Below are positions 1-64,000 of a DNA stretch of 64,000 nt, in pieces. The position numbers were made by a program, and so were the translations under genes. The stretch covers positions 81,964,001 to 82,028,000 of the forward strand of contig OX597818.1 of the NCBI GenBank assembly GCA_951406725.2, in the 5' to 3' direction. Source of the DNA: Octopus vulgaris (Eukaryota). The notes beneath the pieces are model-generated. The model searched no databases and was not told where the DNA came from. It saw only the letters and a list, made by a program, of their open reading frames with translations. Numbering within the stretch: position 1 is the stretch's first letter; each line of letters opens with the position of its first letter.

Positions 1-497
1 TATCTGCTCTTTTATAAAGCATCAAATTATTTTAGACCTGGTAAGGGACTAAATCCAAATCTAGCGTAATCTCTATTTTCCCCTGAAGATGGGGGCATCA
101 TCTGCACAAAGGATCGTTGGAACACCTTATTATCCTCAAACATGTTACCCAAAACTCTTTTTAATGCTTATTACTTTCTCTATATTACATTTAGAATTTT
201 TAAAGTTCGTATTTTTTTCTTCATTTCATTGTTTTTATCTATGTTATCTTTACATATCTATATATCTATATGTCCGTGTTTCTTTTAAGTATTCACATGT
301 TTCTATATTTCTAATATATCAATATATATTTCACATTGGAAAATTCTTATTTTATTCTAATTAAACCCTTCTATGTATGTATTAATCATAGTCTGTCTAA
401 TCCCAAGCCTTTCTATTGTATCTATTATACTTGTCATGCACCTCGGGTTCGATTTGAGCACTTCTTCGCTATCTATGATTTTCGAAACAAAATTATA

Positions 498-560
<63 letters not shown>

Positions 561-856
561 GTGTGTATGTGTATGAGTGTGAATGTTTGTATGTGTGTTT
601 GTATCCACACGTCGTATTGGAAATTTTAGTAGTCGAAGTTTTCCGCATAAAACCACCTCAATCCACATTGTTTCTAAATAATATGCTATCAAAACTTTAT
701 GGAAATATTCACTTTCATCACTTAAAATTCTAACAAATTCTTCATATTTTCATGTAACATTGACTGGAGGTATATCATCAGGAGTTTCAAAATATTTGAT
801 GTGTAAAAATATTCTAGATTTTTCAGTTTATCAGTTCATCATTTTTTATCATTCTG

Positions 857-948
<92 letters not shown>

Positions 949-1518
949 GGTTGTATATGTATATATCATTTTTAGGAGTATACTTCTGTTTTATGGAACA
1001 TTAGGCAGCCATAACCCTAAGAGTAATCGAACACAGGCCTATAATCTAAGGAAGACTAATTTTAACTTTGGGAATTGCAAAGATCAATATATTATATATT
1101 ATATATCACTAATTTCTAGATTCTGCTTGTCTTTATTCAGACTGACGATGTTCTCTGGTCTTGATTACGCATATATGCATATATATATATATATATATAT
1201 GTATGAATGTATGCATGCATGTATGCATGTATGCATGTATGTATGTTTGTATTTATGTATGAATGTATGTATGTATGTGTGTATGTATGTATATGTATAG
1301 GAATCTGTATATGTGTGTATGTTTGTATCTAGGTATTTATATATGTATATGTGTACGTACACAGACACAAAAATACGCGCGGGCATAGACACACGAATCT
1401 GCATTCATGTATTTAAAAACAAGTTTCCATATATTTAAAATGGGATTTGCAAGACATAATTGTGACATTGTATCATTAATGGAATCGACGATATATGTTT
1501 GTATGTATGCATATATAT

Positions 1519-1568
<50 letters not shown>

Positions 1569-1646
1569 GTGTATATAAAAATATATATACATATATATAT
1601 ACATATATATACATATATATATACACATATATACATATATATATAC

Positions 1647-1686
<40 letters not shown>

Positions 1687-1955
1687 GCGCGCAAATATTC
1701 TTAGCTGTAAATACAATATAATAAACAATTAGTGATTGGAAGAGAGTAATACATAGATTTATTTTCGTAAATCCATTGTCTATTTAATGAGGAATATTTA
1801 CTTCCCTATATAGCGGAGTAAACAAAACACAGTAAGTCTAAGGGTTAGATATAGACGCAAAAACTCCCCTTGAAACATAATTAGTACATGTATAAATATA
1901 CGTACACACGGTAACACATATATATGTCCGACATACATACATATATATATAAACA

Positions 1956-1988
<33 letters not shown>

Positions 1989-1996
1989 GTATATAT

Positions 1997-2049
<53 letters not shown>

Positions 2050-2076
2050 GTATATGTATATATATATATATATACG

Positions 2077-2125
<49 letters not shown>

Positions 2126-2840
2126 GTATATGTATATATATGTATATACGTAAGTGTTTCCATAAACGTGGATGCGACAATGAATGGCGAGATGTGATTA
2201 GACACATCAAAATGGATGCAAAAAAACCCCTCCATACATATTTATATATAAAAGCACGCAATATTATAAAATAATCCATAAAAAATGATATAAATTTAGC
2301 AATAAGACAACTTGGTGATAAATATTTATCTCTATTACATCTGATGAATCGATGCTAACAACAACAGCAACAATAATAATAATGATAATATGAATAATAA
2401 TTACTTAAAGATGTATGAAGTTTATATTATCAAAACTATTTTAAAAGAAGTTACATTGCTGATTGGTTTAACGTGTTCTGGATAAGAACCAATTTTCTGT
2501 TTAGTTCCAAAATTATGTTCGTGCTTCATAGAAAATATATGAAGATTAAGACGAGACGTTGTAAAAGAAAGTATAAAAATATACCAATAATACTAGGACA
2601 AAAATATAAAAGAAATATAAAATATATAATAGAGGGAAAAAAAGAACAAATATAAAACTAGACATTGCAACAAAATAGATTCTTAAGGTGTATGACTGTT
2701 TTTTAGTTATTGTATGTGTATATATCTCCCTATTTTGCGATATCTATTGATCTAACTCTCCCACTTGTTGTTTATCTCCTTCTATCTCTCTCTTTATACT
2801 TTCTCTCTCTCTCACACACATATCTATATATGCATGTATG

Positions 2841-2901
<61 letters not shown>

Positions 2902-2999
2902 GTGTGTGTGTGTATGTATGTTTATGTATAGGGAAGTCCGTATATGTATGGATATATGTATGTATGAATGTATGTATGTATGTATGTATATATACATCA

Positions 3000-3385
3000 C
3001 ATTGTTCCTCGTGGGAAGAAACAAGACCAATATGGGATATACTGATCCCGTGGCATTAAGTACCCTGAAAGTGATCCCGAACAACAACTGCAGGGTGATG
3101 ATGGCGACGTCACTTCTCTTCATGTAGTCTCCTGTATTCGATTTCCAAACTTTCTATTCCTACATCATACACGGACCTCCATTCCTTGCGATTAATGGCA
3201 TTTTTTCGATGGCCCGATAACTGAAGAGATGGCGGCGTAGGTTTCCGCCCCGACATACAAAACTCGGAGTTTTATCATGGCTACCGAATAATTATCACAT
3301 ATTATATTTACAGATAAATTCCTGTTTACATAATATCGAGGTCTCTTTCATTATTTTGTTGTCTTACCATTTCTATTATTCAATC
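3000..3385 (+). mobile_element. Penelope-like element terminal (pLTR-like) fragment with decayed hammerhead motif
   Basis: Non-microsatellite block between (AT)n and (ATCT)n. It holds the hammerhead-like motif at 3216-3276. Its downstream part recurs inverted at 10441-10488, and CGGACCTCCATTCCTTGCGATTA recurs at ~3837-3859. Confidence 0.55.
3216..3276 (+). ncRNA. Decayed type I hammerhead ribozyme motif (G12 to A)
   Basis: GATAA-CTGAAGA-stem II (GATG/GCGG..CCGC/CATAC)-AAAA (expected GAAA)-CTCGGAGT-T-TTATC. Stem I GATAA/TTATC pairs perfectly and stem III ACTC-G-GAGT is near-palindromic. Confidence 0.65.
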
Positions 3386-3394
3386 AATCAATCA

Positions 3395-3460
<66 letters not shown>

Positions 3461-3469
3461 GTATCTATG

Positions 3470-3540
<71 letters not shown>

Positions 3541-3541
3541 G

Positions 3542-3584
<43 letters not shown>

Positions 3585-3601
3585 GTATCTATCTATCTAT
3601 G

Positions 3602-3640
<39 letters not shown>

Positions 3641-3641
3641 G

Positions 3642-3740
<99 letters not shown>
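3386..3740. repeat. (ATCT)n microsatellite
   Basis: ~350 bp of ATCT units with occasional ATGT variants. Confidence 0.98.
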
Positions 3741-3869
3741 TTGAATACTAAGCAAATATTCTTTTAAAGTACTTTTCATTTAATTTTTCCAAAATTTAAT
3801 TCTTTTCCATACTAGCAATTGAAAAAGTGTCATATGCGGACCTCCATTCCTTGCGATTAGTAGACAAGT

Positions 3870-5200
3870 ACTCAAAACGGTTTGGAGGGACACAGCATAA
3901 AGGATGATTATATTCAGTCTCCGTCTCGTTGAAGAATACCATCTTTGGGAGCCGGTACTTGGCATCCAAATCACATGGTCAACCCAGCGGTGAAGACTGT
4001 GAAGCATGCAGGTCTTATTAATAAAAATTCCAGCCCTAAGGAGGATTTAGGTGTAAGGCAACATGTCCCGCCACGTGAGACGGAAGATATTTTGAAGCGA
4101 TCTGATATGGGATGTTGTCTGATTTGATGTGATAAAGGGTCCATCAGTCAAACCCATACGGGAATGTGGATACACAGACAGCTCGATAAACGGCGATTGT
4201 TGTATTTGTTCTAAGTTTCTTTTTCTAAAAGACTCTTTCACTGAGTCTCCCCGAAAGATGTAAGAGAGTTGAAGTATCCGCCCCCCCCCCAAGGAGTCCA
4301 GGATAGCAAAACGAGTCTAACTGTTGTAGAGAAGCATCTTTAATAAGAATGGGCTGAGGGTAAGGTGAGTATGGGAATGCTGATAGGAGAACTTCAGTTT
4401 TGTAATGATTCGCTTGAATACCAAAACGAGAATAGCCACTGTTCATTCAGTTTGTTATGTGTTGAAGGGAAGTGGCGGTATGAGTTGGTGCAACTAGATC
4501 GCCAGAATTCTTATATTTGTACCCCGTTGTTAAGAGGATTATCGATATGGCTTTCAGGCGGCTAGTTTTACAGATGATGTTATCATAGAGCCACTCGATA
4601 CAAATTCCCTCTTTTTCGGTCTACCGGAAAGAAGGATTACAACCATCAGAAAGATGTTAAACAACTCAAAGGCAAGGACGTATCGTCTTTTTAAACCCCA
4701 TCTGACATCAAGACATTATGAGGCTTCACCACCGAGTGTCACTCTCGCTTGATACCGTCGTGAAACTTACGGACAATAAAGAGGAATTTCTGAAGCAGGC
4801 GCCACAACAGAGGACGGGTGACCGCGTCAATCACCTTTGTTAGATCGATGAAGATATAATGATGATACGAATTGACCTTTGGGAAGAGTCAACTGCAGCG
4901 TAATGTGACAGTCATGCTGTCCAACTGTACAATCTGCCATCTTGTTTGTAATGGAGATCTTCACAGCGAAGGTCATTTTATGAGTTCTGTCGTTGCCATT
5001 GGAGACAACCTTCTTGTAGAATGTGCATCCCTCTACCTGTTCAGTAAGAGCACTTTCTTCTGATAAGCGCATGTCGCTAAGAGCTGCTATGTGTCATTGT
5101 AGCATTTCAGCTCGGATGCAACCAGAGCAGTCCTTCAATGGAGACAACCTGAATTAGGAAGATGAAGTTCGAACATTCCAGGAAGCGATTGACAGTATTT
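3870..5200 (-). mobile_element. RTE-clade LINE relic (APE endonuclease and RT fragments, internally deleted and disrupted)
   Basis: Minus-strand translations: ILSIASWNVRT, RTALVASELK and IAALSD/RLSEESALTEQVEGCTF (APE N-terminal motifs); FGIQANHYKTEVL..LQQLDSFCYPG (RT C-terminal); LHRWVDHVIWM (RTE LRW.GHV.RM motif). Stops and frameshifts throughout. Confidence 0.85.
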
Positions 5201-5856
5201 TGAAGTTTCGACGGCATTAAAGGGCTGACCTGTCAGGTGCAGTTTCCTGATCTGGTAGAAAGATGCAAGCTTTATCTGGACCACCTTTTCTAGGCTGCCT
5301 CTCAGAATACGGTAGGTAGTGCCTTCCTTATGTAGAGCTGCCTAGATGCATGAGCAGGACCGATGGAGCATGTTGCTTCTTGGAAAAGTCTATAGTGGCC
5401 ATCTTTCTCATGCTGCAACGATGCAAGCTTCTTGCTAGACGCTTCCAGCATCTAATAATTTGTAGGTACATGGTATTTCTTTATACAGCAATAATGTACT
5501 TTAAAGTATATTAAAACATTCATAAGTCAATACCACGTTCTACTGCGATAGCAATGCTCTTTCATTATTTTGTTAAGGTTATTTCTACTGATATTCCATA
5601 GAAATTGTAGCCAGCACTGATTTTTGCTACAACGATTCGTATCTAGATGTCAGGTGTAAACAAACAATGAGATCGAAGACAAAAGTGGGTAATGAGAGTA
5701 TATGCCATATTTCCGGTGTTCCTGTCCCTTTATCATCACCCATATACATGTTTGCTTCCGTCACCAGTTGCTCACCGCCGATAGAGTTGGGAGACGAAAA
5801 CAAGGAGGAAAATGAAGGAAAAAGGCTGAGATGAATCGATGTCTGCGCAAAGATTT

Positions 5857-5894
<38 letters not shown>

Positions 5895-6304
5895 ACAGGA
5901 GTGGCTGTGTGGTAATTAGGTTGCTTACCAACCACATGGTTCAGGTTTAGTGTACATTCCCACTGCGTGGCACCTTGGGCAGGTGTCTTCTATTATGGTC
6001 TCGGGCCGACCAAACCCTTGTGACTGGATTTGATAGACGGAAACTGAAAGAAGCCCGTCGTATATATATATATATATATATGTACGTATGTGTGTGTATA
6101 TGTTTGTGTGTCTGTGTTTGGCCCCCAACATCGTTTGACAACAGAAGGTGGTGTGCTTACGTCTCCGTAACTTAGTGGTTCGGCAAAAGAGACCGAAAGA
6201 ATAAGTACTGGGCTTCCAAAGAATAAGTCCTGGGGTCGATTTGCTCTTGTGAAGGCGGTGCTGTGGCATGGCCGTAGCCAAATGACTGAAACAATTAAAA
6301 GAGT
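5895..6304 (+). mobile_element. tRNA-derived SINE, family A (octopus-type, internal microsatellite)
   Basis: Head GGAGTGGCTGTGTGGTAA (A-box-like), then CCCACTGCGTGGCACCTTGGGCAGGTGTCTTC, internal (TA)/(TG)n, and tail AATGACTGAAACAATTAAAAGA. Several homologous copies in the window. Confidence 0.85.
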
Positions 6305-6802
6305 ATATATATATTGGACCAGAGTGAGAATATAAACATACATACACAAATATAAATACACACACATACAGACACAAACTCATATATACGTACTTACACA
6401 CACACAATGCTGTGTAATTCGCATAATTTAGAAGATTCTGCAAATTCAGTATTCATTGTAACTCAAAAATTAATATCCTATCCACGATCAACTGGCCACC
6501 ACAACCATCATTATCACCAGCACCCCCACCGTCATCCCAACTACCACTACTGCAATCACCACCACCACCTGCCAGTGCCTTTGTATATACTACCGGTAAT
6601 ACTAAACCTACTACCAGTATCCACCTTCCAGACACTTCTCTTGACCTCACACGTTTTCTAAAATCCCTATTAAATCCACACTTTAACACATGACCACCCA
6701 CCGTGATAAAATTAACGTTCCGTAATATATTTATTCATATAATCACGCTGTCAATTACAGCTTTAACTAAATCTTACTCAGTACCTTTAGTTTCGTACAT
6801 TA

Positions 6803-6880
<78 letters not shown>

Positions 6881-7116
6881 TTCTTGGCGAAAGGAGGAAG
6901 GGTTTTGGCTGATTTTTCTTTCTTTTTTTCATTCTTAGTATCCTTCACGTCAAATTTATTTGTTTTAGTTTTGTATTTTTAGCTATTCTTCGATAATTCT
7001 TTTTATAGCAACTTCCCTAATCAGACGTCTTGAATTTCTTTTATTATTCTATTAGCAAAATTTCTCTCGATTTGGGTTGGTGACGGCGTAAGTTCATTTA
7101 AGATAGGCATTTGTAC

Positions 7117-7177
<61 letters not shown>

Positions 7178-8174
7178 TAAACATACGTACATATATTCCC
7201 CTATGTAAATGCATGTACATACATATACACACAAAAACACCCCCTGACACTCATCTACTCCAAAATATACTTACAGACAAACAAACATACACATATAACT
7301 AAAAGTGAACTGATAGATTTATCCACACATTTATTCACAGATGTCTTTATATTCTTCTATCGACCTCTCTTCACATCTTCAATGTATCTATACAAACTAA
7401 AGAATTGCAATGCTTTGAATACAATGGTAGTTATTCTCTCAAAACTAGATTACTATGTCCTTTACCTTCAAGACATCTTTCTGGTGTTCATCAAGTATTT
7501 TTTTTAATAATTTTGTAGTTTTTACATCATTTTAACAACCATTTTAAAAAATCTTTTTTGTGTCTTTTTGATATTTTTTTATCTCTTTATCGTCTTCCAT
7601 GTTTTTTTTGTTACATTTTCTTAATATCTTTTACCATGTATTTTTCAGGTTTATTTTTCTTTTTTTTTTTGAATGGTAATTCTTTGCTTTTTCATTTCAG
7701 ATTTAGAATTGTTTTTGTTTCCGTGGTATCTTTTAGACATAAAAAAAATTCTATTTCAGTATACTTACACACACATACAAACATGTGTTTATGTTGACAT
7801 ATTCATTTATGCATACACACACACACATATATATATATATACACGCACACAAACACCCACCCTCACAAACGCACAACCACACGAACAAGCCTTCGATGCT
7901 CGGCAGTAAACAGCCATAGCGAAAGTAACATAATTATTGTGAATACCATTAACGAAAAGTCACCTACAAATCTTAATGAAAATAAAATAAACGTGAAATT
8001 ATCTCTACTGAATTTAATCTCTATAACATAGGTTTTCGCTGAAGATTATGATAAAATACGTTTCAGTCTATTTATTATGTAGTCTCGAAAATCTGATTTA
8101 ACTCAATGTATTCGGCTAAACAGAATTTCACTTTCAAGCCACAAATTGTGTTGTAAATTGTATTATAGCCACAC

Positions 8175-8345
8175 TGAGCAATCTTCGAGAAGGACCGAGT
8201 CAAACGAATCGCCCCCAATACTGATTAGGAAGTCTGGTACTTATTCTATCGAAATACTTTACTGAATTGATAAGTCCCGAGTTCGTGGGCTAATCCACGC
8301 CGGATGTGAAGCGGTTGTGGGACGCAAAAACAAACAATGGCACAC
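8175..8345 (-). mobile_element. SINE family A, degenerate 3' fragment
   Basis: GTACTTATTCTATCGA and flanking sequence match the reverse complement of the 3' half of 5895-6304. Confidence 0.55.
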
Positions 8346-8436
8346 TGAAGTCATATATGTATGCATATATATATATACATATACATATATATAAATAAAT
8401 ATATATATATAAATAAATAAATAAATATATATATAT

Positions 8437-8517
<81 letters not shown>

Positions 8518-8706
8518 GATATTGTATAATTATAAACAGGACAAATTTTACCCATTTCTCCGCAGACTGGAAAAAAATTATGGACAACCGTAATCGATCT
8601 CTGCATCCCATTATACAGGTAAACCGTTGCTTAATTTAAATCCCGTGCACATGCGGAATTATGTTATAGCGAAACATGTGTAGTGTTTAGTAAATAGTGT
8701 TTAGTA

Positions 8707-8870
8707 TATAGCGGTGTACGTACACCCTTGTGCTCACCTTATAGTATTATAGAAGGTATGTATCTAAATTTTGTACGACTCTTACTCTATCTTTATTCCC
8801 CTCTCATTTTTCTTCCTTTTTCTCTCTCCCACACTCTCACAATTCTTGGCCCTCTATTCCTTTACCTCCC
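8707..8870. repeat. Dispersed direct repeat, copy 1 (copy 2 at ~12414-12600)
   Basis: TATAGCGGYGTACGTACACCCTTGTGCTC..GGTATGTATCTAAATTTTGTACGACTCTTACT is shared by both loci. Confidence 0.85.
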
Positions 8871-8895
8871 ACTAGCGGTCACTGATTTGTAACAA

Positions 8896-9304
8896 GCAAA
8901 ATAGCTAGTAATAACATCTCAAGAAGAGATAGAGTAATAACATATATTTAACAGTAAAGCGAGTAACCACATCAAAGTAGCTGATGCATGTTGCTACTAA
9001 TTTAACTCCAGGCGGATCTCCACCAACTGGTTTTCGCTGCAAAGCTCTGCACCCATTATATACAATATATTGCTAGCAATATATCATGATCCTGTCAGAA
9101 GCTGGGAAATAGTAGGGTTTCGCTAGCGGTATATTGTATATAAAGTGTGCAGAGCTTGCACCGAAAAGCAGCTGGGGCAGAATCCTCCCAGGGTTAAACC
9201 TGTAGTAACATTCATCTGCCACTTTCATGTAGCTTCTTGATTTACTGTTTAGTATACGTTACCCCTGCATCTCTTCTTGAGATTTTTATAACTTGCTATT
9301 TTGC
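8896..9304. mobile_element. Foldback/MITE-like element with long imperfect inverted arms
   Basis: Arms 8896-9077 and 9122-9304 pair: GCAAAATAGC/GCTATTTTGC, ATCTCAAGAAGAGAT/ATCTCTTCTTGAGAT, GCTCTGCAC/GTGCAGAGC, TATATACAATATA/TATATTGTATATA. Confidence 0.75.
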
Positions 9305-9311
9305 GTATATG

Positions 9312-9345
<34 letters not shown>

Positions 9346-9441
9346 ATTATTATTTGAGGGAATAAAATCCAAACTTACAAGGAAAAAGAATTCAATTTAA
9401 AAATACTAAATCAAATTCCTCACAATATAATATACATAAAA

Positions 9442-9693
9442 ATATTAGAAAAAAGACCACCTTTTATCAATTCAAAATGAATAATTACATTACACCATCT
9501 AGAAAATTACATATAATAGAAAAGTTAAAATTAAAATAACAATTAAAAAGTAAAGATTAAGTAAATTACCAGAATAATATAATGTATATAATTGTTATTT
9601 TAATTTTAACTTTCTCTATTATATGTAATTTTCTATATGATGTAATTTAATTATTCATTTTGAATAGATAAAAGGTGTTTTTTTTTCTAATAT
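9442..9693. repeat. Inverted repeat, ~104-bp AT-rich arms
   Basis: 9442-9545 is the near reverse complement of 9589-9693, e.g. TTCAAAATGAATAATTA/TAATTATTCATTTTGAA. Confidence 0.9.
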
Positions 9694-9746
<53 letters not shown>

Positions 9747-9784
9747 GAATGGAGCTGAACGACGAATTAACAAAATTCTTTTAA

Positions 9785-9864
9785 TTTCGACATATGTTTC
9801 AAGGCTGCATATTCCTAATTGCGAAGGAATAAGGAGTAGATTATGCCGCTTTCTCATCAGGAAA
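9785..9864 (-). ncRNA. Type I hammerhead ribozyme (inverted copy, 1-nt deletion at base of stem II)
   Basis: Minus strand reads TTTC-CTGATGA-GAAAGCGGCATA..TATGCAGCCTT-GAAA-CATATG-TC-GAAA. Confidence 0.7.
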
Positions 9865-10108
9865 AGCAAGGAACTTATGTCAACATCAAAATGCACAAAA
9901 ATCTTTTAGATGATTGCTCACACGGAGCCCATAGCGATAATGAGTGTCTCTTTAAAATATTCCTTTATAAGGAATACATCCAACCATTTTGACATCACTC
10001 CTTATAAAGGAATATTTTAAAGAGACACTCATTATCGCTATGGGCTCCGTGTGAGCAATCATCTAAAAGTTTTTTTGTGCATTTTGATGTTGGCATAAGT
10101 TCCTTGCT

Positions 10109-10189
10109 TTTCCTGATGAGAAAGCGGCATAATCTACTCCTTATTCCTTCGCAATTAGGAATATGCAGCCTTCGAAACATATGTCGAAA
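10109..10189 (+). ncRNA. Type I hammerhead ribozyme, canonical core, GUC site after 10185
   Basis: TTTC-CTGATGA(10113-19)-GAAAGCGGCATA..TATGCAGCCTTC-GAAA(10174-77)-CATATG-TC-GAAA. Stem I is TTTC/GAAA, stem II closes with G-C, and stem III is the palindrome ACATATGT. Confidence 0.85.
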
Positions 10190-10393
10190 TTAATGGAATT
10201 TTGTTAATTCGTCGTTCAGCTCCATTCTTTCATATATTTATATTTTTAAAATAAACATACAACTTTCCACACGAAAGCACGTAATCCATGCCCTAGGCAC
10301 GTAACTTCAACCATGTTTTTTCTGATGTGAATTTGCTCCTCCCCAGGTATCGGTTAATTCGAATTATCCTAAATAAGATAATTCATTCAACTA

Positions 10394-10444
<51 letters not shown>

Positions 10445-10514
10445 GTAAATGTAATAAGTGACAATTATTCGGTAGCCATGATAAAACTGTGATGACGAGG
10501 ATCTCTCATGTCAA

Positions 10515-10611
10515 CTGAGTGCTCAGTCACTTGCACCTTATTTTCACGAGCAAGCTGTTCCGCTGATCGGATCAACTGAGACATTCCCCGCCGTAACTGA
10601 CGGAATGCCAG
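10515..10611 (+). mobile_element. SINE family C, 3' fragment
   Basis: GAGTGCTCAGTCACTTGCAC..TTTCACGAGCAAGCTGTTCCGCTGATCGGATCAACTG matches the reverse complement of 41940-42035. Confidence 0.75.
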
Positions 10612-11044
10612 CTTTTAGACTTAAACAGTCAGAAAATCAGAATTCACACAAAAATGTATACATTTGAATTATATATATATTAAACGGCGGTGCATCAGCA
10701 TGACCGCAGCTCTGAGCTGAAACTACAGAAAAAAATATATACATATATATATATTGATGAAAGAAGTCCTTATTAAGATTCTTCATTTAAAATTCATGTC
10801 ATCAAAAATTTAGTATTCCGTTTCAAATACGATGGAGAGTAAAAAGTGATTTATGCTTTCATCATTTGATGTTTAAAATCATTTTATACTTTTAAAATTA
10901 TCGATGTTATGTTATATGAACTGGAGCGTTAAATTTTATATGATTTGAAATATATTCAAACATCATAAATTTTAACCGTTCAATTTATGATGCATAATTT
11001 TAGAATAGGCGTAGGCATTAAAAATAACATTAGTAACATAACCC

Positions 11045-11405
11045 GAAGATCCTGTAATTGTAGGTCTCGGGCCAATTACCTGAACAATACGTGTCTAGGA
11101 AAAGAATTACTGTACAAGGCCAGCATTTTATGAACAGAACAACAAAATCATACATTGGAGACAGATATACGCAGTATGTGACTTCGTTCAGACATAAAAA
11201 CAAAAGACCCACTACATCTTTATCGAATATCGTCTCATAGTAGTAAGCGACTTCCAAATAAACTGCAACGTTATATCTAAGCCAAGAAGCGGGGTAGAAA
11301 ATACGAGTTCTGCACCATTAAATGACTAAATATCATAATATTAACAGTGAAATCTTCTCCCCTTGCATTCACAAGCAACAATTCATACTTCGAAATTTGA
11401 AGCAC
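11045..11405 (+). mobile_element. Penelope-like element GIY-YIG endonuclease relic (probably Neptune-type)
   Basis: Frameshifted translation SCNCR..NTCLGKELLYKASI..TKSYIG..RYTQYVTSFRHKNKRPTTSLSNIV..PCIHKQQFIL fits the Cys-rich linker, YKA/YIG and C-terminal C.H pattern of PLE endonucleases. Confidence 0.8.
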
Positions 11406-12345
11406 GACTGTCATCCACTTCGCCACCCTCCAGCTTGGCCAAGAACTTCTCTGGACATCGATTACATGTAATATATGAATATTATGTATAAAAGTTACCC
11501 ACCCCCACTAAAAGTATGGAGTCCATCATTTTGCAGATATGTATGCTTTACACATATTCATGACATCATATGATTCATAGAAAACTATTAATATATACGC
11601 AGAGACAAAGTTTGGCGTCGAAAACTGTAAAACACATAATCATACACGAACAAAATGCATAATGCACAATTTATGCGCGCGTGTGTGTGAATATATACAT
11701 ATATATATATATATATACATATATACATATAAAATTAATCAGAGGACATACTAAGTGCGTCTACCTGCTGGAAATAACAGTCAAAACTCTTATTTGAATC
11801 GCCAAAATATACTGATAATAACTACAGAAATCAACCGTCCGAAGGCAAACGGGATAAGACACTCTCAGCATACATTGAAGTATTTGGATTCACGGGGCCG
11901 GTTTCTGGACTGGCATTATTACCTCACCTTCCTCAGCACACGTTACCATGAAGGAGAAAATCAATGATGTCTTCGCAAATACTTTCTCCTGAATTATTCG
12001 CCCCGTTTTGAAATTATATTATATTATATATGTGTGTGTGCGTGTGTATGTGTGCGTGTCAGTGTTTGGGTTAGTGTATCTTTGTGCGTAACAGTGTATT
12101 CATTTGAGTGCGTACATATTTTGTAAGGATGTGCGCAAGCGTTCTCGCATAGAATGATTATGGAATAAAATCTATGGTGAACACAGTACATTTAAAAAAT
12201 TCCAGAGCTATATATATATATATATATATATGTATATACACACACACACACGCATATATATATATGTATACATATATATGTATATATATATGTATACATA
12301 TATATGTATATATATATGTATACATATATATGTATCTATATATAC

Positions 12346-12395
<50 letters not shown>

Positions 12396-12413
12396 GTATA
12401 TATATGTATATAT

Positions 12414-12600
12414 ATATAGCGGCGTACGTACACCCTTGTGCTCTCACCATATAGCATTATAGTTGGTATGTATCTAAATTTTGTACGACTCTTACTTTTT
12501 CTTTTATGTCCCTTCTCAGTTTTCTTCCTTTTTTCTCGCTCTCTCATTTCTCATTTCTTGGCCCTCTCTTTCTTTATCTCCCAATATTTCCCACTTTTTT
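12414..12600. repeat. Dispersed direct repeat, copy 2 (copy 1 at ~8707-8870)
   Basis: Shares the sequence quoted for 8707-8870. Confidence 0.85.
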
Positions 12601-12755
12601 TATCTCCCCTGTACATTTCCCTTTGTCTCTGATTCTTTTTTTTATAATCATTCAATTTCACCGCCTCCTACCCATTTCTCTTCCTTCCACGGTGTCCGGC
12701 TGAGTCACGATCTTTCTTTCTTGGCCTGACTGCCGACTGCAATATTCTGATACAG

Positions 12756-12820
<65 letters not shown>

Positions 12821-13327
12821 GAATGTACCTATGTGTGTCTCTATCTGTGCGTGTGTACATATATGGCCGTACAGAAATCCAAAACGTAACACATGGATTC
12901 GAATTTTAGATTGTGCAGAACCCAAAATTCCGTTTAACAGGCGGTTACAATCTCGTTGTTTAACTATAAAACCACTAAAATACTCCAATCAAAGAACGAA
13001 ACCAATCAGAAGTGTTATCTACCCAGAATACTGTCCGTTCTGACTATCATTTCTTAACTGCTCTTTTCTAATACTTAGGACATGAGAAATGTGTGACAAT
13101 AATTCTTAAAAGAAAATATCATTGAATAATAATGTCAACAATGAGAAATTCGAATTTTCAATAAAATATCAGATTGCCCTCTGTTTATTTAATTGACAAT
13201 TTATTACAAACAAATAACACATTCACAAAATATTTCATACATTTAGAAAATTTTACACCAGGCATATTCCAGTAGTCTTCCTCATAAATTCAAACACAGT
13301 GCTCCTATATATTTTAATTATAACGTT

Positions 13328-13430
<103 letters not shown>

Positions 13431-13815
13431 ATACGATGATATGGTGAACGGTGCCGAATTTTACACTTTTGTAAATAAATAGAATAGTAATTATAATCAT
13501 AATAATATTTTATAAGCTTATCAGAGATGACCATGCATTGGCTAAAATAAATAGTCTAATGTTGAGGCATATAAGTTCTCAACGCAATAAGGTGAGGTTT
13601 ACTGTACGCATGGGACTCGTGCCCACACCTCTATGTATTCTCGTGAAGTGTGCTACCATTACACTGACGTATGTGTATGAATGTGCGTGTATGTCTGTGT
13701 GTGTGCGGCCGTGTGTTTGAGTAAACGTAACTTTGTGTGCCAATATGTATGTTTAGTTCCAGTGCTGTCGTCATGCTGAGTCACCACCGCACAAAGAGAA
13801 CAGCAATCGGAATAA

Positions 13816-13878
<63 letters not shown>

Positions 13879-14244
13879 CAAATGGACCCGTTTCAAGCGG
13901 CTCCATTTAATTGAAGAATGCAATGGTTACATCAATTTAAACGCAGGGCTATCATGAGCTGCAGAAATAAATAGCATTTTAATCAGTCGGACGCATTAAT
14001 ATAATTTTACTCAAATACCTTAACAGAGCAAGAATATGAAAGAAAGCCACGTTGTCGCTATTGTAGCTAAGAATATACTACACATCTAAGAATAGCATGA
14101 AGGTTGTTGGGGTCATAACTTGTAAAGGTCTGTGGTTCTTTTCTAACGTATTTGTCTTTTATCAACTACTAAATCTAAGAATTAGAGGACTGTGTCTGTT
14201 TGGAATGAAGAGTAAGAGGTATGTTCATAAATATTGTCAACGTG

Positions 14245-14900
14245 TGAGAATCGTCTTGGCATATGCGGACATTGTCATACTGTCGAAAGTCAGATACATA
14301 GACCAGGTTCGCACTGCTTTAAAAGAATACAAGCCGGTGACAGAAGCAAAAATTAATCAAGCAAACTCAATGCGCTTGCAGTTCGGCACCTAGAGATGTA
14401 GTTCCTTGCCGTCTGATAACGTCGTGAGATGCTGGACCGAGGGACCGATTGAATTTCTCGGGGTCTGATTTTGGTTCGGATCTTCAGGTGAAGAAGAACT
14501 GGGATGACGTGAATAGATGATTAAACAATCTCAGCCAGATATTGGTCAGAGGTGGCGAATGCATTTATTGCATCCGTTATATATTACTGCCTGTCCATCG
14601 AGCTTCGCTCCAGTTTACGTTTAATCAAGCTCGAACGCCTAATCATCTGCTTTCATTGGAAGAGACTCATTCCACTGGTCAGGCGCTTCATTTGCTGTCG
14701 ACACCTCCTGAATGGAAGATGGGCCTTCCGTGGCTGCTGGAGCGTAGGAAATATAAGATCGCACTTTTGATGCAGGTCTGAAGAAGAGCCACTCTAAAGT
14801 GAAAAACCCAAGTATTACATAAATTTTTGACTTGGAAATTTTGTGTGAGCTGGCGTTGAAAGCAGATTTGGTACAGAAACAATTGTAACGGAACATTAAA
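14245..14900 (+). mobile_element. Tx1/L1-clade LINE reverse transcriptase relic
   Basis: VLAYAD(I)..EYKPVTEAKINQANS..FGT*, then WTEGPIEFLGV, then VANAFIASVIYY..KLERLIICFHWK..PLVRRFICCRHLLNG. These match a degenerate YADD and the downstream Tx1-type motifs. Confidence 0.8.
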
Positions 14901-15138
14901 GATGTGATAAAGTCTTCGTCTACTTATTTGGATTGTGCACACACACTCACACACTCTCTCATACTACCTCACACACACAGTTATATGCACACATCTATAT
15001 ATACATGTATGTACATATATGACTCTCTACACAATATATCTCTGTAAAATTATACACACAAACACAAACGCACAAACACACATACATGTTTATATAATTC
15101 TATAATAATAGATATAAATTCAACATTTAGAACGTATA

Positions 15139-15178
<40 letters not shown>

Positions 15179-15372
15179 CATACATATATACGTGTGTGTG
15201 TGTGATGCGTGTGTGCCATACCCCTATCTATGTCACTCCATTATGTAAATGTGCATGCGTCCCTAATATGTGTATGTCTCTCTGAACGCAATTCACACGT
15301 ACACACAGAGTTATATATATACATACACAGATATATACTTACATAGATATGTGTATATATGTATGTATATAT

Positions 15373-15428
<56 letters not shown>

Positions 15429-15447
15429 ATATCCATGTATGTATGTG

Positions 15448-15483
<36 letters not shown>

Positions 15484-15500
15484 TACATACACACATATAT

Positions 15501-15584
<84 letters not shown>

Positions 15585-16091
15585 ACATGTAATCATTTCT
15601 ATAAGTGCGGGAATCTATCATATACATTTGTATGAATGCAAATTGGTTAATGTATAAGAATCTGGAGGATAAAAGGCGACTGCTACGTGCAGGTGTCTTC
15701 TCTGTACAAGGCTGTAGGACTTTGTATTAAAGAGAAGAAGAAGATAGAGCGTACTGAGGAATCATGGGAAATGCTCTGCATTATTCATTTTACCTGTACA
15801 ATTCCCTAACTTGACATCTCTACTGTTACTCGTACATACATGAACGTATACATAATTGTATGCAGTCATATGTATTATATGTATACATCCATCCAATCAT
15901 ATGTATGTGTGTATATATATATACTCTTATGTATCTATATGTATATCTTACTATCTACCTACCGATCTGTCTGTCTGTTTTTTCTGTCTCTATCGCTCTG
16001 TGTGTGTGTATTTGTGTGTGTGTGTGTATGTGTATACATGTATGTTTCTATCTCCATCTATATAGCCATTTATGTCTTTCTTTCTGTCTGC

Positions 16092-16127
<36 letters not shown>

Positions 16128-16357
16128 GTATCTATCTATCAATCTATCCATCTGTATGTCTGTCTGTCTGTCTATCTGTCTGTCTGTCCCTTTGTCTGTC
16201 TGTCTATCTATCTATCTATATATCTATCTATCTATCTATCTATATATCTATCTATCTGCCTGTGTGTCTGTCTGTCTATCTACCTCTGTATCCATATATC
16301 TTCTCTTTATCAATATCTGGATGCACGCATTCTTATGTATGCATATATATATATATA

Positions 16358-16433
<76 letters not shown>

Positions 16434-17636
16434 ATACGTATAAGTTTGACTAAATGTTTATATGTGTATATATTTGGTTTTCAATGTATCTGTATACGCA
16501 TATCTGTATATGTGCATTATTTCGCATCGCATTGTGTACATTATTAGTGTATTAACACTGCGGGCTGCAACTTGGCTCACCAATTGATTTATCTCTGCTT
16601 GCAATGTGATCGCAAACAGCTATACACCTCTGCATCATTCGACATCCATCCACACCGACGGCGCCCTTCCATATCTGGCCTTCTCCAACGTCTTCTCTCC
16701 GGCATTTCTAAACACGATGAATTGAACACCTTCCACCTTCAACAACGCCCGGTGTCATTCAAAATAAGCCGCCATCTTTTATTCGAGAACCACCCTGCCA
16801 TCTTTTACTACATCCAACCTTTATTTCAATCTACTCTTCACTGTATAGAAATATGTACTCGATCCCACTCACACGCAAACTCACATTCACACACAAATAT
16901 GCACGCACATATACACACACTGAAGAATACCCAGTTACATACACAGACACTGACAAAAATACAGGCGTAACCACACGCACATATAATCTCACACACAGAG
17001 ACACACACGGATAAAAAGACACACACAGAAACCTACTCACACCAACAAAAACACATACACACAAACGCACGCACACGCACACCAGCACATACACAAATGC
17101 CCACACAAATATAATCACTCTGACAATGACATATGCACATAAGCACTCGCAGAAATACACACACACACATCTACACAAGTGTACACACACAAGAATGCAC
17201 CCACGCAAATACGCGTACGACACACAGACACACATACAAACCCGCACACAATACACACACACAGACAAACACATATAGTGAAAGACACACACCGAAACTC
17301 ACAAAGAAACCCACACACACCTACACAAGCACAATGACACATATACAACAAGACGCCCACACTTACACGGAAACACACAAACACTTTATCATGCTCACAA
17401 ACATACTCACACAATTACTCCTCTCAGACACACAATACTTCTTTAATATATCTTGTATATCATCCTCACTCTCTCTCTTTGTCGTTGTCATCCACCCTTA
17501 TTTCCAGTTATGTACGAAAATACAACACACACCTGTACGTGTGCAACTCACGATATAAACACATACATATACGAACATAGACGCTCAAAGAGTCACACGC
17601 TACTTACAAGATAAGTCTTTCTCACTCTCTGTCACG

Positions 17637-17695
<59 letters not shown>

Positions 17696-17934
17696 CTCTA
17701 TCTATTTATCTACAACCAACTATACCCACCACTGATATTAATACAAGCATTGCCGAATATTTAACATATATAGTAACATTTACTATATCGTGTATAATTA
17801 CATATGGTATAGAATATATAATCATACATAATATAAATAATCATACATAACGCTCAATATATACATACATAAGTATATATATATACACACATATATACAT
17901 ATACATTCACACATATGCATGTATATTTATATGT

Positions 17935-17978
<44 letters not shown>

Positions 17979-18516
17979 TTGTGTGTGTGTGTGTCTTTAT
18001 AATGTAATATATAGAAGATGTAAGCATATATAATATGGCGCATGAAAAACATCATGCCAGCAACAAAGCTGACAGCACACCAATTGCACTAGTGAGCACA
18101 GCAAGTTATTGTGCATTCATTGTATAGATTGATTCAACAATGACATTAATTTGCCCCAAGGTACCCCATCCAAAGGAACTTTACCGAAACAATACAGTTG
18201 TCCTCAAGGATATTTCACTATTAACTATCAGGTATTCGGGACACATTTTTCTAACTATATACACCAGTATACAATTGGATGGATAGTTTCCTTCTTTACA
18301 TCTTTCATTATCTATTTCCTTCCTTTTCTATCTTATTATCTCTCTCTCTCTCTTTCTCTCTGTCTGTCTATTTCTCTATCTCTCTGTCTCTTTCTCTCTT
18401 ATTTTCCGTCTTCCTTTTTCTATTCTCGTTTACTCAATACTAAACCGCCATCTTTTTTAATGCAGAATTCTTTGAAAAATGCTATAAACTTGTTTCATAT
18501 GATCTCGTATTAACAT

Positions 18517-18527
18517 TCTTCTACTTC

Positions 18528-18559
<32 letters not shown>

Positions 18560-18762
18560 CTTCTTCTTCTTCTTCTTCTTCTTCTTCTTCTTCTTCTTCT
18601 TCTTCTTCTTCCCATACACCTTCTCCCCGCTTCTTCTCCTTCGCCTCCTCTTCCACCTCCTTCTTTATCTTATTTTCCAACGTCTTCCACCACCACCACC
18701 ACCACCACCACCGTCATCCAATACTACTACCACCACTGCCATCGCTACCACCACTGCAATGC

Positions 18763-18816
<54 letters not shown>

Positions 18817-18820
18817 CCAC
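18517..18820. repeat. Compound trinucleotide microsatellite (CTT)n/(CAC)n/(TAC)n
   Basis: Seen directly in the sequence. Confidence 0.95.
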
Positions 18821-19266
18821 CAACAACATACCGACGACCACCACACACTCCTCTCCCTCATTTTTTCTCTTTCTCTATCCGTTTCCCCGAGTTTTCCTTC
18901 TCTCTGAACATCATGACTCTTCTTCCTGTTTCTGTCAATCTCTCTTTTTTTTTTCTTTGTTAAGATCTCGCTATTTCTAGACTATTTTCATTATCTTGTA
19001 TTCATCTCTTTAAGCATTCAATACTTAACGTATGCACATATTCATGTATGTATGTATGGTTGTATGTATGTATTCACATATATATAGGTACTTGTGCATT
19101 ACTCTATCACTCTGATTCCGCCTACCTCTCGGACCTCTTTCTCGCATACTTACATAAGCTACCTGATTTACACTCTTTGTTTATTTGTTTCTTTCTTTTC
19201 TTGTCTCGCGCTCTCTTTCTCTATCTCTGTACCCGTCTCTCTTTACCTAGATGTCTAGCTCTCTGT

Positions 19267-19326
<60 letters not shown>

Positions 19327-19570
19327 TGACATTTCTGTGATAACGATCCCTATTGATCAATTCCCCCCCTTTTTTTAAACCCCCCTTTTTTTGTCCTCTT
19401 TCTCTCCTTTTACGATCCCTTTTGATCGAAACTCCCCCTTCCTTTTTTTTTTTTTTTTTTTTCTTAAACCTTCAAAAGAAAAGCTCTACCTTGTAATTTG
19501 TTCTATCTGTGTGCAGCCCTGTGTGGCTAATAAAGAAACATATCTATCTATCTATCTATCTATCTACCAA

Positions 19571-19647
<77 letters not shown>

Positions 19648-19897
19648 GTATATATGTATCTATCTATTTATCTATCTATCTATTTGTATAATCACACACA
19701 CAGGCACACACATCATATACATATACATACATGCATACATTCATACACACACACACACATATACGTATATATATATATACACACACAAACATGTCTATCT
19801 ATCTATCCATATTTTCATCTATTCTTCTGTCTATCTATCTATGTATCTATCTATATCTCTATCCATCTATCTATCTATCCACCTTTTCATCTATTCT

Positions 19898-19967
<70 letters not shown>

Positions 19968-20370
19968 AATTTATCTATCTTCCTCAATATTTCTCATTTA
20001 TCTATTTATATTTATCCTCATTTAAATTCATCTCCCTCTTCCATACATACAAATTTATCTCAGCCACGATCTCCCCTCATTGCTCCACTCTTATCACAAC
20101 CGATAACTGAAATTGTGGTTCTCGTTTTCTCTTACTAATTTCTTCCTCACAATTTAAGGGGCTCTTTCGTATTCTCTCTTATTCTGGATTTGACCTAGAT
20201 GTAGGGCAAACGTGCAAACTCAACTCCATAGACGCTAATCAAGTGTTCGTGTGACGATTGATTATCAAACCATATTGAACAACGTCTATTCCCTCTGCAA
20301 TTTGTAGTCTCAGAGTCGTTTGATTTGATTAGATAGCAGCCAAATGTGAAAGAATATATATGAACAAAGA

Positions 20371-20436
<66 letters not shown>

Positions 20437-20861
20437 AGAGTGTATGTGTGTCTGTGAGGGTGTAAGCGTGTGTGTGTGTGTGAGAAAGTGTGTGTATGTA
20501 GGTATGTGCGTGCGTGAGTGCGTGTATGTGTGAGTGCGCGCGTATACGCCTTTACATATGTGCGTGTGAATGTGTACGTATGTTGGTGTGTGACTGTGTG
20601 TATGTGTGTGTATATATATATATATGTGTGTGTGTGTGTTCTCACTACATTCCTTTATGAAGTTGGAAACGTTGCTACCAATATCAATCCAGAAGTGTTT
20701 GAACGAAACCACGTGAATAGTCAAATTAGATATTTTTCCTATATATTACGAGTTTTCCCCAAAATGTATAGACGTTGAGTGATTATAATGCGAGTGTTTA
20801 ATAAAATACACTTAATTTTCAAAATACAATAGTATCTACAGACCTTTTAATTTCATATTTT

Positions 20862-21920
20862 ATGAGCACCACTTTTCAAACAGATGACCGTTCTACTCCA
20901 TGCACTGCTGATTACGCGAAGTAATGGCAGAACCAACATAAAAACAACAAAAAATTCATTTGGTATTTGTGCGCATTCTCGTTTAATAGCTACCGTGAAT
21001 CAGTCGACTGTTGCTGGTCATGAATCTGAAACCGCCATAAAGAAAAGTCTAGTGCTGGTGTGGTCTAGTGAGCGCAGAGTGTTTTCTACTAAACCACCTC
21101 GTTCAATCCATTTATTTGGCATAATAACATCAAGGTAGGTACATTATCATTGTAGTGTTGGGTTACCTAAAAACCCACAATTTCTAGTCGCTGCAATTTC
21201 CGCAGTACTGTCAAAAAGCTTGGACTTCTTAATCCTTCTGATCATAATATTTACTGTACTGTAACAGCTGGATAATTGACATGGTGTCTCTCTGTAATGT
21301 GTGAATGCTCAGATCCCCAGAAAGTGCAATTGTGGCGGTTAACTGAACCATTTAATTTAAATATATCTCATAACTTTTTTGGAATGATTTCATCTTCTTA
21401 ACATTTTAACAAGTCCCACTCGCAAAATTCCACTTTTCGGTGCTGATCGTCTACTACGAAGCATCTAGTGTTCTTGGAAGTTAACTTTTCTAATGACAGC
21501 GCTTTAATATGCAATGGAGGATTAATTTTCAAATTCCAGTTAACATGCCGCAAATCTTTTGAACTCTGCCAATGAGTTTCTATTGATCGTTCTTACCTTA
21601 TAAGACTTGCCGAAATTCGTACTCTTCTCGAACAGTTTTTCTGAACATTCAGAAAAGTTCTAATCACTTCAAACTTATCTCTAATTTGAGCGACGGCAAG
21701 TTACGTTGGCAGATCGTTTGAAATACCCTCTTGAACTGTCGTTGCACTTCGACTGCGCTCTAAAAGCTCCAGTGCCACTTTAAGAGAAATTTCCTTTATT
21801 CGAAGCTTACTGTGGCACCCTTCATTATGTCTAATGGGTTAAATCTAAAGAAAAATGAAAATTCAGAGAATTACTAACTGTACTATTTCAGCTGCGTATA
21901 AAGTATTGGAGGACACCTTA
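20862..21920 (-). mobile_element. Tc1/mariner-superfamily DNA transposon relic (transposase pseudogene)
   Basis: Minus strand: SFE*RKFLLKWHW..VEVQRQFKRVF..AQIRDKFE (N-terminal HTH), [31 protein letters not shown] (degenerate WP.RSPD), and QCME*NGHLFE (C-terminus). A TIR-like end TAAGGTGTCCTCCAATACT lies at 21902-21920. Confidence 0.85.
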
Positions 21921-22582
21921 TGTCTGTGTGTCTATCTATATAAATACATATACATGCATGCGTACATACATACGTATATATAAATAGACACACACACACA
22001 CAAACATACACACACACACATATATATATCAGTCCATATGAGTCTATGCGTTATGCACTCACACGCACACACCAAACACAGACACATACACGCAAACACA
22101 ACACAACACACACACACAAACAGACACACACCTATACACAACTATAACTTCAACAGGAAAAAAATCTTCCTAACAACTGCTCTTGAAGCAATTCAGTGAA
22201 GAGAAAGAGAGAGAGGGGGGAAGTGGGAGAGAGGCTGGAGGGAATGGGCGAGAGGGTGAGAGAGTAAGAGTGAGAGAGAGAGAGTAAAAAACTGAGAAAG
22301 CGAATGGTTATAAAACTCTGTTTCACAACTATGTTAATCCTTTGATCCCTCTGAGGAACACTCCTAGCCACTGGGTGTTTAAAATATTTTATTATAATTG
22401 AATAATTAGATATTATGAGGAATTGCATAAAGATAATTATCAAAACATTTTGTGTATTGTAGAACATAATCAATTTATTGCAGATAAATGTTAACAGCAA
22501 AATCTTACATGAACCCCCAAGGGTGATGTGGCCCCGGTTGAGAACCACGGATACCAAACAATAATGTCGATATTTTTATTAA

Positions 22583-22680
22583 CACCTTGAGCAAGTGTCT
22601 TCTACTATAGCCTCGGGCCCACCAAAAGTTTTGTGAGTGGATTTGGTAGAAGCAGATTGAAAGAAGTCGGACGTTTACTC
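22583..22680 (+). mobile_element. SINE family A fragment directly upstream of the tandem array
   Basis: CACCTTGAGCAAGTGTCTTCTACTATAGCCTCGGGCC..GTGAGTGGATTTGGTAGA is homologous to 5970-6060. Confidence 0.8.
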
Positions 22681-23078
22681 ACACACACACATACACGCAC
22701 CTACTCATACACATGCATATGCACACACGTGTGTGTGTGTATGTATGTGTCCATTACAAACTTCGAACAGACAGTGAGCAGCGACGCCTGCTACATGAAT
22801 AATAACTACATGAATAATATTTTTCTATATGAATAATATTTTTGTCTTATGACTAATTCGTCTTTTGTACTGGGCACCTGGTAGTAAATAATATTACTAC
22901 CCTTCTTGTTCGTATTCGCATATTACATGATGGATTTATTCGTAAAATTCTTCCCGGCATGCCCTGTACTGCCGTATAAATTTTGCGTCTGCGCAGAGAT
23001 TTGAAAAGTTAAGATCTGCTAGTAGTTCGAGATCAACACATGGTCTCACATCGCTGCAGACCTCGATTAAATTAAGGC

Positions 23079-23154
23079 GACTCGCTGATGAAGCTAGCCT
23101 TAGCAAACATATTTTGTGTTTTGCTAGAAAGAAGCAGAAACCGCGGTTCGAGTT
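23079..23154 (+). ncRNA. Type I hammerhead ribozyme motif, array unit 1 (predicted cut after 23148)
   Basis: GACTCG-CTGATGA(23085-91)-A-GCT..long stem II..AGC-A-GAAA(23137-40)-CCGCGG-T-T-CGAGTT. Stem I is GACTCG/CGAGTT, stem III is the palindrome ACCGCGGT, and the triplet is GUU. Confidence 0.8.
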
Positions 23155-23530
23155 AAAGTTATCGGTAAACGTTTTTGTTTTTCACTCTCGATAAATTCAT
23201 CCCCTTTTTGTGTTCCCAGCACTCGGCATCCTAATTTAGGAGCCCTTAATTGTATAACTACATGAATAATATTTTTCTATATGAATAATATTTTTGTCTT
23301 ATGACTAATTCGTCTTTTGTGCTGGGCACCTGGTAGTAAATAATATTACTACCCTTCTTGTTCATATTCGCATATTACATGATGGATTTATTCGTAAAAT
23401 TCTTCCCGGTATGCCCTGTACTGCCGTATAAATTTTGCGTCTGCGCAGAGATTTGAAAAGTTAAGATCTGCTAGTAGTTCGAGATCAACACATGGTCTCA
23501 CATCGCTGCAGACCTCAATTAAATTAAGGC

Positions 23531-23606
23531 GACTCGCTGATGAAGCTAGCCTTAGCAAACATATTTTGTGTTTTGCTAGAAAGAAGCAGAAACCGCGGTT
23601 CGAGTT
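23531..23606 (+). ncRNA. Type I hammerhead ribozyme motif, array unit 2
   Basis: Identical to the unit 1 motif, offset +452. Confidence 0.8.
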
Positions 23607-23982
23607 AAAGTTATCGGTAAACGTTTTTGTTTTTCACTCTCGATAAATTCATCCCCTTTTTGTGTTCCCAGCACTCGGCATCCTAATTTAGGAGCCCTTA
23701 ATTGTATAACTACATGAATAATATTTTTCTATATGAATAATATTTTTGTCTTATGACTAATTCGTCTTTTGTACTGGGCACCTGGTAGTAAATAATATTA
23801 CTACCCTTCTTGTTCATATTCGCATATTACATGATGGATTTATTCGTAAAATTCTTTCCGGCATGCCCTGTACTGCCGTATAAATTTTGCGTCTGCGCAG
23901 AGATTTGAAAAGTTAAGATCTGCTAGTAGTTCGAGATCAACACATGGTCTCACATCGCTGCAGACCTCGATTAAATTAAAGC

Positions 23983-24058
23983 GACTCGCTGATGAAGCTA
24001 GCCTTAGCAAACATATTTTGTGTTTTGCTAGAAAGAAGCAGAAACCGCGGTTCGAGTT
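23983..24058 (+). ncRNA. Type I hammerhead ribozyme motif, array unit 3
   Basis: Identical to the unit 1 motif, offset +904. Confidence 0.8.
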
Positions 24059-24434
24059 AAAGTTATCGGTAAACGTTTTTGTTTTTCACTCTCGATAAAT
24101 TCATCCCCTTTTTGTGTTCCCAGCACTCGGCATCCTAATTTAGGAGCCCTTAATTGTATAACTACATGAATAATATTTTTCTATATGAATAATATTTTTG
24201 TCTTATGACTAATTCGTCTTTTGTACTGGGCACCTGGTAGTAAATAATATTACTACCCTTCTTGTTCATATTCGCATATTACATGATGGATTTATTCGTA
24301 AAATTCTTTCCGGCATGCCCTGTACTGCCGTATAAATTTTGCGTCTGCGCAGAGATTTGAAAAGTTAAGATCTGCTAGTAGTTCGAGATCAACACATGGT
24401 CTCACATCGCTGCAGACCTCGATTAAATTAAAGC

Positions 24435-24510
24435 GACTCGCTGATGAAGCTAGCCTTAGCAAACATATTTTGTGTTTTGCTAGAAAGAAGCAGAAACCGC
24501 GGTTCGAGTT
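24435..24510 (+). ncRNA. Type I hammerhead ribozyme motif, array unit 4
   Basis: Identical to the unit 1 motif, offset +1356. Confidence 0.8.
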
Positions 24511-24886
24511 AAAGTTATCGGTAAACGTTTTTGTTTTTCACTCTCGATAAATTCATCCCCTTTTTGTGTTCCCAGCACTCGGCATCCTAATTTAGGAGCC
24601 CTTAATTGTATAACTACATGAATAATATTTTTCTATATGAATAATATTTTTGTCTTATGACTAATTCGTCTTTTGTGCTGGGCACCTGGTAGTAAATAAT
24701 ATTACTACCCTTCTTGTTCATATTCGCATATTACATGATGGATTTATTCGTAAAATTCTTCCCGGCATGCCCTGTACTGCCGTATAAATTTTGCGTCTGC
24801 GCAGAGATTTGAAAAGTTAAGATCTGCTAGTAGTTCGAGATCAACACATGGTCTCACATCGCTGCAGACCTCGATTAAATTAAGGC

Positions 24887-24962
24887 GACTCGCTGATGAA
24901 GCTAGCCTTAGCAAACATATTTTGTGTTTTGCTAGAAAGAAGCAGAAACCGCGGTTCGAGTT
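24887..24962 (+). ncRNA. Type I hammerhead ribozyme motif, array unit 5
   Basis: Identical to the unit 1 motif, offset +1808. Confidence 0.8.
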
Positions 24963-25140
24963 AAAGTTATCGGTAAACGTTTTTGTTTTTCACTCACGAT
25001 AAATTCATCCCCTTTTTGTGTTCCCAGCACTCGGCATCCTAATTTAGGAGCCCTTAATTGTATATATATATATATGCATACACATATATACATATATATT
25101 TATATTTATATGTGTGTGTGTATATATGTGCGTGTATATA

Positions 25141-25539
25141 TTCTTTCTTTTCTTTTATATTATTTTACTTGTTTCAGTCATTTGACTGCGGCCATGCTAG
25201 AGCACCGCCTTTAGTCGAGCAAATCGACCCCGCGACTTATTCTTTGTAAGCCCAGTACTTATTCTATCGGTCTCTTTTCCCGAACCGCTAAGTGACGGGG
25301 ACGTAAACACACCAGCATCGGTTGTCAAGGAATGCTAGGGGAACAAACACAGGAACACAAACACATACACACACATATATATACATATATACGACAGGCT
25401 TCTTTCAGTTTCCGTCTACCAAATCACTCACAAGGCAATGGTCTGCCCGGGGCTATAGCAGAAGTCACTTGCCCAAGATGGGACTAAACGCGGTACCATG
25501 TGGTTGGTTAGCAAGCTACTTACCACAGAGCCACTCCTG
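25141..25539 (-). mobile_element. SINE family A, near full length
   Basis: Reverse complement of 5895-6304; it ends in TACCACAGAGCCACTCCTG. Confidence 0.85.
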
Positions 25540-26108
25540 ATATATATATATATATATATATATAAGAATGTAAGATCCAAGCATCGAGGTATAGGAAGAA
25601 GTTGAACTTCAACCAACCCGTTGAAAGATAGGAAAACTTTTTCAGGAGCAAACGTGGTTTTTTGAGTCGGAATGTTGTGGATTTTTTCCGTTTCGAAGTA
25701 CGATAAGCTACATAGAATTATTTTTTATTTCACCGTAGGCATCCAGGGCTGCAAACTATGCGAATAAAATACAAGAGTTAAGGAATGCAGTATATAATAT
25801 CCAGAGTATATATGTTCAATAGCGAGCGGAACTTAGGGAATGGTAAATATTGAAATGAGGTGCATGCCGTAGGCTACCCTTCAGGCCAAATGAAATTTAC
25901 GTTGTCGTAAGGAGGTATATATGTATATATTTGTATAAGCAAAAATTAGATTAGTTAAAATATGTTTGACATATTTGAACTTATAAAGGCAAAGTCAATG
26001 CAGTTACCGTGGATAAAATATTTTTATCTCATGGTAAGATGTAAAATCACTATATCTATCCAGTGCTGCCTTTTTTCCAGATTCCTTGATGCTGCATTTC
26101 TAGCTTAT

Positions 26109-26189
<81 letters not shown>

Positions 26190-26192
<3 letters not shown>

Positions 26193-26400
26193 CTCAAATC
26201 TACGGAAAACAAAAGACGAAGACTGGTGAAGGAACAACAAGCACGTGTATTAGGTTAACGCTCAGGAAAATGGAAAAGTCTTTAAGGTTTCGAGCCTATA
26301 TTTTTCGACGGAAAGGATTAGAAAAAAGAAAAATGTTTAGGGATTAACGGTTCAACATGATGAAATGGCCGGAAGAGAGAGGCTGAATGAAAGGGAGATA
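26190..26400 (-). mobile_element. Repeat with minimal hammerhead-like motif (26280-26315); same family as 39725-40005
   Basis: Both loci share GAAGAC.GGTG..ACAACAA..TATTAG.TTAACGCT..AAAAGTCTTTAA..TTTCGAGCCT. Confidence 0.65.
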
Positions 26401-26433
26401 ATGATAATGATGATAATAATAATAATAATAATA

Positions 26434-26483
<50 letters not shown>

Positions 26484-26484
<1 letters not shown>

Positions 26485-26718
26485 TTAATGGAACTGCTCA
26501 TATCCTACGCAAAATACTTTCTTTGTAATCATAAATTTTAAAATAAACATAATTTTCGTATGGTTTTTTAGGCATTCACTTGTACAACACTAAGTACAAA
26601 CCAAATATATGACACCCTAGGCATAACACCAACATGAACTTCCAACTTGTTGTCTCTTGAGGTCTCTGGGTGAGACTTGGAGCCAGCTTGTGCAAATGTA
26701 AAGCAAAAGTCAAACATA
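26484..26718 (+). mobile_element. R4/Dong-like non-LTR element 3' end embedded in (TAA)n/(TAC)n
   Basis: Encodes LMGTAHILRKILSL*, the C-terminal motif of R4/Dong ORFs, followed by a 3' UTR homologous to 43436-43711 (minus). Confidence 0.8.
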
Positions 26719-26721
26719 GAA

Positions 26722-26872
<151 letters not shown>

Positions 26873-28308
26873 AAGAATAACAAGAACACTTAGCGCAAAC
26901 CTCCCCCAGGGTAACACCAACGTCCTCTCAAATATTAGCCTGAGATGATTTTTAAAATGACAATATTTGAAATAAACACGACTGCTCTCGCAAACGAGAA
27001 TACTAAAAGTGAACGCGACCGCTCTCGAAAATTAAATAGAAATACCGGAAAAGTAATCCAAAATCCTTGTCCGGTACTTGATTAATTCCAAAGATATTTT
27101 GGAATGTGCAGGGGGGTGTGCTGGCCGTGTTTGTAATGCTGTGTGTGTGTCGTCTGCAGTGGGAATAGGGACAGTTTTTCTTTATCAAGGCCGTTTTTAG
27201 TCTATCCACTGATATAGTGCCTTTACGACCACTAAGTTCTATAGCGAAAAAATTATCCGCGCTTGAAAGAAAACGGAAAGGATCTGCATATGGTGAGTTT
27301 AGCAGAGTTGAGTAGAAGTCATCCGAACATGCGATATAACAAACTCAGTGCTAGAAAAGCAGTTGTCAAGTAGATAAGAAGTTTTAAACAGGAGCAATAT
27401 ATTCAAAATTGGTAAAAGTAGAAATTGTCGAAGATATTCAATTTATTATTTTTACTGAATATGTTAGTGTTATTTAATTTCTGAACGGTCTTACTGCCGT
27501 TTGTTTATGTAGTTTGACTTCTTTATCCACTAGTTTTCTACTAAGGTAGAAACGCAATTAAAATTAATAATAGAGAAATGAAAACAAAACGTTGAAAGCA
27601 GCAACACCGCCATAACATACGTGGAAACCATAAGAAGGCTTTCAATGCAGATAATCAAAGAAAGACTTGAAAGTGAATGTAACACCGTAATATGTCGTGT
27701 AAAGTAAATATAACAAATAATCCAGAATCCTTGTCCGGTACCGAATCGATCCCAAAATCTAACCAGTTCATGCCAGTTACGAGGCCAAACATCACTGAAA
27801 GTTTAATCCGAATACATTGAGCGATTTTTGAGATAACTTGTCCACGGACAAAAAAACCTAACACGACTGAAAACAATACCTCCGCGTTCGCCAAGGCGGA
27901 GGTAATAAAGGCATCGAAAGGGCGATGCATGCCCTGGGCGTGCACACAGGTAAATTAAAATTTAAATTAATAATCTCAGACGTATTCATATTTCAACAAA
28001 AATTTCTCCTGCTTATCTTTTATACATATATAACAAACAAACAAAAAACATTTTGAGTTACCAGATCAAAATTTAATGAGTTCGAGCCATTCATCCAATG
28101 TGTATTTCTGCCTAATTTGAAGAAATTCCGTTCAGCTGTTTTCCAGTTATTTTGCAAACACACAGACAAACAGACAAAGGTGTGCGACTATAATACCCTG
28201 CCTACTACTAATAATAATAATTATCATTGTTTGTCCCGAACGAACTAGCATATGCATACGTATATATATATACACACACACACATACATACATACATACA
28301 TACATACA

Positions 28309-28386
<78 letters not shown>

Positions 28387-28399
28387 ATATATATTTATA

Positions 28400-28446
<47 letters not shown>

Positions 28447-28501
28447 GAGCACGCACGCGCTTGCACCCACACACATATGTATGTATCTCTCTCTCTCTCT
28501 C

Positions 28502-28582
<81 letters not shown>

Positions 28583-28639
28583 CGTATGTATATTGTTTTG
28601 CAATCATTGTGACCTGGAATTTGATAATAGTGATGCATC

Positions 28640-29210
28640 CTTCCATGTGCATATTACTAAGTTTGCAGGGAAATGCAGACGACTAACTGAGTGGATTTTT
28701 TGAATTTTCAGAACGAGAGACCATAAAGGTCCCATGGAGGACATTTGTCCTAAGTCGTCTTGTCTAAGGCTTGGAACTACGGATCTCGAAGCATTCAAAG
28801 GAAGATATAGGAAAAAAGCCTCAATGCAACAAATTAGCTATGGAGAAAGTCTCAAGAGTTTAAGACTGGAACGAGGGTAGGAGAAATATATGCCATAATA
28901 TACATCATGGAAAGACTGGTCCAAAATTTTGCGTTGAAAGATATACAAACGTCAGAGCAGAGTTCCATAGCGAACTGCCAAAAATTCCTTCCCCGCCGTC
29001 AACATGTAGGAAACTGAAATAATTTGTAATTCAAAGGCGTCATAGTTCTTCAAAATCCTCCCGAAGGACCTAAAAGACCTGTACGGTGTGGATGTAAACG
29101 TCTTCAGAACTATACAGGTTATCAAGAGTGTCAGATGCCTCAACTTTACGGCGAGAAGTGGGGAATGAGTGTAGCCTCATCAAACTCTCTCATTAACCAA
29201 AAGCCAACTA
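28640..29210 (+). mobile_element. CR1/L2-like LINE 3' relic
   Basis: [23 protein letters not shown]; DLEA..ASMQQISYGESLKSLRLER..YAIIYI. These match the C-terminal SY.ERL..L.L..LE.RR signature of CR1-group RTs. Confidence 0.7.
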
Positions 29211-29304
29211 CTAAAGGTGGATTAATAAGTGTGTGGCGAGTTGGTAGTGCCGCAACATAAGCCGAATCTAAAAAAAGAGCAAAAGTGTAAAAAGTATACA
29301 TAAC

Positions 29305-29604
29305 GATAAATGTCGCCCTTTTCAAGCCTAGCCGAGCTCATGGGGCCGGATTCCCGGTTTCTGTGTGGTATGTGTTCCCCCCAGCTGGACGGGACGCCAG
29401 CGTTACTCAAGAAACAGGAAGAGAGAGTGAGAGAAAGTTGTGGCGGAAGACTACAACAGGGGTTTCCACCACCCTCTGCTGGAGCCTCGTGGAGCTTTTA
29501 AGTGTTTTCGCTCAATAAACACATACAACGCCCGGTCTGGTAATCGAAACCTCGATCCTCTGACAGAGAATCATCTGCCCTATCAACTGGGCCATTGCGC
29601 CTCA
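29305..29604 (-). mobile_element. tRNA-derived SINE family C (variant tail)
   Basis: Minus-strand head GAGGCGCAATGGCCCAGTTG (A box) .. GGTTTCGATTACC (B box); head and body shared with 41940-42307. Confidence 0.8.
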
Positions 29605-29709
29605 ACAAAAAATTATACATACATACACATATATTTATATATAGCAAAATTCAACATACTAATTTCATTTGTCCTGCAGTTCTTACGTTCCTGTCCATCG
29701 ACATGTCTG

Positions 29710-29838
<129 letters not shown>

Positions 29839-30367
29839 GAATGATAGAATACTCACATACATGTGTATAAGTATATATAGCGACTTATATATGAAATTAA
29901 ATTAAAAATATATTTGCACACTTACAGATTCAAACACACGTTCATAAGAATATTGATATATAGCTGATATATACATTTTTGCTTCATATTCTAAATCTCT
30001 AAAGATATATAGCGATTCCATCTCTGCTTCGATTTCTGACTGAGAATATTCATAACATACTTATGGGTAAATATATTTGTTTTGTTTACCCTCCCATAGC
30101 GTTCTTTGACAAACAATGCAAACTTATTCGAAGCGATTGTTGGCGTCTTCATCAGACTACTGTTTTTACAATGGTTAATATGTATGTATGTATGTATAAG
30201 TTTATATACATGTACACAGATATATTTATGCGTATGAATACACATGTATATACATATATAATATGTATTCTAGCATCTATGCATCTATGTATTTATATAT
30301 TTATGTACACATCTATTTATACTCTAAGTTCTCGGGCACTGTTTTACACCTACGTATTTTGCATTTG

Positions 30368-30420
<53 letters not shown>

Positions 30421-32838
30421 ACATCTAGATTTATATACATATCTATATAAACATACACACATATGAGCACATCCACACTTAAACACACACACACACACAC
30501 ACGTGTGCACACACGCACGCACACACATACAGGGACACGCACACATATACATATGTATTGTAAATTTGATTTGTACGGTTAATTTGGTGAAATTTAACGA
30601 CAAAATTCACGAAAAATACGAACAGCTTTGACGGTGGTTGGTTTTATTTAGTGTTAAAAAACGTTGGATAGCTTTGAACATTTTACCTTGGAAAATGTTT
30701 ACTAAAAACTTCCTAAAACAGCAAATGAAAATACAAAAGACTTTCTTACATTGTTGATTTAGGACAAATCACCGTGGATTCTTGGAAATTTACTCAATTT
30801 GAAGCATGAAACAAACGTGGACCCTTGATAATTCAAGTGCAATGAAAAACCGGTTTAAGTTGTGTCTACCTTTTATAATCAAATCACAAAATATTGGGTT
30901 GCGCAGGATTAGTCTAGTGACTGGTTAGTTGAATATTTCTGTCCTGGTTCCAAAAGTATTTGTGAGAAAAATAATTCAAGCATAATGCACGTTTATATTT
31001 CCACAACGCTTCTGATCATAATGCAAATCATCATTCATTCTACCATTTCATATCTCTTCAGGTAGACTTCATTCCATCAAACACACCTTTGCTACAACAG
31101 CCTATGAATGAAGGAATCGTTTTCATTTTCGAGAAATATTAATTTTAAGAATAACTTTAGGTCAGTGGACTACACCTACATCCATTCATCCTTCCATGCA
31201 GTTTTTTTCACCCATGCAGTAACGGCAGTAGAGTCATTAAGGGTCTCCATAGTGTCCTCTCAGAAGCAAACGCCATTAGATTCTTGCTTCTGAATTTCGA
31301 AGCATGACTAACTGAAACCATGGATATTACTCAACAATCTTGTTTTTCATCTATCCTTAATTTTGCTGCTGGTTGACTTAGTTTGAAACATACGTCCTGC
31401 TATACTTGCCTGTCACATTCTTTTCCCATAACCGTAGTACCACAACTGTGCTCCCTCAACGCGAATAAGTTGCGGGCTGAACGAGTAGAAATTTCTTGGC
31501 ATCCGAGCTACGCAATCTTTTAAGTGACGTTACACCGGTGACCCTTCGTTGGGTCCTCGTCTCAGTCGCTTTATTACATCTTCTAATGATATTCCTATAT
31601 TAGTAAAATAAATTCAAACTTTGCTGTAGAAGCAGTTCTACAATGTAAATATTACCAATAAATCAGACTGAATGTTCGTCTATTGTTTAGACACCAGAAA
31701 ATGCAGTTTATCGATAGGAAAAAAGCCCTTAAAGACAAAATCGCTTTGCTCTGAATTACATTGTGCTTTTGTAGAAGTAAGGCACAAATAAAAGTTGCAC
31801 TTATCTCGAGATGCAATCAATTACAATCCCTCAGATCACGGGAAACTAGTAAGATCTCAGAGGTGTATCTGCACGTACGCTCTCCTCAATCTTTGACCAG
31901 AAAGAACTTCTACCCTACGATCTCTCTGAACACTCGTCCATTGCTCGCAACACATCGTTGAGAAAATAAGCTGATCGGACCTGCCACTTCTTCCCATGAT
32001 GTCATTTCCTCTCCATTCCGAGCCCTTGACGTGATGTCACTTGCTCCTCCTTTTGGTCCCCCATCTTTACTCCACAGTTTTTTCTTAACACTTATTAAAA
32101 GTCTTTAAACGATTTTTCTCCCGGAAGGAAAACTGCATGTTTTGGCGTTTAAACACGAGATGTACATTAAGTGTGTGGTATTGATGACCATAAGTTTGTT
32201 AAAGAATTGTCAGAGAATTTCAAAAATAGAAATCAACATTGTGCAGTAACTTAGCATCGCAAAGATGCATTTGAAAATGTTAGCATATGTATTTTGCTGG
32301 GGATATGGAAATGATTCCATCCAAATCTACTCAAAGAAAAGCATATAAGTGGACCAAACCGGCTCAATCAGTTATAAATGTGAGATCGCGAGATGTTATT
32401 TGAATTGATAAAGATCTCCACCAATCTGAAGTCCTTAAAAAATAAATGGAAACACGTGCCTGATCCTAAAAACAAACTTCAAAACGTTAAAAACCACTAA
32501 TATATTTCTGTTTTATTAAAAGCCTCGTGCTTTTTGAGCGATTTTCAGGAACAACAAACCACGTTTTGAACGAATTGTGAAATTTAGAAGATCTGTAATA
32601 GTAGCGTTGAATTGATTATCGGGAAGAATTAGGGGTTCACATGAAGGCAACATTTCAAACCTCAGTGCACATTATTAAAGAAATAAATATCTAATAGACA
32701 TAGTAGCAACAATCACGTTTAATACATACACACGTAATACATATGTAGATACATACATATATACCAATATGTATGCACACATACAAACATCCACACAACA
32801 ACAAGCACTATATATATATACTTTCCCTTTATAAATAA

Positions 32839-32915
<77 letters not shown>

Positions 32916-34177
32916 CATACATGTATATATGTATGTATGTACGTATAATTTTGGATCTTTTAGTGGAGAAGGTATTAGCTAAAATAAGCATGAATATTTT
33001 TATATCCAATTACGCATAATTTTGTTCAAAAGACATTTACTTTAGAAAGTGTACATATTTTTCTCAATTGAATTAAGTTTAATTTTGTTGAAAAGGTTTT
33101 CTGTATATGTAGGAGTATTATAGGCCTACTGTATTTGAAATAAGTGTATAGTTCTTTCAAATGTTAAAAGAAATGTGATACCGAAATAAAGATAAAAAAA
33201 GAGATATCTGTGAAAATAATATACAACTATAAATATGCATGCAAGCACAGATGTATGCATTCATACATACAGAAGTACACAAACACACACACACACTTAC
33301 ACTCACATGTATGTATGTACACAATTATAAATACGCAATTGTATAAGTTGTATATTTTTGTGAGACTGTTTGCTTAAAGGAAATTTACTAAACAGTTGCT
33401 TCAGAATATTCTTTCTAATATATACGTACACTCATACACACGCACGCGCGTACACACAGACACAGACACACAGACACACACGCACAAACACGCACATATA
33501 CACACACATGTACACACACACACGTGCCGACACACACTCACAAGCAAACATACACATATAACTACACATTTACAGAGGTCTATATATCGATAATTTTCCT
33601 TCGCATTAATTCATACCTCTTTTAATAAAATCCTTATATTTTTGTCATAATTTTTTTTTCATGAAATACGAAAAACTAAAACAAAAAAAAATTAATGCAA
33701 AAATAAATAATATATATGAAAAAATAGTAAATATAAAATCTGTTTTAGAAATTATTTGTTTCGGTAGATTTAGCCTCAAGGGAAACAAAATACGCCATTT
33801 TGAATTGCCATTTTTTCCTTCCAACAGCTGTTGCAGTAAGGAATTGCTGCAATGTACAATTCGACTGCTTTTCCTGGAAGCAACAAATTCTTTCTAAGTG
33901 GATGCACGTTGTATCTTTTTTTTTTCTTTTCATATATTAAGTGATATAAGATAAAGCAAAATTAATTCATTATTCAAAGCATGGAGCGGTTTGTACGGAG
34001 ATGACGATGGCCAAAAGGTGGTATATAAATGTAAATATTCCATATCGAAATAAAAATCCAAGTACACGTTTGCTCGCATGTGCTTATTAATATAAACCAG
34101 TCGGCGGCATAAGCCGCTAGATATAGCAGCCAAATTTTTAAAAGTTGGAAACAGAACGAGTTTACAGAGCGTTATAT

Positions 34178-34578
34178 TTTACTTGTTTCAATCACTGGAT
34201 TTCCAGCCATGATCCAACACCGCCTTGACGGGTTTAGTTGAAAAAATAATTTCTCATTTCTAAAGTCTAGGACTTATTGTATCGATCTCTTTTGTGGAAC
34301 TCTGGTTGAGACGAGCCGTAAAGAAACCAACTGTCAAGCGATGGTGACAAGTGCACGCGTGCACACACGCACACACGCACACACACACACACACACACAC
34401 GCATATAGAAATACTACGGGCTACTTTTAGTATTCGTCCTCTAAATCCGCTCACGATATTTTGGTTGGTTCCCCCGGGGATGTAGTAGAAGACACATCCC
34501 AAAGGTGCCGCACAGTGGGACTGAACTCAAAACCTCGTGGTTTGGAAGTAAACTTCCCAAACACACCACCACGCCTCT
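34178..34578 (-). mobile_element. SINE family A, diverged copy
   Basis: TAGTAGAAGACAC..CCCAAAGGTGCCGCACAGTGGGACTGAAC with internal (CA)n. Confidence 0.75.
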
Positions 34579-35149
34579 GCTGAGGTAACATAATGGAAAG
34601 TGTAATATCTGCATAAAAATGCTGTTGGTTACAACCGGACTGTCTTTTAATATACACCAGCTAGAATGGGTTTAATTTCGAACTAACCATAATTAAGTAT
34701 CGTTTCACTGAAACTCGGAATCTCAGTGGAGCCGTGTTAGTGATCAAGTCGCAGGTGGAGCGACGAAATTTTTGACCGCTTATCATAAACGATTAAGTGA
34801 AATTAACGGTTGAGTGATTTGGATGTTTGATATGTGTATTTCACGCTGCAATTGTTTTAGTTTCAACCCATTCTCAGATCAGCTTACTTGCCAGGCTTAG
34901 TACACCTCTGAAATTTCGATACCTTCAACCAGGCTATCCAAATCTCGAGGAGCACAGTTACTTGTTCTTTAAGTATTTGACTCCGTAATTAATTTTCATG
35001 ATAAATCTCGTACTGATATTAATTAGCCGTGAAAAACTACAATTGGTATCTTCTGCAATATTTTTCAGCATTTTTATAAGTATTAATAATATTTTATAAA
35101 CTTAAGGTTTATAAACGATCACCATATAATGACTAAAGAAAATTGTCAA

Positions 35150-35305
35150 TACACGGTGACCGCTTAATGCTTAGGGTGTTGGACTCATTATTGTAAGATT
35201 TTGGTTTCGATTCCCAGACCGGGCAACGCATTGTGTACTTGAGCAAAGCAATTCATTTTACATTACTCCAGTCCGCTCAGATTGCAAAAATGAGCAATCC
35301 TGCGT
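35150..35305 (+). mobile_element. SINE family C-related head fragment
   Basis: B-box region GGTTTCGATTCCCAGACCGGGC as in the family C head. Confidence 0.6.
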
Positions 35306-37131
35306 AAAATCACTTTCCGCAGTTAAAATTTTGAACTGATATATATCTACTTTGTTCGTTGGAAGACCGAAAGAAGATAGTAACTGCGCAACAACGTCAC
35401 TTCATAAAACACTTTATTTAAGTGAAAATTAATTTATTCTTCGTGGATTGATAGAACAGCTAAAATTCCCAACCTAGAAGTAGGTTGTTATATAGAACTG
35501 AAGTTGTCCTAGATTGCATATGGGCTGGTTTCAGATTGTACAAATATAATTTTCGCAACAGAATCTTGTGTTAAGCTAAGGTTAAATACCACATAGTAAT
35601 GACAGTGAAAATACCTAACAGACGTGCTATGGTGAACCATCCGACTATTAAATGAATCTTCATTTGCTACAGTTATTTCCTCCATTTTTTCGCGCATTGT
35701 CGAGCTGTGGCCAACCCAACCCTATTCTCTCTCATATTACGTCTTGCTTCTTTTATCGCTGTTTCGCTCTTCCTTATTCCGCCTTTCTCTCTCTCGTGCA
35801 CTCTCACTCTCTCTCTCTCAGTTTTCTTACTCTTCTTTCTCTATCTTCCTATTTCACTTTTTATTCACTACTTCCCATCTTGCCTGTCTCTCCTGCCAAA
35901 ATTCTAATTCCCTGATTCACTGACTGAAAATATCAAATATGTTAAACCCATCCTACTTTTCTATCATCAACACAATCTACTCAAAAACGAGAAAATGTCG
36001 TTAGTCTGCCGTGAATGCTAATTTGTTTTTACTGCCAAGCCATAAAAATGTGATGGGTACTTATATTTAAAAAGGGATTGTGAGTGGCAGAACACCACAG
36101 GGACTAACAGGCTGGGACTTCTATGTATCATTTCCAATCTCTGCCCTAACGTAAACCGTTAATATTTTTTTTACTATACTCTTCTTTTTTTTTTTGGCTC
36201 TCACGGGATCGAATTTTATTAAAGAACAGTAAAAAAAGGTAATAATGAAACAACATTTTATCAAAAAGCTCATCATTGCAAAGTTCACATATCTGTTCAA
36301 CCTCATGCAGCAACATGCTTCGAATGGATCTCACGAAACTCTCATAAAAAGAAAAAACTATATTATATTAAATCAGGATGAACGTGGGATTGAATTTTCA
36401 TGGATTCAGCTGGCTGGCTGCTTTTAACAGCTCAGAAAACTTAATGATTAGAAAGCAAAATAAAATGTCATGAACCTCTCTTGAATGCTAACACTTTTAC
36501 TGCACAGCCATAAAACTGTGATAATTATAGCTTTCACCTAAAGAGGGTGACTAGTCACTGAACATAGAGTAACAGACTGACGAAAACCAATTTTTTTTTA
36601 TATATTTGTGTTGCACGTATTGTTTTTATTTGTGCCTGTTTTATTTTTTTCCGCTGCATTATTTGCAACACTCCAAATATAACAAACAACAAAGCTATCA
36701 AACGGTCTCTTAGAACAAGAAAGAATAAAATCTCATGTGTTATTACTTCTTGCTGTGAAATCGTGTCGGTGGTCAGTTTGCAGTTGCGCGACGAAAATTT
36801 GGACATCACATGATATAAATTAGAAGTAAATTTAACAGTTTTTGTGTCATATTAAATGGCTAAAATGGCTCTTTCGTGCTCCTAAATGCTTTAAATTCAA
36901 CGCACAGCCTAAGATCAAGATCAGTACAAGACATGTACAACATCCGAATAAAAAAATTGCTTTATTGAAAGACGCCTTAACTTGGCATTCAAAAATCATT
37001 CTAGGTATGCATCTATTTTTTGCTCTCGTTGCCTCTCTTCCTTTCGCTATGTGTATTTATGTGAACAGAAACACAAGCTGACAAAATCATATGCACACAT
37101 ACACAGACATGCGTGTATATATATATATATA

Positions 37132-37440
37132 TAACTTAAGTATAGCGATTCAAATAACCTAGTGTTAGAACTCAATATAATATTCTTCAAAATAAAACTT
37201 TAGTTGAATACACAGCGTAATAAGAAATTAAATAAATGAAAAAGGAGCAGGAATTACACTATCGACTACATTAGCTTACATCTGTTCTGTTTCTGCTATA
37301 AATAGCAGTCCACTCAGAGTGTGTTTGCATCACCATATAGCTTCGCCGGAGCTTCTGAAATGATGTGCGTGTTTATTTGGGAAAGTATTCACATACGTTG
37401 AAGAGATTCACCGTCAAAAATATAAAAATGCATTAGAGAT
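37132..37440 (-). mobile_element. PLE-like terminal repeat with decayed hammerhead (37273-37353); same family as 38930-39190
   Basis: Minus strand reads AGCT-CCGGCGA-A-GCTATA..TATAGC-A-GAAA-CAGAACAGATG-TA-AGCT. Downstream ACACTAG.TTATTTG..TCGC is shared with the 39-kb copy. Confidence 0.65.
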
Positions 37441-37469
37441 GGAAGTACAGAGTATATATGTATGCACAC

Positions 37470-37593
<124 letters not shown>

Positions 37594-37672
37594 GAACAAG
37601 GATAGAAATTGACATTAATCAATTAAAACCAGTGGCCTAGCATATTAAATAATCCGAAGATTAAAACATTTA

Positions 37673-37710
37673 TTACATACAAAATTTAAACCTTTAAATT
37701 TTGTATGTAA
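37673..37710. repeat. Perfect 18-bp inverted repeat (hairpin/cruciform)
   Basis: TTACATACAAAATTTAAA-CC-TTTAAATTTTGTATGTAA. Confidence 0.95.
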
Positions 37711-37725
37711 AAATCCTTTAAATTT

Positions 37726-37785
<60 letters not shown>

Positions 37786-37912
37786 CAGGCACACAATGGA
37801 CCCCTTTATAGATATGTATTCATATATTCATGAATAAACACACAAACGTACACAGATACATTTATATATAAATATACATACATACATAATACATACATAC
37901 ATACACACACAC

Positions 37913-37943
<31 letters not shown>

Positions 37944-38854
37944 AGTGTCTGTATATACGTATACTACATCTTGTTGTAGATATGATTCTGTAACTGTATG
38001 TGGTAACTTATATATCCAGATATAGTAGATAGTACCAAATAAAACACTGTGCATCTGTTACGCAAGATAATTGATATTTTGTAGTATATAATAATATAAA
38101 AAATATAAATCGTTGATTGATATACCAGCATTTTGTTTCGAATACCTATTATCAAATCTACAACAGTTCATTCAAATTTGATTTTAGAATCTCTGATTGT
38201 GGTATTTTCCAAATACGTTCAAATTTGATAACTATATTTCTTTTTATGTATAAATGATTAACGTCATGCTAAATTATCGTCGGTGCGATTTATGCTCGTT
38301 TTAGTTCAATACCAACAAGATTGATATACTGTTTCATTGCTTCACTGTCATGCTAAGCCTTAAAAGATATTCTTCTCTGCCCCCACCCCTATTTGTTTGG
38401 TACAGTTTATGGTCGTAATCCGATGGCTGAAGCGTAACATAAGAAAAGTATGTGGAACCACCACCAACTATTCTGCTTATATGTCAGTGCACACCTTTCA
38501 ATGCCATGTATGCCCATAAGGTCTGCAAATCAAACGGAGGCCTCGAAAGACATTTTAAGATCCACAAACATTAGAACTTAACTGCAGCTCTTGGTGGTTC
38601 AAATCGGATATGCAATCTATGTGAGCGTCTTTTCATAACATCGTCTGGTTTAAAAAACCCCATCAGATGCCATGATGGTTCTAGGGTCTACGTACAGGAG
38701 TTTGTCAAACTCTGCTTAAGGAGAAGACAACTGCCATGTATGTATTGATAGCATCGTAGATGTACGAAGACATAGTTTGACATATATACATATAATCACA
38801 CATACACACGCACACACACACACACACACGCACACATACACACACACACACACA

Positions 38855-38886
<32 letters not shown>

Positions 38887-38929
38887 AACATACACAAGAA
38901 AATGAGATGTAAAAGAAAGAGACAATTAT

Positions 38930-39190
38930 CTGTACCTCATATTCGAGGCTCCGATGAAGCTATGAAATTTTACTGATGGACTCAACTATGAATCCACTGT
39001 AGCTTATTGCAGAAACAGCAGTAAGCTAATGAAGTTCTTTTGATAATCGTTCATACCTTTGTCATCTTGTCATCTCATTTTCTTATTATCTCTGTGTACT
39101 GGAATAACTCTTCGCTCTGAAGGATATGTGCATTGACCTCCTACACTAGATTATTTGTTTCGCAATTCCTAAGCGAATTTGTATTGATTT
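38930..39190 (+). mobile_element. PLE-like terminal repeat with hammerhead variant (38947-39027)
   Basis: GGCT-CCGATGA-A-GC..GC-A-GAAA-CAGCAG-TA-AGCT. Stem I is GGCT/AGCT, stem III is near-palindromic, and the triplet is GUA. Confidence 0.65.
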
Positions 39191-39274
39191 TAGATATTTA
39201 CTAATTATATATATATGTGTGTGTGTGCGTGTGTGTGTGTGTGTATGCATATATATATATATGTGTGTGTATGC

Positions 39275-39311
<37 letters not shown>

Positions 39312-39332
39312 CGTGTGTGTGTCTATGCGCGT

Positions 39333-39460
39333 TGGCGCAGGAGTGGCTGTGTGGTAAGTAGCTTCCTTACCAACAACATGCCACATAGTTCCGTGTTTAG
39401 TCCCACTGCATGGCACCTTGGGCAACAATCAAAGGACTGAAACAAATAAAAGAATAAAAA
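39333..39460 (+). mobile_element. SINE family A, internally deleted
   Basis: GGCGCAGGAGTGGCTGTGTGGTAAGTAGC..GGCACCTTGGGCAA joined directly to the tail GACTGAAACAAATAAAAGAATAAAA. Confidence 0.8.
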
Positions 39461-39724
39461 CATATATACTGGGTTGGCCAAAAGTCACCCGACGGTACAT
39501 CGACGTTCCATAAATATTATCTGTAGTTCTGTATTGATTCTTATGGGAAATTGTGTCGCTGAAGAACGACTTCAGTTTGAACAATTTTCATAATGCTTCA
39601 GATTTAGATTCTTTTATTGAATTCATTCAGTTGTAATGAATAGCTTTGATAAGGCCGGTTTCTCAGATTCTGTGGCGCGTGGGGATACAATTATATAGTG
39701 GGATACCTTTATATACACTTATAT

Positions 39725-40005
39725 AGGGAGAATTCACACACAAATAAAAACAACAACAAAAGGCGAAGACAGGTGGTGTAGACAACAAACTGATATATTA
39801 GTTTAACGCTAGGGAAGTGAAAAAGTCTTTAACCTTTCGAGCCTCTGCTCTTCACCAGATAGGAACACAGAAAGAAATAAGGAAAGAAAATAAAGAATGT
39901 GTAGTGGCTAGCGATCTATCATGGCGAATGCTGGACAGAAGGATTACACAGGAGAGCTAGGAAGATGGGGAGATAATAAAGTAGTGGTGATCCCAAATAT
40001 TGAAG
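39725..40005 (-). mobile_element. Repeat with minimal hammerhead-like motif (39827-39862); same family as 26190-26400
   Basis: Minus strand reads CTAT-CTGGTGA-A-GAGC-AGAG-GCTC-GAAA-GG-TT-AAAG. Confidence 0.65.
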
Positions 40006-41939
40006 GTACGTATATTAGTAGTTAGGTTTTCCGGCTTAAGATCGTGGAAGCGATTCCTTGCGTTGTGTTGAGTCTTTTAGGGGAAAACCTTTATTTCATG
40101 TTGCTCCAGGTGACTCAGCCGGCAAAATGATTAATACATTTATTTGAAAAGACCAGCTTTGTCACATTCTGTGCCACGCTGATTTTCGTGAATTCGCCTA
40201 AATCCATCCCTCTGACATTGCGCGATCGTCACATTGTCTTTTTCTAAACAGACTGCTCCAAAGACATAGAGTCATAGGCATATTTCATCAAGTGGCAAAG
40301 GATTTGATAATTATTTTATAACGAAGTATATCATAAAAATCAAAGTTACAAGCACACAACGGAAAATCTTATCCATGTGATATAATTTTTTTTCATATTT
40401 GATACATCTGTGCGTTTGAATTATATCTATACTTTTCTGTTAATAAACCTTCCGTAAGTTTCTATTTTGTGGAATTCTATATCAAATTGTAATAGCGTCA
40501 ACTAGTTTGTATATGGAAGAATACAGATAAGAAAGACAACTCAATGGCATGCAGAATGTGCGGTGAAACGGATTAGATCTTTGAGGATTTGGTCCCTGAA
40601 TGCAAAATACATATACACAGAGTTTATAAGAACGGGAAACATGAAGCTATAGAAGAATACTTAAGAATTAGGGTTGATTTCTTCGACTAAAACCTTCAAC
40701 ATTATGTCACAGCATTGTCGCAATCCAATCGATGAAAGGTAAAATATAAAATATACATTTCCAGTTCACGTATGATGCGGATTATTCTAACTTTCCACCC
40801 TTCAAGGGAGATGATACAAAGAACTGAACTGCAATATACTGAATAATCTCGTGGCTGTACGTTGCAAAATAGTGGAGATTACCAGAGTTAGAAGCATATC
40901 ATTTTCCCACCACCACTATTAAATATGTTTTCAATTTCAAGTATATTGGCTGCGTGTATGTGAATATGTTTGTGATGCTGTCAGGAGATCGAAATGATTG
41001 ATCACGTACAAAGAATGACATATTCAAACCAGCGACTGTCATTTATAATTTGTTCATGCTCTCTTCATGTAGTATTTACTTGAAATCGTTGTTTGAGAAG
41101 CAATTGAAAAGCTATATCGTTTATTACGTTTCACTAGCAACATAAGGAATAATTCTCTGTATCACAACCAACCAGATAATGCTTAAATGGACCCAATCTT
41201 AGTACCGCCTAACTGGATGTTAATATCTTTCTATGCAACAGAACCACAGTAAATTTGACCAGAGTAACTAACTGAATCCAGTGTTAGGTTCTGCTCAAGT
41301 GATTTACATCTGTTACTCTAACGGGCGGTGCATTGGATTCTTGAGAAAAACACTTCGTTTCAATTTGCTGCAAATGTGATGGAATGGCTTTGTTCAATCC
41401 AGGACGATTATTATGATGTCAGTCTCTTATACGCCATGGAAACTAAGTTACCAGGCCTCTGTGTCCTAGGATTTGAGACAATAATATCCAGAAGTTCATG
41501 GTGATGAAGAATATTCACAAGGTATATCTGACATTGGTACATAAGGTAGAAATCTCTCACTCAAAATTTCCATCGTTTTATGCTTTTTGGGCGCTTGTGA
41601 CGGTGGCGCATCACCGCATCGTCACATGAGCTTACAAAACCTGCTAAAATAATGAGAGCTGTGCGATTTAGTGGTGATTGTAGAGGGTGTGTAGGGATGT
41701 GTAAAATACCAGATTCATATCAGACATAATTGGTCAGAGATAATCCTGGATTTAAAGTTAATCCAATATTTCAGAGAATAGACAATTTCCACACTATTCT
41801 CCTGGGGTATCCACCAAATAAAACAACTAAAATTTATTGAAAAAGATTAAATACTTTATCTTCGTTGTCAATCGCTTGAATATAGGATAGAACCTATTTT
41901 GCTTTACTGGAACCTTGTAGGTTTGCTTCGAAATTTTCA

Positions 41940-42307
41940 CGGCACTCCGTTGGTTACGACGACGAGGGTTCCAGTTGACCGAAACAACGGAACACCTTGC
42001 TCGTGAAATTAACGTGCAAGTGGCTGAGCACTACACAGACACGTGTATGTTTATCGTAGTTTTCGGGGAGATTCAGCGTGACACAGTATAACAAGGCTGG
42101 CCCTTTGAAATACAGATACAACAGAAACAGTGAGAGAAAGTTGTGGTGAAAGAGTACGGCAGTGTTTGCCACAATTCCCCTACAGGAGCGTCGTGGATCA
42201 TTTGGTGTTTTCGCTCAATAAATACTCAAAACGCCCGGTCTGGGAATCGAAACCGCGATCCTATGACCGCGAGTCCGCTGTCCTAACCACTTGGTCATTG
42301 CGCCTCC
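41940..42307 (-). mobile_element. tRNA-derived SINE family C, full length
   Basis: Minus-strand head GGAGGCGCAATGACCAAGTGG..GGTTTCGATTCCC (A and B boxes); 3' end CGTAACCAACGGAGTGCC. Confidence 0.85.
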
Positions 42308-42330
42308 ACGCCTCGAAATATATGGTTTAA

Positions 42331-42551
42331 CTCTTTCGTTACCAGCCTGGCTGAAACCGGCTCTGGCTTTGTAGTACAAATCTCTTGTTTTCATAAGTTT
42401 TGAATTAAAATCTTCCACCGAACTTTAGTCACAATTTATGTTCCTAAAACTAGCTTCATGATAACCAACTTATTTTACTAAATTCTTTATTATATTTTAA
42501 GTAATTGAAAGAAGCACGGAGCATCTCTCAATACATACAGTAACGAAAGGG
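42331..42551. mobile_element. piggyBac-type MITE with TTAA target duplications
   Basis: TTAA(42327-30)-CTCTTTCGTTAC...GTAACGAAAGGG-TTAA(42552-55): 12-bp TIR with one mismatch. Confidence 0.85.
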
Positions 42552-42994
42552 TTAATAATACACATATATGATTCAAAGGAATGGTTATCATGCTACATAA
42601 CTTTAAACGACAGTCAACATTAAGAAGCTCTTATTTAAGACATCATTTAACAATATAATAACTTAAAAGTATCACGCGTTGTTGGACACACTTATTATGG
42701 GAATATTAAGTAATTGATCTTTCTGTCTTACGCTTTATTTCTTTCGGAAGATTATACATTTATCTGTTAACTAAATTATTATATTGGAATTTCAACAATT
42801 GGTCTACAAGTATTTCTTTGTCACCATAGATGTAGTATCAGTTGTACCGTCATGTGAATGTTATTTTGTGCTCAATAACCGATCGATTCATCAGAGCATC
42901 GATGACGTATTCATCTTCTCGTAATATCATTATCTAATTAAGGGACACTGGATATATTTCCATTTTCTCATCACATTATTTGAACATTTCATTT

Positions 42995-43285
42995 CTAAAT
43001 ATTTCAGTCTCTCGAGGCGAGTTAGCCAAAACTAGTTTTTAAATAATATATAGCCGTTTGTCCCTGTTGCGAGTGAGAGCGTCGAAGTCGTTGATCGCTT
43101 AGCTTATCTTGGAGTATGATCCACAGCAGCATTAGTTGCGAGTCCTAAATCTTAAAATTGTTTGGACGTGCTCATGTAGTTGTGGAGTCATTGTACAAGC
43201 GTGTTTGGTGCTGCCGATATCTGAGTCAGAGGACAAATTTTCTTGTCTTCAGGCCTATAGACCTCACTCTCCTGTCCTTCAATTA
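42995..43285 (+). mobile_element. RTE-clade RT relic
   Basis: ESVEVVDRLAYLG..FGRAHVVVESLYKRVWCCRYLSQRTNFLVF matches RTE post-YADD motifs. Confidence 0.65.
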
Positions 43286-43435
43286 TTGTAGAGGCAAGTC
43301 GCATCACCGCACGTTGTTTATATTTTCACACGCTTGTTTTCCTACGACAACGTGCCTCACAGCACCTATATTTCATATATGAGAGAAATACTTCTGTATC
43401 CTGATCTGATTTACATTTAATTATTATTATCATTA

Positions 43436-43711
43436 TATGTTTGACTTTTGCTTTGTATTTGTACAAGTTAAGTCCAAGTATCACTCAGAGATCTCAAGAG
43501 ACAACAAGTCAGAAGTTCAAGTTGGTGGTATGCCTACGGTATCATATATTTGGTTTTATACAGTATTGTTCTTGAGAATGTTTAAGAAAACATAAGAAAA
43601 TTAAAAGATTGTTTTTAAATTTGAGACTACATAGTCAGTGTTTTACGTAGGATATGGGCAGTTCCCATGGGCACTATCTTTTGAATTTCTGCCCTTTTGG
43701 CATTTCCTGGT
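43436..43711 (-). mobile_element. R4/Dong-like element 3' end in (TAA)n
   Basis: PGNAKRAEIQKIVPMGTAHILRKTLTM* plus a 3' UTR homologous to 26484-26718. Confidence 0.8.
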
Positions 43712-43933
<222 letters not shown>

Positions 43934-43982
43934 TTTATTTTCACCACGATCATCAGCATTATTAAGTTTCGACATCTGATAG

Positions 43983-44415
43983 TTTCAGGTGAATTTTTAC
44001 TGTGTCACTGCGAGTTGTGTTCTTATGTTGGGCTTCGGAATGTAGAGTACATGCTGTAGGTGTTGTTCATTTTAGTGGGTATTTACTGTATGAGTCTGTC
44101 TATTACGCTTTTGGGAACTTTCCCTTCTCGTAAGGAAGCTTGCAATTTTCATATAGCTATACTTTTTCATCCATATCTTATATACTTCTTTTATTATTTC
44201 TGTTTGTTTTCTGTATGCTGCTGCATTGTAGATTGTATATATCACTTCAATGTAGTCATCATCAATTCGTCGGTCTCTTTTGCTTTTGTTCCTGCTGTAG
44301 CTATTGACATAAGAGATGGGTCCATCTTTAGAGCATTACATTTTTGACAGAACAACATCTCTGCATCTTTTGCTGAGGCTTCTTTCTATCACGATTCCGT
44401 TCCTCTTCATAGCCT
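43983..44415 (-). mobile_element. Inverted copy of 46137-46563; probable R4/Dong-like ORF N-terminal region
   Basis: High-identity reverse complement of 46137-46563; track ORFs 44060..44347(+) and 46103..46486(-) are nearly the same peptide. Confidence 0.6.
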
Positions 44416-44731
44416 TATCCTCGACCATAACCATTCTCTTCCAGTGATTAGAATGAAGCTTGTTGCAGTTCTTGTTAAAGTTATTTGAATTCACGTGTAG
44501 AATCTTGTAAGCTTTCGCGTGTGGAATACATTTGTAGCTATAGGCTGTCTAATGTTGACTTAACCATCAACTCCTAAAGTTTATTATTGTCACCACTAGC
44601 ACCACCACCAAAACCACCACCACCACCACCACTAACACCAACACTACCAAAACCACCACCACCACCACCACCACCACTACCATCATCATCATCGTCATCA
44701 TCATTATCATCATCATCATCAATAACAATAT

Positions 44732-44764
<33 letters not shown>

Positions 44765-44860
44765 CACTACTACTACTACTACTACTACAACTACTACTAA
44801 TGATGATGATGATGATGATGGTGATAATTATGATAATAATAATAATAATAATAATAATGA

Positions 44861-44911
<51 letters not shown>

Positions 44912-44913
<2 letters not shown>

Positions 44914-45460
44914 CAGTACCAGACAGTGTCTCTCGTGGCTCCTGATCATAACTGATTGGAAGTGTTATCATGTATATTGTTTTGTCTTAGTATAAAAGAT
45001 GGGTTACAGCAAATATTCTGCTCAATAACACAGATTTGCTTGTCAGTTGTTTGACCTTAACCAGTTGAGCATGCCCCTTAGTGGCTGACGATATGTGCAT
45101 CTCTGATCACGAGCAAAAGAAGTTGAGAAGCATCATAGCCGTGTGTTGAAAGGAATTCTTAGAGGTTTGGATAATTCACCTTTGGAAACATTTGTGGTTC
45201 GTTCAAAACCCTTAAACAATCCTTATTCCGGGAGCTTTTTAGCGGGATGGGCTACTCGACCAGAAGAAAATTCTAACTGGGTCCCAACTGCAAGGTCATG
45301 CGCTGTTTATCTTGATGTGAGATCACCATGTCGTGCACATATGGTTGTGATGCATGTGCCTAGTGTAGCCTTATCATATGGGCAGTCGTGATAGGTGTAC
45401 TGGGATTCGTATATTTTACCCCAGTGTCACTTTGATGGCATGCACTGCTCCCTCACTCAA
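44912..45460 (+). mobile_element. Non-coding repeat embedded in (AAT)n, probably the 3' end of a microsatellite-targeting non-LTR element
   Basis: Flanked on both sides by (AAT)n. Its terminal GGATTCGTATATTT..AGTGTCACTTTGATGGCATGCACTG recurs at 51569-51630, again followed by (AAT)n. Confidence 0.6.
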
Positions 45461-45471
45461 TAATGATGATG

Positions 45472-45543
<72 letters not shown>

Positions 45544-46136
45544 GTAATATTTTTGTTCTAGACTCTTTGCTCTTTTGTAAAGTTATTACATTCCAACAAC
45601 CAAAGTTTAACAGGTTTCTTTTATTGTTCTTATATTTATCTCACTTTATCTCGGCTTAAATAATCTTTCTTGATGGGCATACAGCTGTAGGTAATGCGAA
45701 GCTTAATGACGACAACATATTTTTAGGATTCCTTTCCCCACCCCACCTCGGATATAGAAGACGCAGTGTTACACCTAAATAGGGCTTCTTGCAACACAAA
45801 AGAAAACAGTTGCCCTGTAGGTGCCTTCGGTTTCTACAAGGGTACAGCCACCACTCTCTGTGCTGCCTATTGGTGAGTTTCCACCTAGAATATTCCAGCA
45901 CACACTTTGCCTCTTTTCGTTACTGTTACAGTGACCTGTCACCATAGGACTTTCAACTCACCCACAAACAGCATCCACAATGTCTTTGCGTGAAGGAATG
46001 GTGGTAACAGTGATCTCTAGCCGTCAATATTGAGAAATATTGTTTTGTTTTCCCTGAAACTAAACTGTCTTGTGTTTTCGCGCCTCTATTTCTCGCCATA
46101 CGTCATTTCCAATGACGGTTCTCTATGCTTTTAAAG

Positions 46137-46563
46137 AGGCTATGAACGGAATCGTGATAGAAAGAAGCCCCAGCAAAAGATGCAGAGATGTTGTCCTGTA
46201 AAAAATTTAATGCTGTAAAGATGGACCCATCTCTTATGTCAATAGCTACAGCAGAAACAAAAGCAAAAGAGACCGACGAATTGATGATGACTACATTGAA
46301 GTGATATATACATTCTACAATGCAACAGCATACACAAAACAAACAGAAATAATAAAAGAAGTATATAAGATATGGATGAAAAAGTATAGCTATAAGAAAA
46401 TTGCAAGCTTCCTTACGAGAAGGGAAAGTTCCCAAAAGCGAAATAGACAGACTCATACAGTAAATACCCACTAAAATGAACAACACCTACATCATGTACT
46501 CTGCATTCCGAAACCCAACATAAGAACACAACTCGCAGTGACACAGTAAAAATTCCCCTGAAA
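46137..46563 (+). mobile_element. Probable R4/Dong-like ORF N-terminal relic
   Basis: KRDRRIDDDYIEVIYTFYNATAY..KEVYKIWMKK resembles the N-terminal region of R4/Dong ORFs (recalled similarity, not searched). Confidence 0.5.
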
Positions 46564-46569
46564 GTATTT

Positions 46570-47790
46570 TAAATCGTACGTGTAAAATTTAAGCTTAGCA
46601 TAGATAAAGGTCCATTAAGCTTCAGATAAAAGTCAAACTAAAACACCCAGGGAAGAGATACTACAGCACTTTCTTATTTTTTGTTTTTATTGCCCACAAG
46701 GGGCTACACATAGAGGGGACAAACAAGGACAGACAAACGGATTAATTCGATTACATCGACATCAGTGCGTAACTGGTACTTATTTAATCGACCCCGAAAG
46801 GATGAAAGGCAAAGTCGACCTCAGAACGTAGCGGCTGACGAAATACTGCTAAGCATTTTGCCCGGCGTGCTTACGTTTCTGCCAGCTCGCTACCTTCTAC
46901 AGCACTTTCTACTTGATGATCGCGCTTTGGATTTGTTTTTGAATGAAGTCAGGAAATACTTGCCCGGTTTGCAGCGGCAGCACTGTGCATATGGAATGAC
47001 TATCCGCATTAAGAGGACTGATGTTTTTCTCCAACCAAAGTCTGAGATAGAACACACTCCAGATACAAACGTGATGATTCACTATAAGCCACTCAAATGT
47101 ATCAGGTCATTTAAATATCTTAGAAACACAATAAATTTCAAGTGTACTCTTGAGTACGAAATCAATGCTAATATATCTAAAGCTAAAAGTACTGTTGGAA
47201 AACCTTGCCATCATTCGTGGGATGAACACAGTGTCAATTTGAAAACTATAATAAGTGCATACAAATCTTGTATTTTGAACACATTTTGTAGGGGGTAAAA
47301 GTAAGAACTCCTCTTTAAAAACAGAGATACCGAAGCAATTCACATGCTCTATCTGCGCAATAACTGCAACATAAAATGGTAAGATATCAAGTGTGAAAAT
47401 TTTAGAAAAATGTGATATCTCCAGTATAGAAAACATGCTGTCGAAAATTCAGTGGAGAATGGCAGGAGATATTGTTTGAATGCAAGATGCATTTCGAAAA
47501 ATCTTTGTACGAACAAGTAGTGAGATTCCGTGGTAAACGAAGAACCTTTCTAAGATATAAGTATAAGCTGAAACACTCTCTAACATTTCTACAACGTAAT
47601 TTATCATTTTGAGAAAGTTATTGTCTTCATCGTTCTGGGTGTCTTCAAATGGCTCATGATGCAACTAAACAATTTGAGTTGAAGAAACAGAACAACGAAT
47701 GAATTGTATTCTGCAATCAACAAACACAATTGTCCAATCTCAGGCAAAATGAAAATCATTGTCCCCATCGTAACTTCATAGCTAAATCTT
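46570..47790 (+). mobile_element. RTE-clade LINE RT relic interrupted by a SINE
   Basis: HFLLDDRAL (FADD region)..YGMTIRIKRTDVFLQP..SFKYL..ISKA..WDEHSVNLKTIISAYK, and later IQWRMAGDIV*M. Confidence 0.85.
46675..46896 (-). mobile_element. tRNA-derived SINE family B with 14-bp target-site duplication
   Basis: Minus-strand head AAGGTAGCGAGCTGGCAGAAACG; TSD CTACAGCACTTTCT at 46661-46674 and 46897-46910. Confidence 0.9.
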
Positions 47791-47798
47791 TCAAACAT

Positions 47799-48208
47799 GA
47801 GCTGGCAGAAACGTTAGCGCGACGGGCGAAATACTTAGCGGTATTTCGTCTGTCGTGCCGTTCTGAGTTCAAATTCCGCCGAGGTTGACTTTGCCTTTCA
47901 TCCTTTCGGGGTCGATAAATAAAGTACCAGTTTCGCACTGGGGTCGATTTAATCGACTTAATCCGTCTGTCTCTCTTTGTTTGTCTCCTCTGTGTTTAGC
48001 CCCTTGTGGGTAGTAAAGAAATAGGTATTTCGTCTGCCGTTACGTTCTGAGTTCAAATTCCACCGAGGTCGACTTTTCCTATCATCCTTTCGGGGTCGAT
48101 AAATAAAGTACAGTTTCGCACTGAGGTGGATGTAATCGACTTAATCCGTTTGTCTATCCTTGTTTGTCCCCTCTATGTTTATCCCCTTGTGGGCAGTAAA
48201 GAAATAGG
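47799..48208 (+). mobile_element. SINE family B with tandem duplication of body
   Basis: GAGCTGGCAGAAACGTTAGC..GAGTTCAAATTCC (B box)..GTAAAGAAATAGG; the segment from GGTATTTCGTCTG to AAAGAAATAGG occurs twice. Confidence 0.9.
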
Positions 48209-48639
48209 TATGTTGAAATCGACGAGAATGACTCTATTTTGTCTTTTATCCATTTTAGGTTCATGAAAATAACTACCAGGTGAATACTTGGGTCGATGTA
48301 ATCAACTTACTTCCTGCCACAAAATATCAGAAACTTGTGCCTATAGCAGAAAGTGTTATGGCTATCATGATGCTTGCTGCCGTTGATTTCTTCTTATTAT
48401 TGGTATTTACTTGCTACTGCTGCTGCTGCTGATGCTGTTGTGGTTGTTGTTGATATTGTTGTTAACTGCACGATTGTGCTCGAGACACAAAGAAGTGTTA
48501 TTTTAAATCGCCGCCCAATTAGACTTGTTTCGCTGGAAAATATTAATTTCCTGACATTATCAATGGTTTGATGCTTGCCTTGTCTTTTATTCATCTATTT
48601 CGGCTCTCATCATTTTTCTTTCCTTCCTTTCATTAATAT

Positions 48640-48646
48640 CTTATTA

Positions 48647-48715
<69 letters not shown>

Positions 48716-49492
48716 CATTTTCTTAATTTATATTGTTTTATTACTTGATTTATGTTCCGTCTACTGCATGCTGTCGTTTATTGTGGTCGGTGTGTCTGCT
48801 GTTGTTGTTGTTGTTGTTGTCATTGTTGTTGTTGCTGCTCGTTTGGTGTTTGCTGATGTTTTTGTTGATGTTATTGTTGAATTTGTTGCTTTTTTCTTTC
48901 TACTTCATTTACTCTACGGTTTGAAATAATTTCAGTATTTTACATTGTTTTTTGACATCTTATGTTTTTCTATACTTTAATTTATGTTCCCTCTTCCTCC
49001 TCCTTCCCCCTGTTGTTGTTCTTCTTCTTTCCTCCTCCTCCTTGTCCTCCTTCTACAACTTCATTCACATTTTCGTCTTTTACTTGTTATTTCTCTTGTT
49101 GCTGTTCTTCTTCTTCTCTTCTTCTTCTTCTTCTTCTTGCTCTTCTTTTTCTTCTTCGTCTCCTTCTTGCTCTTCTTTTACTTGTTGTTGTTGTTGTTGT
49201 TCTTCTTCTTCTTCTTCTTCTTGCTGTTGTTGTTGTTGTTGTTGTTCTTATCATTATTATTTTCTTCTTTTACTTCTTCTTCTTCTTCTTCTACTTCTTC
49301 TTTTCCTTGTTGTTGTTGTTCTTATTCTTGTTCTTCATGTTCTTCTTCTTGTTCTTCTTCTTTTTCCAGTTGTTGTTGTTGTTGTTATTCTTCTTCTTCT
49401 CAATACATTCACAATGGCCACTACCATAATCAGTATTACATGCAAACGAGTCACCAATCAACTCTTCAGCTAAAACACGAACTACTACTACA

Positions 49493-49528
<36 letters not shown>

Positions 49529-49892
49529 GTAACTGCTGCCCCTGCAAAACCTGCTGCTTCTGTTACATGAGCTTAATCACAAGACAAGCAATTTTGTAAG
49601 GGAAGGAAGTTAGCATACCAAATTCGCTCTTCTTCCGATTTTAATAATGATAATAATAATTTAAAATCCTAGCACAAGGCCAGCAAGTTTGTGGGATGGG
49701 TGGCACTGGTTAATTACATCAACCCTCAGAAAACAGTTCAATTGAGGAAACTGCTCAGTATTATGAGACTGGTACTTGTGTGTTGCCTAGGAAAGAGACT
49801 CTGATAGTCCTCTAACAACAGGCGGTAGTTTGCAGTTGCAGAATAAACTGGAGCAAGTAAAATCGAGATAATTGAGAAGTAAAATGCAAATG

Positions 49893-49971
<79 letters not shown>

Positions 49972-50011
49972 CAACAACAACAACAACAACAGTAATAATA
50001 ATAATAATATT

Positions 50012-50049
<38 letters not shown>

Positions 50050-50096
50050 CAACAACAACAGTAATAATAATAATAATAATAGTAATAATAATAATA
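48640..50096. repeat. Low-complexity trinucleotide region (ATT/GTT/CTT/TAC/AAT)
   Basis: Interspersed trinucleotide microsatellites seen directly. Confidence 0.9.
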
Positions 50097-51170
50097 AAGA
50101 CGAAGTGCAAGTAGGGCTGCTAACAACTGTTAAAGAATTCAATTATGACATCGGGAGGGACTTTAGCCTTAAGTGTGCTGCAGCAACTTTTGTAAGTGGC
50201 TGACGAAAACAACTTCCATTAAGACCTACAAGAGAATACTTGGGGATAAACGAAGAAGTTGGTATATAACATGCTACCATGTAAGAAAAAATAAGAAAGG
50301 AGTATTACAGGACAATAAGACTCATATCAAAATCTGAACTCAATTCTAAAAATCGCATCGAAGCCATTAACACCCTGGCACTTCCAATAGTTGAATATAG
50401 TTTTAAAATCAACTAGAATGTGACAGACCTCCAACGCCTGAACAGGAAGGCAAGAAAACCATTAACTTCCAAGAACATGTACCACCCTAAAGCAGATATT
50501 GATCGTCTGTACCTAGGTAGAAATAATGGGGAAAGAGGAAGGATTTAGGTAGAACTGTGCTATAAGACCTTCACAATAGCAATGAACAGGTACATATACG
50601 GTAGAGAGGACTGGACGCTGCGACTTAGGTGCAAACACGAAGGCAGCAAAAAATAACGTTTTCTTGTCAAAGACGCTTGCAAATTAACCCTGAAATATTT
50701 GAAGAACCTGAAACCACTGCCACAAGACAAGCAAAATGGATTCATCAGACTGCAAAAAGGAACGGCAGAAACAAACTGAGGAGTGGTTGAACAAGAGGCC
50801 TCTGCATGAACAGTATTTACTTCGAAGTCGAAATGCTGATGTAGATCAAGCAACAACCCACAGTGGGTAAGAAGTTCCGGACTGAAAGCAGAGACCGAAG
50901 GTTTCATATTGGCGGCACAAGATCAAAACTTACAAAAACTACCAGCCTAACGTTCTTCAAAACGATTCTGACACTAAATGCAGATTCTGCGACAAATTTG
51001 ACGAAACAATAGACCATCTCGTCCCTGGATGCCGTGTGTTGACACTAAACGAATACAAAAATCGCCACGATAGCATAGGACATTGGAAAATATGTAAACA
51101 CTACAAAATCATCACTGCTTGTTAGTGGTATGAACATCACCTCAAGCAAGTCGTTGCAGGTAAAAATGTC
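50097..51170 (+). mobile_element. R4/Dong-like non-LTR retrotransposon relic (RT C-terminal half and CCHC zinc knuckle)
   Basis: YLGINE..IRKEYYRTIRLISKSELNSKNRIEAINTLALPIVEYSF; YHPKADIDRLY; GLKAETEGFILAAQDQ; KCRFCDKFDETIDHLVPGC..EYKNRHD. It begins directly after (AAT)n and is disrupted. Confidence 0.9.
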
Positions 51171-51194
51171 TTGGATAGTAGGGCGTGCGTTAAA

Positions 51195-51560
51195 GTGGGT
51201 GGTAAAGTTGCTTAATGATGATACAGCACTCGTGGCGGACTCGGAAGAACAGCTGAGGAGACTAGTGCCAGAGTTTGGAAGTAGGTGTGAGAGGAGAAAA
51301 CTGAAAGTGAATGTAGCTAAGAGTTAGTGATAAAATATTCGAGATATGGAATGGCTGGTTGGATGGGTGAGAGTATAAATGGTGTTAGAGGAGGTGAGTG
51401 CTTGTAAGTATCTGGGGTCACATGAAACGATGGATAGGGGATGGGGCTTGGCTTAGGAGGTGGGATATAGAGCGAGGTAGGGGAGTAAGATATTTGAAAT
51501 TGTGAAAGGGATGTTGAGAGATAAAAGGTTGTGCATGAAAGCAAAAAGAGGTGTGTATGA
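51195..51560 (+). mobile_element. RTE-like RT relic
   Basis: LLNDDTALVADSEEQLRRLVPEFGSRCERRKLKVNVAKS..KYLGSH matches the FADD through YLG region. Confidence 0.8.
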
Positions 51561-51674
51561 GTATATTTGGATTCGTATATTTGTACCCTAGTGTCACTTT
51601 GATGGCATGCACTGTTCTCTCACTTCAATAATAAAAAATAATAATGATAATAAGATTATTAATGATAATAACAA

Positions 51675-51862
51675 TAATCCTTTCTTCTGTAGGTACAATG
51701 CCTAAAATTTGGGGGAGGGATTACACCGAACCCAGTGTTTTCATCCCGCAAGGATGAAAAGCAATGTCGGCCTCGGCCGAATTTGAAATCAAAACGTGGC
51801 GACAGGTGAAATGCCGCTACGCATCTTACCCAGCGTGCTAACGATTTTGCCAGCTCACCGAC
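51675..51862 (-). mobile_element. SINE family B, diverged, within (AAT)n
   Basis: GGATGAAAAGCAATGTCGGCCTCGGCCGAATTTGAA..GCGTGCTAACGATTTTGCCAGCTCACC. Confidence 0.75.
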
Positions 51863-51883
51863 TCAATAATAATAATGATGATG

Positions 51884-51943
<60 letters not shown>

Positions 51944-51994
51944 TTAATAATAATAATAATAATAATATTAATAATAATGATAATAATAATGAAC

Positions 51995-52049
<55 letters not shown>

Positions 52050-52754
52050 TAATAGTAAGCATAATAATAATAACTGAAGAGTGAGGTGGAGAGGGAGAAG
52101 AAGAAAAAAAAAGGCAGATGAAGACGTAGGAGTAGAAAACGATGAAAAACATGAAGGACCAAAGAAATATAATGGTACTTGCTGAGAAGTGCAAGAGTGA
52201 ATGTTCGTTTACAATAATTGCTGGATACAGCATAGGAAGAAAGACATCTTAGCAGAAAACTATTAAAGGTTGGCCATTCTTAAGTAATAATGTATCTACC
52301 AGTAAGTTTGATTTATAGCTTTCATGAACTGTAAATTTTGATATTTTTATGGAATGCCACATGGAAAAGAGTGGCTGTATTAGGACAAAAGAAAATGTGT
52401 CATTTTCTGATACACCTACATTACTCTGGAGTGTACAAATTTAAACAGAGCGTGACATGAATGCTGAACGAGGAAGATAATGTCCGCAACATTCGCGAAA
52501 GTGAGTGATTCTTAATATCGATGTCGGAGACATAGCAGGAGTTAAAGTATCTCTAAAAAATAAATAAATAAATAAATAAGATAAGGCATAAAAAATAAAG
52601 TAATAAATAATAAATAAGATAAATGAAATGAAGTAAATAAACAAGTAGAATAAAAATTAAAGAAGATATCGGATTAAAAGTATGTGAATATATAGATAAC
52701 CCATAAAACGGGGACTTAATAAAAAATATTCCTAATAACAATCTATCAACTTTT

Positions 52755-53060
52755 ATCTTTTATCTTCTGTCATTGAACTGCGATCGTACGGCAGCATCAA
52801 CTTGAAGGACTCTTTTGCAGACCCACTAAGCAACGGGGATGAAAGCTCACCAATAAAGGGCATCAAACATAGGCACAAAGATTCCACCCCCCTCCACACC
52901 CAACTACACACAGAACTTTCCGTCTACCAAATCCGCTCAAAAGGCTATGATTGGCCCGAAACATCAGTAGAAGACAGGTGTTCAAGTTTCCACGTAGTGA
53001 GACTGAACACGGAACCATATGGTAAAGAAGCAAATTTCTTACTGCGCGGCCACGCCGCTG
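52755..53060 (-). mobile_element. SINE family A, diverged
   Basis: TTTCCGTCTACCAAATCCGCTCA..AGTAGAAGACA..CAGTGAGACTGAAC-like sequence. Confidence 0.65.
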
Positions 53061-53824
53061 TGTGTGTGTAGATGTGTGTGTATGTGTGTTTGTGTATGTG
53101 TGTGCGTGTGTGTGTGCGTGTGTGTGCGTGCGTGTGCGTGTGTGTGTGTGTGTGTATGTATGTGTGTGACATGCTTCTTTCTGTTTGTATCTGCAAAAAC
53201 TCTCAATGGGCTTTGGTCGGCCTGGTACGTTGAAGCAAACATCTTAGACAGCAAATAATAATAATAATGATTTTCAAGAGAATTGTTACGTAGTTACATT
53301 TAAAATGTTCTTTGATTAGTCAGATACGAGTTTACCTGGAAAGAAACAACGCAGTTATTGATACGATGAGTTGAATTTCGAACAGCTCCTGCATGCATCC
53401 TTCATAGTCAGCCTATGATCTTGTCATACACATTCATATGTGGACAGAAGACGAAAAAAGTTATATCCCGCATTATTTAGGTATTTTCGCCTTTTATTTG
53501 CACACATGCGTATAAAACATAGATACACACACCCGCACATATGTACGTTGCAAACAAAATAAAAGAAAAAAAAGAAAAAACAAAGAAAACTGAGAGTGTA
53601 TTTTGTTAATATTCAGCAAATAACCTTTACTTTACGAGTGCAAAGTCTTTTTTTCTTGAAAAAAAAAAAAAACGGAAATGGATAGGTAAGACGAGCAAAC
53701 AAAGGAAAAAACGGAGGAGAGATAGAATACAACATTCATGCCAAGCTGATCCATATGTATCTATGTATATATTTATATCTGTTTACATTTGAGATGTGTG
53801 TATGCATACACGCATACACAGACG

Positions 53825-53868
<44 letters not shown>

Positions 53869-54011
53869 TATGTGAGTATAAATATATATATACACACAGA
53901 CGTATATGCATATGTGTTTATATGTATATATAATATATATGCATACATAAAGATATATACATTTATATATACACATAGTATATATACATATTTATATATA
54001 TATATATTCAT

Positions 54012-54044
<33 letters not shown>

Positions 54045-54092
54045 CATAAATGCATATATATATACGTGTATATATATATATATATATGTATA

Positions 54093-54134
<42 letters not shown>

Positions 54135-54893
54135 TGTGTGTATATATAGGTATGTATAAGTTCATATACTCACATGCATACACCATGGTGATATTCTATT
54201 CATCATTATCACACACTAAATGACTACGAAACTCACGTTTAGCTACCCAGTCACCAAAGCATCACAAAACCACGTAAGTATATTTTAAATGTGAACACAC
54301 CGAAACACCACGGGGATACACTATAACTACCTCCATAAAAACACTACAGCTTTAAAGACTGGCCACGACCAACGTGTATTTAAAAATTTTATTACGAAAT
54401 AAAACGAATATTTCAGTAAAGTACTGAGGTGAACTTTCAATCGATGGTTTCACTGTTGTCAGAGTTAACGATAAGCTCAATATCATCTTTCTTCTTTATT
54501 GTATTTATTTCGGTTTCTACTAGAAATGCTTCTACATAAATTTTGGCAAACGGAAATATTTCATAACATTATATAACAGACCTAGCTGACGTTTGACTAT
54601 GAAGTTCAACTGGAAACATAATATGGTAAGTTTCATGAATTTGAAATTCTACACATAGAGTTATAAAATATTTCAAATCGATGGTCTATGTGATAATAAG
54701 GAATATTGAAGTCTATCAGAGACGATGTAATGATACAGAATTCTTGGAAGTAAGGATCAAGCATGTGTCGGAGAAGAATTAATAAACTGTTTACGTAATA
54801 TATATTACGTGCAGAACACATGCTTTGCCATTTGGGCATATGCACTCAGAGACTTAGAGACAAAGACAAACACACATATATGTGCTCGCACGC

Positions 54894-54996
<103 letters not shown>

Positions 54997-55366
54997 CACA
55001 CATATATATATACATAAAATAGATAAGACTGATAGATAGATGAATACATACATACATACATACATATGTACATAAAAGGTGTTTGGTTCAAATTTGACAG
55101 TCTGCATTAAAGTCATAAAATATCAACTAGAATATGGTTCGAAGACAACAGATTACTCAAGGTAGACATCCTCACCTTCTAACATGACCCCATACAGCTC
55201 CCTAACTTGGCTCATACGTTCCTCACTGTGCAAAGGTTTTCGAAAACCTGCATCTTGGACAACAGCTCGGTCATAGTATTGCAAATGGAGAAGGTTGATG
55301 ACTTTCTCAAAATATAGTAATCTTATAGATTACAATCAAGGGGAATTAGGGGTCACGAAATTAGGG

Positions 55367-55500
55367 GGCGGCGAGCTGGCAGAAATGTTAGCACGCCAGG
55401 CGAAACGCTTAGCCGTATTTCGTCGGTCTTTACGTTCAGAGCTCAAATTCCGCTGAGGTCGACTTTGCCTTTCATCCTTTCGGGGTCGATAAATTAATTA
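55367..55500 (+). mobile_element. SINE family B, 3'-truncated
   Basis: GGCGGCGAGCTGGCAGAAATGTTAGCACG..CTTTCGGGGTCGATAAATTAA. Confidence 0.85.
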
Positions 55501-56560
55501 AACACAGATAAAGTGTTTCGTTTATGGAAAATTATAATCCTGCACTTATCACTGGGATTTAACTCAGTGTCCCATTTAATGTCCGTGGGTCTCACACGCG
55601 CATGAATTATACAATTACTTTCAAGCCCATCTGTGTAAAATTTGTAGGGAATTGTAAATATTTGAAGGGTTGCATGATAGCAAGATTAGTTGGATAGAGA
55701 GAAAGGGACTGAGAAAGGAAAGAAGCAAGAAGGAAAAAAAGCACAAAGCAGTAGAAACAGGGAAAATGAAATAAATTTGAGGAAGAAAAAAGAGAAAGCT
55801 ATTGAGGAAAGAAGGGAATGAGGAAAGAGAGTATGGTTTTAGAGAAGAACAAATAAAAGAAAGGAGAAGGCGGTAAAAAAATCAAAGAAAATAGAGTGGG
55901 ACGTGAATTAGTAGAGGAAGCAGAGGATTTCATGCTCTAACGACACACTAAATATTGAAAGATTTAGTGGTACATATGTTCTCTAGTACTTTGTACCTGA
56001 GTATGGATTTTTTCTCGTGTATACTACGGTTGAAAATGTTCAGCTTTCTTTTGACTTACGAAATTGGTTTCTACAAATTATGCACATTTCTTTCCTTTCC
56101 GTCAATGCAGTCTACAGCTCATATTTGTATTCGTGTAGGCTCTATATTTTTGAATGATCATCCTCTGTTTAGTAAACTATCTAACGTTCTCTGTTTGTTG
56201 TCAGATCTAGACTGCAAGGCATGCTACATTCAGCTTTGGCATTTTCCTAAATAAAGCAGTGCGAAAAACGCCCAATCGAAATGCCCTTAAGCCTCTCATA
56301 TGTATTGTTTAAGGGTGGTATTTTAGATCCATTCCTTAGATAATTTCCTCGGTATTCAGTTCTGGCTCGCTGTAGGATACCTGCATGTACATCTAGTTTA
56401 ACGAGTGGAGAAGTATCTGCAGGAGGCGATACCTCTCATCTTTGCGATACAGTACTTTGTGAAAAGTCATCTGTATGTGTTCTATTACATCAAGGAAGAT
56501 TTTATCGTCTAGTGATAAGAATATATATATGTATAAGATATCTATATGTATATGTAAGTG

Positions 56561-56602
<42 letters not shown>

Positions 56603-56797
56603 TGTGTGTGTGTACCTCTGTGTGTGTGTGTGTGTATAAGTATGGATATATACATGTATACAAATCTGAATATACACATATGTATATGTATTCATATATA
56701 TGTATATATGTATGTATATATATATATATATATACATATATTTATATATATGTGTATGTTAGGCGAGTATTTATATATATATATATGTTAGGCGAGT

Positions 56798-56903
<106 letters not shown>

Positions 56904-57574
56904 GTGTGTGTGTGTAGAATATCGATAATCATTGAAGGCTTAGGTATTTGAATATCAGTGACCCTGAAAGGAAGTCAATGACTGAGATAAAATCATAGCT
57001 ATATCAATCTTGTTGTTGCTCAGGAGAACAAGATTTTCAACGCGACTCTTAGCTCTTAGCTTCCCATACATTTTCTTCATGTATCTATCGAGCGTCATGG
57101 AAGAATAACACTTTAGTCTTCCTCCTATTGGTAGATGAATTCGATGTCACTATTTAACTTGCCTGCGGATGTGGGATGGCTAAGCAGCGATAATGAGGAA
57201 CAGAGGGTCGTTTCATTTCCGTAAGAAAGGGTGTTCTTCGACTTGACATCATGTAGGTGATTTATGTATCATAGGAGAGGAAATAGAGTGGGAGCAAACT
57301 CGAACTCAGCTTAATCTAGAGAAACTGGAAAAGTGTATACATTTTACAACTACCGATTACAAGCAAAACAGTAAACAGACGTAAGATATTTTAAAAGTTC
57401 AACGGCTTTATCTTCCCTGCTGTTGTTATCAAAATTCCATCAATGAAAATATGTGTCTTTGTTAGAAATCAATGCATTCTTTATAGAAATAAATTAAAAA
57501 ACGTCTGATAATTCGGGCGCGCGCACACACACACACACACACAAACACAAATACACATTCATATACATACATAA

Positions 57575-57697
<123 letters not shown>

Positions 57698-57710
57698 GTG
57701 TATGTGTATG

Positions 57711-57787
<77 letters not shown>

Positions 57788-58190
57788 GAATGTATATATG
57801 TATATACTGCTGTCTGCAATATTTAATTATGTTTTCAATTAAAAACAAAATATATAATGAAAGCATAGATCTTTTGACTTGTTAACATTGTCATCTAATC
57901 TCTGTCTGACATTTTAAATCTATCATCAACCTTCAGTCTCCCTGTTTCTCTTTCGCTCTCCCTCTCTTTCTCTCCTTCTTTCACCGGCATGTTATCTCAT
58001 CTATCACCACCCATTTCCACCATATCCCTCCTTCTTGTATCAGCTTACCGAATCTATAGTCCGTCAAATCTCACAATATTGCAGATTCTATCTCTCATTC
58101 TCTCCATCATTCTCTATTGAGTTCCACCTTTGCTTACTTTGCCAGTGTATCGTCGTAACCATCATAAGCAACACCATAATTGCCATCCTT

Positions 58191-58221
<31 letters not shown>

Positions 58222-58479
58222 CTATAATCCTCATCTCCATAAATGTTGTCATCTTCATTACCATCATCATTATCGTTATCGTCCTGATCGTTGTGAACGT
58301 CATCATCATCGCCATCACCGTCGCCGTCGTCGCCGTCATCCGCCTCCTCCTCCTCATCATCATCGTCATCATCATCATCATCACCATCATCATCATTGTG
58401 GTGCCTACTGCGACGATGACTGTCCATATGAAAAGTCAAGTGTCGTAATATGAAAAGTGGTAACTTACATCTGTAGCCC

Positions 58480-58800
58480 TCACTTCCAGGCTGCTGTCAT
58501 ACAATTTTTGGTATCACACTTTAATCTCCTCACTTAATCTAAAATAAAATTGTTGTATCTCTAAGACAACCCGACTTTTCTTACCGTTAACCAGCTGCGA
58601 GTAGAATATTTTTCTTTGTAACCAATTTTTCTCTTCGTATTGGACACGATAGAATTAAAGTGTGTCCTCTGAATCAATACTCTTCCATATCAGAGCGCTT
58701 GACTTTCTTTAAACGGACAGATCCCTGATCGTATCTTTCCAAGTAATACTCATCACCTGTCTCAGGTAGTTCAGTTATAATACACAAATAACTACTCTTC
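58480..58800 (-). mobile_element. RTE-like RT C-terminal relic
   Basis: Minus strand YLRQVMSITWKDTI resembles the RTE LR.I..I.W.D.I motif. Confidence 0.5.
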
Positions 58801-58974
58801 TATTTGCTGTATCTAATCCACGAGAGTGATCCTAGATTAGCGTAACTAATACAGGGAGTGGCAGAAAAAAACTTCTCTTGTTTTACAAGGCCATTGATGT
58901 GGCGTTAGTAAAGCGAGGTAGGTGGTAAACTAAAAGTCGGTTACGGCGATGATTTTTGCATTTGATCCGAAATG

Positions 58975-59182
58975 AAGGTGCAAGTGGCTGAATATTCCAC
59001 AAACATGCGTAGCTCTCATGGATTTTGAACATTACTCAGATACAACACATTTTTGTTGTTGAGTAGACTGGGGCAACATGAAATAAAGTGTCTTCTTCAA
59101 GGACACAACGCGTCATCAGTAGTCGAACTCATGCCCTAACGACCGTGAGCAGAAATCCCTAACCACTAGGCTATTTGCCTTC
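58975..59182 (-). mobile_element. SINE family C-related, diverged
   Basis: GTGCAAGTGGCTGAATATTCCACA and CCCTAACCACTAGGC match the family C tail and head. Confidence 0.6.
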
Positions 59183-59726
59183 AGATAAGTAGGTGGCAAT
59201 GTTGTTTGAATGTAACTAATGTTTTAACATTTTTTCATAGCTGTTATCATGTGTAAACCGGTGTACACCGAACGTTTGTTGTTGAAATATTTATTGACAA
59301 TCTACTGAATGTCTTAACTTACTTGGGCGAATTTAGAATCGAATTGTCAACGTGGCTGGTCTCTTTTATCTACTCGCGTCTGCATTCTATCTTTTCTATA
59401 AACACAATCATGGTCATTGCCCCGATGAAATTTTTGGTATAGTACTCTCTCAAAACCTTTAAACGTGTCATCCACTTCTATTTTCATGCGCATAAGAAAG
59501 CACAATAAAATGCATAACATATAATTTAATTATTACATATATAGTACAGATATTACATGTAAAATACATATATAATACATATATATCGCATGTACAAAAT
59601 ATAAATGATACGTATATATTACATGCATAAAAAAACAGCCTACGTACAGTGATAGTCAATAAGATAGAAATAAAATTGAAAAATGTATTCTTACTGTGTG
59701 GCACGGTACCAAATGATCTAGAACCT

Positions 59727-59954
59727 ATTTCTTTACTACCCACAAGGGGCTAAACACAGAAGGGACAAACAAGGACAGACAAACGGATTAAGTCGATTAT
59801 ATCGACCCTAGTGCGTAACTGGTACTTATTTAATCGACCCCGAAAGGATGAAAGGCAAAGTCGACCTGGGCGGAATTTGAACTCAGAACATAGCGGCAGA
59901 CGAAATACTGCTAAGCATTTCGCCCGGAGTGCTAACATTTCTGCCAGCTCGCCG
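59727..59954 (-). mobile_element. SINE family B, full length with target-site duplication
   Basis: Direct repeat CCAAATGATCTAGAACCT at 59709-59726 and 59955-59972. Confidence 0.92.
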
Positions 59955-60696
59955 CCAAATGATCTAGAACCTGGTGGATTGGAAACTGTTGGTCTCAAAA
60001 TATAGAACATGAGCACTTTTATCGTGGATGAATCAAGGTCACTTTTCACTCTTACTTCTCTTTAACGATCTTAGTAATAATGAGGTCAGCAGGAAAACTT
60101 CCCTACTAATTTAACAGCTCTTCACGTATTTATTAATAATATCCAACCATTTCATGCTCAATGCTGGAATTAATATCATTCGTGATTATGTTTTTCTCTC
60201 TGTGGAGCTCAGTGAAGATAGTTATTTGTTGATAATGAAGAACTACTATTTTGCTCCCGATGATTATTTATCATAGGAGCGTAAACACGGATTATCGAAG
60301 CATAAGATTCTATTCCGATGGAAGAGCTTAAACTAATCATCCAACATATAATAATAGATAGTTTCTAGTCTAATCTGGCCGTGATACTTTTTGGTGGGAG
60401 TGCCAACAATAAACACAAGTCTCTGTTTGTTTCTTACTCCAAAAGAATGATTATCTCATATCCTGGATACTTCTATCTCTGGACAGTCTTGCCTGAGGTC
60501 GATCAGTGTTATGACAATGAGTCTACGAATGTGGTGCTCTTCTCTGTTGAATCAGTCGGTTTTTTACCACTATTCGCAACATCGTAAGGTTATACAGGTG
60601 TAGATAAAAGATGGCGCTTTTGTATTGAACGAAAGTTTTCCTGCTGCTCGGGCAGAACTCGATTCGTATACTTATTGATTTTATTACAATGAAATA

Positions 60697-61140
60697 AGAC
60701 GGCGAGCTGGCAGAATCGTTACTGCCTCGGAGAAAATGCTAAGAGGTATTTCACCTGTCGCTACGCTCTGAGTTCAAAGTACACCGAGGTCGAATTTGCC
60801 TTTCAAACTTTCAGGATCGATATATTAAGTACTGGTGAAACACTGGGGTCGATGTAATAGACTATCCCCCTTCCCCAAAACGTGCCTGTAGTAGGAAGGA
60901 AATATATAGAAATACATAGAAATAAGGCTGCGAACTGGCAGAACCGTTCCTGCGTCGGACAAAATGCTTAGCGGTGTTTTTTCAGACTTGACGTTCAGTG
61001 TTGATATGTCACCAAATTCGACTTTACCTTTCATCGTTTCGGGGACCGATAATATAAGTACAAGTGGAGCACTGGGATCAATGTAATCGACTTATCCAAC
61101 TTTCAGATATTTCTGGCCTTGTACCAAAATTTCAAACCTA
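60697..61140 (+). mobile_element. Two adjacent older family B SINEs (60697-60900 and 60925-61140)
   Basis: Two heads: GACGGCGAGCTGGCAGAATCG and GGCTGCGAACTGGCAGAACCG. Confidence 0.8.
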
Positions 61141-61508
61141 TATCATTACATAGAAATATTTGTAGAGGATTTAAGCCTGTGAAATTCTCATCTCTAGAGC
61201 GTATATAGTTCAATGAGGAGCTAAACAGATGTAAAAGCATGTTGTAGTGAATATAATTAAACTTAAAAAACTCTGTATCAACTCTACCAAATATTGCCCG
61301 TGTTACATTAATGCTATCTTAGTAAGAAATTGGTGCATCCCTTTTATGTTCAGTTTGGTTTTCGTGCCTGTTTTCTCCTATGATCATGAATGTTGTTTAA
61401 TGGCTGAAAGACTATTATCGCGAATACAAATGGCTGAAATGTTTGTAGACGAATGACGTACACTATCTATCTATCTACCTACCTACCTATCTATCTATCT
61501 ATCTATCA

Positions 61509-61543
<35 letters not shown>

Positions 61544-61674
61544 CATCTATCTATCTATCGATACATATGTATATATATATATATATATATAAAAAAGTTG
61601 AGTTGTGGGGTATCGCACGAGTGGGATTATATAAGAAAAAAGGTTTGAAAATGCAATTTAAACGATGTTTATTT

Positions 61675-61715
61675 ACTTAACCGGTTTCACTCTTTGGTAA
61701 AAGATTGTCAAAAGT
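61675..61715 (-). ncRNA. Decayed minimal type I hammerhead motif
   Basis: Minus strand reads ACTT-TTGACAA (for CTGACGA)-TCTTTTACCAAAGAGT-GAAA-CCGG-TT-AAGT. Stem I is ACTT/AAGT and stem III is the palindrome ACCGGT. Confidence 0.55.
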
Positions 61716-61747
61716 TACATTTAAGGAAACATTGAATAATATGGGTA

Positions 61748-61870
61748 CAAAAAAGTTTTTTACATAATTGTCACATTGAATATTATGCATTCAAAAAAGT
61801 TTTTTACATAATTGTCACATTGGATATTATGAATTCAAAAATGTTTTTTTATACATAATTGTCACATTAC
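61748..61870. repeat. 44-bp minisatellite, ~2.8 copies
   Basis: CAAAAAAGTTTTTTACATAATTGTCACATTG.ATATTATG.ATT starts at 61748, 61792 and 61836. Confidence 0.9.
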
Positions 61871-62280
61871 ATGTATAAATATAGTGTTTGGTAACAGAGA
61901 AGTTCAATAGTGTGATGAGAATATTTGGGAAAATTTGGCAGAAAAGGATAAAACAAATATATTATTGGGAATTGGTTGCGTTAATTATTGGTTGTCGCAA
62001 ATTGTCACATTACATGTATATATATACAATCTTTGGTATATATATACAGCGTTTTGACAGCAAAAATTAAAATGGATTTTTTGTACATCTCAGAATATTT
62101 TAAGTATGTTTTTACTGACCTGTCAGTATTAGCAGAAAGGCTGAACTGAGAGAACAGAAGAAGTAGCCAATGTGGTGTATACTTCCCCTTTATGCATGAA
62201 TGATTTTGGGGTTATCAGGAGGTTAGTTTGTGGGTGTGAATAGATGTGTCAGTGCCTGCTGGTCAGATAGCGTCTGTTTG

Positions 62281-63118
62281 TCACACACATATATATACAC
62301 ACAAACACACACACACACAACAACACACACACACACACACATAGTATACAAACACACACCACATACAAACAACACACACACACACAGAACACACACACCC
62401 ACACACAACGCACCCACATATATCACATATACACACAGCACACAAATATAACATGTATCTATATATAACATACACAGATATATAACACACATACACACAC
62501 ACACACACAACACACACACATACACACACACACAACACACGCACACATACATACATAATATAAATATCACACAAATACACCTAGCATATATATATACACA
62601 CATAAAATACACACATACAGCATGTAAGTAATATACATACACAATATATGCATGCAATATACATACGCAATACATACATATAATATATATATATATAGAC
62701 AATGCATATACATATATACACATATACATATAAATAGTGTTTACATACACATACATAGATGTACCACATATACACACAACACACATACATACAATGCATA
62801 CACATACACGTACGCATACATATAATATATATATACACACACACACATAACATACATACACACACAATGCATACATATATATACACGCAATGCATATACA
62901 TGTATTCATGCATATATAGCACACCTACAATATACATATATACAGTGCACACATACACACAAATATATACACTTAATTGTACACGTACATATACAATACA
63001 CATACATACAATATACATATACACAATGCGCATGCAAATAATGTACATGTTTATACACACATAAACATGCAAATAAATATACACACACACACATACACAC
63101 ACACACATATATATACAC

Positions 63119-63152
<34 letters not shown>

Positions 63153-63346
63153 ATACATACATACATGCACATACATATATTTTTTCACACACATACACAC
63201 ACATATATATATAAAAAAATTCACCACCCCCCACACACACAAATTAAAAACCTATAGCGTACACACTCAAATATATCTCTACATGCCGCACACACACACA
63301 AACAAAGTACTAACATATACACACATACCATGCATATACACACACA

Positions 63347-63383
<37 letters not shown>

Positions 63384-63620
63384 AAACAGATACATATGTA
63401 AATACATACACACGTACACAATGCTCACACACACACACACACACACATACACACACACCCGCACACAGTGCACACACACACACACATATATACACACGTG
63501 CACACACACACACACAACGCGCGCACACACACATATACACACACACGCACACAGTGCACACACACACACACACACACAACACTCACACACATACATCACC
63601 TACATATATATAATGCATGC
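62281..63620. repeat. Degenerate (CA)/(TA) low-complexity tract
   Basis: Seen directly in the sequence. Confidence 0.95.
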
Positions 63621-63763
63621 GTGTGCATGCCACGTATGTGTGCGGTCAATGCCCGCTAGTGTGTCCTATGCGTGCCGATGCGCGCATGTGCCCGCCCGCA
63701 CGATATGCTGTGAGCGTGCGCGCGTCCCTGTGTGCTTGCTCTGGATGTGCTTCCAGGGGTATG

Positions 63764-64000
63764 TTAGAGTATGTTTAGTTGTGGTCTGTATTTTTGAATA
63801 AGATTACTTTCCTTATTTATTCGTGTTTGGTCTGTGGTGTTGTCCGAGCATTGGTATAGTGGGAAGACTAAGAATTTGGGGGACTTATTGTGTGCACAAA
63901 GGTCTAAGTGTCCACTTAGTGGTATCTGTCTTGTGGAGGGGTCCCTCAGTTGTTGTCGGTGAACTGTCATTCTGTCTCTGAGGGTAAGGCTCGTTTGCCC
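63764..64000 (-). CDS. C-terminus of Penelope-like element ORF (GIY-YIG endonuclease), partial; continues beyond window
   Basis: Open frame from the window edge: GQTSLTLRDRMTVHRQQLRDPSTRQIPLSGHLDLC..FLVFPLY..RINKESNLIQKYRPQLN. It has the (YI)GQT, the catalytic R..H helix, the conserved E and the terminal P.LN of GIY-YIG nucleases. Confidence 0.85.
   Translation of the reverse strand, partial: GQTSLTLRDRMTVHRQQLRDPSTRQIPLSGHLDLCAHNKSPKFLVFPLYQCSDNTTDQTRINKESNLIQKYRPQLNIL

Follow-up and report, generated by a model that had tools for sequence, protein, structure and literature searches.

Penelope-like elements (PLEs) leave a recognizable signature in genomes, which consists of partial tandem copies, an inverted 5'-truncated arm, an optional tail and a bias for (TA)n targets (PMC8557442). 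A mechanism has been described for Poseidon (Frangieh et al. 2024, PMC11167929). According to the same source the protein of an anole PLE cuts AT-rich DNA and extends both strands, and initiation takes place at two positions inside the RNA, in agreement with the ends found in the genome. Hammerhead ribozymes with a palindromic stem III cleave as dimers (PMC4209133; PMC7229834). In Xenopus one of nine predicted retrozymes cleaved and eight failed to do so; the available part of that account lists no mollusc among the species sampled (bioRxiv 10.64898/2026.07.22.740005). Mobilisation of retrozymes by PLEs has so far been proposed from their co-occurrence and from similarity to pLTRs, and one PLE has been reconstituted. 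Our literature search (hammerhead or retrozyme together with octopus or cephalopod; supplements, Repbase and Dfam were outside its scope) found no description of a family like the one reported here. The accessible text of PMC8967140 mentions Penelope and no ribozyme.

We analyzed a tandem array within a 64,000-nt stretch of the Octopus vulgaris genome (contig OX597818.1), here referred to as the window. The features of the array were the following:

22761..22801, plus strand: 5' junction, made of a 30-nt piece of a different hammerhead repeat (22761-22790) and a slipped partial unit start (22791-22801)
22802..25061, plus strand: five 452-bp retrozyme units (GUU subfamily of family A), inserted as a single arm whose end is the fixed start site 1 (unit position 452)
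22984..22996, plus strand: 13-nt motif of unit 1, present once per unit, common to the retrozyme clade and located about 90 nt upstream of the core
23079..23154, plus strand: hammerhead of unit 1, predicted cut after 23148; stem I 23079-84/23149-54, core 23085-91, A-A mismatch 23092/23136, palindromic stem III 23140-47
23531..23606, plus strand: hammerhead of unit 2, predicted cut after 23600
23983..24058, plus strand: hammerhead of unit 3, predicted cut after 24052
24435..24510, plus strand: hammerhead of unit 4, predicted cut after 24504
24887..24962, plus strand: hammerhead of unit 5, predicted cut after 24956
25062..25111, plus strand: (TA)n target reached by the 3' end of the array

The units start at 22802, 23254, 23706, 24158 and 24610 and differ from each other at 0-5 positions; TRF reported 22802-25064 with a period of 452, 5.0 copies and 99%. 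The unit has a GC content of 37% and is non-coding, with a longest ATG frame (read round the unit) of 25 aa on the plus and 35 aa on the minus strand. All five units carry a type I hammerhead of the same layout, namely GACTCG, CTGATGA, a 45-nt stem II region, GAAA, CCGCGG and TT, followed after the predicted cut by CGAGTT. The core positions C3 U4 G5 A6 N7 G8 A9, G12 A13 A14 A15.1 and U16.1 H17 were found in each of them. Five non-coding units of about 99% identity, a hammerhead with this stem I, core, palindromic stem III and GUU triplet in every unit, and the five cut positions listed above had already been given in the initial annotation and agree with our analysis. However, it missed a mismatch at the base of stem II and the derived state of the triplet.

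The conservation of the hammerhead was analyzed in 52 de-duplicated full units of family A from 33 loci. Besides N7 (39 U, 13 C) and H17 (31 U, 21 A) the core was fixed in 50 units, the exceptions being one G8A and one A13G, and substitutions common to at least two loci were found at 41 of the 452 unit positions. At the base of stem II all 52 units carried an A10.1-A11.1 mismatch, so that the pair expected at 10.1-11.1 is lacking throughout. It is G-C in family C and mismatched in the other families seen. A mispaired 10.1-11.1 has been used as a criterion for rejection, and U-U variants nevertheless work (PMC3088659). The mismatch thus lowers the status of the motif as canonical, not its status as a hammerhead. 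As judged from the sequences compared, the GUU triplet is derived, older copies having GUA or GUC.

In 48 distinct hammerheads of the families A and B, 98.0% of 1056 cells were paired, compared with 92.7 ± 0.5 in 500 shuffles and 31-43% with slid partners. Four of the 22 hammerhead pairs were altered on both sides between A and B, which mostly reflects one inherited event, the A/B split. The stems I, II and III of family B all differ from those of family A on both sides; family C and at least two further families retain all stems with other sequences. Furthermore, stem III was a perfect or near palindrome in each family compared. Since the stems are kept with changed sequences, the core is fixed and the palindrome is kept, the hammerhead structure is, on this comparative evidence, real and under selection. 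Searches with reversed patterns gave no match in the genome. The 13-nt motif was exact across diverged retrozyme families (484 matches with a core downstream, among them L212-L241; control 0) and is possibly an internal promoter element. In the window (22984-22996) it presumably resembles an NRF1-type site.

The predicted active fold (-11.9 kcal/mol) lies 6 kcal/mol above the minimum free energy fold (-18.0 kcal/mol), and its core stems have a probability of about 0 in a 600-nt context. GUU is a weaker cleavage triplet. Given the A-A mismatch, the triplet and the unfavourable active fold, this variant may be slow. Stem III scored -14.1 as a duplex and +1.9 as a hairpin, which fits cleavage by dimers only. 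The circular monomer had a predicted fold of -110.6 kcal/mol (z -3.4, 60 shuffles).

The unit is dispersed in the genome, with 158 matches among the 40 scored of 1059 candidates. Exact 22-mer copies of the hammerhead numbered at least 210 (137 GUA and 73 GUU; reversed control 0). The nearest units sampled at other loci differ from those of the window at 5-8 positions, and by sequence the 452-nt GUU form of the window is placed as a young branch. Family B is 81-84% identical to family A, and family C has a 399-nt unit colinear with that of A. At least five families without an ORF remain colinear, and the retrozyme clade appears to have persisted without one. Units differ at a mean of 2.8 positions within arrays (32 pairs) and of 14.3 between loci (1294 pairs). 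In the array of the window five of the seven variable sites are private to the locus. The units 3 and 4 are identical and have two private changes in common; at least one local event, either a duplication or a conversion, therefore reshaped the array later. Beside an intact family A array at L066 a degraded duplicate rich in deletions was observed (4514-4968), which is possibly an assembly artefact.

To describe the insertion ends, 92 loci were fetched (the 30 best of the 158 matches, the first 30 of the 137 GUA and of the 73 GUU copies, and two more) and merged into 48 places with 75 arms; they represent best or first matches and not a random sample. Two fixed sites account for 63 of the 75 arm ends, and 12 lie elsewhere. 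Site 1 (unit positions 449-452) was used by 26 arms and site 2 by 37, with 17 ending at positions 113-115 and 20 at 121-122. TA-rich DNA follows 62 of the 75 arm ends. The 5' ends were scattered and the longest arms reached 2260 nt. Clustering of the 5' ends at the predicted cut site was considered and rejected (2 of 75 within 5 nt, 1.8 expected). Head-to-head arms were present at 20 of the 48 loci of family A and 10 of 29 of family B. Among these inverted loci site 1 was combined with site 2 in 14 of 20 (A) and 5 of 10 (B), only 19 of 30 overall.

The dispersed copies with fixed 3' and ragged 5' ends at 48 loci show that the family moved by retrotransposition. Two internal 3' ends, an inverted 5'-truncated arm and a microsatellite target are features of insertion of the PLE type. 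The array studied here has a single arm, whose 3' end is site 1 in (TA)n. On its 5' side neither (TA)n nor a target-site duplication nor an inverted arm was found, and the two pieces of the junction (22761-22790 and 22791-22801) meet over 2-4 nt of microhomology. This junction could have arisen by a template switch between two ribozyme RNAs or by insertion with deletion. The repeat from which the 30-nt piece stems bears a U3-A8 hammerhead about 15-20 nt further on (L243-L248).

The initial annotation had filed the array with the non-LTR retrozymes and considered its hammerhead as probably acting as a dimer. Covariation and the kept palindromic stem III support both proposals, and the ORF-less low-GC unit and the dispersed tandem copies support the former. 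What did not hold is the view of a lone array; it is rather one copy of a dispersed, (TA)n-targeted mobile element with Penelope-type ends.

Three putative structures near the two 3' ends, here named Pa, Pb and Pc, were obtained from separate folds of the families A, B, C and others:

23215..23326, plus strand: long-range helix Pa, 23215-23222 pairing with 23319-23326; it spans a unit junction and encloses site 1
23332..23353, plus strand: hairpin Pb (unit 79-100; in unit 1 22880-22901), candidate RT start signal; 14-22 nt before site 2 (unit 114/122, here 23367/23375), a site used at other loci
25033..25052, plus strand: hairpin Pc (unit 424-443; in unit 1 23225-23244), candidate RT start signal; 9 nt before the 3' end at site 1

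In Pa and Pb together, 4 of 15 pairs were changed on both sides (20 aligned sequences). Pc was missing from the consensus of these 20 sequences, owing to its absence from family C and to gaps in the alignment at this place. The pairs of Pa, Pb and Pc had probabilities of 0.77-1.0 in the folded circular monomer. All 24 loci of family C, the family without Pc, ended at site 2, none at site 1, and none was head-to-head. Compared with 30 of 77 head-to-head loci in A and B this gives a Fisher p of 7e-5, which is overstated since all loci of family C belong to a single lineage. In two other families, which have a Pc-like hairpin, loci with ends at site 1 or with inverted arms were found (L226, L234 and L236). 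These observations suggest that there are two start signals, independent of each other and both needed for inversion; family C might use another PLE helper. A wider proposal, which we put forward only tentatively and hold to be possible and not yet probable, is that of a long-lived, self-standing clade of ORF-less circular RNAs with two stem-loop start signals for the Penelope RT. The use of one signal per DNA strand would give the inverted arms and the 'tail', and family C would be a natural knock-out lacking one hairpin, one site and all inversions.

On balance, we consider it rather probable that a Penelope-like (probably Neptune-type) RT-endonuclease made the array in trans, as one insertion of a dispersed hammerhead repeat family without an ORF, on unit-length RNA that is predicted to be cut by dimeric hammerheads and was probably circularised. 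Tandem copies would be transcribed, as contigs from members of other subfamilies hint. Adjacent hammerheads would pair via the palindromic stem III and cut, as the conserved structure and the literature suggest. According to computed folding, ligation of the monomer would then yield a stable circle with the ribozyme fold switched off. The PLE enzyme would nick (TA)n and begin cDNA at AUAU-like points, which lie directly 3' of Pc for site 1 and of Pb for site 2; these ends are observed, and the hairpins are their putative signals. Since PLE initiation in vitro did not depend on homology to the target (PMC11167929), the AUAU match may be incidental. By continuing past the cut site the cDNA would form tandem units with a ragged 5' end, the pattern seen in the genome, and priming on both DNA strands would produce the head-to-head arms that are likewise observed. 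At this locus insertion would have proceeded via site 1.

A linear cut monomer would give only 105 nt from site 1 or 219-227 nt from site 2, with the 5' ends piled up at the cut. Since arms extend to 2260 nt and 5' ends do not coincide with the cut (2 of 75), the template was a circle or an uncut multimer. The likeness of units within arrays and the stable circular fold favour the circle without proving it. The same element and a PLE-type enzyme would also work with an uncut linear multimer from the source array, the hammerhead being slow or late and the circle unneeded, an alternative which we take seriously and yet regard as rather unlikely. A homogeneous multimer explains arms through the cut site equally well, in the anole PLE the RNA is used without processing and the ribozyme depends on the protein (PMC11167929), and the disfavoured active fold, the A-A mismatch and GUU would fit a ribozyme of this kind. 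On the other hand, core and stems are conserved over families to about 80% identity and beyond, retrozymes of coral, mussel and axolotl accumulate as circles (PMC7229834), and variants within arrays are mostly private to their locus, as in five of seven cases here.

RNA is on record as the source of none of the listed runs. Contigs of four runs guessed to be RNA, each from a different study, covered 28-30 of the 30 bins of the unit; as contigs they carry no information on strand, ends or circles. Three of these runs carried mainly the GUA subfamily, and the locus-specific A23233 was in no contig of the four. Two X13 contigs close the monomer loop; tandem DNA or RNA would do likewise, so that they fit the linear multimer as well as the circle. 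In the flank control the non-repeat flank was largely uncovered even in a DNA-like run, and no contig crossed the 5' junction. Additionally, part of the words of the unit was present under five other organism codes.

For the preferred reading, an insertion made in trans from a probably circular RNA, a helper enzyme is required. Intact RT+GIY-YIG ORFs of 781 aa with a CX4CX2C (Neptune-type) linker are present in the genome, and their elements likewise end in (TA)n. A young Neptune-type PLE with many near-identical copies (L037-L070, e.g. L054:781-5470) contains an upstream ORF of up to 479 aa and the 781-aa ORF. In its 3' UTR TGACGTC and GATTGG boxes are repeated, and the hammerhead there has a U3-A8 double change. 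In the hammerhead of a second Neptune-type family (L059, L062, L197-L207) position 4 is C or U and 10.1-11.1 is a U-U mismatch; the two 3' ends of this family lie in (TA)n at a distance of about 32 nt. Arrangements on both strands were found at 2 of 27 and 2 of 9 loci of the two families, many loci lacking the length to reveal them. No clearly matching hairpin was found at the ends of the autonomous PLE families. A short motif which by eye seemed shared with the Neptune 3' UTR was not supported by blastn or profile searches.

Helpers related in sequence were sought by blastn and profile with queries from the families A and B, then A, B and C, first in 40 and later in 60 GIY-YIG loci, which covered 60 of the 148 listed places (of 6136 candidates). 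None was found in these 60 loci, the only matches being nearby retrozyme copies. A screen of the family loci with the 781-aa protein detected no RT or endonuclease joined to the unit, its few matches being separate neighbours, and no PLE protein match was found near the array. Without an ORF, and with no PLE protein near the array or joined to family copies, the unit is not an autonomous PLE. At the end of the window (63767-64000, minus strand) a C-terminal GIY-YIG fragment of a PLE was observed, which is 51% identical to the 781-aa protein. The window also contains the hammerhead of an unrelated repeat (10105-10190, plus strand, within about 9740-10230; core 10113, GUC triplet, stem III palindromic), which is arranged head-to-head next to (TA)n.

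These searches bear on the proposal that the unit is a terminal repeat (pLTR) which an autonomous PLE left behind on 5' truncation and which unequal crossover then multiplied locally, a route put forward in bioRxiv 10.64898/2026.07.22.740005. We consider it improbable for this family. Xenopus retrozymes do match pLTRs (same preprint), the units 3 and 4 with their two private changes show local duplication or conversion, and our PLE comparison covered only the portion of listed places given above. Against it stand the screened family loci without a joined RT or endonuclease, the 60 PLE loci without a profile match beyond known retrozyme copies, the at least five colinear families without an ORF, and arrays with partial end units and fixed 3' ends in (TA)n. 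That the array is an ordinary minisatellite with a chance hammerhead-like motif is most improbable: the Rfam search proposed in the initial annotation gave no hammerhead for the array at gathering score or up to E=10, and 10.1-11.1 is non-canonical, but covariation, the fixed core and dispersal with fixed ends refute this as far as chance is concerned.

The family bears on how animal retrozymes are copied and on why Penelope insertions have inverted arms and an optional tail. The start sites of this 452-nt substrate are mapped, candidate RNA signals and a natural deletion variant are at hand, and intact candidate enzymes occur in the same genome, which makes the PLE proposal directly testable. 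Moreover, the family supplies a natural A10.1-A11.1 hammerhead.

Among the known systems the autonomous EN+ PLEs, of the Neptune type by their linker (Craig et al. 2021, PMC8557442), resemble the family in their microsatellite targets, in a hammerhead located close to the 3' end, in having two alternative 3' ends, and in partial tandems and an inverted 5'-truncated arm. In contrast to them the octopus unit has no ORF, and 114-122 nt lie between its ends instead of a 30-40-nt tail. The two Neptune-type families sampled in the same genome are not similar to it in sequence. Unlike for the Xenopus retrozymes, no pLTR homolog or parent was found here in the 60 GIY-YIG loci compared, and circles and cleavage are predicted.

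The metazoan non-LTR retrozymes are closer (Cervera and de la Pena 2020, PMC7229834; Li, Clavereau and Pollet 2026, bioRxiv 10.64898/2026.07.22.740005). The 452-nt unit is longer than the RNAs of 170-400 nt tested there, and its 45-nt stem II region, A10.1-A11.1 mismatch and GUU triplet set it apart. Targeting of (TA)n, two fixed internal 3' ends and head-to-head arms, all seen here, do not figure in the available parts of those accounts. Common to both are non-coding units arranged in tandem and a few hundred bp long (GC 37% here), one type I hammerhead per unit with a short palindromic stem III, dispersed copies from monomers to multimers, co-occurrence with PLEs and a stable predicted fold. 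With its tandem, non-coding, low-GC units, a single hammerhead in each and no LTR layout, the octopus array family would thus, from its sequence features, belong to the non-LTR retrozymes by everything testable here save the canonical 10.1-11.1 pair. The class is a known one, and this family is a new member of it.
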